A DNA stretch of 62,516 nucleotides, the filler included, from Globobulimina sp. (lineage: Eukaryota): NCBI GenBank assembly GCA_003354225.1. It is 27 parts of 27 records of this genome, joined end to end, with 100 filler letters (N's around TTAATTAATTAA, not from the genome) between each part and the next. Parts side by side here need not be neighbours in the genome. Positions count along the whole stretch, not along the records: positions 23,201 to 25,420 come from PIVH01008108.1; 26 more parts are not named here. One strand, given 5' to 3'. The first letter of the stretch is position 1. Each line of letters begins with the position of its first letter. Both the position numbers and the translations under genes were made by a program. The notes under the pieces are model-generated. The model was not told the DNA's origin. It did not search any database and was given only the letters and a program-made list of their open reading frames with translations. Below are positions 1-62,516 of the stretch, piece by piece.

Positions 1-1178
1 CTGTTCCCGTTGCCGTTGCCGTTTATGTTCATTCCTTTCAAACGTAGATTTGTCAGACACTGCTCCGACATATTCCTCCTTCGTTTCATTATTCTTTTTA
101 AATTTCCTCTTAATCATTCCACTCCAACTTTTCATCCCATCCAAAATCCCTTCCGTTTTATCCAAACCTTGGTCAATTTCATGCAAATCCTTATCGATTC
201 TCAGCAGATCATGCCGCTGATCGTCCAATTTCTGCGCCGTATCCGCTGCAATATACTGAGTATCATAACTTGTTTTCAATGCTTCGTCCAACAATCCATC
301 ATTTTTATCTTCTAACTCTTGAATCCGTTCTTGTGCCTCGCGCTCCGTTATAAGCTCATTCTGCTCATTGCGCCGCTTATATTTGGACACAAAAACGTTA
401 TTATCATCATGCCTGTCCTTGAGCAGATTATTTTTAATTTTGAGCGTGGCATCAATTTGGCGGTTATCCTCCTCATCGGACTCCCAGTCATCATATGCAT
501 TGTCATTGTAACGCCTTTTATGGTTTATGTTAACTTTGCCGCCGTTGGGAGTATGTCTGATGGCGAATATATTTTGTTTCTCGCTTTGATTGTTTGTATA
601 TGAGTATGAAATGGAAGCTTTCTCAATTTTATGTGCGTCCCAGTTATCGTCCACTACTTCGCGGATCTTTTGGATCCAATGATCGCGGTCTGTCGAGCTG
701 GCCACACAAAATTGGTACGTTCGTTTGGATGTAACTACACAAAATCTGTGGCGTTGGCAGCGTGCGAGGATATGTATTTGCCTTTGTACATATTACAGAG
801 TGCATACCCATGGTGTTTGGAGTCGGAAGTCTTTGACGAACGCTTAATGTGATGGATTGTGAGGGGTTTCAAGAATATGGTGCCTTTTTTAGAGACCATA
901 GATTCGTCGCTATAATATCCAAGTTGGTGTTTGCTGCTTAATTGAAGGTAGCGCTTTTTCCATCCGGTGTAGCTTTGAGGGCCTTTTTTTAAGACCCAAC
1001 CTTCTTTGACTGCATCTGCGAACAATCCACTTGAGGATGTTGATGAAATATGTTTCGATGATTTAAGTTTAGGCTTAATATTTGTGTTTGGACGGGGTTT
1101 ATTTATGTTTGGCTTATTTGTGTTTGGGTGTGCAGGTCCTTGGGGTGTTTGATAGTTGTCATCATCGTAAGCTGCCAT
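1..1178 (-). CDS. PH-domain protein with C-terminal coiled coil (3' truncated)
   Basis: KEGWVLKKGPQSYTGWKKRYLQL; removing the GT-AG intron 746-807 restores the PH end HGFCVVTSKRTYQFCVASSTDRDHWIQKI. Confidence 0.85.
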
Positions 1179-1255
1179 TGTTTTGAATTAAATTTGAACC
1201 AAAGTTGGAGGTTTTTTTGATAGTTGATTAATATAATAAAAGTCACGTATTTATT

Positions 1256-2140
1256 TCAATATTTGCAGTAGCTGTATGTCTGACCATTTTGAATGTATTG
1301 GATTCTTCCATAACAAACATCATCAATATTGGAATTGACTAAACTCAGATCCTCGCTATGATATCGATCACGTATCTTAAAGCAGTTCAACTCTTCATTT
1401 GAGCCGCAATATGCTTCAAAAACGAATTTATTATCGTATTTATGATACTTTTTATTTACAGTAACATCATTGCAGTTATTTTTGCACTTTACATACAAAT
1501 AATTTATAAATTGAACATTTATTTTATTTCCATTGCATGATTCTTTTCCAACACATAAAATATTTATTTTATTCCAATCCGAATTCATAATCTTTGAAAA
1601 ATCATATATTATATTATTACACGACTTATATCCATTGCATTCAATGTTGATTCGAGTATTTTCATTTGAGGATAAAATATTTGTAATTTGAAACAAAGCA
1701 ATATTTGAGCACGATTGAGCACCATTACACTCAATAACTACATTTGTAATGTTTGATATTTTTAATACAAATCCATTTGAACAGGACATAAAAGCATTGC
1801 AATGGATAATTAGATATGAATTGTCCTCACAGATTATTGTTGTTTTATCTGTACAGCTTTCTCTTCCGTCGCATTTAATGTTGCATGTATTCATATCGCT
1901 ACAAATGATGTTTGAAATGCATGAGCGATAATCTTTACAAACCACAAAACACTCATTTATATCATCAGAGCATTTAATAGTTTGTTTATAAAAAAATCCT
2001 GCTCTTTCTGACCTATATAATTCACCATCTTGGGTTCTTAGTGTGACCGTTGCATATTTTATGCTATTTCCAACACAATATATCATCCAAAATATAAGTA
2101 TAAGCGGCACACATGCCATTATAAAGATGAAGTGTCCCAC
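1256..2140 (-). CDS. Cys-rich repeat protein, secreted or membrane-anchored
   Basis: Hydrophobic N-terminus; about 6 repeats of I.C.G..SC (IKCDGRESC, IECNGAQSC, IECNGYKSC, ILCVGKESC). Confidence 0.7.
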   Translation of the reverse strand: MGHFIFIMACVPLILIFWMIYCVGNSIKYATVTLRTQDGELYRSERAGFFYKQTIKCSDDINECFVVCKDYRSCISNIICSDMNTCNIKCDGRESCTDKTTIICEDNSYLIIHCNAFMSCSNGFVLKISNITNVVIECNGAQSCSNIALFQITNILSSNENTRINIECNGYKSCNNIIYDFSKIMNSDWNKINILCVGKESCNGNKINVQFINYLYVKCKNNCNDVTVNKKYHKYDNKFVFEAYCGSNEELNCFKIRDRYHSEDLSLVNSNIDDVCYGRIQYIQNGQTYSYCKY

Positions 2141-2220
2141 TTAAAAAGTATTAATCATGGCACCGTAACTATATTGCATTCAAACAATGCACTGATTGTC
2201 TGATTCTAATCTTTAAATTC

Positions 2221-2320
2221 NNNNNNNNNNNNNNNNNNNNNNNNNNNNNNNNNNNNNNNNNNNNTTAATTAATTAANNNNNNNNNNNNNNNNNNNNNNNN
2301 NNNNNNNNNNNNNNNNNNNN
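2221..2320. other. Artificial contig linker (first of 26; last at 60199-60298)
   Basis: N44-TTAATTAATTAA-N44, with stops in all six frames, recurring every ~2320 nt; contig lengths fall from 2220 to 2218. Confidence 0.99.
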
Positions 2321-4540
2321 AGTATTGCAAAAAGAAGTTGCCATCCATTCAGATTGAACATATTTTAGCATTGATGATATACTGCAACTTCGACGATTTG
2401 CAGTGTAATCTGAGCAAAACTTACAGAGAGAATATGGCCAAACATACTAGTTTCTTTTGGATGGGCAAATACTTAAAAGAGGCGGTGCACCAATTTGGGA
2501 CTCGTGCGAATCGAGGATTTGTTGATACTTTTTATCATGGAATTGGAGAACAATTAGTATTTCCCAGCTATATTCACGATGTTTGCATTAAATGTCCTGT
2601 GTCGACATCTACGTCGTTTGAAGTTGCCATCAATTTTGCAATGGCAAACACAAAAGGATTAGTGATCCAATTTGATGGCTCACATTGTTTTGATAAATAT
2701 TTCCCAGCGCATTGGTTGTCAGACTATGCGAATGAAAGCGAATGTTTATTCATTCAGAATCAATATTCTTTGCAGATCGCAAACATTACAGACACGGAAC
2801 TATTTGGAGACTATGATATGATTCTATGCGCATTGCGTGTTATTGATAAAATATTCAGTAATCAGCACATTAGTGGCTGCGGAATTAAATTATTGCGAGA
2901 AACGAATTTGATTCCCGCTCTGATTGCAAATCAATTATCAAAATCATTGCCTTCGTACAAGCGGTTGTCATCGCTATCATTGTATGCGCAGAAAATGGTT
3001 GATGTAGCTTTCAAAAATAAGACAATTGTCCATTTGGACGGTGACCGATGCAAATATGTCACAGCATTCATAGACAGCGAGCGGATTAACATCAAGTATT
3101 TGAATATTTTATTTCCAAACATATCACTCATTTCAGTGCAACATATCAGTTTATCACCAACATTGATTGAAAACATGCTGCAGCATTTAAAAGGAATCCA
3201 ATTGGGACATAAATCCAAATTGAAATGCATAGAATTGTGTGACATGACAGCTGCAGCAACAATGGCCGCATCTAAGTATGATGCCGCATTTCAAGCGCTG
3301 CAATTTAGAATCATGCAACGTGATAAATCATTATACATTGAACAACAACAAAACAACACTGCACGTCCACTATCTATGGCTATGCATAACTTTTCCTTAG
3401 ATTCGGATCCAATATATTATGATTTATATAAATATTTCAAAGGCAACAAGATCATATCCAAACTCATTTTAGCTGCGTATGAATGGTCAATGGAACCCAA
3501 CATTGGCGAAGCCATTCCATTGACATATATTATTACTTACCTTTTGGACCATAATTTGAATGAATATTACTTTCGTCCAAATAACCAGTCACATTTCACG
3601 TATCTGTTAACAAATACATGTGGATTACGGCAAGAAACAGCGAATTTTATCTGGAATTATATGCATTCAACAAAGTGTACACTTCCGTCGTTTCAACCAT
3701 TCGAACAGCGATTGACTGCTTGTAATGGAGACTGTGGATCAAAATTTTCACAACTCATTGACTTATGCGCTCATCAAAAAGTTAGATATCATTTTCTTAA
3801 TTGTTTGGAATGTGTTAAGTTTGTTTTTGTTTTCCTCTCAGAACATTGGCTCAGTGCGTCACTGGAAACAAACCATTGAGGATGAAATGTGGTGCTCCGA
3901 ATTGCCTTCACGGGCATTGTTGATCGAAGCGATGAAACACAAACAAATAATCAGACAAAATGCGTTTTATTCGCAAATATATAACAAGTTATCGAATGAA
4001 AATGTTTTTGTTAAAGGCATTAAATGGAGCCACCAAATAATAGCATTATTATCAATGTTGTCGTTGGATAATCACATGGATATACTGGCAAATCTGGCAA
4101 ATTCTTGCTGTGAAATGGCAAATAATTCATTCTTGAAAGAAATTAATAAATATCATCTACAAAAAATAAATAAGTTGCGGTCCGAATTACAAATAATTTC
4201 GTCGATGATAGAAGACGAAGCGTATCAAGACATAAAATATGGACTCCTTAAACATAAACGCAAATTGAAACAGCAAATTGCAAATATTGCGCCTATGAGA
4301 GTGCATAAACGTTATTACAAACATAGAATTGGGCAAATTCGACATTCAAAACAATATATAGCTATGAAAAAGAAAAACATACAATTATCAAATCTGGAGA
4401 TATTAAGTATTATATTATATTGTGATAATGATATATTTGCAAACCAATTGCGAGCATCGCACAGAAATATCAATGTCAATTCATGTGCATGGAAGAAATT
4501 ATTTACTTTTTTACACTCTGCAATAGACAAAATTTTCCGA
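2321..4540 (+). CDS. ADP-ribosyltransferase-like protein with two ART-like modules (partial at both ends)
   Basis: ILALMIYCN...FYHG...STSTS...SDYANESECLF; intron 3781-3841 joins the two ORFs in frame; a second module starts at LEILSIILYCD. Confidence 0.6.
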
Positions 4541-4640
4541 NNNNNNNNNNNNNNNNNNNNNNNNNNNNNNNNNNNNNNNNNNNNTTAATTAATTAANNNN
4601 NNNNNNNNNNNNNNNNNNNNNNNNNNNNNNNNNNNNNNNN

Positions 4641-4988
4641 AATACAGATGAAACCCTGAGCGATGATGAAATTATTCTACGGTATAATGTCAACGGCATT
4701 GAATTGAACGAGGCTGGTTTCAATAAGCTGACCAAGGAGATTGATTTAAAAACCATAAACTGCATGATCCCTGAGATGCAAAAAGAGCCGATAATTATCC
4801 ATACAGGAAAATTTCCTTTGGTTACAGGTACCTTTCAGCGCCTGATTATCAGGGAGGACTGGGTTCAGGAAATGAATCCCACTGATTACAAGCCAATGGG
4901 GAAATTGAACCGGAAATACTATGAGGTTTGTACCCATGGTGCATTGAAGAAGTACGTGGAAAAACGAGAGCAGTGGAAAACATTATAA
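4641..4988 (+). CDS. 3' end of a bacterial-type protein of unknown function
   Basis: Frame open from the contig edge; intronless, higher GC, directly upstream of a bacterial promoter and gene. Confidence 0.55.
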   Translation, partial: NTDETLSDDEIILRYNVNGIELNEAGFNKLTKEIDLKTINCMIPEMQKEPIIIHTGKFPLVTGTFQRLIIREDWVQEMNPTDYKPMGKLNRKYYEVCTHGALKKYVEKREQWKTL

Positions 4989-5019
4989 TTCTTCGACTGG
5001 CTCCCAGTATTTGATGGAC

Positions 5020-5047
5020 TTGACATTTAGTTGAGAAGTTTTATCAT
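5020..5047 (+). promoter_or_regulatory. Sigma70-type promoter of the cytochrome c3 gene
   Basis: TTGACA (5020-5025), 16-nt spacer, TATCAT (5042-5047); SD GAGGAGG at 5139-5145. Confidence 0.6.
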
Positions 5048-5072
5048 TTGGCCCGGTTTTGTTACTTAAATG

Positions 5073-5105
5073 GAAAGGGGACAGATTTAAAATCTGTCCC
5101 CCTTC
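5073..5105. repeat. REP-like palindrome
   Basis: GGGGACAGATTT-A-AAATCTGTCCCC, perfect 12-bp arms (5077-5101), extended by GAA/TTC. Confidence 0.7.
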
Positions 5106-5150
5106 AAAATAAATCAGAGTAGTAAAAGATGAATTATTGAGGAGGAATAA

Positions 5151-5522
5151 ATGAAAGTTGTGAGGGGCTTGAAATTAATTATTATGGGCGTGGCGTTACT
5201 ATTTATTGCCGGGAATGCTTTTGGCGTAGAGGTCAGCATTGGTCCGGCAGATATTACCCTGCAGACTGAGGCAGCAAGAAAACCGGCTGATTTCCCGCAT
5301 CGTCAGCATCAGGATTCATATGCCTGCACCAAATGTCATCATGCCAAAGACGAAGTCATGGTGATCGACAAATGCGCCAGCTGTCATACTAAGGAAATAG
5401 CTAATGCAGATGTCAACAGCTATAAGAAGGCAGCACATAAACTGTGCAAGGATTGCCATAAAACGGTGAACAAAGAAGGCAGTGAGGCACCGATTAAATG
5501 CAGTGGCTGTCATTGGTTGTGA
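5151..5522 (+). CDS. Tetraheme class III cytochrome c (cytochrome c3), bacterial
   Basis: Signal peptide, FPHRQH, four CxxCH motifs (CTKCH, CASCH, CKDCH, CSGCH), AAH ligand; SD 5 nt upstream. The last codons may be chimeric. Confidence 0.92.
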   Translation: MKVVRGLKLIIMGVALLFIAGNAFGVEVSIGPADITLQTEAARKPADFPHRQHQDSYACTKCHHAKDEVMVIDKCASCHTKEIANADVNSYKKAAHKLCKDCHKTVNKEGSEAPIKCSGCHWL

Positions 5523-5765
5523 ATGGCAAAGTGGACTGAAGATTGTTAAAAAACAAGCAGATGCATGGAATATAGGACATGGTGCATGATGGATGGATGG
5601 CATTGATGGCGGTCATGAAGAAACCACAAATTATTTCAGCACAAATTATTTCGCTCGCGCTTGTCCTTTTTTTACAAAACCAAAACTTTTTAGCTGCAGC
5701 AACGTTCATGTTTACTTTGGCTTCATTTTATTATAATTAATATTATATAACAAGGCGTATTTAAA

Positions 5766-6860
5766 ATGGGTACAGGATGTGTAACAGCTCCAATAAACTC
5801 TGCTGATATACAATATGCAAAAGAAGGAAATATATCACAATTACAATCAACATTGCATCCAAAAAGTATTACAGACTCTTCTAACAATAACAATGACAAT
5901 AACAAACTCATCAAAACCAATCAATTCACCAATTTAAAAACCGTTAATTGTTCGAGTTTATCTTCTTCCAAAACAGAGTTGACAGCGCTAGCCACTGACA
6001 AGCACGAAACCACAGAATGTGAACACGTGCCCCCACAAAATAAAAAAGACAAAAATAAAATTCCTCCAATGCGTAGACGCAAATCCATCAGAAAAGTATC
6101 CTTTGATTCAAATCAAAAAAACGAGTATGAAATATTAAATCCGCACGTATCATCAAATAAATCTTCATCCAGCTTATTATCCGCAGCATTCATGGACTAT
6201 CAAGTACCAAATTTACCTCTACGTTTTTCTAAAAGCAATGAAATGTGGCATAATGAATATACATTATTCACACAAACACTGTCAAACATATTACATTCTA
6301 CACATCAAATCGATAAAAGTCCGGGAATTTTCTTAACTAAAACGATATTAGAATTTGCAGAGATTGACATCGTTTATAAATTAAATAAACGGTTTCCTAT
6401 AAATCGTGGTTTATGGCCACACGAATATATATTAAATGCATCAAAAGCCGACACAAATATAAATGGAAACGGTATGATTATAAATGCGATTCGTGATGAA
6501 TTAATCGATTCATTCAACTTCCAATCCATATTTGAACAATGCGGCAACTGTTTTTCAAAAAGATTTGTACCCGATTCCAATTTTAAAATGGAGAATTTCT
6601 TCATTCATGGAGTGTATAATATGGATACAAATGAAGGATATACATCAACTGTGAGTGCTGTAAACCCATTGAGATTCAACATATATTCGCATGATATTAT
6701 GATTTGTAAGAAAGGGTTTCATATTGAAAGACATAACGAGTATTATGAGCAATGTGATAAGCAAGTTGTGTCTGATAATGACGAGCACCAACCATCGTAT
6801 TATTTCACTCTGTTATTATTACCACCAAATATTCAAACATATCAAGGTTTGTAGGCATAA
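5766..6860 (+). CDS. Eukaryotic protein with possible degenerate 2OG-Fe(II) oxygenase-like C-terminal domain (partial)
   Basis: MGTGC acylation-like start, N/S-rich linker, KKGFHIERH...YFTLLLLPP...YQG followed by a probable GT donor. Confidence 0.45.
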
Positions 6861-7050
6861 NNNNNNNNNNNNNNNNNNNNNNNNNNNNNNNNNNNNNNNN
6901 NNNNTTAATTAATTAANNNNNNNNNNNNNNNNNNNNNNNNNNNNNNNNNNNNNNNNNNNNTGTATGTAGGTATGTAAGTTTGTGTTGAAGAATGATGAGT
7001 TGATGTTTGTTTGTTGCAAAAACCTTTTAGTTGTTGAGTTAACTAAATAT

Positions 7051-7344
7051 AGATTCAATGGCAATCATTTTTCTGCAATATTGTTTTATAAACCCAAACA
7101 TAGTCAATTTCCATCTATTATACCATTGAGTAATTCTTGCGCTTCATCGGTTGATGTATATTCGGTTGACAACAATAATAATTTCTGATATTAGACGCGT
7201 TTTTTGCGGAACAGCAATGTGGTGCTTATAGCATGTTTCGCAAAACCAGATTTGTGACAAAGTAAAACGAATTGCAAGGGTTTTTGCGGCACAGTTTTTC
7301 AATTCAGAAAATGATTTGCGGAACGAGTATACAGTGTATCGCAA
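7051..7344 (-). pseudogene. Decayed tandem copy of the 7452-8546 gene
   Basis: 7051-7134 aligns to 8016-8142 with a 43-nt deletion; CAAKT...CYKH resembles the parent's Cys/His motif. Confidence 0.65.
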
Positions 7345-7451
7345 AGTTTATATACACGAAAGTTTGAACCCCACAAAATATAATCAAATGCAGATCATCA
7401 GGAGTTGAAAAAGAATATCACACAAAAACTTCAACATTTAATACAACCAAA

Positions 7452-8546
7452 TTACAAAACTACACAACTTTGGTTTCTTCTGTTTTCTTCTCTTCTTTTT
7501 TTATCTAAAAAACGATATCGTCGCGTTATCCCATTTCCATCTGGATACGCCCCCAAATATTTATGATCTTTTGATTCTAACTTTTGCCAGAAACACTCTT
7601 TAAAATATTCATTATTCTTGCTTTTCAATTCAAATTCAGCAATGTCATTATATTGATCCATGATATCGAACAAAGCAATCGATATTTTGGCTAAAGATGT
7701 TCTTGTTTTATACAAATGATTGCCAACAATATCTGTAATTTCTTGCTCGCCTTTAATCGCTTGCATCTTTGACACAATATATTTATTCCCATGTAATATT
7801 TCAACAGATAATGATAATTTAATAAATGAAAACCATCCATTATTTTGCAGTTGTTGTTGCACAGAACGAATATTTTTATTTGTTGCTGGGATTTTCTTCT
7901 CATCCAATTTAATGATGACACAATTTTCTGTATTACCTTTTGGTTCATAAATATCGTATTTAAACGGTCTGCGAGTGGTTGAAGTATATAAATAGCGGTC
8001 TGTTGGGTCAACATGAGATTCAATGGCAATCGTATTTCTGTAATATTGTTTTATAAAATATTCATTCGATAATCTTGGATAAATGGGGTTGTATAATAAG
8101 CCCAAACCGAGCCAATTTCCATCTGTTATACCATTGAGTAATCGATTGTGTCCTACAGCTAAACCATTCTCCTCCAATTTCTTACTATTCACCGATACAA
8201 GCTTGCTTCTTATTGGAAATCCATTCTCCCATTCATACAAACTAGTTTCCAAACTATATTCTTCATAAAATTGAATGATTCGATCAGTGTCTGAATCACA
8301 AAGTGGCTGTTCATCCAATGTAAGCGGAATGATATTTTGAAAGTTTGTTGATACCAAATTATTATTTTGGTTTGAATGCTGGTAACAATAAGTGTCAGTT
8401 TTCTTTACTTTTCGTTTGCACCTCATTGCTTTTACAGTGCGACCGAGACATCGTTTCTTTCGTTTTCTAAGTTGTCCATCAGAGTCTTCTGATAATAATC
8501 TTGTTCTGTTCCTCTTGCGATTCTTCTGGTGTCGCCTTTTCGACAT
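7452..8546 (-). CDS. Intronless orphan protein with basic N-terminus and C-C-C-H zinc-finger-like motif
   Basis: 364-aa ORF; CLGRTVKAMRCKRKVKKTDTYCYQH. Confidence 0.65.
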   Translation of the reverse strand: MSKRRHQKNRKRNRTRLLSEDSDGQLRKRKKRCLGRTVKAMRCKRKVKKTDTYCYQHSNQNNNLVSTNFQNIIPLTLDEQPLCDSDTDRIIQFYEEYSLETSLYEWENGFPIRSKLVSVNSKKLEENGLAVGHNRLLNGITDGNWLGLGLLYNPIYPRLSNEYFIKQYYRNTIAIESHVDPTDRYLYTSTTRRPFKYDIYEPKGNTENCVIIKLDEKKIPATNKNIRSVQQQLQNNGWFSFIKLSLSVEILHGNKYIVSKMQAIKGEQEITDIVGNHLYKTRTSLAKISIALFDIMDQYNDIAEFELKSKNNEYFKECFWQKLESKDHKYLGAYPDGNGITRRYRFLDKKRREENRRNQSCVVL

Positions 8547-8737
8547 GCTTGAAATAATGTTTCTTGCAATAATAATAATAATATCTGATATTTATAGCAT
8601 TCATAATTGATAATGGAATAGTAGCTGTTGAAATAAGTGTCAGAAGCAAATTGAAAAACTTTCAGCTTCACATTTATAATTACACATCCGTCAGTTGTCA
8701 ATCAGTTGCGTGCTAACACCTTTCTCGCGTGCATTAA

Positions 8738-9180
8738 ATGTCAGATTTAATAAATATAGTAAACAACCGTATTAATCAAATGGTGAATGGAGGGCCTATA
8801 TCATCTCATTCAAGTGTTAATCAACAAGAGTTGAAAATATTATTTGTCAAATTGACAACAGAAGTCAGGAATAAGAATTTTGGTCCACAAGGATCTTGGT
8901 TTCACTCAAGAAAGGTAACATTTTTTGTACTTCGTAATGCTGCATACAATTATCTTGGACGTAAAGTATTACCATCATGTGGTCATCATAGTGTTGTCTT
9001 GTGTTTCAAAAGCACAATACGGGACACAGTGGCAGAAAACAATCCTGCTGAATTGGGTTTGTTAAAACTCGAATTAATTGTAAGTGGACACATTCAAATA
9101 AAATGGGAAATTGCTCGTGGTTTAGATGCCAGACAAGATTTTGACAAATGGATGAAACAGGATCGATTACGGATCATCAC
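8738..9180 (+). CDS. Hypothetical protein (3' truncated)
   Basis: ATG-initiated ORF open to the contig end, divergent from 7452-8546. Confidence 0.45.
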
Positions 9181-9280
9181 NNNNNNNNNNNNNNNNNNNN
9201 NNNNNNNNNNNNNNNNNNNNNNNNTTAATTAATTAANNNNNNNNNNNNNNNNNNNNNNNNNNNNNNNNNNNNNNNNNNNN

Positions 9281-11420
9281 ACCAAATATTATCACATTCT
9301 CAATAATCGATGATAAATCTAACACTTTTTCCTTTTCCTGCAATTCCTTTTTTTCTCTTTTTTTATCTCTCCTTTTCTTTAGAAATTTGCTAAATTTTGA
9401 CGTGTCTCCATCTTCAGCTTCAGCTTCGTCCGTGTCTTGGTTGTCTTGTTTATCATTATCATTATCTTTATATCTTTTCACTAATTCTTTTAATGCATAA
9501 AATATTACTCGCGCACCTAAAGAATATCCAATTAAAGTGACCGGTCTCCTGCCATGATTGCCCGACGCTAAGCAATCTGCTAAAACCAAGCCAGCTTCTT
9601 TTGATTTAGCAAAGGCCACAGACCATGGATTATCAATGTAGTGCGCCACCGATATTAATGCCACTGGCCAGGTTAATGCGGCAACCAATGTCGCAAATGC
9701 TGTGTAGCCAATACCTACTTTGGCCGCAGTCGTTACAGTGCCGGATACGGCTCGTTTTGCCACAAATTTTTTCAATCCTTCCCCTAAAGACAATAAACAT
9801 TCACTCTCAAATTGTAATGTATAGCAATCGCTTGAAACACAGTTTGGAAGCAATATATCTCGCCAATAGTTTATATTTTCTTCGTTATTATCATCCTCAT
9901 CCTCATCCTCATCATCATCATCGTTATCGTCTGCATCTAACCATCCACTGATTGTAATAATTACATTTAAGCCATTAGTATTTTTATTCAATGAAATGAA
10001 GTTAAAATCATCTATTTGTGAGACTGTATTATGCATTTTGGAGCCGGCATAGCCAGCGCCAGTAACACCAAATAATAGGTATAATGTGGTGGTGCCAGTA
10101 GTGGTTAATAAGAAGGTGGACGTTGCCGTCAGTCCAATGGCGCCTAATCCAGCAGCCACTGCGGGTGCAGCTATTCCACCGGTCACTGCAATTAAAACAC
10201 CAGAAATAACACCAACGGCGCCAATTTTTGCCCATCGACCATAATTTTTTGTGCTTGATTTTGCCTGTTTTTTTTCTAATAACACATGCAAAATAACACC
10301 GAATGAATATTCACGAATAATGAAGTCATCGCGCCATGACAGATTGCAATATCTTATTATTGACTTTAACAGTGATCGTAAGCGCGAATCATAATATCCA
10401 TTGTGTGATATTGCAAATTGTAATAATAACAATGGTATGCGTAATAAATTGAGATTATTTTTATTTAAGTCCCAATTTAAAGTTTCAAAAAATGGCTCCG
10501 GATCAACCCATTCGTTTTCTAAAAAATATAAATAGCCAATAATCTGTTCCAAAATGCAAACAAAACAAAACAAAAACAAAAACAGAATGCATTCAACATA
10601 TTAAAATATATACAATTACAAACCTGCGTGTTTCCTATTTTTAGATATTGACAAAAGGATTGCAAAAAAGACTTAGCCCAAATAAGATTTGTTGATGTAA
10701 GCGAACAATAATACTTTGGTTTCTTTATAATCGAAGACATTATAAATCCAATATCTTCATCGTCATTGTCATTGTCATCGTCATCCCATAATGTGTTTGG
10801 TGGTGCTTTTGTAATTGGAATTGGATAAATCAAATGTGCCTCTTCAATATCATTATCTTCTGTTTTTTCTTCAATATTGTTCATGTTGGCGTTCATATTG
10901 AGATTATTTAATTTAGCAACATATTTATGACAGTGATAATATCGATGAATATGGTTTGTAATAAAACATGCAATAATTTGTGCAATACAATGTTGCTGAG
11001 TTCCTGAAAATTGTGAGGGATCCATCAATTCATTTAATTCTTTAACTTGTTCTTTCAACGCATCAGCACTCAAAACAGAATGAACAGATTCATTCTTCAT
11101 TGAATCTAATTCTTCTCTGGTTGCTTGTGCCATGGCCTACTAAATTGAAAATAACGCACACTGTGAGCTAAACAACAAAACAAACTGTTAAGAGTTAGAA
11201 ATATTTTTAAAACACAATGGATGTGAAATATTTGCGGATAGTATGCTTTTCGAGTTGATTGATAACCAAAATCAGACACCATGGAAATCTTCAATTACTA
11301 GTACATTATTGTTGGTTGACGCATTTGACTCATTTCTCAATTCTGTTATTAATCGATTCATTTCTTGTGAATCAATCTGTTCTCCGTATTGGTCTCTTCT
11401 TAAATTGTCATATATAATCA
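9281..11420 (-). CDS. TMCO4: DUF726 / TMCO4-family alpha/beta-hydrolase-like membrane protein (partial, spliced)
   Basis: TGGIAAPAVAAGLG, IDNPWSVA, GRRPVTLIGYSLGARVIF; introns near 10545-10624 and 11135-11279; 5' end uncertain. Confidence 0.88.
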
Positions 11421-11740
11421 ATAAAATCAATGAGATTATGCCCAGTGAAGCTAATACATAAAATATAAAATTACCAATTTGATATCATTCGCGTGTTGAA
11501 NNNNNNNNNNNNNNNNNNNNNNNNNNNNNNNNNNNNNNNNNNNNTTAATTAATTAANNNNNNNNNNNNNNNNNNNNNNNNNNNNNNNNNNNNNNNNNNNN
11601 CTTCAATTAGTTTTTTATTCTTTCAATCTGTGCTTGTTTATTTACTTCTCGTAAACTTTTTCCTGTTTTAGTGAAAAAGTGATGATTTGATAAGAATTTA
11701 TAATACAGTTTTTGATGACTAGCTCACCTCACAAACGACA

Positions 11741-13427
11741 ATGGTCATCATCTTATACTTAATTTATTTATGTTGGCATAATTTAGCTGCTATTGAGTGC
11801 TCTATTGCATTTTCGTCGACCTCAACACCAAGTGATCCACGCTTATTATCTGGTTACAACAATTATTGGCCTAATACAAATTTGACATTTTCTGATAAGG
11901 CAATCCTATTAAGCGCCCGCAAATTGTATCCAGGAGCTTTTAGATATCCAGGGGGAACAGGTATTCTTTTTTTTTGATATCCTTTAAATATACTAAGTAA
12001 CACAACACAGTTGCAAATTATTGGAACATTGAGGATGCAAACTATGTACAGCCGTGCAACACTTCTCATTATAATTATTGCATACAACAACAAATCATTA
12101 ATGCACTTCAAAATCAACAATTCTCACCGTACCATTTCGCACAGGGCATAGCAGGCACAGCCACATTATCTGAAATTAACGCACATTCAATTGTATATGA
12201 TTTGAATTTATTAACGTTATCTGGAAACGCATTGTTGTCGCAATTGGATACATTAGAAGACGAGATTGGTGCTGCAAATGTTAAATATTTTGAACTAGGC
12301 AATGAATATTACATCCATAACCAATACAGCTGGGAGTTTCCAAATGTTACTGCTTATATCAACAAAGCATTGCCATTAATTAAACAAGGTATGTTATGAC
12401 AGAAACGATTAACGAATATCATGCAGCATGCACATAATATGTGTTTCCAGCCCGTTTACAGTTTACCAATGGTAAGATTGCAGGCGTTGGGGAAGCTACA
12501 TTGGTGGGGGACGATAGTCCATGGAACAATGGATTAGCAAAATACAAACAATATATTGATGCAGTTACGTTTCATGATTATAGTTTGACAGAGAAAATGA
12601 TAGCAAATCTGTCGGAAAGTCAACAGAAAAGTTTCATTTCCATTTATGGAGCATCGGTCATCCCTCAGTATGTAGAATATGTCATAGATGAATTTGGCAA
12701 TGGTAAAACTCTTTGGATGACAGAATATAATATGGCAATTCGTACTGCTTCGCTTAGTTTCAGCGTTTTACACGCAATGTATGGATTGAGTTATATTATT
12801 GCATCAGTCTGCAATTCTAAAAAGGTGATGGAATTTCTGATGTTTAATGAGTATTCGATACAACGCAGCGCTTCTGACTATGGATATGATTCTGTTTCAT
12901 TCGATCCATTGGCAGCAAATGATGACAATGAGGTTATGTTTAATGTGGTTGGACAAATATTTGCGCAGTTTAGTTATATTTCGATGGTCAGTAATGATAA
13001 AATGCATTGTTTGGAGGTTACGAATGGAGCGAATGAGACATGCCCAACATTGAAACTTAGTGTTGCTGGCACAAAGAATTTAAAATGTGTGAATGGTATC
13101 GGCTTTACTTGTTCTGCTAACAATATTAGATTTGGTTTTGTTTTATCGAATTCATGTGATCAACGGGTAGATATTGCGCTGGATATGACCACAGTTGTTG
13201 CAAATATTAATTTAAATATTCAATTGGATGTATGGAGGTATGCGCATTGGCAAAATGGTGGCAATTCAGGCTACTTTGCAAAATGTCAAAGCAAGGAAAT
13301 ATGGGATGATTCTTGTGCTGCCGTGAAAGCCGATAAAACTAGAATGACGGTGGGTGTTGGCGCAAAAATGTTGAATATGGTTGTTGACCCGTTATCTGTT
13401 GTTATGGCAAATGTGCCATTCCTGTAA
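11741..13427 (+). CDS. Secreted clan GH-A glycoside hydrolase (GH79/GH51-like)
   Basis: Signal peptide; FRYPGGT|VANYWN across intron 11961-12010; ELGNE acid/base; intron 12389-12450; LWMTEYN nucleophile. Confidence 0.85.
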
Positions 13428-13920
13428 TCTTTCACGGTTTTTGAGTCTAACGTTAACAGAATGCTTAAGGAAGTAACTGAAGTTAAACAATGATTATATC
13501 AGTCAAATGAATCAATACTATTCGATAGTAAAGCTCTTACCCGATCTATTCATATTTTGTGCAGCAGAATAATACTTATATTGATTGGATTTAATTTTTG
13601 TGTGTTTTCCTTTTACTGATTGTTTAATTGAATTGGTTATTATTTTTGTCCATTCATTTTCTTTACAAAATATTTCTAAAATCCAGTCTGTGATATTGTT
13701 ATAAACGTTGCATGGCGATATCGATGAATAGAAATTCGTTTTTAAACTAAGATAATCCTCACAAATATCCATTTGTTTTTTAATATTTTCTCTATTATTT
13801 TCTATTTGTTTTTTAATACTNNNNNNNNNNNNNNNNNNNNNNNNNNNNNNNNNNNNNNNNNNNNTTAATTAATTAANNNNNNNNNNNNNNNNNNNNNNNN
13901 NNNNNNNNNNNNNNNNNNNN

Positions 13921-15244
13921 TACCGAGAGTGGTACCATGTTTATCGAAATATATTTTTTGATAAATATTGTTATACAAAAACAGCGTTGGCGCCCAAAGT
14001 TTCGATGATTTGTCGTTTCTGGGAGCTCTCGATGTCATTGTATATGAATAAGGAATTTGTTGCTGAACAAATAGATTGAACATATAAACAAAAATAACAA
14101 TCACAATGAATCTCAAATATCTTTTCAAATACAAAAATAATGTTTGTCCAATATAATTACATTTAATTTTGCTCCCAAAAAAACGACTTGTTTTCCATCT
14201 TTCCAATAGTTTAATAATTGAAAAAGTGGCAAAGAATCCAGAAAGCCAAAAAAAAGCTGATCGATATAAAATATATACAGTACTTATAACAATATATAAA
14301 TAATTTAACTTAACTCAGGATAGCAACCAGATTATTAATTAAATTGTATACAAATGTTGAGGGTATAAAATGATGCCAATTATTTGTAAACATATCATCT
14401 GAATCCAAACGAGGATAGAAATATTGCAAAGTACCCGACAAATCGCCAAATGAGTATTGCTGTCTCATTGGAATTCCTGATCCGCGTAAATGAAAAATTA
14501 AGATCCAATATGCAGATATTACACGAATGCCATCGCAAAAAACAAATTGAGATTTCAACGGGGATCTTGTTTTAATGAACGACTTCCAATTATTTTGCAG
14601 ACAAAACGAATCCACAAAAATATTGCTATCATTGTCATCAATTCCAGCTTCGTTATGTTTGATGATTGTACTTATTGTGACAAATAACAATAAGAAAAGC
14701 ATGAAAGCCACAAAAATACAGAATCCGGCACTAAATTCTCTGTCTAATCTTTTACAAATAATATGATCAATGCCATGGCCATCAAGCATCGATATCGATT
14801 CATTATAGATTTGAAAACATGGGATATTTGCCGTTAATACTTTTATGGCGTCATCGTCTTTGCAATGAGAAGGAATGCAGCATCCATGCATAACTGGGCC
14901 GCTTTTGATATTACAATATGTTCCTAAAGAATATGCGCATAAATCCGGTTGAACATTGGGATAAAATTCATGAGGATAAGCACTCAGCGAATACCATCTT
15001 AATGTTTGATTCAACAATGTTTCGTTCACATCGGTAATGGATATATTTGTTCCTGATATCATATGCGTGATGTTTGAATATTCCTTTTCAATGAAATTGT
15101 GGTATAAATTAATATCATTATAATATGAGCATTCTGCAGCGCATTCAGTATCGCTTAGATTGAGAGATATACAATCTGATAATGATGAAAATACATAGTT
15201 AAATTGGCTTGTACCAAAAACAACAACCAAACACTTTTGGGCAT
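13921..15244 (-). CDS. Acyltransferase-3 / NRF-6-like membrane O-acyltransferase (partial)
   Basis: Cys-rich NRF-like region (GCCIPSHC), TM helix, DSFCLQNNW, DGIRVISAYWILIFH, then FFWLSGFF after an intron; exact start unresolved. Confidence 0.8.
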
Positions 15245-15288
15245 CAAGTATTTTTTTATTTTGACTTCTTGACTTTATGTTTGACAGC

Positions 15289-16140
15289 ATGGCAGAAGAA
15301 AAAAAAGAGCTAATACACCATTTACACGCTGATAATGCAGATGAAGACAATGAATACGAGCCAGCCCTATCATTCATCAGTGACCTCGGCGATGACGAGC
15401 ATGAAACGAAAGATTGTTGGCTATCAACGACAATCCAATTGAATGCCATATCAATGGTAGATCAAACATTTGACATCAAGTGCATTTTCCATATATTTTG
15501 GATTGATGCAGATTTGACTCAATCCAGCTTAGATACAATGGATTTATTTCGCGAAGGCAAAATAAACACAGGCTATGAATTACCGTTAGATGCCACCTCT
15601 TTATTTTTCAACGCATCGCAAGTTGATCATATCAGCGACCCAGTGATCGAAATCTATGACGTAAAGCAAAACGTATTGCATTTAAAACTAAACGTTCAAG
15701 TCTCATTGCATGAACATTTCGAGCTTGCACAGTTTCCGTTCGATTCACAGTTTTTAAATATAAAAATATTATATAATGTAACGCATTACAACGTATTATC
15801 TATATTTCCCCAAAAATGGATCAAAACAATCGAGACTGGCGGATCCGGTGTGTTCTATGTCAATGTCTGTGCCGTTCAGTTATGAAAAACATCATTTTTT
15901 AATTATATATAAATTTCAACATAACGCTTGATACAAAAGGCCATTATGAGCGTCCATTGCAAATAACAAAGATGGATAGTTTGACGAGTTGGAATATGTT
16001 GGCGCCATGGTTTGATTTCCGAAGTACTCGCAATCGGTATCCATACAACACAAATTTTAACGAAGGCAAAGAAGATTTATTTTATACAAATGAGGAATAT
16101 TACCGCTTTAAATTTGCCATTATAGGGTTGCGCTTGCAAA
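15289..16140 (+). CDS. Cys-less pentameric ligand-gated ion channel-like protein (partial)
   Basis: ISMVDQTFDIKCIFHIFWID and FELAQFPFDSQFLNI (Pro-loop); intron near 15860-15940. Confidence 0.7.
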
Positions 16141-16240
16141 NNNNNNNNNNNNNNNNNNNNNNNNNNNNNNNNNNNNNNNNNNNNTTAATTAATTAANNNN
16201 NNNNNNNNNNNNNNNNNNNNNNNNNNNNNNNNNNNNNNNN

Positions 16241-17343
16241 CAAAATCAAAATTAAAATAATACTCAAAAAACGACACTGCCAATTCCAGCAAGTTTTGTT
16301 TGTTTGCTTTGAATTTGCGAATCGAATGTCGTTCAATGATTTTCTTTTTATTCTCATCATAATCCATGACAGGAATAATTGGCTCGGGCAGTAACTGCAA
16401 AAATTTCGTGGCTAACATGACAAAACCAAACGAGTTTGGAAAACCATGCACCGCATCGGAAATATGTCGTATTTTGCTCCATTGCTTAATCAACATATAA
16501 AACAGCGGGATTTTGGGCGAATTGTTGTAAGCGCAGTAAAAATTCAATAGTTTGTTGATGGGCATTTGCGTGCTGCGGATGCTAATATCCACACAAAGGC
16601 CGCGTTTGAAATTGGCGTCTCGCAATTTAATAATTGGCACTCGAGCATGCAAAATCGGTTCGATCTTCCATTTAAAGCCTGCTCTGTGACACTTGCTGCT
16701 GTATACTTGCAGTCTGGCTTTGAACTCTCGCAATAATTTGACTTGACGGGAGCTGTCCAGATGAGCATTGACGGACTGGTCTGCAATGAAGAAAAAGTGG
16801 CCACGGTGTTAAGAGCTGTGCGCAAGGATGGAATGTATTTATTTTTTAACTATAAATGCCAGCGGGAAGAGCCAAATCGATGTCAGATGCAATGCCGTCG
16901 AGGCCGAAGGCAATGGAACCAAAGATTATCACCGATGGGATGATTATTTTGCGGATAATGGGACCGCTCTCATATTCACGGATTATTATTACTTTTTGCT
17001 GTGCTTCGATGGGTGTGCACCAAATGGTTTTTGTTTCGTTGTTAGCGAATGTCATGTCTTTTTTGTATGGATTGCATTTCTTATTTTCGATGGTTTCGAT
17101 TTCTACGACGGTTTGGTCAGTAATGATGGAGGCGTATTTGGAGTGCGATTTGTTGATCATGGCGTTTTCTTCTTTTTCGATGAGGTACGTTTGCCAGATC
17201 TCGTTTATTAACGATAACACGTTGTAGCGCATTAAACATTCATCGTAGCCTGCTCGAGTTGAAGAGAATAATTCATATGCTTTTGAATTGAATGTTGTTG
17301 TTTTTCCCTGACTCACGTAAATGCTTATTGGTGTTTCCTCCAT
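16241..17343 (-). CDS. Cid1/TENT-family terminal nucleotidyltransferase (partial)
   Basis: FGSIAFGLDGIASDIDL, ARVPIIKL, VDISI, IKQWSK, NSFGFVML; intron near 16798-16858. Confidence 0.9.
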
Positions 17344-17423
17344 TGACCGATCTGAAGTTTGGTGGTAAGGATCTAGAATTAAGTAAAGTTTTTTTTGAGG
17401 TAAGTACAGCAAGAACACATATA

Positions 17424-18330
17424 ATGGGCAATGCTGCGAGTCAGAACAATACGAAAATTCATTCTAATCCAAAAAATACAACAAAACCTCCCAGTGCGTC
17501 CAACATGGAACACGAGACAACAAAACAGACAACAAAACAGAAAAAGAAATCATTGCATGAACAGAAGCAAATATATGAATATATTGATAATAAAATTGTT
17601 AAAATGAACACGCCGGGCTATACATTTCAAATTGGAGATAAAATCGACGCCAGAGATAGAAAGGGAATATGGCGACAATGTACAATATCAGACATTACAC
17701 AAAGTAAATCGGACCAAAATATTTATGGTTTTCTCAAAGTTATTGTTATAAATAGTAGCATGATGATGAAAATTGGAGTTAATTAAATATCTATATTCTA
17801 ATATTAATTGCCGCAGTCATATAAAATATATATTGAATGCAAAAGGTAACTCGACTAAATATATGTTTTTGCAGTGAATATTGTCTCATATATAACCCGA
17901 TAGCATTGAAATGGTCCAATCATATGTTTGCTGCTCCAAACACACAAAGCAAACACTGCAATTCCAAGGAATTACACATCTCTTTACATAGCGTAAACAC
18001 TTCGAGTTCTACAAATAATATAATTATATAATATTACACGGAACTTACATTATAAATTTACATTGATTGTGTTTGGATTTATGCGGCAACATTATGAAGA
18101 ATTATACAATAAATCAATTCCGATGGATATCAAGCAGCTTATATATATATTTTGGGAGTTTTGGAGTCAGTTAAAAGAAAGGGATGGACTGCGGATAAAG
18201 AGTGGTGATGGGACATGGCAGGGAGCAGTGGTTAAAAGTAAACGGATACTTAGAAATAGCATACGTTTAAAGTTTGCGTATTGTCCAATTAAATGTATTG
18301 AAAGTTGTCGATTATATGGATCATTTGAAA
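17424..18330 (+). CDS. Myristoylation-motif protein with Tudor/Agenet-like modules (spliced; cut by chimeric junction)
   Basis: MGNAAS start; FQIGDKIDARDRKGIWRQCTI; a second similar module LRIKSGDGTWQGAVV. Confidence 0.55.
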
Positions 18331-18460
18331 GATCGGTCCTTTTTACCGGCAACTGCGCCCAGAGCGACCTCGGCCATTTTTTCCGACAGATCTTTTGCGC
18401 CGGCATCCCATTTAATGGAAATCGCCCCGTGTGGGCAAACGCCGAGGCATTCACCGCAAC
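18331..18460 (-). CDS. Fragment of a bacterial DUF362 / 4Fe-4S ferredoxin protein
   Basis: Minus-strand translation CGECLGVCPHGAISIKWDAGAKDLSEKMAEVALGAVAGKKDR; abrupt GC rise at 18331. Confidence 0.75.
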
Positions 18461-19044
18461 NNNNNNNNNNNNNNNNNNNNNNNNNNNNNNNNNNNNNNNN
18501 NNNNTTAATTAATTAANNNNNNNNNNNNNNNNNNNNNNNNNNNNNNNNNNNNNNNNNNNNGAGCCTTCAAAGAAATTGCCGCCATCTAATTTTTTTTCTA
18601 CTGACCATGAAGCACATATTGAAGGCAAGAATATTAAAAGCAAAAACATGGTTTTTGGAAGTTTTCTCACTAAAGTTCAATATCTTCCTCGTCTGCTTCC
18701 AAATGTCATAGTATCTTCCTCGTCTTCCTCTTCAATATCTTCCTCACTAAAGTTCAATGTCAAAGTCATTAATATTTGTCAAAATTGATGATAAATTCCA
18801 TTCACATTTACCTTTCCATGTTAATATTATGAATATAAAATTTGTGATTCAATAGCTCAATATGGACAAACATCATTTTTATGGACAAATAGCTCAATAT
18901 TGGCAGAATAAACAAATGTATTTATTATCTCAAGAGAAGTGGATAGTATAAATATTTGTTTTACATTCCCAAATTATCGGAATTTTATAAATTAAATTAA
19001 ATAAAATTATAAAAAAAAAATGGCTGAAGCTTTATATATAATAA

Positions 19045-20410
19045 TTATTTGTGTGTGGTTGCAAACCCAACAGAATTATTAGCAACATCAAAAACTGTAT
19101 AATAATCTCTCATAAACACATCTCCCAATATCCAAAAAGGACCATCATCCAATACAGGAATATCCATTCCAATAATTCCTAATAAACAAACACAATATAC
19201 TTTGAATTCGCACACTTTAATTTTATAGGTTTCTCCAGATACTACAAACGCTTTTGATGTCTTATTTGAACCTAAAACAAACGTAATATCAGGTAATGTT
19301 TGTGAGCAATCAACTTCGTATTCACCTGACCGAACATATGTAGCATCCACCATTTGTGCAATAGCTGCCACCTCTTTTGTTGGTCCAACTAATGTGCTCG
19401 TACCACTATCAATCACTTTGTTGTTTTTTTGAATAAAAATTAATCAAATTTAAATTCGAAACAGTACCTGCTTTTGCCACATTTGTAACTGATCTGCCAT
19501 CAATAGTTGCGTTTAGTTGTTGTACCATCCAATATGTTTTATGAATAACTGGTGTATAATATAAAGATCCTGTATAATGAGCTGGATCTATACCACCTAA
19601 TAACAATTCACCATCCTTTGCAGCGTCAGATTGTAAGTAAAAAGAAAATACATTTGATGCTAATTTCCCATCTCGAGCAAACTGTATAAATGGCGGAGTT
19701 ACACCATCCACAGATATGGACTGAAATGCTAATCCAAAAATGCCGTCAAATTTAGCTCGTTTAAATGTAATTCCTGAGACGGAAAAAAGAAAACAATATT
19801 AAAATTAAAATATTATATATATGTACCTGGCTCATTTGTAGCTTCAGCAAATGTCACCTGGTCATTTAAACCACCAACAAACAGCATATCCGAAGATAAA
19901 AAACCTGATAAGGAACCACTACCATATCTTATTTCAAATTCTGTGCCATTTGCAACATACGTTGATGAATCATCGCTGTTATATTTGTTATGCGAGCCAC
20001 AATTACTACATTTTTCTGACGGTACCCATAGATTTGCGCTTCCGGTGTCAAATAACGCTAAAAATGATTGTCCCGGAGTACCAATTGCAATTTCACCGTA
20101 ATATCTGAATATTTATAATTATGGAAATGAGTGTTTTAATATCAAACGGATCGAGTATTGACAGAACTGAGTGTCTTTAAAATTATATAAATCCACTCTG
20201 CCACTTGCATTAACTGTTGATGGAGCCCATTTTTGTCTGTTTAGTTGAATACACATTAAATACAATTGATTTATTGGTTTGGGATTCATATTCATACTTT
20301 AAATTTCTTCGATTATTCATAAATGTAGTTTGATGTAAACCAATTCTTTCATAATTCTCGGAAACAACGGCAATAAAAAATAGGATAGTAATGACTAAAA
20401 TAGTAAACAT
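19045..20410 (-). CDS. Cathepsin D-like A1 aspartic protease (several introns)
   Basis: Signal peptide, [38 protein letters not shown]. Confidence 0.95.
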
Positions 20411-20488
20411 TGATGGTTGTAGTGATAGGAAGAGGAGAGGATGCGAATAAAGTCTTGTCTCTTTTTATTTAAAACTTACTTGATTAAG

Positions 20489-20780
20489 ATGTCTCAACCA
20501 GTTCCAGTATTTCCGAACGTCGGTGTTATTGAGTATGTAATTAATGTGTCATTTATTCATACAATTTTTAAAAGATAATAATTTGTGTTACAGTGCAAAT
20601 TACATAAAAGATAATAATCTGCTGAAAAGTACATATAATTATAAATCCATTCTAATCAATGAAAAGTTCAAAATAGAAACGCGTACTTTGCCGAATGATT
20701 TTCATTTTGAGGATAAAAATTTGCAATTACTGTTAAAAAAAACCGACATTAAAGCCAATGAATACGAGGGAGGACTAAAA
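20489..20780 (+). CDS. Hpm1/METTL18-like histidine methyltransferase, 5' part
   Basis: TDIKANEYEGGLK matches the family D...YEGGLK motif; intron near 20533-20593. Confidence 0.65.
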
Positions 20781-20880
20781 NNNNNNNNNNNNNNNNNNNN
20801 NNNNNNNNNNNNNNNNNNNNNNNNTTAATTAATTAANNNNNNNNNNNNNNNNNNNNNNNNNNNNNNNNNNNNNNNNNNNN

Positions 20881-23013
20881 AACTAAAAAGAAAATAAATA
20901 GGAGGATTATCATCATTGTTAATCTACGTTTTATATTCTGTACATTCATACCTTGAATACCATAAAATTCATCGTGATAATTAATTTTTAGCAATGAATA
21001 TTTTAAAAGTTCTTTATATACTCCAAAATTAGGTGGTATACATACTAATTGTTTCATGTTATAATTATTAACATCTTCAATGTCATTAACAGCATTAATA
21101 TCATCATCAATATCTATTTGGTGCTCATCTACATCCATATAATCATCATCATCGATTATTGTGGGTAATAAATATGAATATTTTTTATATAACTTATTAT
21201 TATTTGGATCATTAAATAAATTTTTTGTTTTTGAATGTAATTTAATTTCTCCATTTTCAACAATTATTATTTCATCAAAATATCTTAACAAATATAAATG
21301 AGAATTAATTGCCATTAAACATGTTTTATTATTTTCTTTGAGTAAATATTGTAAAATTCCGTTAAAAAACATATGTTTTCCAATGTAAACGTCAACATTT
21401 GATAATGTATCATCAAACAAAAATAAATCATATTCATCCTTTCGATATAATGTTCGAGCAAAACATATTCTCATTTTTTGGCCACCACTGATATTGATAC
21501 CTTCTGTACCAATAACAGTTAAATCACCATTTGGTAATTGTTTTAAATCCAAATAAATAGCAGATGCAACAATACATTTTCTATATTTTTCTTGGTTAAA
21601 TGGCAAATCCATTACAATGTTATCTCTTAATGTTGAATTTCGAATATATGCAACTTGTGAGCAATATCCGTATCCAGCCTTGTATTCATGATTATAACTC
21701 ACATTTCCTTCAATACATTCCATTTCACCTAAAATCGCTTCAATTAAAGATGTTTTGCCACTGCCGACAGTTCCAACAATGCCAATTAATTTACCTTTCT
21801 CTATTTTGAGAGAGATGTTTTTTAACCTAAATTCATGTCGATGTTGAATGTCCGCTGATGACCATTTAAACATTGCGTTGTTAATTTGGAGCATAATATC
21901 ACTGTTGTTACCGTTGCCGTTGCTGTTGCTGTTGCTGTCTCTGTTTGCTTTAATTATTGATTTTTTGTTCAAATACTTATCAATTCGTTTTGATGTAACC
22001 AATAAACATGAAAGAAAACCAATGGATACAGGCAATATTTTAGTGATTACCTGAGCGAAATAGGTGGTCATAATGAGAGCTACAATGTTGATCGGAGTGA
22101 TGTTATTATTTAAAACAAAGACATATACAATGAATACAATTAATAGCATGGATGATGGGATTAAAAAGTTTAACACCAACATAAATGACAAAAGAAAATT
22201 GGTTTTTGAAACGTATTTTAATTCATTCAATCTGTATTCATTAATTTTATCCATTAACGGCATTTCTGATGCATTGCATTTTAGGAATCTAATGCCTCCA
22301 ATTAATTGCGTGGTTAATTCAACTCTTTTATCGCAAGCATTCAATCTCGCTTTTTGATATTTGGACAGTTTAATTCCAGCAAATAACTGGAATGGAACGC
22401 CGACGAATATCATAAACAAAATGCCAAATAACGATGCAATACCAACTATTTTATACATCAAAATTGTTAATAATATTAGCAAATACATGCCTGTGGTTGT
22501 AAATGTTAATAAAAACACCAATTGATCCTGTAATGAAATTAAATCGGCGCCAATAATATTTAATAAGTGTTGTTTATTGGTTTCATTGATATTTACTGAT
22601 AACAAGTGCTGAAATAACATGTATTTTAAGCATGCAGTCACCCGATATGCCATTTGAATGCTTAACTGAATGCTGAGGGCAGTCAATAAACTTCGTATGG
22701 AAGAAGCTATAAAATATAGTATTGCGTATTTCGATAGTTTCCAAATCAAATGCATTCCCTCGGTAGTAACTGTATCATTGTTTGAATCATTGATTAGTTT
22801 AATTTGAATAAATAATGGATATAAATATGAGCGAACAATTGTAAATTCTAAATAACAAATGATTAACATTGCAAATCCAATCAATATCAACACTGAAATA
22901 ATTATATTTTTTTCTGTGTGGTAAATCATTGATAAAGTGGTCGTTGAAAGCTTTTTACGTTTTCGTGCGTTGTATATTTCCATCCATTTTTTGGATGAAT
23001 AACTTATTGTCAT
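20881..23013 (-). CDS. ABCC/MRP-type ABC transporter, TMD1-NBD1 (partial)
   Basis: GTVGSGKTS Walker A, ISGGQKMR signature, FLFDD Walker B, multiple TM helices. Confidence 0.95.
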
Positions 23014-23200
23014 TTTTTTTGGAAGTTGGGGTATATCCTCTATTTTTAATGTCTGTTTGTTGTTGCAAATCGATATTAAATTAAAAACCCAAATATGAAA
23101 NNNNNNNNNNNNNNNNNNNNNNNNNNNNNNNNNNNNNNNNNNNNTTAATTAATTAANNNNNNNNNNNNNNNNNNNNNNNNNNNNNNNNNNNNNNNNNNNN

Positions 23201-24189
23201 AGTACATCGGCACTATTATTATTTGTATGTTGTTCCATAAATTGCAAATAATTTCGATTGTTACTAAAATCCGTAAATAACTGCATCATTTTCGGGATTA
23301 TATTTTCAATGTTATCAAATTTAATGCTTTCAAATCCTGGCTCTCCATGCACTCCGTAACCCAATTCCAATATATTTGCATCCATTTCATCGGATTTTGT
23401 CTGATTTGTCCCAATCAAATGACATTTATCTGCTGCAATGCCAACGGTGCCAATGTAATTTTGATATTGTGTACATAGTGAATGTATTTCCTTTAAACTA
23501 CATCCATTTTCTGAATAATATCCGGCGATTTTATGTATAAATACACCTCCGGCGAGACCTCGTCTTCCTATACTTGGTATATTTGATCGTGGCAATGCTA
23601 TATCGTCAGACAATGATAATATTTCGCATGGAATATTGTATGAAGTGGCTACGATTTTAGCAGCGAGCGTAAAGTTAAGCACATCTCCAGAATAATTAGT
23701 GATTATTAATAATACACCTTTTGCTTCATTAGCCACTGCTAAAATAGCATGAATAATTGCCTTTTTTTTTGCATATAATGCTTGTGTTTTCTTTTATTTA
23801 TAATAATATACAAACGAATATATGCATACCTTTGTCGTCGGACTGCTGAAAATCTCGCCACAAACAGCTGCGGTTAACATTCCTTTACCTACAAAGCCAA
23901 AGAAACATGGTTCATGGCCAGAACCACCACCAGATATTAATGCTACTTTGTTTACTGATGATTTATCCCAATCACTTCGATAAACTACTTTTATTGATGG
24001 ATCATTTGTATATAAACGAGTTAAATTAGGATTGCTGTATAATTCTCCATCAATTGCATCAAATATTAATCTGTTCGTATCTTTATAGAAATGTTTTGTT
24101 GTCGGCACACCCGCGTTGTTAACATGTTGTTTTTCATCTGTTTCCATTGCGTTTATCAAGTCGGTAATAATCTTCAACGCAGTTGTCAT
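23201..24189 (-). CDS. DAK1: Dihydroxyacetone kinase / triokinase, DhaK domain (3' truncated)
   Basis: SGGGSGHEP, GEIFSSP, NYSGD, GRRGLAG, ELGYGVHGEPG; intron 23761-23829. Confidence 0.93.
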
Positions 24190-24233
24190 TGATCTGAGTA
24201 AAGAGCGAAAAAAACTTTTACAGTTTGAAAACA

Positions 24234-25055
24234 ATGACAACTGCGTTGAACATCATTGATGATTTGCTAAATGGAATGGATTCTGATGAAAAACAAGTTG
24301 ATAAAAAAGCATTTGTACTGGGCGGCTGGAAATGTAATGGAACAAAAGAATCAGTGTTAACATTACTGGAGGGATATTCGAAAATTAATACAGATGGAAT
24401 GGATGTTGTTTTTTGTCCGTCTTTTGTTCATTTAGCAATGTCACAGAATTACAATATGACTAATATGGAGATTGGTGCACAAAATTGTTCAGAGACACCA
24501 TGTGGTGCCTATACTGGCGAAATCGCAGCGGAACAATTGGCAGACTTTGGAGTTAAATATGTTATGTTGGGGCATTCTGAGAGACGAAGTTATTACAACG
24601 AAACAAATGAAATAATTAGCAATAAAATAAAAATTGCAACAGACAATGGATTGACAGCTGTGGTGTGTTTCGGTGAAAGCCTCGAAGATCGAAAAGCTAA
24701 TAATATTGAAAAAATATGTAGCAATCAATTAAAATATATTTTTGCAGCTATCTCAAATAATTATGATAAACTGATATTATTATATGAACCAAAGTGGGCA
24801 ATTGGGACTGGAATTGTTTGTGAGCCAAATATGGCACAAGATACACATAAATTAATCAGAAATTGGATCAAAAATACTATTTCTTATAATGTATCGAAAA
24901 GTATTCGTATTGTGTATGGTGGCTCAGTCAAGCCACACAATGTCGAAAATATAATAAAACAACCAGATATTGATGGTGTTGGTGTTGGCGGTGCTTCCTT
25001 AAATGTAAACTCATTCGCTCAAATTATTAAAAATGTACAAACTGTTTATAATTAA
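24234..25055 (+). CDS. TPI1: Triosephosphate isomerase-family protein (divergent)
   Basis: WKCNG, GAYTGE, LGHSERR, YEPKWAIGTG, YGGSV, VGGASL. Confidence 0.93.
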   Translation: MTTALNIIDDLLNGMDSDEKQVDKKAFVLGGWKCNGTKESVLTLLEGYSKINTDGMDVVFCPSFVHLAMSQNYNMTNMEIGAQNCSETPCGAYTGEIAAEQLADFGVKYVMLGHSERRSYYNETNEIISNKIKIATDNGLTAVVCFGESLEDRKANNIEKICSNQLKYIFAAISNNYDKLILLYEPKWAIGTGIVCEPNMAQDTHKLIRNWIKNTISYNVSKSIRIVYGGSVKPHNVENIIKQPDIDGVGVGGASLNVNSFAQIIKNVQTVYN

Positions 25056-25943
25056 TTAAACGAAATATATACAACTTCTCTCTATTCAGTTGTTCTACTC
25101 TAACTATTCAATTATCGGACTGTTTTCATTTGACCCTATATTGTTTCTATCTGACAGTGCAGCCTTGCATATGACAGTATTTTCTGACTGTTTTCTGTTT
25201 TCTAGTACAATATTAGAAAAACGAAACTGTGGTCAGAAAATCATTTCTAAGTGAGAAAAATAATCAGAAAAGTAAGAAAATCCTTTTTCAAACCAGAATT
25301 TGAAAACGCTGCAGCATTGCATATGACAGTATATTGTTTCTATTTTTCCATATTGTGGTTGCAAATTAATGGTATTTACAGCACAATTGGTACAAAGACA
25401 GACGCTCTACTTTAAGGTTTNNNNNNNNNNNNNNNNNNNNNNNNNNNNNNNNNNNNNNNNNNNNTTAATTAATTAANNNNNNNNNNNNNNNNNNNNNNNN
25501 NNNNNNNNNNNNNNNNNNNNTTGTATAATAGAAATAGAATACAATACAATAGTTTTATCCATTCCTTGGAGTGGATATCAGTGTTTGGTCACACACCAAT
25601 AAGTTGCAAAGTGATTACACATTCAAGCAATAATCAATATGTCCTTTCTTATCAAATCTACTGTGCACATATCTTCTTTTTTTATATATTTATTTTTCAC
25701 AATGTATTCTCCAAAATATTCTGCATATAAGGGATATAGGTACCTCCAATAATAATTCAGATAATACTTTGATATTAAAGTATAGTTACTATAGTAAAAT
25801 AATAAACTCAAAAAAAACTGCAAAAAAACATGAACACAGTTCCGACCATGAAAACCTGGTTTGGTATGCAAACAAAAAAGTGTATTTATTTCACCACCGA
25901 ATCGGTCTAAACAAAACAAAAACACCCAGATCGTCGTTATTGC

Positions 25944-27739
25944 GTGATTTGTAACCACCCACCAACGAGTCTCGCAAACCCCAACATTCCAGACTCAATC
26001 ATACCGCAACTATTCGAAGACTCATCGCCATCCATACCCTCCGCCACACCACCAGCCGGTGTCACAAACACTGCCACAACCAACAACCCAGACGCTGCCA
26101 TCACAATCAACTTCAACAACAAACCACTCACATTATCCTTGCCCTCTCTCCCCAACATAGCCGGCACCGGACCCACTTTCAAATGCAAACAATGCTTTGC
26201 CAGGGTTCATTTAAATTGTTTAAGCCAAGCGCACAACCACAAGCACGCGGACATAAAGCACATCATTTGTCCAGTCTGCAATGGCAATGCCGCCATCCCC
26301 ATCCAATCCAATTACACCAATTTAGAAGAATCCATCGAAGAAGAAAAGAAGTTGTTGCGTGACTTGCTTCCCTCCGAATGTTTAGTATGCGGAGATGTCG
26401 GTAACTTAATATGTTGTGATTTATGCTTCAATGACAATGCCACTGCGCCTGCAAATAACACCCTATTCGTCACCGGCAACATAGCCAAATTAGATGGAGC
26501 CGCACAGTTTCATTTGCAATGTGTAAACATGCACTTTAATGATAACACGCCGGTGCCAGACCCTTTTATCTGCCCCATTTGCAGTCGCGACTATGGTTCG
26601 AATCGATTGCAATCACTGCATTTCTTCCAACGCAAACGAAGGAGGGAACGCGAGTACAGGATGCAAGAAAAAGCGTTAGCTGCACAGGAATATATCCGCA
26701 AGATTGGTTTTCGTGTGGATGAGATTAAAAAATGTGTGTTTTGTCGGGTCAACAGCGATGATACCGCCAACGGCGTGTTCTTTGATGCGGAGAATGAATT
26801 TATTGGCCCCTTCTATGATGAACTGCGCAAATTTAAATATTACGCACATTATCAATGTGTAATGTGGTCGCCGCAGGTATTTATGAATGAGGAAAATGGC
26901 GAGTTTGTCAATGTAGAGCGAGAGATCAAACGCAGCAAAATGTTGACCTGCACAGTGTGTGGCAAACACGGCGCTGTGTTGGGTTGTTATGAACGTGGTT
27001 GTTGCTCTACGTATCATTATCACTGCGCTGTCAACGATGAGCATTGTTATGTGGATAACGAATTGTTTGCCATTTATTGTCCATCGCATTATTTTGTGCA
27101 TTTCTTGTCGGAATCTATAAAGAATAGTCGCGCAACGATACAGCATCAGAATATAAAGGGGATTAACAAAGGCATATTTGAGAAATGTCGATTTGATCAA
27201 AGCATTATACGCAAACGAAAAATTGCAAGATCGTGCAAGAAAAATGATGTTGTTAATCGATATAAATCCACTGTGGATGTGTGGAGACAGCTTATTATGA
27301 AACAGCAACATACACCGTCACATTCGCCGAGTCATACTAAGGAGTCATCCATCGCATCTTCCATAAATATGGCAAACACGACTTATTTGACGAGGCATAG
27401 ACAGAAACAAATTGAATTGTATCAACATAAGAAATTGGAAAAAAAAAAGAAACGCTATACCAAGTCGTTGATGTCGATTGGCGGAAGGAAAAGATCGCGC
27501 AGCTGTTTGAATGGTAATTTGTGTGTGTTTGGTATGTGCAATGTATGCAATTTTGTTTGGCTTTGCAAGCTGACATTGTTGTTCTCTGGAAAATGACTTG
27601 ACGTTTTCCAGTGAACTTTATCTCTGCCTAACAATGGCCTGACCAGACCTAGGCCTTGACACACTTTTGTTTTTTGCAGGTGATGAAGAGGAACAATTAT
27701 CGCCGCATGAAAGGAAACGACGGCGTGTATTTAATTTAC
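25944..27739 (+). CDS. Chromatin protein with PHD fingers and extended PHD (zf-HC5HC2H), partial
   Basis: CLVCGDVGNLICCDLC...FHLQC...FICPIC; CVFC...AHYQCVMWSPQV...CTVCGKHGAVLGC...YHYHCA...YCPSH. Confidence 0.88.
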
Positions 27740-28667
27740 NNNNNNNNNNNNNNNNNNNNNNNNNNNNNNNNNNNNNNNNNNNNTTAATTAATTAANNNNN
27801 NNNNNNNNNNNNNNNNNNNNNNNNNNNNNNNNNNNNNNNTGGAGAATGAATTGGAAGATGTTTGGAGAGAAATAGAATCCGAACAGAATCAGAATGATAT
27901 GTACACAGAGGATGAAAATAATAATAATAATGAGGTGCGAAACGAAATGGAGCGATCACGGAATGCGAATAATAATTATTATCAACAAAGCCATCATGAG
28001 AATGATTATTATAATGTTAATCTTTATTATCGGCAGAGGTCGAGAGAATATTTAATATCACGTGACATTATTTAAAATAATCTAAAATACTTTACTTGCT
28101 CACTAAACATCATCCTCACAAAACCAATAAGCATCATCCTTACAACTTATTAATTCAGCAAATCCATATAATAAATTAATAATTCAGTTAAATAAATAAA
28201 ATAAGAAAACAACACATTTTACCCAATTCCATTTATATTCCATTTATATTTCATTTAGAGAGTGATCCATGGATTTCGGCGAAGCTTATCGAAATATAAA
28301 TGAATCAAATCGCAAATGCGACGTCAATATAAACTCTCGGAGCAATAACAATAATAATAATCATAGCAAAAATAACGATAACCGGTCGCGATCGTATACA
28401 AATTGCAATCCATATCGAATTTTAAACCGAGCTCATCCACTGTCTGTAGAACCTTCTATCGAGGCATTGCCTGTCCGATGCGTTTTCGCCCAACAGCGTA
28501 ATCGGGGAAAACCGCAGATTGCCGCATATAAACCGTTTAGTTTTATTTGTTTCGTTCCACTAAATACATATTAAATATATTTTAATTACAGGCCAAAAAT
28601 TGATGAAAATATATATAATGCATTTTTTCGAATTCGATTTTCGAAACGCAACAAAGAGTATGTCACT

Positions 28668-29093
28668 ATGTCTCTTCTTTTTATAATATTATCCTTGCAC
28701 TCAAAACACCACTCATACTCATACTCATACAGTGCCATATCGATGAGAACTAATAATATTATAAACAATGGTGATCAATTGCAAGTGGAGAGATGGCGGC
28801 ATCCGACGGCATATTTAAGCTTTTCCGCGCGGCACATTGTTATTAAAAACGCCGACGTATGGATCGGGTGTATTTCCCCAGATATTGCAAACAAAAGAAA
28901 CTATTTATTGCGTGTCGTCACGGATGCTTCGCCCTGTCTAACCACCGGAAATTATACCGATACGCAGGACACCGGCAAAGAGACGCAATTGACGGTCACA
29001 TTTAGACTGGATGTGGTAACAACGCATTATGTTAAAGAGGTCATCAAGAATTTAACACAAATTGCCAAAGAATTTGCATTGCGGAGTGATTAA
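28668..29093 (+). CDS. Hypothetical protein or exon
   Basis: Protein-like composition in 28744-29093; no family recognised. Confidence 0.35.
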   Translation: MSLLFIILSLHSKHHSYSYSYSAISMRTNNIINNGDQLQVERWRHPTAYLSFSARHIVIKNADVWIGCISPDIANKRNYLLRVVTDASPCLTTGNYTDTQDTGKETQLTVTFRLDVVTTHYVKEVIKNLTQIAKEFALRSD

Positions 29094-29467
29094 AAATCTG
29101 TGCCATGAAAGTGTTAATTGGGGATGTTTACGGATACTCGATTTGTTAATTATAATAATGTCATTTTGTTGTTTATGTGTATGATGTCATTTTTGTGTAC
29201 AATGGCGTTGTGTTAATGTGTATGTTTGTGAGAATAATATTTCTTTCTTGTCTTGCATTGGATCCATTGTTTAATTCCATGGATCCAATGATGACGATAA
29301 TACTATTTTTTCTTGTTCTTTTTTTTTTCCTTTCTTCTCTTTTTTTTTGTTATTTTTCGTGTAATTATTTTCAATTTACAGTTATATGCATATCGTTCTT
29401 CTTTCTTTTATAAATTATAAAAAAAACTGCCACACTAAAAACTTTGCTTGCTCGACACGTTGCGTTG

Positions 29468-30058
29468 ATGGCGACGCTTTCAAGCGATGTTGTTGCAGAC
29501 CGCGTGTTTTATTGTCCACAACGAAGCTCTGTTGACACAAACAAACAAATGAAAAGACACGAAATCTACAAAGGAAACTTGTTTCTAAAGAATCGAGTTA
29601 AAAAAAAATGGAAAGAAAGATTTGTTGTGTTATACAATGATCGAACATTATCATATTGGGCCAATGAATCTGATTTTGAACACAACAAACCAGCCAAATC
29701 ATGTATCGATTTATCATTAACACAAAATATAGAAACTGTCGACAAAAACCATGGCAATAATGATAGAAATCTGGTTAAATCGCCATCAGATTCATTGTCA
29801 AGAAAAGGCTCAATGGATTTTAGCCGAATATTCAGTCACAAAACCAAACGAAATAAGAATAATATGGAAGATAATGATCACAGTCACAGCCATACGGAGT
29901 GCACAGTGACAGACGATGATGATATCGATGTCAATGAAAACAGATTCATATTCAAAATAATCCAAACCCAAAAAAGCTATACGTACACATTTTGCATATT
30001 TAATAATCATAAATTATTCGCTCAATGGATAAAAAAGTTTGAATTTGCCATATTTGGC
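29468..30058 (+). CDS. PH-domain protein (3' truncated)
   Basis: YKGNLFLKNRVKKKWKERFVVL...LSYW...IDL...YTF...QWIKKF. Confidence 0.8.
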
Positions 30059-30249
30059 NNNNNNNNNNNNNNNNNNNNNNNNNNNNNNNNNNNNNNNNNN
30101 NNTTAATTAATTAANNNNNNNNNNNNNNNNNNNNNNNNNNNNNNNNNNNNNNNNNNNNTTTCGTAAATAAATTAAATATTATATATTTTATATATTTTCT
30201 CTTCCTAGTTAATAATACGCGCAGTGTTTTATTCTTTGTTTCATTTTAC

Positions 30250-30795
30250 ATGGAGCACAAAAAAAAACTTTTACGGACATTTTACATGGTTTGGTGCTTG
30301 AACTCCTTATCGATTGGAAGCATTGTTTTTGTTATATTGATAACATTAATAAGTGTTTATTTATTTGTGGAAATTTCAGCAAGTGGTTTTAACCAAAATA
30401 AAGATCCGCATAAAATAATCCAATCCGAGATGGCAGCTCCAGCATTGAAATATATTCATTTGCGATTTGAGGTGACAGGCAAAGTGCAACAAGTATTTTT
30501 TAGGAAGTGTACCTATGATCAGGCACAAAAATTAAAATTGGTTGGATGGGTACAAAATAGCAATCGGAAAACTGTCATTGGAGAAGCACAAGGAACAAAG
30601 GAGCAAATTGAAGAAATGAAACATTGGCTACAAGTGGATGCGTCACAAATTGCACGCGGATATGGTTCTAAAATTCAAGTAAAAGAAACCAAGTTTGATG
30701 AGACAAATATCGACAAATGCGTGTTTGAGCAATTTGTTGTCCAAAGAAAATACAAATACAAAGATTTCACCTTATTTGGAAACTATGGAAAGTGA
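30250..30795 (+). CDS. Acylphosphatase, possibly with N-terminal membrane anchor
   Basis: FEVTGKVQQVFFRK and LVGWVQN; start could be 30250, 30286 or 30430. Confidence 0.85.
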   Translation: MEHKKKLLRTFYMVWCLNSLSIGSIVFVILITLISVYLFVEISASGFNQNKDPHKIIQSEMAAPALKYIHLRFEVTGKVQQVFFRKCTYDQAQKLKLVGWVQNSNRKTVIGEAQGTKEQIEEMKHWLQVDASQIARGYGSKIQVKETKFDETNIDKCVFEQFVVQRKYKYKDFTLFGNYGK

Positions 30796-31035
30796 CCTGT
30801 TCAGTTTGTGTTCGGAAATATGTTGATTATGAGGTAGTAGTCAGTAGTGTGCAGTGCAAGGTGCAATGATTTTGTTCAGTTTTTTTAACAAACGAACATT
30901 TCTCACCATGGCAGCTGCTTAATTTTTATACACGGAGATTAAAATCAACTCATAATTACGCAAATTCGAAATAATTTATCGCAAATTCTCGGACAATTGA
31001 AGTTATACTTGTCTTATAACTTATAATTACCCAAA

Positions 31036-32008
31036 ATGATTGATTTATTGGATGAAATCAAATCGGATGCAGGTGCTTCAGGATTATCACATGGGACATC
31101 TGCTAATTCAGTCATTTCAAATCGAATGTCATCCGATACAGTCATCACAGTCAATCATTCTCAATCAATACTTGAACCAATACACGATTCTATTTCGAGA
31201 ATTAATATCGCATGTAATCGGATCGAAAAACTATACGGCATCAAACGAACTGGATTGCCGTCAGAACAAAAACGTTTAGTATAATTTTTTCCGACGTTTT
31301 TGATAAAATTATGAAAAATTATGTTGTTTTCAATATAACACAGTTGCGTTAAAACAGGTCGATCAAATTGTTTTGCAGACCACACCGTTGATTCGTGCGA
31401 CAAAGACATTGTTGGAAAACGCGAAAGCCGCTCACCAGCAAAACAAAAAAAAGATCAAAAAAACAGATGTGTTAATGTTCGAAAACATGTTCAATTTATG
31501 TGCACGCAATTATCAATCTGCATTGTTGAGATACCAAGAATCCAGCAACAAATTTAGGAATGCCGTTCGTGAGGACTTTACAAGACAAGCAAGGATCGTG
31601 GATCCGGAGATATCACCGCAGCAAATCCAAAAGATGCTGCAGTCCAAAGATCCTTCACAATACTTACAGACGCATATTATGGCCATCTCGCCGCAATTAT
31701 TGGATGAAGTGGCTGAGTTGGAAGAGGAGCATGAAAGAGTCAGGAATTTGGAAAACACCATTGCTGAAATACAGGAATTGTTTAATGCGTGCAGTGTATT
31801 GGTGGTGCAAGCAGGAGAGCAGTTGGATCGCATTGAGACGAATGTAGAGCACACAATGACTGCGGCAGAGAAAGGCAAGCAACAAATACAAACCGCTGAA
31901 AGATATGTTGTGCAAACTAGAAAAACTAAACTTAAAACAGCTGCGTGCTGTTTAGTTGCTGTAGCTTTTGTTATTCTCATTATTGTAATTCTTCGGTTTC
32001 TGCGATGA
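31036..32008 (+). CDS. Qa-SNARE syntaxin (plasma-membrane type)
   Basis: Intron 31274-31343 joins the ORFs; LENTIAEIQELF...VVQAGEQLDRIETNV; C-terminal TM helix. Confidence 0.92.
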
Positions 32009-32477
32009 CGTTGATGTGTTTGATTGTTGTTTTGTTTGTTGATAATTTGTACATGAATTTCTGGTTTTTAATTCTTCGAAATAGTACTAAGAAAACTGCA
32101 AAACTCTAAGAAATCAATTCTTCTGTGAAAACCTTTCAAGAGTAAGTATAATTTATTCTCTATGGGTCGATAATAGCGAGTTACTCGCTAGAAGACTGTC
32201 TTTTTTAGTCGTTGATTTTGACGTCGTTGCATCAACACCTGTGTTGTCATTGCAAGAAAAAATAAATCTCAATTTGAGTGTAATTAAATTATACTTACTC
32301 TTGAAAGGTTTTCACAAAAAAAAAAAAAAATCAATTCTTCAAAATGCTGATCGATTATGTGCACAGATACACACACANNNNNNNNNNNNNNNNNNNNNNN
32401 NNNNNNNNNNNNNNNNNNNNNTTAATTAATTAANNNNNNNNNNNNNNNNNNNNNNNNNNNNNNNNNNNNNNNNNNNN

Positions 32478-33414
32478 TATAATTTGCTGATCTTTTTATT
32501 ATGTTATTTTTATGTTTTTTTAGATGTTTTATTTTGGATTCTAAATGTTTTCGTGTTATGATATTTTGTTCGCGAATTTCATCCGCCAGATCTGACTCAT
32601 ATTCATCGTCCATTAATAGTAATTGATTTTGTTTATTTATTAATCTTTTGTCATATTTGTCAATTGCTTGTTTTGTGGCAGCGTCTTCCTGTAACAATAA
32701 TTTATTTGCTACCTTATATTCATTTAATCGAAATGCAGATACTTTGCGTATTTTTAATACTTTTTTAACAAAAGCTGGGCCAAATAATTCCTCTGCAATT
32801 TGTTTGATCAATAATATTGCAGCTCTGTTGTTCGTTGATTGTGCGGATTGTAATTGTTTTTTTATTAATAATGCAATTTTGTCTCTGTTATTTGCATTGT
32901 TTGTAAGCAATTTATAATTATAATTTACCATAAAATTAATCAAATTAAACCAGTGAGCGGTTGGATTATTATCAGGAAAGTTTTGTAATGTGAGATATTC
33001 GACAAATTGGACTGGTTTGAATGCAGTAAAAACAGGAAACGTTATAGCAATCACCGGCAAATGTTTTAATATTAATCGTTTTAAAGTGAATACATCATTA
33101 ATATTGGCACGTAATAATGATACAAATTCTTGAACAACAATCACATTTTTTAATGTAGCTGAATGCAAACGATCTAATACACCTAATTTTGCTTCGATAT
33201 TATTTGCGCGAATGGCATTCGGCAACTTGTTACATAATGTATTATATATTTCATTCCATTGTGTTGATGTACCGCTAACCCATAATAAGTCGGATGGTGT
33301 GCAAGGTTTGTGTTTGCGATCTGAATTCTTATTAACAATATGCAAATCATTATATTCTATCGATGTGGTGCCACATTTAATATTATCTTCCATTTGTGGT
33401 GACACTTTTGTCAA
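32478..33414 (-). CDS. Intronless orphan protein (3' truncated)
   Basis: More than 310 codons open; no family recognised. Confidence 0.6.
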
Positions 33415-33495
33415 TTACGTCAAATGTGACGAAAGTTATGTACTTAGAAATGTGTGTGTTTAAATAAAAAACTTTACAGTCTTTAAAGTTTTATC

Positions 33496-34696
33496 ATGGC
33501 AGCTTATAATCTGTACAATGGATTGCTCCCTTTATTCAAGCAAACTTGTTCAAAGAATCGTGAATTTATGGAATCGACAATTAGGCAATCTAGGCTCTCA
33601 GAAGATGACTCATTAATATTTCGGCAATTAATAAAAACAGATGGATGTTATACAGCAATTAACTCAAAAACAAGCATTGAATTACAAAGAAAGCATGAAA
33701 ATATATCGAAACAAATACAATCAAAACAAGATCAAACTCATCAAAGCGAATCAAAACAAGAAGAGAAAGATATAGAATTGAAAGAGGATGATATTGAATT
33801 AATTCATACATCAAAACGGAAAAAAATGCATTGGAAATTGCGAAATCTATCATGTATACAAAATAAAAGTGATTTATTATTAGCAACTTCAAGGCGAAAA
33901 ATTGTCAATATGCTCAACGATAATTTGGATTTGGATGGAATTGCAATTGAAAGACTACAAAATATTGTTTCGCAAATGGGAAACATTGATAATTTAATTA
34001 AGAAACTATCAAATGATTCGGATTTATTATTCATTAAAACATTAAAAGAGTTAAATATTACGGATAAAATTGAAACGCATATCGGAACTGTTGAGATTAC
34101 GAATATTATCGATCATTTATGTTATTATTTTATTAAATGGGATGAAAAATGTATTGAAACAAACAATAAATGTGATGGAATCAAAAAGGATATCAATAAT
34201 TCAATTATTTCATTAAAAATTGGATGTTTTGACGACGCGGATAAGACATTGAAGCCACTTTTAGCATCACAAGAATATGATATTCAATCAGGAAATATCA
34301 AGACTTACACACAAGGAACTGTGTTATATGACTATTTGAAGGATTGTAAGAAAAAAATAAATATAAAAAAGAAAGAAATGCAAGATTTAAATGAGATGGT
34401 TCAAGAAAAACGTGCAAATAAATTGTATCGGAAATATTTGGATAACAAAAGAAAAAATAAACGGACATTGATGGAAAAAGAAAGAAGCGAAAGACATAAA
34501 AGAAAATATAATAATGGCAACAATAAAAGAAAAAAGCAAAAGAAAAGAAAGCCAAAGAAAAAAAAAGAAAGTCAAAAGGATTTAGTATCATTTTGGAAGA
34601 AAAGAAAGCGACACGAAAATATTGATATTGTTATTGATGCCTCACCGCCAAAAAAGAAGAAACGAAAAATGTCTGCTATGACATTAACAGTGAATG
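33496..34696 (+). CDS. Intronless orphan protein with Lys-rich NLS-like tail (3' truncated)
   Basis: About 400 codons open; PPKKKKRK. Confidence 0.6.
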
Positions 34697-34796
34697 NNNN
34701 NNNNNNNNNNNNNNNNNNNNNNNNNNNNNNNNNNNNNNNNTTAATTAATTAANNNNNNNNNNNNNNNNNNNNNNNNNNNNNNNNNNNNNNNNNNNN

Positions 34797-35568
34797 TGAA
34801 ATTCAATACGAAGAGGATGGAGATATTAAAGAGTATAAACAACAAATTGTTTTATTGCAACAGTCATTGTTTAAAATGAAAGAGAATTCGTTGCAATTAA
34901 AACATTCAAAGCAAACTATCCAAAATGAATTAAAACAACTTCAAAATGCAAACACAAAAATGAATGAACAATTAAATGCATTACAAAAAGAATTACAGCA
35001 GAAAAGGTATTGTGTTGAGGATGAGAAAGATATGGAAATTATAAGTTCCTTAATTATGAGCCAAAAGGAAAAGACAAATTTTTTAGATTTGATGAGATCG
35101 GCAACCAATATTAGTAAATTTAAATTGCTTTATCGAGCAACGAGAGATGGATGGACACCGCCTATTTTTCATCAGAAATGCGATAAAAAAGGAAAAACAG
35201 TCTGTATCATACATAGTGACAATAATAATGTGTTTGGCGGATTTACATCGAAATCATGGACGAGTGATAGTGATAAATGGGTAAGAGATGCAAATGCTTT
35301 TTTGTTTTTGATACGATCATCTAAAAAATATCAACCGCAAATCTTTAAAATTACAAAAGCAAAATCTGCAGTACGTCATTATGAAACCACTAGTTCATAT
35401 ATGTTTCAATTTGGAGGAGGTAATGATATTCGCATATCTTCAAATTGTAATGCTAACAACTACTCATGGACAAATAAATCTTCTTATGACATTCCACAAG
35501 CACATTATTTAAATGGTGATCAACGTAATTTCAAAGTGCAAAATATTGAAGTTTTTCTGTGTGAATAA
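34797..35568 (+). CDS. Coiled-coil plus TLDc domain protein (5' truncated)
   Basis: KLLYRATRDGW...FHQKCD...NVFGGFT...FGGGND...IEVF. Confidence 0.92.
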
Positions 35569-35609
35569 TGTTTTTTGTTTTTTACTTTTTACAGTTTTTA
35601 GGTAAGAAT

Positions 35610-35760
35610 GACAACATTTTCACAAATGTTTTTCCAGAACATTTTCAAAAACGTTTTCAGGAACATCTACAGAAACGGTTTTAGAACATTTTCAGAACCG
35701 TTTTTAAAACATTTTCACAAACGTTTTCCAAGAACATTTTCAGAATTTTTTCAGAAACAC
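35610..35760. repeat. Degenerate short tandem repeat
   Basis: Recurring ACATTTTCA / AACGTTTTC / CAGAAC units. Confidence 0.6.
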
Positions 35761-36206
35761 TATTTTTTTTTCTATATTTTTTTTCTATAATAATGATACA
35801 AACACTATTATTTTGTTTTTGCGTCATATTTGCTGCATTATTGCCAAAAAAGCATCCAAATCCATCATTTCAACCAAAAATAACGTTTTTCTGCTGTAAA
35901 TGACACCAAATCAAAAAATTTCAAAATCTTCTGTTAATGAAACTGTTTGATATTGTTTGTATAGCTCAACAAAGGGCGCGTGTTAACACATTTTTGGGTA
36001 CACCAAGTTTTGTCTATCAAAAAAGCGATATCCAACTCCACTGAGTTTACATAAAAAATCAGTGACCAAACAGTAAATACACGAAGGAAAATAGGTGAAT
36101 CTGATTTTTACTTTTCCAACATTTCGTGCGCATGCACTGTCTGCTAATGCAAGTAGGGTCGTCGCGCAGTGTGCTTTATTAAAAAACAGGCAAAGTACAA
36201 ACAAAT

Positions 36207-37015
36207 CTAACATTTTTGTGAATCATTGATAATTGGATCAAGTTTAATTTTCCATTGATCTCCATTTGTTCTATCAAATAAATGTACACATTCCGCATAA
36301 TAATACAATCCGACAATCGTCAAAACATCATTTGGTGGATATTTGATATCAAACAATTTGAAACAATCCCTAATATAACAGGTTATGATTAAATCTGTTT
36401 TCCTGTCATCACTCATTAAACAGGCATAAAACATTTGTTTTGTTGGACATTTCATATTCGCGGTATATGCAATATCGTTTACTATATCCATTATATAAAT
36501 ATCATTAAGCAAGTCAGAATCAGGAGGATCATAAGTTCTCTTTCCACCAAATAATAACATATATCTCTCGTCCATTGTTAAAACACAACCAAATGACTCC
36601 AATGAGACAGGTAAATCATGTGCATTCCTCGCCCATTTGTACTCTTTCTTTAATATCATATATTCCTTAATGCTCATTGCTGTTAAACCATCATCCGCTC
36701 CACCACCAACTATCCAAAATTCATGATTATTCTTAAGATGAATTGTCGAAAAATCATATCTTTCATAATTATATAATAAAAATTACAGGTAAAGAATTAA
36801 AAGAAAGTACAGTACCTTTCTGAAAATGTTCGAGTCTGTGTCATTAGTTTGCTGTTAATATCATAGATGACCACACCGTTAATTGTGGCAATAACAAACA
36901 TATCATTAGTTATTACTGATTGATTAAATGTAAACTTATCACTTTCCTGAGAATTAATAGTTGACAATATGTCAGATGCTACTTTTACTTCTATTTTGTT
37001 CCATTTTTTTGTGAT
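36207..37015 (-). CDS. Kelch-repeat-like protein (5' truncated, spliced)
   Basis: FWIVGGG, YMLLFGG, NDIYIMDI, and the tail LIITCYIR...YPPNDV. Confidence 0.75.
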
Positions 37016-37558
37016 NNNNNNNNNNNNNNNNNNNNNNNNNNNNNNNNNNNNNNNNNNNNTTAATTAATTAANNNNNNNNNNNNNNNNNNNNNNNNNNNNN
37101 NNNNNNNNNNNNNNNTGTCATTAAAGTTTTGAAGATTAAACGTGAAAGGTTAAAAATTGTCATCATCATTTAGATGCTTTCTTGTTATGAACGTATTTTG
37201 GTTTCAAATTTCTCCAATATCAATGACAAAGTTATCGTGGAATTGTTATGGATGGATTTGATAGATTTTTTTTGTTTTGTGTTTTGTATTTTTTCCCCAT
37301 GAAACTAATCAAAACATCCGAAACCATAAATATTTTTAATATTTCATTATGATAAAATTCACTGTATGGTCGTTGCAATATATATAATAATTTGCATAAA
37401 TGCTACCGCAGAATAACGTATAGCTGCGGCAAATTGGTAGTCCGCTGCGCGGACTACACCACTCATACAAATACCAAATATGTATACAACTTATGTATGA
37501 CCATGATAATCAATTTAATCATCTTTTTCTTTTCTACTTAATTTTTTATCTTTTAACC

Positions 37559-38971
37559 ATGGAACAATTAATTAGGTTTCGGTTGCTCGCGGATTCATTA
37601 TTACAAAATGAGTTTGATTTATTTATTAAAACATCGCATTTAGACATAAGAAGTCTTTTTTTAAAAGGATTATTTCATTCTTTTCATGCACAAATGCAAA
37701 CCGATGCAAATAATACAAAATTATCAGAAACCATAGAAATTATTTCAAAAATAATTCAGTCAAGAAATGCAAAACAATTAAAAGAGATTGAACTTAAAAA
37801 AGAGCCGACAAAATTATCATTAAATGATTTACCATATGCACTTATTGGTGAATGTGCCTCTTATTTACCATTTATTGATTACAACTCATTACAAAATGTA
37901 TCAAGACCTGTATTTATTGGATGTAATGATCCAAATACAGTGACAACAATTGATTCACTAATATTTGCCAGAAATTATAAATCAAAACAACATTTACAAT
38001 TAGTAAAATATCAAAAAGTAATTAATTTTGAAATTGATATGGAGTATATTTCAGAAATGAAATCCATTCATAATTTATCATTATCACAAGCTACAAAATC
38101 ATTGTGTTTATATGGCACCAATACAAAGAGAATAAAGAATTTGTTGAATATGAAATGTTTTAATTTTGATAAAATTGAAATACTAAAATTAAATGAAGAT
38201 AATTTAGAAGTGGAGACATTTTGTGATTTATTAAAATGTTTCAAAAATATAAAATTTTTAGAATTTAATTGTTCTGCAGGTTATCAATTAATTTTTGCGA
38301 ATAAACCATTTACGGATAAAATATTCAATCATTTACAAGGCTTAACTTTATATAAAAATTATAGAGATATAGTTAATTTTAATTTTGATAACAATTTATT
38401 GCATTATTTTAGTGACAAATTATTATCATTCCATTTTTGGTACGATATTCAATGTCCAAAAAACGGATTTATTAATTTAAAAGAAGTATGTTTTGCCGAT
38501 GCAAATTATAATAATATAAGTAATATAATAAAAACTGCAAAAAAATTGGAAAGAATACATTTAGAATTTGGCCGTGTTGATATTCAAAATAATAAATTGG
38601 AAGATATTTTAATGGAATTATTTAGTCAAAATACATTGGAATTCATTTCAATTAAAATTAAAGCTGGGATCAAACCAATAACCGAACTATTACAAAAAAT
38701 ATCATTTTCAAAGCGAAAAAAGTTAAAAATAATGTTAAAAATTGAAAAATTCGAAGAGAGTGGAAATGCGAATGATTATTTTGAAATTTTAGAAAATAAA
38801 TTTAGTAAAAATGGTGTTATCGATGATTGGATGATAATATTTATTGGACCGGAAATGCAATTATTTAAAACTAATGAAAAATGTAAAATTAATGGTTGGA
38901 GAGAGAGATGGTTATATTGTTGTGATTATTGTGATTGTAATACAGTTGATTTCGCGCTTTTTAATTATTAA
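37559..38971 (+). CDS. F-box-like / LRR-like protein
   Basis: LNDLPYALIGECASYLPF...LQNVSR followed by LxxLxL-type segments. Confidence 0.7.
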   Translation: MEQLIRFRLLADSLLQNEFDLFIKTSHLDIRSLFLKGLFHSFHAQMQTDANNTKLSETIEIISKIIQSRNAKQLKEIELKKEPTKLSLNDLPYALIGECASYLPFIDYNSLQNVSRPVFIGCNDPNTVTTIDSLIFARNYKSKQHLQLVKYQKVINFEIDMEYISEMKSIHNLSLSQATKSLCLYGTNTKRIKNLLNMKCFNFDKIEILKLNEDNLEVETFCDLLKCFKNIKFLEFNCSAGYQLIFANKPFTDKIFNHLQGLTLYKNYRDIVNFNFDNNLLHYFSDKLLSFHFWYDIQCPKNGFINLKEVCFADANYNNISNIIKTAKKLERIHLEFGRVDIQNNKLEDILMELFSQNTLEFISIKIKAGIKPITELLQKISFSKRKKLKIMLKIEKFEESGNANDYFEILENKFSKNGVIDDWMIIFIGPEMQLFKTNEKCKINGWRERWLYCCDYCDCNTVDFALFNY

Positions 38972-39434
38972 TAATTCTTCAAACGTAACTACATTTTACA
39001 AAAAATCAGTACTTATCAGAGAGCCCTATTGATAGTCCATTGATTTCTAAATATTCAGTGGCAATCTGTGCTTTTATGTACAGCCGTTGCCAAATTTAAT
39101 ATCACACAGTTGTGAAAAACAGCATATTTTGAGCATCTACTTTGAACATACTAGCAATGCGTTTTTAGTACTTTTTACGACCAAAAATGGAAATATCAAA
39201 TATTATGTCATGTACCGATTCCCTATGAATATTTACACACTTTAATCATATTTTCGCGGTTCTTGACAAGAAACTTATTTATTTATTACTCTTTCCATTT
39301 GTATACATCTGACAATATTTTGGAGATGTAATCANNNNNNNNNNNNNNNNNNNNNNNNNNNNNNNNNNNNNNNNNNNNTTAATTAATTAANNNNNNNNNN
39401 NNNNNNNNNNNNNNNNNNNNNNNNNNNNNNNNNN

Positions 39435-40153
39435 GATAAAATTGAATATTTTGAAGCAACACTTAATATGGATTGCTGTTTGTAATCAACTTGATTTCGT
39501 AGATTACTTTTTGAATTTTGAGTAATGTTTATAACATATAATGTGAATAAACGATTTAGAAATAAATAAAGTAAATTTATAGATATTACCAAATCAATTA
39601 TTTCTGTGACCGATACACTGATAGCAGCACGAAATGAAAAATAACTGTTAGTGACCCATCCAACATAATAAAAAACATAAAAAATGATGTATAGAAAACG
39701 TAAAGCGACAAACAAAATAATTAAAATGGCTAAAATTATAAATGCATATCTTGGAACACGAAATATTGTGTCTCCAAATGTGTAATGAAGATTTGACATA
39801 AATAGCAAATACATAAATAATTGACCCAATGTCCAGGTTGCTAAAGGAATACAAATCATAGTTACAATGTACCAGTTTCCGGGTGAAACTTGCATTGTAT
39901 CATCACGGTACATTTCAACTCCACTTTGGCCAAATAAACACAATGAAAATGAAAGTAAACTCAATAAACTAAAATATTTTACCGATTTAAGTGTTATTAT
40001 TTTAGCGTCATTATTACCGTGCCATATTGCGTTTAATGTGATGATAAATATCACAAAGCAAGTTGTTGCAGGAACCCATGTGATTGCTTTGAGGACACTG
40101 ATAATAACGGGTGCGACATGATAGTGGCCGAAGGACAGTAGCAAACTCCTCAT
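39435..40153 (-). CDS. Multi-pass (GPCR-like) membrane protein (3' truncated)
   Basis: At least five hydrophobic helices in a 7TM-like spacing. Confidence 0.65.
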
Positions 40154-40262
40154 ATTTTTTGTGCTTAAAAAAAGCCAAAGTGCAAATGAACAAATTATCT
40201 TAGATTAAAAACAGCTTAAATGTAACATTTTGTTCGCGCAAAAAGTCCGTTCAATTAAAGGC

Positions 40263-40326
40263 GTTGGATATCAAAATTCGCATCCAACAGCCAGATATTA
40301 AACAGCCAGATATTTTGATATCCAAC
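40263..40326. repeat. 15-bp inverted repeat with a 14-bp direct repeat inside
   Basis: GTTGGATATCAAAAT (40263-40277) / ATTTTGATATCCAAC (40312-40326); AACAGCCAGATATT at 40286 and 40301. Confidence 0.8.
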
Positions 40327-40527
40327 AACCAATTAATTACGATATCTGTATGATGGCTATTAAATCAGACTACAATTTTATATTTTTTGTAATTGTTTTT
40401 TGGTGCTTTATTGCATAGATTTGTCTATTCTTTCATATTCTAGAATCCTGGAAAATCTATCCTTGCACTGTGGTTTATGAGGTGAGAACCCTGATATTAA
40501 GATTTTCTTGAAGTGAGCTAGTCTTCT

Positions 40528-41653
40528 ATGTTCTTGTTTGTCTTGTTGACACTTCTTTTCCTGAGATGGATATCAACCACCACTGCTCAAACGAAAAGCA
40601 TATTTTACAACGGTAAAATATTTACTTCAAATATTGATAAGTTATTCGTTGAAGCAGTAGTGGTGGAAGATAGGAGAATTATTGATGTTGGTTTCACAAA
40701 AGAAATATTATTAAAATACCAAGATGAGAATAATATTAATAAGATTGATTTACTTAATCGAACAATGATGGCAGGAATCAATGATGCTCATGTTCATATT
40801 GCCACTTATCCCTCAAATTCTATCTATTTAAATGACGAATCATTCATTCCAAGTCCTGGTCCTTCAGTAAAAGATGTAATAAATATATTAATAAATGCAA
40901 CAAGAAAATACGCAACTGATACAGATAAAATATTATATCTGTTTGTTGGTGAAGCATTTCTGGACGAATTCCCAGATATTAATTCATTTCCAAATCCTCG
41001 ATCAATTCTCACCAAACATGCACCAAACCATGGTGTTGTAGTGTATCAATGGTCGCGTCATGTTGGATTTATTAACGATAAAATAATGAAAATAATTGGT
41101 TTTGGAACAAAATATATTGAATCTGAGATTTGTATTTCTGGCTCATCATCAATATTTGGTGACAATTTTCTATGCAATAAAACAAATAAATTTACTGGAA
41201 TTGTTGAAGAATATTCATTTTGGACAACGCAAAGGTTAATATCACTCGAATTAGTTGATATTGATCAGATTATTGAATGTTACACAGCTTACATTGATAA
41301 GGCAATTAAAATGGGAATAACTTCCGTACAAAATATGCCAATCGATATCAGCAACGAAGAAAGTAATAATGCATTAAAATATATTGTTGATAAATTAAAA
41401 TTGCGCCTACGATGGAGAAGTATTCACTTTTCAATGAATGTAGATGATATCAATGAATTTGAAGAAATCACAAAATTAATGAATCTGAACGGGGGAATGA
41501 ATAATAATAAATTATGGAATTATTTTGGTATTAAATATATTATGGATGGCACACCAATCGAACAAAATGCATTTATGAGAGAAGAATATAGTTCAAAGAA
41601 AGATTGGTTTGGTAAGTTAAATGTTCATAAATTAAAAGAAATATTTGAGAAAG
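40528..41653 (+). CDS. Secreted amidohydrolase-3 (YtcJ-like), 3' truncated
   Basis: Signal peptide, FYNGKIFT, AGINDAHVH, GITSVQNM, GIKYIMDGTP. Confidence 0.88.
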
Positions 41654-42158
41654 NNNNNNNNNNNNNNNNNNNNNNNNNNNNNNNNNNNNNNNNNNNNTTA
41701 ATTAATTAANNNNNNNNNNNNNNNNNNNNNNNNNNNNNNNNNNNNNNNNNNNNTATAAATCCCATGAAATGGCTATCTGAGTAAATGTTCAGCTTAAATA
41801 TTGCGTGTAATTTTACAAACGTTTCAAGTGCAGTTGAAAGAAACGAAGGCGCCTCAAAGGTCACAAATTCTGGCCGGGTTAAGCCCAAAAAAGCCCAAAA
41901 AAAGGGTTCGTTGTGATACTTTCTCTGTACTTTTTTTATTTTGTTCATTTGTACATCACAAATTTTTCCGTTATGCCTATTATAACTCATCGTTATCAAA
42001 AACTGGAAGTAGTTAGCAATCAAAAAAAAATTAATTTTAATGCACAGTACAACATTGTATTGCAAATCACATTCAGTCAATCAACACGGAATGATACAGT
42101 CTGATCATTTGATTGACGTTGATTTACAATGAATACAGACATTCAAAATAATAATATT

Positions 42159-43295
42159 TTAAGCTGATAGTTTATTGAATTCTTTTTTAATTTGTTCATA
42201 AATTGGTGTTATTTTATTTTTAAAGCCTTTGCTATATATATTATCCTTATCGTCTATCCATTTTTGCATCGTCTCCTTAATATGTTCCTGTTTAATCTTA
42301 AAATGTATTTTTATAACATCATCAAATCCATTATATGGTTTTTTTAATGTTTCCAATATGGCATATTTTGCAGTATGATACATAACTTCTTCATCATATG
42401 CAATAACCTCTGGGCTATGCTTTTTTATGCTTAACGCAGTTCCTTCCCATCCGCCATGATTCGGTTCCATATAATAAGGATGTTCTGATACAGAATATGG
42501 CTAAAAATACGCCATTGATTTTAGATATATAAATCTAGCACAAACCTGCACTAAATACCATAAATAATAATGTTGATAATATTTGATAAATATTAGATTT
42601 CCCATTTTCCCATCCTGGACCATCCCATGTACCTAATAAAGATAAACATACTTTTCCTGTGCCTGCAGTGCATGAATATGCATTATATATATACCGATAT
42701 GTAAAAATTAAATAAAATATAGATTAAAATAACTTTGATGCAAATTTGGACTAAATCCACCTGGACCATTATTAGCGTGACATAGCGAACCACCTTTGGT
42801 GATATGCTTAATTTGTGGTGGTTTTGTTGGATAATCGTTTTGTAAATAAATATCAAATAAAAATAATCCATTGCTATATGGCGTGTTATGCCCTCCAGTT
42901 AATAATGCTTGAATAAATCGAGGATTATTTTCATCGAAACGAATAAACATAGAGCCATTCGATGAAATATATATAGTTTTTGGTAACGTTTTATTCAATT
43001 CTTTCATAATTTTTTTATAATTGATCGAGCTCATTGAACTTGCAGCTGCAGCATCTTTTTTATGTGAAGTAAATGATGAACGATCACATAAACCCTCGAT
43101 TGATGAAAAAATTCCGTACCCATCAATCTCGTTCATTGCATTTATATATGTTTCATTTAAATCAGCACATTTTGTTTCCTCTCTTTTGTTTCTTGTTGTC
43201 GATGACCCAGCTCCTTCTTCTCTCACAATTCGTTTAATTGAAATGATTGGCCCATCTGAGTTTAATGAATGGCTGCTACTCACACACGTTCCCAT
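42159..43295 (-). CDS. Ubiquitin-conjugating E2 of the BIRC6/UBE2Z/UBE2O type (spliced)
   Basis: TPYSNGLFLFDIYL..DYPTKPP, FSPNLH, and exon GKVCLSLLGTW carrying the catalytic Cys, then PYYMEP. Confidence 0.9.
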
Positions 43296-43532
43296 CCTCG
43301 TTTGACAGACAGAAAGTGGTTTTCTTCAGAAAAAAAAAGCATACTGCGATTGTAATTTTATTTTTATCACAAGTCGATTTTCCATATAAAACTCATCCAT
43401 TCAATTAAACTGATAAAAAAATAAAAAAAAACAACATTCAATTAAACTGATAAATTCGTTTACAAAACACAACATAAAATAACAAATATTTAAATTACAA
43501 ATTACAAATTACAAAATGAAAGCGAATATCAT

Positions 43533-43972
43533 CTATCTATCAATAAGATTTTTGTACTGATGGGCCACAATGTGATATGCATCGCCAGTTTGCGATAATT
43601 TTATTTTTGGAGGAAATGTTTCCAATATTTTTGAATTTAAACCATCTTTTTCCAAGAAGTATTTCAATGTATATTTATCGGCATGTTTAATGATTTTATT
43701 TTTATCACAAAGTCGATTTTCCATAAAATCCATCCATTCTCTCAAAAATTGCCAAAACAAATCTGGATCAAATTGGTTGCTGAATTGCTTTAATTTGGTT
43801 CGGATTTCATTCTCTTTGATTTCGGATTTATAATTTAACTCTAAATTCCTCGGTATCTGATACCATTTGCCTTGTTTTATAATGTATAATTTATCCAAAT
43901 ATTTCCAAATTGATTGACAATGTTTCAGAAATAAACTCGATTTCATCTCATTAACTACTTGATATTCATCGC
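43533..43972 (-). CDS. C-terminal exon of a large protein (possibly RNF213-like)
   Basis: Open from the contig edge; ends LETFPPKIKLSQ, weakly like the RNF213 C-terminus. Confidence 0.4.
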
Positions 43973-44346
43973 NNNNNNNNNNNNNNNNNNNNNNNNNNNN
44001 NNNNNNNNNNNNNNNNTTAATTAATTAANNNNNNNNNNNNNNNNNNNNNNNNNNNNNNNNNNNNNNNNNNNNATTATGTTGTTGATGAAGTTTTTCTGAA
44101 AAACCTTACAGTCAATGTTTCATTTATTTATAGACTGTCAATTGTTAGCTAATATGAACACAACATAAATACCTTGTGATTTCCGTGTTCGTAGCACAAT
44201 AAGTGTTTCTGGTATTGTTCGTTTTTTTGGCTAGTAAAACAAAACACAATAAGTGAAACGCACAATAGGTATACAAAGATTTAAGAATACCATTGGAAAA
44301 TAGTCGAATTTTTATAACTCTGTGTATATACAAACTTTGCTACATG

Positions 44347-45316
44347 CTATGCCGATCCATGTACACCTGGTGTTTTTTGGATTGTAAATCTATTTTCTTT
44401 TATGCCTTGAAAAGGCAATGTAACCGAATACAAACCAAAACCACCTTTCTTTGCTCGTAAGTCAACGGTTGTTATAAACAGTGTGCATGTCTAAGTTCTC
44501 CCCACCAAATACACAACAAGTTGGGTTATCTTTCACATTTACAATTAAATCAATATTTCCTTCTAAATCATATCGAGCAACCCGACCATGTTTATAATCC
44601 GCATTCCATACAAAACCATCACTATCCACAACGGATCCATCTGGCGATAAACATTGATTTGTAAATATTGATGATTCTGCAGCTGACGGTATTTTATCAT
44701 CTGCGTAATATCTGTATTTCATAATAAATGGTTTTCCATTTTCATCAAATTTCCATGAATCTGTCATGTACATTTCATTTCCATCCAAGCTGAAACATAT
44801 TGAATTTGTACAATTAATATCATTTAACAACACTTGATAACTGAGATCATGATTGATTCTGTACATTGATGATAAATTTTCTCCGGAATTGTCATCAAAA
44901 CTTCTTCTTCCTCCAAAAACAAATCGGCCATTTCGATCTACGCGGCCATCGTTTGGCATCGTACATTTATTCTCTTCAAATCGAAATATTCGTTGACTCA
45001 TTTTCTTGTTATAAACATCATAAAAAGCGGGGCCGTTTTCAAATGAAAATAACATTGTATCCGTATCATTGCAGAAACAAAAGGAACCAGCTTTTTCTGG
45101 TAATGTATATGAGACTGTTTCATTTGTTTTCATGTTATATTTCCATAATTTACTCAATGAAGCATCAATCCATAATAATTCGTTACGAATTTCATCCCAC
45201 AAAGGATTTTCTCCCAATTCAGTATAACATGGAACAATCAATGTAGCATCAAACTGTTTAGATATTTTGGATGATATGAATCCAGTCCGCAAAGTTTGGT
45301 TCAGTTGCTTAAGCAT
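44347..45316 (-). CDS. SMP-30/regucalcin/gluconolactonase, frameshifted near the C-terminus
   Basis: LGENPLW, PNDGRVD, TNSICFS, PDGSVVD, PTCCVFGG; the canonical tail TLFITT continues in another frame. Confidence 0.9.
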
Positions 45317-45453
45317 GTTCCATTTATCTTAGATTAATTATTTTCTGACTCTGTAGACGAAGGCCTAAAAATATGATGAAAATCTGCGAATATGCGAATA
45401 TGTACATGAAGAAGTAAAACGTAAAATTGGTATTGTTTCACGAATATATTTAC

Positions 45454-46146
45454 TTAAACCGCAAATAATTTCAAATAGTTAACAGTTTGCGTGTCGCACA
45501 CCAATGTTGCATATTTATTATAATCTAAAAAATGATTCCTGCCATTTTTAATATAATCATCAATATCTCCAATTTTTCTAGCTTTCTCAAAATGTTCTCT
45601 TAAAAGTGGATACGATAATAAATATTTGTCAAATCCTTTACGATCATTTTCTCCAAATACTATTTGCAAAAATTCTAACGATTCAAAAACAGCAACATCA
45701 GCAGCCGATGGTCCAGATGCTAAAAAATATGAAGTATTGGACTCTTGCAATAAATCATTCCATTTCCCACAATATCTTTCAACCTCAAATTTCTTCAATG
45801 CTGCAACTTTATTTTGATTAAATTGCCATTCAACAAACGGTGAACGCGCATCTTTACACGATTCAGATATCGAATCCACAAAATATTCATCTTTTAAATT
45901 GGATCCCATCAAATTATATTTTTTTGCAATGTACCGAAATTGACATCCGCTTTGTATCATATTTAATCCATCCATTTCAATTAACGGCACCTGGCCATAA
46001 TCCAACTTTCCAGCTTGTGTTAATGATACAAAATCATCTCTTGATTCAATAAATACATTTTGAAATGGAACACGTGCTGCTGCCAACAATAAACGAGCTG
46101 GCTCACACAACCCTCTTCCTGCCCAGTATCTTACACGAACTGCCAT
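45454..46146 (-). CDS. Glutathione S-transferase (alpha/sigma-like)
   Basis: YWAGRGLCEPARLLL, YGQVPLIEMDG...QS, SAADV. Confidence 0.92.
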   Translation of the reverse strand: MAVRVRYWAGRGLCEPARLLLAAARVPFQNVFIESRDDFVSLTQAGKLDYGQVPLIEMDGLNMIQSGCQFRYIAKKYNLMGSNLKDEYFVDSISESCKDARSPFVEWQFNQNKVAALKKFEVERYCGKWNDLLQESNTSYFLASGPSAADVAVFESLEFLQIVFGENDRKGFDKYLLSYPLLREHFEKARKIGDIDDYIKNGRNHFLDYNKYATLVCDTQTVNYLKLFAV

Positions 46147-46498
46147 TCTTAATTCGTAAATGATATGAAAAAACAAGAAAAACTTTTAACTCTTTAGTCC
46201 AGTCACCATACATACCATGCACCGCAGACAAAGAAGAAGAAGATTATCAGTAAGCTCATTAAATGCAAGTTTCAATGCAGACCCAGGTACNNNNNNNNNN
46301 NNNNNNNNNNNNNNNNNNNNNNNNNNNNNNNNNNTTAATTAATTAANNNNNNNNNNNNNNNNNNNNNNNNNNNNNNNNNNNNNNNNNNNNTCTATTTTAC
46401 CTCTCTTAGAAACACACTTGACCTGTCATGTTTCTATTTTACTTGTCGTTTTTGCTATTCGTCTTCAAGTAAAGTGCAAGATTATGTCGACAGTAAAC

Positions 46499-46822
46499 TC
46501 ACTTTACGGCGTTTTTGGTTGGTAAAATATAAAACTCGATAATATAAACGGTGGCAACGTTTTTTGCATAATCGATTGATGATTGTGCTTCGTTAGAGCC
46601 AGATTCCCACAATCCTCCGTGTGCAAAAACAGAGCAAGGCAATTCTTCATCAGATTCGTAATCCACTGGGTAATATATATCCATGGTCAATTGCACTGGT
46701 TAATTAGACGTGGTGAAAGTCACTTTTGAATCCACATTTGTTGATGATGTCGTACTGCATGTTCCGTCCCCTGACTTCACGACCGTTGCGGCAAATAATA
46801 AAACCAACAGAACACGCCTCAT
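46499..46822 (-). pseudogene. Secreted alpha/beta-hydrolase (esterase) fragment with in-frame stop
   Basis: MRRVLLVLLF signal peptide, TAA at 46700-46702, then LTMDIYYP...FAHGG. Confidence 0.55.
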
Positions 46823-47299
46823 TATTGCAAGTAAAAACGTTTTTTGTAGTTACATTCACTTTGAAGCATGGCAACCACAACAGAAAATAAAGAAGTGGGA
46901 CTTGTCATGATTCATCAAGCCAGACAAAGTTTCAATAAGGAATTGGTAACTTATTCCAAAAGTCTTATGAACTGACTCATTTCATTTAGTTTCAAATGTT
47001 TAACTTGAATTTTCAAGTTTACAAACATGACACTTTCCTAGTCATTATTTGGAATTATTTCTCTGGAGTTTAAGCGATTCTAACTTATGCGCAATACTCT
47101 TAAACATGATAGAACAATAGGTGCTTTCCATCAAATTCAGATTGATTAGCTGTGTACTGTTAACGCAAAACAGAAACGGTTTTATTGCTCTCATTAGTAT
47201 CGAACCGTTTATTGTCAATTTCAGAATAGCTTTTATCTTTTTATTAGCATTATTTCATGTTTTTGCCAAATGTGGACGCGTGGACGTTCCATTGCCAAA

Positions 47300-47830
47300 T
47301 GTCCAAAGCTGAAACACATTTGGTTTGATTTCGAATCTGCGAATGTCTCTAAATAACGCTCACCAATTGAGGCTCGCCATTTTGAGGTTTTCGTACGCTT
47401 TGAGAGCCAGCAAATGAATGACATTGTCTGCGCTCACATTCGAGCGCACAGTCTCGTATAACTATAATTATTTGCCGTTGCTCTCGATGTTATTGCTCTG
47501 ATTTGTGTACGCATTCATCATTGAGCCAAACCAAAAGTATTTGTCCTTCTTTGAGGGGACACAAACCATTCCAAATATTCTGCGCACACTCGACTGAGTC
47601 GCCCTTGCCATACATCGAAATCAAGGCACTTTTGAGTCTCAAATTATTCATGCTTTGGTGCACTGCTATGCCTTTGCTCAGACACTTGAGGTAGCCCACC
47701 AATCATATGATATTAGAAGTAGTTTACAAAAGTGTGCAAATCTGCGCAGTTCTGAGCCTTGATTTGCTGTACACTGCTATCATGAGTGCCAAACTGTCAA
47801 AGACACATTCCGTGGCTTCCTCTTTGGGTA
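47300..47830 (-). pseudogene. Degenerate pentatricopeptide-repeat gene remnant
   Basis: LKSALISMYGK...AQNIWN and ALMIAVYSK fragments in broken frames. Confidence 0.5.
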
Positions 47831-48708
47831 CACTCTCTGCGGTAGAAATTGTGCTGTTTGGTAGCGCATAATACAGAATAACTTCTCGTGGTTTGGCGAT
47901 AAATGTCTGCACAAAAATAAATAAATACAAAATATTTATAAAAAAGAATCGAAACATGCCTGATATACGTACTTATCGTAAATCAAATGATTCTCAGTGT
48001 TTTCATCCTTGACAATACTCGCATGGTGGTAGTCACTGTCGCTGCACAAGGTGTGCGTGGTCAGACACTTGGCAGTGATGCTATCCTTATTCACAAACGA
48101 AATTTTATTCGACTAAAACTCCCTATCCTCGTCTGTCCACAAGGCGAATGTGAGACAACTTTGTGAGAAACACGTTCCTCATATTTACATTGCTCACATT
48201 CAAAGTGAGAAACACAAACATGTTATGGGAATTTTAGCAAATTTTTTTGATTTTTGTGCCATCCTAGCATGTGCTCAAAAATGAACTAGAACACGAAACT
48301 TTGCAATGTGATAGACAGTGAACGTGTCTCTCAGGTGTGCAAATTTGAAGCAGTGATTCTTCTTTCCTGAGAAGAAAACTGTTCTCCAATGTGGTACCAC
48401 AGTCAGATTTTAAGGGAAATTCAAATGTGAGTTGGTACCTCACAGTTCACCCTCACTTTTCTCCACGATCACGCTTGATTTTTTATTTTTGACTTCGCTG
48501 GTCAATAATGCGTCTGTTTTTCTCTCATTTGTGAAGAAAACGATAAAATTGAAGCTTCTGCCACGACTTTATAAAAAACTTCAGGTGTCGCAGTGAAAAA
48601 AAAACACCNNNNNNNNNNNNNNNNNNNNNNNNNNNNNNNNNNNNNNNNNNNNTTAATTAATTAANNNNNNNNNNNNNNNNNNNNNNNNNNNNNNNNNNNN
48701 NNNNNNNN

Positions 48709-49045
48709 TACGTTGAATGATGATAAAACATTGAAAATCCAGGATATCGATGGTATTTACGATCCATTTTGGACCGATACCATGTATTGCAAGCCACATA
48801 TTGATGATAATGAGAGCCCAATGGATGTGTTGTTAACACATTCGATACATAATATTGATGATATTGCAGATAAATTGAATGATAAATCGCATAAATTAGA
48901 TTTAACCACATTGCGTAAAGCATTGTGCTATAACCGATTATTCTTCGCATATGCATGCAATCCAATGTTACAAATTAATTATAAACCGAATAGCGAAACG
49001 TTTCTGACTATGATAAATGAAGAGACCGTATTAATTAATGACTGA
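48709..49045 (+). CDS. 3' end of a hypothetical protein
   Basis: ORF of 110 codons near the contig edge. Confidence 0.4.
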
Positions 49046-49371
49046 CTACTATGCTTTAAAGAAAGGGGTGATGTAGATCCTGTGACTTGACGTTAGCAAA
49101 TCACTCCATTGTTTGTGATGTTTTTGATTGACTTACTTGAGACTTAGTGAAACCTAGAAACGTTATCTCACATTAGTCATTCCCTCGACAAAGTAGTCAA
49201 CACTACCAGAGGAGTCTCCACATTATTCCTGTGACGGTTATTATCCTCACAGTCGTAACATGTGCCCATGTTTATGATTGCTGATGTGTTTTAGAAATTA
49301 ATTGGTTTGGGTAAAATTACTTAGAGTCCTTGCAGTTGGGTAAAATTCTTAATTCGAAAAATATGCTCTAA

Positions 49372-50685
49372 CTATTCCCACAGATTCCACTGAAACGGAC
49401 TCATCATTAAATGAGGTTGTTCCTCATCAAGCAGTAAAGTGAGCCATTTATTACAGATATTATATGAATTTGATATCAATGCAATTTGTTTCTTTGTTGC
49501 TTGAAAGTCTTTTGTCTTTGAATTTGCTCTTAGTTCTGTTATATTGGCACCATTATACATGTCATTAGTCACACATTTATCCATCCATTCATCATAATTA
49601 TTATACCCAACCTCATAATGAATATAACAAAGCAATTTAATCATTGTTTCATGAAACGTGTTCTGATCATAATACTGTTCCGATTGAATGATCTTAATCG
49701 AATTTTTATAATTAATATTTGTATTGGTCATAAACTGAATCCATGCTAATATTTGTGGATAATAACAAGATCTTATCCATACAAAATAAAATAAATACAA
49801 TGAATGTCTTACAGTGGGCAGGTCATTATATGTTTTGATATGGAAATATATGAATTCTTTGTATCTTTCAATCACATCAAACAACACTGATTGTTTGCTG
49901 ATAGTTTGTGTTTTATACCTGTATTCAATATAAAATGTATTTAAATCATTTGTAAATTGAATGAAGCTATTTTTATTTTTACTATTTTGATCATTATAAA
50001 TAATATTTTCTAGATATCCATCAATTGAATTGTTCCATAAATACGTTCGATTAAACAATGTATACACTTTCATATGTTGCCTTTCATGAAAATAGCCGGA
50101 TATAAACCTTTTGTATGGAGATCTCAACAAAATTAATATTTTTGTGCCATATCGCATCATACTGTTTGTTATTAAATATGCAATGTGAGGATATAATATA
50201 TATGCTGGTGATTTGTCGAAAATATATTTCTTGTCGGTTTTATTCGTAATTCGAGATTTTAACTGATTTAAAAAACGAATATGACTCATATTGTAATGAT
50301 AATAATGCTGTATTGCAATATCAAATGAATCCATATCATGTTTATTATGAATTAATTGCCAATCAAAATAATGAATTTCATTAATGGATGCATAAATATC
50401 CTTTTCTTTCATTAATGTCTGTTGCAGTGATGATGTACCACCCTTTTGGACACCGATACATAGTGTTAAATGGCGTAAATACTCTTTGTTGCGTGGACCA
50501 ATTTCCTTTGCTTTAATATTCTTAAAGTTTGCAAATAATGTATTGCCTGCAAATAGAACGAACCGTGTTGGGACAATTCGAATAATAATAAAAGCTACAA
50601 AATTAAGTAAAACAATGATGCAACATGCACGAATAACATAATTACAATTGTGTGGTGGCGTTGCCTTCTTGCAAACATTTGACAT
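49372..50685 (-). CDS. Type II membrane sulfotransferase (heparan 3-O/NDST-like domain)
   Basis: N-terminal TM helix; IGVQKGGTSSL (5'-PSB), EIHYFD, DKSPAY, LRSPYKRFISGY (3'-PB). Confidence 0.9.
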   Translation of the reverse strand: MSNVCKKATPPHNCNYVIRACCIIVLLNFVAFIIIRIVPTRFVLFAGNTLFANFKNIKAKEIGPRNKEYLRHLTLCIGVQKGGTSSLQQTLMKEKDIYASINEIHYFDWQLIHNKHDMDSFDIAIQHYYHYNMSHIRFLNQLKSRITNKTDKKYIFDKSPAYILYPHIAYLITNSMMRYGTKILILLRSPYKRFISGYFHERQHMKVYTLFNRTYLWNNSIDGYLENIIYNDQNSKNKNSFIQFTNDLNTFYIEYRYKTQTISKQSVLFDVIERYKEFIYFHIKTYNDLPTVRHSLYLFYFVWIRSCYYPQILAWIQFMTNTNINYKNSIKIIQSEQYYDQNTFHETMIKLLCYIHYEVGYNNYDEWMDKCVTNDMYNGANITELRANSKTKDFQATKKQIALISNSYNICNKWLTLLLDEEQPHLMMSPFQWNLWE

Positions 50686-51026
50686 TGCTCCGAAACTATT
50701 AAGCAATATTAAAATTAAATGTGAGTCAAAAAAAAAAACTTATACTACAATATACAAAGTAGTTCTTTATTTGGCACCACATTGTGTTTTACGAAATGCA
50801 TCAAAATCCGTATCAATCAATAGCTTCTTCATTTCTTTCACAGAATCATTTATCCCGTCATCCTCTACAAATCCTTCATTCTCCTTACTTTCCTCAAATA
50901 ACAACGGCAAAATATCGATAATATCANNNNNNNNNNNNNNNNNNNNNNNNNNNNNNNNNNNNNNNNNNNNTTAATTAATTAANNNNNNNNNNNNNNNNNN
51001 NNNNNNNNNNNNNNNNNNNNNNNNNN

Positions 51027-51200
51027 TGGCGCGTATGATGGTTCAGTTTGTGTTGATATTGGCTATGGCGCGTATGATGGTTCAGTTTGTGTTGTTATTG
51101 GCTTTGGCGCGTATGATGGTTCAGTTTGTGTTGATATTGGCTTTGGCTGAGGCGCGGATGATGGTTCATTGTTGGTATTGGCTGTGGCGCGTATGATGGC
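51027..51200. repeat. Minisatellite, 33-39-nt unit
   Basis: TGGCGCGTATGATGGTTCAGTTTGTGTTGATATTGGCT(A/T) three times (51027-51143) plus shorter variants. Confidence 0.9.
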
Positions 51201-51263
51201 TGGGTGAAGGACCCATGATGATGTTAGTGAAAAAACAAAGTTAAATAAATATTGAAAGAAAAA

Positions 51264-52999
51264 TCACATGTCAACATCTTCTGGTTCGAGCTCTGAATCT
51301 TCCTCAAAATCATCTTCTTCCATCTCCATCTCGAAATTGGTTTGTTCCTGATCCAAATCGATTTCAATCTCAGGAACTTTCATGTCAAGTCCTTCTTCTT
51401 GTATTTCCCACAATAAATGTCCCAAATCCAAATCTTTACATTTCTCTAAAATTACCGTAAGCTTATGTTGCTTTGCGACAGCCACCAAATCCTTTACCTT
51501 TTCTTTTAATGTCAAGTATTTATAATTCGTTTGCAAATCTACTCTTTTCTCGGGGTATACATCCGTCAAAAATTCCTTCCATATTCTCTGAATTTGTAAA
51601 CAATGCGCCATCGATGCCAACTGTGCGACTGGTGAGATCCATAAAATTCCTTTCGATGTTTCTGTTAAGCCATAGCAAGGACCACTTGCAGCTGCTAATA
51701 TCATCGGTGAGCGTGTTTGACTCGAAACTTCATGCAACTATATATTGCAATGCATGTTAATCAAAAAAAAAACAAGGATATACATACTCGGGTCACAATA
51801 TGCCCAATTTCATTGTTATATTGTTTTATACGCTTATCCAAATCCGCAATAAACTCTGGGCGACCTACGTATCGACTTGATTTTCTTCGTGGCACCGCTT
51901 GATATAAAACTTTTTTTCTGTCGTCCAATTCACATAATTTCAAAGCTGTATTTTTAATTTCATCAATTGTCTGTACATAATACGACGCAGCAATAAAATC
52001 GCATCTTTCTAATTCATTTTGCAATAAAATCATGTCATCGTATATTTTCTGTGACATTTTTCGGGATTCATTTATATTTCCCATCATTTCCGATCTCAAT
52101 ACTTTTTTATATTTTTTTGCACATTTTTTTAAGTCCGCAATTAAATATTCTTCATCGACACAGTTATTTTCTTGTGTTGCTTGTGGTTGTGGTGTGGTGT
52201 GGGATTGTGGTTGTTGTTGTTGTTCTGTTTCTTGTGCTTTTGTTTCGTGCGTTTGCACGCTGCCTGAATTACTCTGCACTGCTGGTTGCTCAATCTCTAA
52301 TACATTGATATTCATAGTGAATGTGCCATACATTTTTTGTTTCATTTCCAAGACAGTCAATAACTTATTACTTTCTCCATGAATCGCAATTCCGTTTTTC
52401 TGTAATATTTGTTTAATGTCCTCCTTTTTATATTTACATGTTTTGATTTTTTGATTAATGTATTCAATCCATAATGATTTAAATCCATTCCGTATTTCAT
52501 TGATAATGTATGCTGATTCCGCGGCAGTTTCCGGATTAATCGAATAATAAATAATTTTTAATGTCATATTTCCTAATGACACAATTGTTTCTCTTTGTGG
52601 ATATTTGGCCAAAATCGTATCGATATAATGACCGCATCCACGGTCCTCCAATTTATCCCTAAGTGCTTGACATGGCAGATCTGCTCCGTTGTATGAATAA
52701 AATATTTTTTTTTCATTACCATTAATATGTTTTTCATTCAATAAACGCCCAGATAATAATGATTGTATTTTTGATTGGGCAGTCTGTGGTTGGTGGCCAA
52801 TAAAGTTTGCGTATATCCAAAGGAGAAAACATACGTCGGTTTGTACTTGTTGTTGACGGAAAGAGTCTGTTGGTGATGTATCAATATCGAGATTCAAGTC
52901 ACCAGTGTTTGTTTCTGTGTTTGTTTCTGTGTTTGTTTCTGTGTTTGTTTGTTGTTGACCAAGCCGGCGCAATCTCTTTCTATCTCCAATAGATGCCAT
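51264..52999 (-). CDS. Orphan protein of about 560 aa, two exons
   Basis: GT-AG intron 51738-51787 joins the two ORFs in frame (VTR|LHEV); TNTE repeats; acidic tail. Confidence 0.7.
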
Positions 53000-53156
53000 T
53001 TCTTCTGTATATGTGCTGTTTTTTGTGTGTATATATATTAAGGATAACAGACATGTAACGGATCACAGATAATGTCACAATGTATGAACCCGTATAATGC
53101 GCAAATGCCATTATAAATCACATCGGTACGTATTGGCGGCGCCGTACCATCATAAA

Positions 53157-53244
53157 TCAGTTTGTGTTGGTATTGGCTGTGGCGCGTTTGATGGTTCATT
53201 GTTGTATTGGCTGTGACGCGTTTGATGGTTCATTGTTGTATTGG
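53157..53244. repeat. Same minisatellite family as 51027-51200, same orientation
   Basis: TCAGTTTGTGTTGGTATTGGCTG then TG(G/A)CGCGTTTGATGGTTCATTGTTGTATTGG twice. Confidence 0.85.
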
Positions 53245-53344
53245 NNNNNNNNNNNNNNNNNNNNNNNNNNNNNNNNNNNNNNNNNNNNTTAATTAATTAA
53301 NNNNNNNNNNNNNNNNNNNNNNNNNNNNNNNNNNNNNNNNNNNN

Positions 53345-54944
53345 AAACATTTAAAAATAAATTACTAAACAATTATTTAAAGCGTCATCCTCTTCCCCTT
53401 CTCCTTCCTCATTAATATCGTTATCGTCATCATATCCATATTCATCATCATACATATTATTAGTTAATGTTTTTGCAGCAAATTGTTGTATATTTTGTCT
53501 ATTTATTTGATACATACTTTTTCCATTACGACCATTGCCAATATCTATACTAATTTTGTACTGTCTCGCCGATGGATTATATTTAGCACATAATATATAA
53601 CCCACAAAGGTTTGACATTTCTTCTGTGCTAAACCTCCAATTATAAAACCTAATTCTGATCCAATCACCTCCTCATATTCCTCATCCTCATCTTCTACAA
53701 TGGCTGAAAACAAAACAAATAAAAAATTTGTGCAAACAACACCACGCATAAATAACAAACCTCGTCTTCGAGAGTCAAGCATAGCATCGTAATATTCATC
53801 GTCTTCAGCCTCGTCATCGTAATCATCATAGTATTCCTCTTCATACTCATCCTCGTAATCCGAATCGTAATAAGCATCCTCATCCTTATAATCCATATCA
53901 TCATAGTAATCATCATCTATATCCATATCACCATAGTATTCGTCATAATAATCGCCATAATCATCATAATAAAAGTCATCTTCACCAATACTATTTTGCA
54001 TATAACCTACGTATATATTAATTTTGTGACAATGTATGGAAATTATATAATTACTATTGTGCGAGGATAGGAATAAGAATAAGGACCGATTTCAGAAAAC
54101 ATAAAAAAATAACAAAAAATACCTCTCGCAGCAGCTTTATTTAAACTGTCGACAATATCAATACGATTCCAGTGATCATCGTTATTAAACTCTATCATCA
54201 TATTCTCGTCCTCTTGATTAGCATTATCAGTCTCAGTCTCAGTCACTCCTAATTTTAAACCATTTTCATGATGCCAATACACACATAATTTCGCATTATT
54301 TAATGATTTTATCCCTTTGGAACAGGCATTAATTCCATTTAATATTTGTTTATCACCATTTGTATTTGTAATATAATAATTATAATATAATTCATCATAG
54401 TAATTATCATTATATTCATTATATTCATCATCTATGTCTAATAATGATGCTATTTCTTCCAATTCCTGCTCTTGTAAAGCTTCTTCTTCTTCCTCCTCTT
54501 CTAATAATCTATGACCATGAGCCCTTTCCATGGCTTCTATATCGATATCTGTTTCGTGCTCATAATAGTCATCCTCTCCCTCTTCCTCTTCATATTCATC
54601 ATCATCATCTATCAAAAGTTGTGCTTCATCTAAACTATTTTCGTATGCTTTTTTAGCATCAATTTTTTGTGATGATATCGTATATTTATCCCAATCGTTT
54701 TCATTTAATAAATCAAAATGATATGACTCGAAATATAGTGTGTAATCTCTGGCTTTGGCACCTCTATCTTCTGCAAATTCGTTTTCTTCTTGAAGCAAAA
54801 TATCATATTCTGCATCATTTGCTGTGGGAATTTAGGTATACGAGTACTATAATATATATATACAAATAAATTAATTAATATACCTGAGAAGATAGAGATA
54901 ATTGCATGGATGTAAAGGTATGATAATAAAAGATAAATGTTCAT
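53345..54944 (-). CDS. Secreted Asp/Glu/Tyr-rich acidic protein (multi-exon, 3' truncated)
   Basis: Signal peptide MNIYLLLSYLYIHAIISIFS; tracts such as DDFYYDDYGDYYDEYYGD; several short introns. Confidence 0.75.
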
Positions 54945-55662
54945 CTTTTGTTGTTGTGTTTCTTTCTGGTTTGCTTGGTTGTTAGTGGTAGAATTTTATA
55001 TTGCAGTTAGTATCTATGATGAGCTGTTTAGCTCATGACCTAGTATAGCAACACCAGAACAAGGATTGTTGGAAACAAATGTGTAAGCTTAAACTATAAC
55101 TTTGGAGAGGTAAACCCCCCCATAAAATATTGTTAGCCATTTCAAATGTTTATTGTTGAAGGAAGTGAAACACTGAAACACCGACGTATGTTGAGACTGA
55201 TGAGCCAATATGGAATAATTTTACATTATATACAAACATACGCATCCGCGCAGCCTTGGAAACGGCATTTATTGGAGAACAACGTTAGTTTTTTGGTGAA
55301 GAGAGTAAATAATAAAAAAACAAACACACAGAAAAAAACGTACAAATTTAACACAACCAGAAGTTCAAGTCCTTAATCCTTATTATTTTTTCTTTGAAGA
55401 ATGTTGTGCATAAACTGAATTCGTCTCTGTAACGAGTAAATCGTCGTTATAATTGAATCTAAATTCGTTATGAACAATCTTAGATTTTGCTTGTCTTATT
55501 GAATATGAGTTAATAATGCCAGATTTTTTTAATTTATTAAAATTCCATTTAATAATATACGGNNNNNNNNNNNNNNNNNNNNNNNNNNNNNNNNNNNNNN
55601 NNNNNNTTAATTAATTAANNNNNNNNNNNNNNNNNNNNNNNNNNNNNNNNNNNNNNNNNNNN

Positions 55663-57880
55663 AATGCTCCAAAATCATTGTATTTGAGAAAAAAGAAAAA
55701 AACACCAAAAAGAAGAAATAATTCTAATCATAGTCGATTGCAAATGACGCCCAAAAAGACAAAAAAGAAGAAAAAATCTATACGAAAATCAGAGAACAAA
55801 CCGTTGAAAAGAAAAATTCCAACCAAAAACATTAAAAAAATTAAAAAGAAAAACAAAAAGAAAAGAAAATTTGAATCACATTCAGAAAGTGATGATGAGC
55901 CTATTTGCAATAAATTTAATAATAAACAAACATTTAATAACAGTAAATCCGTCAAAAGGCAGCTCCAAAACACTGCAAAAGCAGCACCAGCTCGAGTTCC
56001 ATCATCCGTATCATCGATGAGAATCCCAAAGAGAAAGAATGGCGAATATCATTCAAATATGTCCTTTCAAGAGCGAGTAAAACTATCTTTACAGCCAAAG
56101 ACAAAAATAGTTGGTTTCAGCACCGCTAAATATTACAGAAACAATTGCAATGCAAAGCAAACTCCCGCACGAAAAAAACGCAAAATGTTAAGTTTCTATA
56201 CGTATACAGTTATTTAACCTTTACTTTACTTTACATAGAGAGAAGCCGCCGAAGCCGGACAGTTGTTTTTATTCAGATTCAGATCAATCGGATGTGCCCT
56301 CAATATCACCCATGCCAAACATACCTGATTCATATCAGGAAAGTGTGCAAAAAGTAGAGTCATTAAAAAATAAAATACAAACTAACATACAAACCAATGC
56401 TACAAAACAAACTAAAATAGCGAGTAATACGCCTAATACCACACCGTCTGACGACTCCGACCTTATTAGCAATAACCACAATAATCGCAATAATATACCA
56501 AATACAAATGCAGATTCTACACAAGGACAGACAATACATACAATGACCAATCATAACGTATTTCCGAATAAAACAAATGAACCCATGGCCCGGCATACAC
56601 TCACTATTCATAATAGCAATCAGTATCAATCTAATTTTCATAATAATGCATTTAAAGCAAATCCACACAAACAATCGTTTCTAAGTTATGGAACATGGAA
56701 TAATGCAAAGCCTGCAAGTCTTAATATGACCCATAATGACAATAATCATCAGTGGAACAATGCCACCATGCCCGCCAATGCTAATACTAATGATACAGAC
56801 AATAAATGCATATCAATTAGCGGTATCCCAGCCGTTATGAACCAATATATATTGTGCTCAGAATTGCAACGTACTCAGTTAGTAAACATAAGATATTGTG
56901 ATCAGTTGTATGTTGATCCAAACCATCGATATCCACACTTTAAACTGTGCCAAAAAATGGAATTATCCAACATGGACGATAAGAATAAATTGATTCGACT
57001 ATGTCAAATGGGACAATTACGAGTGAACGGACAATTGATATCTGTCACATCGTACAACAAACCATCACCATTACCATTACCATGTACTAATAAACCACAG
57101 ATAAATCATATTCAATATACAAATATGAGCGTACCTCATGATCGCAATATTAATACTAATCATAATCATATACAGCACCCAAAAATCACAAACAAAACGG
57201 TACATGATTTAACCCAAGACATCACATCGCATTCCCGCAGCAGATCTAGATCCAGGCAGAGAGACAAAGATAGAAACAGAGACAAAGGGCATAGGACACA
57301 GACACAGAGACATAGAGGTAAACAGAAACGGAATACAAATAATAGAAATGCGAGATCTTCCCACAGACATCCAAGAGACCGACGACCTAAAAAACACCGG
57401 CAGCACAGTCGGAGCGCCAGTTCACAATCACACAGCGATAGACACAAAAAGAAGGACAAGCTTAAGCTCGATAAGCAATATCATGCATTCGTTGAATTAA
57501 ATAATAATAACATTTGCAATATGCCAGCATTGGAAAGTGAGAAAATGGAAATTGAAGAAGAACCGCTTGCATTGCCGCCGCCTCCACCAAAGATATGCTC
57601 CGCGTATTTGCCCCAAACTGCATCCACAGCAAAACCAAAGAAAAAAAACAAACAGAATAAGGACAGTGATAATGATGATGGCCATGATTCATCGGATGAA
57701 ATATCGTTAGATATGGCAACAAAGATAAGTTGGACCGACACCTTTCGTATATTTGGCTGTGATGATGCGAGGATTATAATGTCCGCACACGATATCATTG
57801 AGGTGAAGACTGATTGGGATGATTTGGATAATAATACTAATCGACAGCCATCTGCCTCCGCTTCGCCGTCGCTCTGTGTA
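55663..57880 (+). CDS. Low-complexity nuclear-type protein with a possible degenerate RRM and R/S-rich tract (partial)
   Basis: Lys-rich N-part, CISISGIP...LRVNGQLISV, SRSRSRSR; probable intron near 56200-56240. Confidence 0.55.
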
Positions 57881-57980
57881 NNNNNNNNNNNNNNNNNNNN
57901 NNNNNNNNNNNNNNNNNNNNNNNNTTAATTAATTAANNNNNNNNNNNNNNNNNNNNNNNNNNNNNNNNNNNNNNNNNNNN

Positions 57981-59190
57981 CGGACAGAGACGCAGAGCGT
58001 TGATGTTTTTCTTCGTCAATATGGCCATCACTCCGTTCCTCAACACTGGCACTTTTATAACTTTTTAATGATTTGGCTTCATTCGCATCGGGGATATAAA
58101 AACTGGGAGAAAACTGTTCATCGAAATGGCTTTCCTGCGCAGTCTCGTTTGCTTCCTGCGTATAATCAATGTCTTTAATCTCATCCACCATTGAATCAAT
58201 ATTTTTATTCCTGATCGAATTGCTTATTTTTTCCATGTCGTCCTCAGCCATTTCTACTTTCCATCTTGTGGCCAGTCGTCCAAATGTTGAACCTGTGCAA
58301 CAGCAAAATTTAGCGGTGTTAACATTGCATTTTTCATATAACAAAATGAAAAAATTATTGTTTACATAACCTTTTAAATCATACAATTTATTCATTTTCA
58401 GTTTATTTGGATACGAATACAACACAGATTTTTGAATTAGGACAAAAACAGCCTTTTGATATTGTATATTGACACGATATAAACCTAAAAATCCACAGAG
58501 TAACGAATCTTTATTCGATATCATATGTTTATAATATTTATGCAAATTATTGCGCAAAAATTTACATTCTGCGGTGCTCATTGATTTTATGATAAAAACT
58601 GAATCTTTTGTTTTGTAAAATAATTGTCCGGATTTGCTGTTCGTTATTAATGTTTTCCAAAATGTTGTATGCAATGCGAGCGATAATTCTTTTTTTTTAT
58701 TATCGTTTTCGATGTTTTCGGTTGAGATTCCGCATAATTTATATAAGAAATCATTTGAATATCTATGTGTCTGTACATTAAAATGTATTCGCAATGATTC
58801 AAATATAAATGGAGCATAAATATTAAAATCAAAATTCGTGAATTTATGTGGTTGCGTATTATCTGAGCCACAAAATGGACACTCAATTTTTATGCAGGTT
58901 TTACACATCTTTTGCAATTCGTTGGTAGATAATTTGTCTAAATCCATCTTAGCAGCGTCACTTTTGTTGTATAATTTTTTATTTGTTCCTTGTATTCCTA
59001 ATAATATGGCGTGTACCATCTCTTCTTGGCCTATCAAACGTTTTGGATTTGTTAGCGTCGCACTTAATGTTGACATTAATGATGGTTCGTCCGCTGCGTC
59101 TTCGTCATCACTGCCTGTATTTTTAGTATTTTGTAAAGGACTCGATTTTGCGTTGCTTAAACGAGCCTTCAGCTTTGTGATCATTTTCCT
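57981..59190 (-). CDS. Phosphatidylinositol-phosphate kinase (PIP5K family), partial
   Basis: YAPFIFESLR, SKSGQLFYKTKD..FIIKS, SLLCGFLGLY, YDLKG|STFGR across an intron near 58293-58369. Confidence 0.92.
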
Positions 59191-59743
59191 CTACAAAGAA
59201 TTACAGAAAACTCCTACTTCAAAAACCATGGCCAACTACATAGCTTTAGAGACACTAGCTGCTGTTTTTGTATTTAATCTGCAGCATTATTATCCTCTAA
59301 AGCATGAGCAATAAAGCCAATATCGGAAAAATATCCAAAAAAAATGAAACTCAAAAATAAATTCCACTGCAATTCATAGAACTGATTCCACTGCAATTCC
59401 ACTGCAAAGGATGAAATTATTAGAAGCCAACAGTTGTGAGTGTTGCGTGGCTATTATGAACGCATTATTTGTATTAATCTTTGGCAATCTAACCATACCA
59501 TCATATCCATAAATAATATCCACCAATAAATATAATTTATGTGACCGTGCTGTCACTATTGATGCAGATACCAAACCAAACAAAATCACAGTTTATGCGC
59601 AGCAAACACGACTTAAACACACCATTACCGGCACACTGAGCGATTAACTCCAATAACAGTTACATCACAATAACAGTGCCTCGTAATTCAAATGATCGAA
59701 AGGCTTACAAACAACAAAAAATTAAAACAAACCAAACAAACAA

Positions 59744-60198
59744 TCACATACATTCAAAAAGTAATAAATCTTGTCTATATCCATAAGTAGCACTTGTTTG
59801 TTGCATTGATATTTTTATTTTTGGATATTTAATATTTAATGATGATGACATTGATGAATATACATAAAATAACCAACTTCGTCTATCTCCACCTTCTTTT
59901 TCTTTATAATCCTTCCAAATCCCATATAATGAACACTTGATTTTATTTGTTTTTCTTGTTTCACTTAAAATATCCAATAAACCACATAATGAAAATTGAT
60001 ATGAAACATATCCAATACCACATTGAATAACAATATGATTCAAATTTGGAAATAAATTTATCAAACTACTCTTCAATAAATTCCTGCCACCAATAATCTC
60101 TTTATATGACACATTATTTCTATCCTTACCCACAGAATATGATGACTCCACAATCAAATCTTGTAAAACTGCGGGATATGCAAATAAAACATAATGCA
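59744..60198 (-). CDS. C-terminal part of a protein probably of the same family as 2321-4540
   Basis: LINLFPNLNHIVI resembles LNILFPNISLISV, which follows the ART-like module. Confidence 0.45.
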
Positions 60199-60568
60199 NN
60201 NNNNNNNNNNNNNNNNNNNNNNNNNNNNNNNNNNNNNNNNNNTTAATTAATTAANNNNNNNNNNNNNNNNNNNNNNNNNNNNNNNNNNNNNNNNNNNNAA
60301 AATATTATCGTTGAGAATCAGCTTGTCGCCTATTTGGCCATGGCCAGAAACTAGTTTTGCCCCTATACCAAAACAAAAAAAAAAAGTAAAAAAAGAATTG
60401 CTAATTACAATTTAATCTGCAAAACATAAATAAAACAAAACAAACTCAACAACACTATATCTTCTCTTATCTCATCTGCACTGTCAGTGTCAGACTAACA
60501 TCAAAATCAAAATCAAAAAGAAAGAAAGAAAGAAAGAAAGAAACAACAACAAAAATGAATGCCACAAA

Positions 60569-62230
60569 CTACCCCAACATCTTCTCCCTCCACAAAATGG
60601 AATGCTTAAAAAACTCCACCACTTTGCCCGAATACGTCATGGCCTTCATCGGGTTCTCGAACTTCTCCGTATTGAACAAGTTCGGCCCCACCACAATGGC
60701 CATGTTCTGCGCTCCCATCTTATTAATCTTCTTAAACCGCGCGATCTCGACGCACATATCGCACAGCCACAGGAAAATGCTCTTGTTCGGCTCGGGAAAG
60801 CCCGAAATCACATTGCTGGCATCCTCCATATTGCCGACATGCTCAATCAAGTCCGGATTGACGCAGTTCAGCAGCGGGTCGGGCAAGTCCCGGAACCACA
60901 CTTTGATCAAATTGGCGTACACATTCACGTCGATCTTCTCCTCCTTCTCCTGCAACTGCCCCATATCGATGCGCTGCTTCACCGCCTTATTGACGCTCGC
61001 ATTGGGCGCCAAGCGGAAGATGCCCACTTGTTGATAGCCGCGGGCCTCCTGCAAGGCGCCCCGCAGTCGCACCAACACCGTGGGGATCTTGGACGCGTAG
61101 TCCGTGTGCGGGATGGCCACCGACGGCAACTGCTTGGGGTTGACACCAAACTGTTTGTTTAAATGCGCCAACCACTCCGGAGGCAGCCCGCTGTAGAGCC
61201 CCGTTTCCTTGTTATGCGTCACTTTGATGCAATGTTCCACCGACGACGGGTTCTTGATACTGGCGTCGCCGCTGAAGTGCTTGCGGGGTTTGGCCGGCAA
61301 TATCTTCAAAATGCCACCCGGCTCCACCGACGGCAAAGTGTCGTGTTGCTGGCTGTTTAAGTGATACGTCGGCGCCATATTGCCCTTTTCCTCCGCGTCG
61401 CGATACCCGTTAACGTTGTTGGCGCCGTGCTCATTGTCCTCGTTGTCATGGTGGGAAAAGAGCGGCGGCGGTGCTGGCTTTGCCTGTGGTTTTGGGGAAT
61501 GCGGTGCTTGCTTTTTGTGTGGGTTTGGTGGCGGTGAAGTTTGTTGGACGTATAAGTCGGGCGCGGCGGCGGATGGTTGTCGGGGTGGTTTCGGAGGTGG
61601 TGGTGGTTGGGGTATGGGATTACGGCTCGATTTGTATAATGTTATGACTGCGATGACAGATTTGAGGAACCTGTGTGTTTGGGCGAGAATGCGTGGTTTT
61701 AGCGAACGCAAATTCGCAACAATGGCTTAACTGAGCAGCTTGTTTTAGTCCAGATTCGCTTTTATGAAATCCCAAACCATATCGATTGCCGTTTTCATCT
61801 GAAAAACTATGGAAATTTTTTGACTTCTCTTTATATGCACATTCTGAGGTCACATTGCAATTCATTAAAACCTGCGAGTTGAGTGCAAAATGTGTGTTTA
61901 AATTACATCGCAAAATCGCAAGAGAATAGGATTGGTTTTAACTTGTTGTGATTTGACAGTCCATGCAAGAATACGATGAGAACTGTCCATGGTGTCCTCA
62001 CAGAGATGGACCTCGGACCAGCCCCCTTCGCCGGCAACGACCCATTTTCTATTCTCTAATTCGTACACGACTGCATAGCATGATTTGATTGATCGCTCAG
62101 TGGATTGATTGCCTCCATTGAAATTGTTTTGTGGCTCTGATTCGTAAAATCTGTTTCGTGGTTTTGCAAATATTTGCGATTTGTGTTTAATTAAATGATG
62201 ATATTAGATATTATAAACATACTCAGCCAT
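60569..62230 (-). CDS. WH1/EVH1 - polyproline - CRIB-like - RhoGAP protein
   Basis: Three introns (about 62151-62222, 61873-61942, 61671-61731) give KWVVAGEGGWSEV...FHSFSD...YGLGF; PPPPPP; IKNPSSVEHCIKV...GLPPEW; GIFRLAP, LIKVWFRDLPDPL, NKMGAQNMAIVVGPNL. Confidence 0.88.
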
Positions 62231-62516
62231 CTATGTCTGATGTATTGATTGTGCTTTTTACTACAAATGGGTAACCATGCACGCGTTACGACTTATGACT
62301 TGTGTGTAGCTTAAGTTTTCAAACAAAAACAAATAATATTCTAGCATTGAATGTTTGACAGTTATTTGGTGAAATAAATCTCGAAATAAATATCACCATC
62401 GAATGCAGCACCCTCTGATTAGTATAAAACAAATTTTTAACATTTTTTTTCAAACCCCGCTAAAAACCCCAAAACAAAACTAAACATTCCTAGTTTCTGA
62501 CCATGGCACTCTTGAC

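What the first reader, a model, noticed from the sequence alone, without database searches (positions are those of the whole stretch)
24127..24296. Divergent DAK-TPI gene pair whose unrelated enzymes share a homologous 21-aa N-terminal leader
Seen: the DAK ATG (24189, minus) and TPI ATG (24234, plus) are 44 nt apart. Their first 63 coding nt form a diverged inverted repeat: MTTALKIITDLINAMETDEKQ versus MTTALNIIDDLLNGMDSDEKQ (15/21 identical). Differences include synonymous (ATT/ATC, GAC/GAT, AAC/AAT) and conservative changes, which argues against an amplification fold-back artefact and suggests selection on the peptide. Established: DAK makes DHAP and TPI consumes it; the leader belongs to neither catalytic fold. 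Inference: a two-gene metabolic unit with a bidirectional promoter and a shared amphipathic helix that co-targets or co-assembles both enzymes. It could also have arisen by splitting or inversion of an ancestral fused gene. The leader is acidic, unlike a mitochondrial presequence, and lacks a PTS2 consensus.
Basis: partly seen in the sequence, partly recalled or inferred. Interest (0 to 1): 0.82.

Follow-up and report, generated by a model that had tools for sequence, protein, structure and literature searches.

The report
TPI gene captured its neighbour's leader
In a foraminifer, the glycolytic enzyme TPI carries a copy of the short N-terminal helix of the dihydroxyacetone kinase gene beside it, acquired by a small inverted duplication, which suggests the helix is a portable tag that may place both enzymes together.

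Summary
On one 2,220-nt contig (window 23201-25420), a DAK gene (minus) and a TPI gene (plus) lie head to head with 44 nt between their ATGs. Their first 21 codons are a diverged inverted repeat: 15 of 21 residues and 51 of 63 nt are identical, far beyond chance.

- **Origin.** The leader is not an orphan. It is the conserved N-terminal helix of a foraminiferal DAK clade, present in 8 of 8 members including Bolivina and Nonionella, and absent from 17 of 17 other DAKs in the tree.
- **TPI relatives.** The 5 nearest TPIs lack the leader and end in SKL or NKL, a PTS1-like signal. The window TPI ends in VYN. TPI therefore copied DAK's 5' coding end, and an ancestral fused gene is not supported.
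- **Selection.** The copy is still an open, in-frame ORF with conservative changes (simulated P 0.005-0.03), which suggests it is translated.
- **RNA.** Spliced contigs confirm the DAK intron and show the leader inside DAK mRNA. The TPI 5' end was not covered.
- **Open.** Function is untested. A shared localisation or docking tag is my best guess (about 45%), and a neutral passenger is the main rival.

This is a new variant of module capture, of moderate interest.

The parts
23201..23760 (-). DAK exon 2, partial. It runs off the contig end, and the Dak2 domain is not on the contig.
   Evidence: Pfam Dak1 1.2e-05 on this ORF. The splice acceptor was fixed by spliced contigs. Exon 1 plus exon 2 translate to 306 aa without a stop.
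23761..23829 (-). DAK intron, 69 nt, GT..AG on the minus strand.
   Evidence: Contigs of runs X3, X6 and X7 (two further studies) join 23759 to 23829, skipping 69 nt, CT..AC on the plus strand.
23830..24189 (-). DAK exon 1, 120 codons: leader, linker and the start of the Dak1 domain.
   Evidence: ORF and sequence. Pfam Dak1 2.9e-23. 60% identity to the 712-aa DAK P0121.
24127..24189 (-). DAK leader, 21 codons. This is the native amphipathic N-terminal helix of the foraminiferal DAK clade.
   Evidence: It aligns in register with the N-termini of P0121, P0242, P0243, P0250, P0123 and P0131. It is covered by the RNA contig X7 record 23, with one synonymous change.
24190..24233 (.). 44-nt spacer between the two ATGs. 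It is not palindromic and has no ATG on either strand. It is the presumed shared promoter and 5'UTR region.
   Evidence: Sequence. The DAK transcript contig of X7 reaches 24208.
24234..24296 (+). TPI copy of the DAK leader, 21 codons, in frame with the TPI barrel.
   Evidence: 15 of 21 aa identical to the DAK leader. Absent from the 5 nearest TPIs. Predicted helix at residues 3-12, then coil up to the barrel at residue 26.
24234..25055 (+). TPI coding sequence, 273 aa in a single exon, ending ...TVYN-stop with no SKL.
   Evidence: Pfam TIM 4.1e-82. No SKL in any frame downstream. It sits in a clade (100/100) with five SKL/NKL TPIs.
24113..24191 (.). Left arm of the inverted repeat.
   Evidence: the repeat finder I1, 79 nt, 78%.
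24232..24310 (.). Right arm of the inverted repeat.
   Evidence: the repeat finder I1 and the arm alignment.

Best explanation
A foraminiferal TPI gene replaced its own first few codons with an inverted copy of about the first 21-25 codons of the adjacent DAK gene. The copy starts 2 nt before the ATG. The two genes now sit head to head, 44 nt apart, and both proteins begin with the same acidic amphipathic helix followed by a flexible linker.

**Shown**
- The repeat is real.
- The helix is an old, conserved feature of the foraminiferal DAK clade.
- Foraminiferal TPIs otherwise lack it and carry a PTS1-like SKL or NKL end, which this TPI lacks.
- The DAK leader lies inside spliced DAK mRNA.

**Inferred**
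- The copy arose by a local fold-back or template-switch duplication.
- The copy is translated from ATG 24234.
- It is kept by selection because it gives TPI whatever the helix gives DAK. Most likely that is the same address or docking partner, so that DHA to DHAP (DAK) and DHAP to GAP (TPI) run side by side from one short divergent promoter region.

**My odds**
- Origin by capture from DAK: about 0.8.
- The whole statement, including a functional shared tag: about 0.45.
For: **Repeat**
- Arms of 79 nt at 78%. Score 29 against 13.6 +/- 2.0 in 60 shuffles.

**DAK side**
- The three eukaryote-like DAKs I fetched's list (P0121, P0123, P0131) carry an N-terminal helix in the same hydrophobic register. 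The three bacterial-type ones I fetched lack it.
- An exhaustive profile search added P0242, P0243 and P0250. I inspected 17 of the best 150 N-termini, and 4 have the helix.
- In the tree, all 8 leader-bearing DAKs form one group (99/100) and 17 of 17 leaderless ones lie outside it. The window DAK is sister to P0121 (100/98).
- P0242 is labelled Bolivina argentea and P0123 Nonionella stella.

**TPI side**
- The 5 nearest TPIs (72-56% identity), including the Bolivina and Nonionella ones, start directly before the KKPFV..GWKCNG motif and end in SKL or NKL.
- None of the 120 listed hits covers more than 92% of the query.
- The window TPI ends in VYN and sits in a 100/100 clade with those five.

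**Which leader it resembles**
- The TPI leader is closest to the window's own DAK leader (15 of 24 aligned residues) and shares 4-10 with the others.

**Constraint**
- 7 of the 12 nt differences are at third positions.
- P(no stop and BLOSUM at least as high as observed) is 0.005-0.009 with uniform mutation and 0.018-0.030 with a 3:1 transition bias.
- At the 6 residue differences, my reading of the alignment is that TPI keeps the outgroup state at 3, DAK at 2, and 1 is undecided.

**RNA**
- Contigs of X3, X6 and X7 splice out 23761-23829.
- X7 record 23 runs through the leader to 24208. The only change in the leader is one synonymous substitution, against 11 changes in the remaining 317 nt of that piece.

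**Structure**
- AF2 predicts helix 2-18, then a linker with pLDDT below 50, then Dak1 in P0123.
- It predicts helix 3-12, then coil, then the barrel from residue 26 in the window TPI.
Against: - No RNA contig of X3, X6 or X7 covers 24209-24639, so translation of the TPI leader is not shown. An in-frame Met15 (24276) could serve as the start.
- The selection signal is modest and depends on the mutation model. For codons 2-14 alone, P is 0.03-0.09.
- The DAK-to-TPI junction is seen only in the window contig and in run X1, which is probably the same sample. X1 record 5 has only 29 nt on the DAK side, below the tool's 31-nt bridging rule.
- No other protein with the leader was found: 0 elsewhere in the 27 contigs, and 0 hits among 4 candidates in a word search.
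- The helix matches no known targeting or docking family: PTS2 regex 0 of 10, PDB profile best E 0.26, and no Pfam hit on the N-terminus.
- The inner order of the TPI clade is unresolved, so loss of SKL in this lineage is parsimonious but not proven. A second, SKL-bearing TPI elsewhere in the genome cannot be excluded because no genome is held.
Confidence: 0.45

Rival explanations
1. Capture without function. The inverted duplication gave TPI a new start codon and promoter. The 21 residues are translated, but they are only a tolerated passenger on a flexible linker. Loss of SKL is unrelated, or another TPI covers the peroxisome.
For: The leader is predicted to be detached from the barrel, at low confidence (pLDDT 56-58). 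No other leader-bearing protein family was found. The selection P-values are only 0.005-0.09, depending on region and model.
Against: After about 19% nucleotide divergence (33% at third positions), the ORF and all hydrophobic helix positions (L5, I7, I8, L11, I/L12, M15) are intact. Random mutation gives a stop in 42-44% of trials. My reading of the alignment is that TPI retains outgroup residues at 3 of the 6 differing sites.
Confidence: 0.3
2. The TPI copy is not translated. TPI starts at Met15 (24276) or transcription starts inside the copy. The repeat would then be a symmetric promoter or 5'UTR element of a bidirectional pair, or a hairpin-forming nucleic-acid element.
For: The TPI 5' end was not seen in RNA contigs. 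Met15 is in frame. The two arms share identical -2..+17 nt. As RNA, 24113-24310 would fold into a hairpin of -75.8 kcal/mol, z -8.9.
Against: The differences are biased to third positions and conservative also in codons 2-14 (P 0.03-0.09). The arms have drifted 19-22% apart, so pairing is not being preserved. The run of 14 identical nt after the ATG is not unusual when tested anywhere in the leader (P 0.35). The DAK arm is certainly coding.
Confidence: 0.12
3. Assembly or amplification artefact: a chimeric fold-back junction that wrongly joins DAK and TPI on a short contig.
For: The contig is only 2,220 nt, from a very fragmented assembly. The junction was recovered only in run X1, probably the source sample. 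The X1 contigs break at 24161-24163, and a minor X1 variant carries a 4-nt insertion there.
Against: A fold-back chimera gives identical arms. Here the arms differ at 12 of 63 nt in a codon-aware pattern, and each arm continues in frame into a different intact gene. The independent RNA contig X7 matches the window through the DAK ATG and 19 nt of the spacer (to 24208). It overlaps X1 record 5 (24161-24457, 0 differences) by 48 nt.
Confidence: 0.05
4. Ancient shared module. An ancestral DAK-TPI fusion was split, or an old common tag was carried by both enzyme families.
For: The enzymes catalyse consecutive steps and are adjacent.
Against: The 5 nearest TPIs, including those of the two named foraminifera whose DAKs carry the helix, lack it. 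The TPI leader resembles the window's own DAK leader far more than any other DAK leader (15 against 4-10 identities). That pattern fits a lineage-specific copy. One search searched proteins of 231-2000 residues, and every listed hit carries only Dak1 or Dak1 plus Dak2, with no TIM domain.
Confidence: 0.03

Closest known systems
Capture of an N-terminal presequence from another nuclear gene (plant genes transferred from the mitochondrion)
   Same: An unrelated protein gains a ready-made N-terminal module by copying the 5' coding end of another gene. PMC8317393 (passages read) states that presequences of some transferred genes derive from another nuclear gene, for example sdh3 with a chaperonin presequence.
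   Different: Here the donor is the immediately adjacent gene, the copy is inverted and 44 nt away, and the module is an acidic amphipathic helix. It is not a basic mitochondrial presequence (net charge -2 and -4). Its function is unknown.
Peroxisomal (glycosome-like) glycolytic enzymes with PTS1 in Foraminifera, kinetoplastids and diplonemids
   Same: The 5 nearest TPIs end in SKL or NKL. bioRxiv 10.1101/2022.07.20.500910 (passages read) reports Pex5, Pex7 and Pex19 transcripts. It also predicts peroxisomal glycolysis and gluconeogenesis in Bolivina argentea and Nonionella stella.
   Different: The window TPI has no PTS1 and carries the DAK helix instead. TPI and DAK are not mentioned in that paper's main text (0 occurrences).
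Head-to-head (bidirectional) gene pairs with a shared promoter
   Same: Two divergent genes less than 1 kb apart, here of one pathway. PMC2713978 was seen only in a search listing with its abstract.
   Different: The symmetry here lies in the coding sequence, not the intergenic DNA. The spacer itself is not palindromic. Co-regulation was not tested.
Inverted duplications made at rearrangement breakpoints, or by fold-back template switching
   Same: A short inverted duplicate flanks a junction. PMC3355041 on Drosophila inversion breakpoints was seen in listing and abstract only. The template-switch model is recalled, not read.
   Different: The mechanism is inferred from the layout alone. No breakpoint partner or ancestral arrangement is available.
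Physical coupling of consecutive glycolytic enzymes, e.g. the TPI-GAPDH fusion of stramenopiles (recalled, no call)
   Same: Evolution ties two neighbouring steps of triose metabolism together.
   Different: There is no fusion protein here. The two separate enzymes share only a homologous tag.
AKAP-type amphipathic docking helices (motif recalled)
   Same: Acidic helix with the phi-x-x-phi-phi-x-x-phi-phi-x-x-phi spacing. 7 of 8 leaders fit the pattern.
   Different: The pattern is degenerate. 84 of 383 control N-termini also fit, and no docking-domain partner is known here.

Membership tests
Triosephosphate isomerase (Pfam PF00121) | Full-length TIM-barrel profile match | tested here: met
   E 4.1e-82. 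Residues 27-267 match profile positions 2-244 of 245. AF2 mean pLDDT is 90.4.
Triosephosphate isomerase (Pfam PF00121) | Catalytic Lys, His and Glu (roles recalled from general knowledge) | tested here: met
   K33, H114 and E185 are invariant columns in the 20-sequence alignment A5. They lie in the GGWKCNG, GHSERR and YEPKWAIGTG motifs.
Dihydroxyacetone kinase, two-domain type (Dak1 PF02733 + Dak2 PF02734) | Dak1 domain | tested here: met
   Exon 1 scores 2.9e-23 and exon 2 scores 1.2e-05. The spliced partial protein is 306 aa without a stop.
Dihydroxyacetone kinase, two-domain type (Dak1 PF02733 + Dak2 PF02734) | Dak2 (nucleotide-binding) domain | not testable with these tools
   The contig ends at 23201, inside Dak1. 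The full-length relatives P0121 and P0242 have Dak2.
Foraminiferal leader-bearing DAK clade (defined here) | N-terminal helix in the same hydrophobic register, plus membership of the clade | tested here: met
   Alignment. The group of 8 has support 99/100, and the window is sister to P0121 at 100/98.
PTS1 peroxisomal signal | C-terminal SKL-type tripeptide | tested here: not met
   The window TPI ends in VYN-stop, and no SKL follows in any frame. The 5 nearest TPIs end in SKL or NKL.
PTS2 peroxisomal signal | N-terminal nonapeptide R/K-[LVIQ]-x5-[HQ]-[LAF] (consensus recalled) | tested here: not met
   0 of 10 N-termini match the strict or the loose regex. These are the window DAK and TPI, 3 DAK relatives and 5 TPI relatives.
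Mitochondrial presequence or signal peptide | Basic amphipathic helix, or a hydrophobic core of 8 or more residues | tested here: not met
   Net charge is -2 (DAK) and -4 (TPI). Acidic residues interrupt every hydrophobic run.
AKAP-like docking helix | Spacing pattern of hydrophobic residues (recalled) | tested here: inconclusive
   7 of 8 leaders match, but so do 84 of 383 control N-termini.
Bidirectional promoter pair | Divergent transcription starts within one short shared region | tested here: inconclusive
   The ATGs are 44 nt apart. A DAK transcript contig reaches 24208, 19 nt upstream of its ATG. The TPI 5' end was not covered.

The most novel reading that the evidence does not exclude
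The N-terminal helix of foraminiferal DAKs is a previously unrecognised, portable address signal: a non-canonical peroxisomal import signal or a scaffold-docking helix. This lineage's TPI swapped its ancestral PTS1 (SKL) for it. That would be a natural signal-swap experiment, showing that DAK and TPI are kept in one compartment or complex to channel DHA to DHAP to GAP.
Probability: 0.15. Interest if true: 0.8.

Novelty: new variant of a known kind. Interest (0 to 1): 0.55.

Why it matters
Foraminifera are predicted to run part of glycolysis in peroxisomes, but how their enzymes are addressed is known only from motif predictions. Here one enzyme of triose metabolism appears to have lost the usual PTS1 end. 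It gained the clade-specific N-terminal helix of the enzyme that makes its substrate, by a tiny inverted duplication that also put both genes on one 44-nt divergent control region.

If the helix is functional, this gives a defined 21-residue peptide to test as a new targeting or docking signal. It would also be a clear example of how pathway neighbours become co-localised and perhaps co-regulated in a single mutational step. If the helix is neutral, the locus is still a clean, datable case of 5'-end capture between adjacent genes.

Tried and rejected
- **Whole genome.** None is held, so I could not search the assembly for other leader-bearing genes or a second TPI.
- **Leader elsewhere in the window.** None found.
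- **Word search with DAK residues 1-40.** 4 candidates, 0 hits with E up to 10.
- **Protein atlas on the leader.** No usable hit.
- **PDB profile search with 8 leaders.** Best E 0.26.
- **Pfam on the N-termini of P0242, P0121 and P0390.** Nothing besides Dak1 and Dak2.
- **Rfam on the window.** 0 matches.
- **Earlier findings of this scan.** Nothing by place or by sequence.
- **Sequencing runs.** No RNA holder is listed on record. X3, X6 and X7 behave as RNA because they carry the spliced DAK form. No contig of theirs covers 24209-24639, so the TPI 5' end remains unseen.
- **Metagenome scan for TPI loci, to test synteny.** 1 locus at 38% identity, not a foraminiferal relative.
- **Complex prediction** (window TPI with DAK residues 1-45). 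The tool gave no answer (score 0.00, controls not run). This counts neither for nor against binding.
- **Extra conservation of the first 17 nt.** P is 0.028 if the place is fixed beforehand but 0.35 for a run anywhere in the leader. Dropped.
- **AKAP-like motif.** Too degenerate to use.
- **Literature.** No paper held 'foraminifera' + 'peroxisom' + 'triosephosphate isomerase' (0 papers). Of the 9 papers holding 'foraminifer' + 'dihydroxyacetone', none concerns this topic, judged from listings and abstracts. 'dihydroxyacetone kinase' / 'triosephosphate isomerase' / 'bidirectional promoter' returned only metabolic-engineering and proteomics papers among the 12 listed.
Full report
**What the window is.** The 62,516-base window is not one stretch of a chromosome. 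It is 27 pieces of 2218-2220 nt in descending length order, glued by identical N44-TTAATTAATTAA-N44 linkers. The finding lies wholly on one piece, 23201-25420. The ABC-transporter ORF to its left (20833-23013) is on another contig and is not a neighbour. No whole genome is held.

**Observation.**
- The DAK start (24189, minus) and the TPI start (24234, plus) are separated by 44 nt.
- The repeat finder gives one long inverted repeat, 24113-24191 against 24232-24310, 79 nt at 78%.
- The arms share -2 to +17 relative to the ATG exactly. They are 51 of 63 nt and 15 of 21 residues identical over the leader, with 3 synonymous and 6 replacement codons and differences of 3/2/7 by codon position.
- The best inverted score on the contig is 29, against 13.6 +/- 2.0 (maximum 20) in 60 shuffles.
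- Pfam identifies Dak1 (2.9e-23) and TIM (4.1e-82, starting at residue 27).

**Gene models and reads.**
- TPI is a single 273-codon ORF ending TVYN-stop.
- DAK exon 1 is 24189-23830 (120 codons).
- Contigs from three runs of two further studies (X3; X6 and X7) join 23759 to 23829. They remove a 69-nt GT..AG intron, so these runs contain spliced DAK mRNA.
- Exon 2 runs off the contig. The spliced partial protein is 306 aa without a stop.
- X7 record 23 continues through the leader to 24208, 19 nt upstream of the ATG, and then shows what I recognise as sequencing adapter. The leader is therefore inside DAK mRNA in that related organism.
- That leader carries one synonymous change in 63 nt, against 11 changes in the other 317 nt of that piece.
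- No contig of X3, X6 or X7 covers 24209-24639, so the TPI 5' end is unknown.
- The DAK-spacer-TPI path is seen in X1 record 5 (24161-24457, 0 differences). It overlaps X7's contig by 48 nt. X1 is probably the source sample, and the record has only 29 nt on the DAK side.

**TPI relatives.**
- The nearest TPIs are P0001 (72%; EukProt Bolivina argentea), P0002 (67%; Nonionella stella) and three unnamed ENA proteins (56-58%).
- All five begin a few residues before KKPFV..GWKCNG. They have no leader, and all five end in SKL or NKL.
- None of the 120 listed hits covers more than 92% of the query.
- In a tree of 20 TPIs, the window groups with these five at 100/100. The inner order is unresolved.
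- The window TPI has no SKL in any frame.

**DAK relatives.**
- The best DAK hits (P0121 at 60% identity, P0123, P0131) have an N-terminal extension before the conserved K/RHF...D.IDG. Its first roughly 18 residues align with the window leader in the same hydrophobic register. The three bacterial-type DAKs I fetched lack it.
- An exhaustive profile search of 1.84 billion representatives found 5198 DAK-like proteins. Among the best 150 I inspected 17 N-termini: those whose match began early, those with extensions, and three controls. P0121, P0242, P0243 and P0250 carry the helix. The others have no extension or an unrelated one.
- P0242 is labelled Bolivina argentea and P0123 Nonionella stella. 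P0390 (Bolivina label) is nearly identical to P0123 and may be carry-over between data sets.
- In a 25-row tree, the 8 leader-bearing DAKs form one group (99/100), with the window sister to P0121 (100/98). The 17 leaderless rows lie outside. The leader columns were part of that alignment, which makes this slightly circular.

**Direction and age.**
- The helix is old in DAK and absent from TPI in the same named species. The TPI leader is much closer to the window's own DAK leader (15 of 24) than to any other (4-10).
- The simplest reading is a lineage-specific inverted copy of DAK's 5' coding end that replaced the first codons of TPI. An ancestral fusion is not supported.
- The arms differ by 19% (33% at third positions). 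The window and X7 DAK sequences differ by 30 of 939 nt. By inference, the copy is older than that split.

**Is the copy constrained?**
- Random placement of 12 substitutions gives a stop in 42-44% of trials.
- It gives an open frame with BLOSUM at least as high as observed in 0.5-0.9% of trials, or 1.8-3.0% with a 3:1 transition bias. For codons 2-14 alone the figure is 3-9%.
- All hydrophobic helix positions are kept.
- At the six residue differences, my reading of the alignment is that TPI holds the outgroup state at three and DAK at two.
- This is suggestive, not decisive.

**What the leader is.**
- AF2 predicts helix 2-18 (pLDDT 62-70), a linker below pLDDT 50 and then Dak1 in P0123.
- It predicts helix 3-12 (pLDDT 56-58), coil and then the barrel in the window TPI. 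This is the layout of a tag on a tether.
- The helix is acidic (net charge -2 and -4) and moderately amphipathic (hydrophobic moment 0.35-0.36; shuffle P about 0.05).
- It is not a PTS2 by a recalled consensus (0 of 10). It is not a PTS1, and it does not resemble a presequence or a signal peptide.
- The PDB, Pfam and atlas searches gave nothing.

**Mechanism and rivals.**
- Best reading (about 45%): the captured helix is translated and kept because it gives TPI the address or partner that it gives DAK. That would place two consecutive steps together, downstream of one 44-nt divergent control region.
- Main rival (about 30%): the same origin, but a neutral passenger.
- Lesser rivals: an untranslated copy or promoter-level element (about 12%; the hairpin is a by-product of the repeat), an artefact (about 5%), and an ancient fusion (about 3%).

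**Literature.**
- bioRxiv 10.1101/2022.07.20.500910 (passages only) reports Pex5, Pex7 and Pex19 and predicted peroxisomal glycolysis and gluconeogenesis in these two foraminifera. This fits the SKL ends. TPI and DAK are not named in its main text, and its supplements were closed.
- PMC8317393 (passages) documents presequences copied from other nuclear genes, the closest precedent.
- Searches for this gene pair, or for foraminiferal DAK, found nothing pertinent.

**Verdict.** The interpretation needs correcting: the leader was captured from DAK, and it is not a module foreign to both enzymes. Function is open. I rate it a new variant of a known kind (module capture), with interest 0.55.

Noticed in passing
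window 1-62516 (linkers at e.g. 23101-23200 and 25421-25520): The window is a concatenation of 27 length-sorted contigs of 2218-2220 nt, joined by N44-TTAATTAATTAA-N44. Apparent neighbours across a linker are not linked.
   Followed up: yes
window 25119-25420: The 3' flank of TPI is a high-copy repeat. Summed contig depth is 200-1600 in run X1, against about 5-8 over the genes. It has internal direct repeats (25158-25194 and 25310-25346, 84%) and several alternative joints that skip 151-188 nt.
   Followed up: partly
window 24160-24163: The run X1 contigs break at 24161-24163, inside the DAK leader. One low-depth X1 contig (2.5 of 10.2) carries a 4-nt insertion behind 24160, which would shift the DAK frame. 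It may be a second allele or copy, or an error.
   Followed up: no
window 24185-24208: The related organism of run X7 has 8 extra nt next to the DAK start. They can be placed in the 5'UTR, where they create a short upstream ATG followed by a stop two codons later (the placement is my reading).
   Followed up: partly
proteins P0123 / P0390: The DAK sequences labelled Nonionella stella and Bolivina argentea are almost identical over 324 aa, although the two species' TPIs differ clearly. This may be cross-contamination between the two transcriptome sets.
   Followed up: no
proteins P0001-P0005: All five nearest foraminifer-like TPIs end in SKL or NKL, which predicts a peroxisomal TPI in this clade. 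P0003 and P0004 also carry a roughly 25-30 residue insertion in the barrel.
   Followed up: partly
window 9281-10600, 20881-23013, 25911-27596, 57982-59190, 60569-61726: Other contigs encode ordinary eukaryotic proteins: DUF726, an ABC transporter half, a PHD-like zinc finger, PIP5K and RhoGAP. 9 of the 17 long ORFs scanned have no Pfam match at E up to 1e-4.
   Followed up: partly
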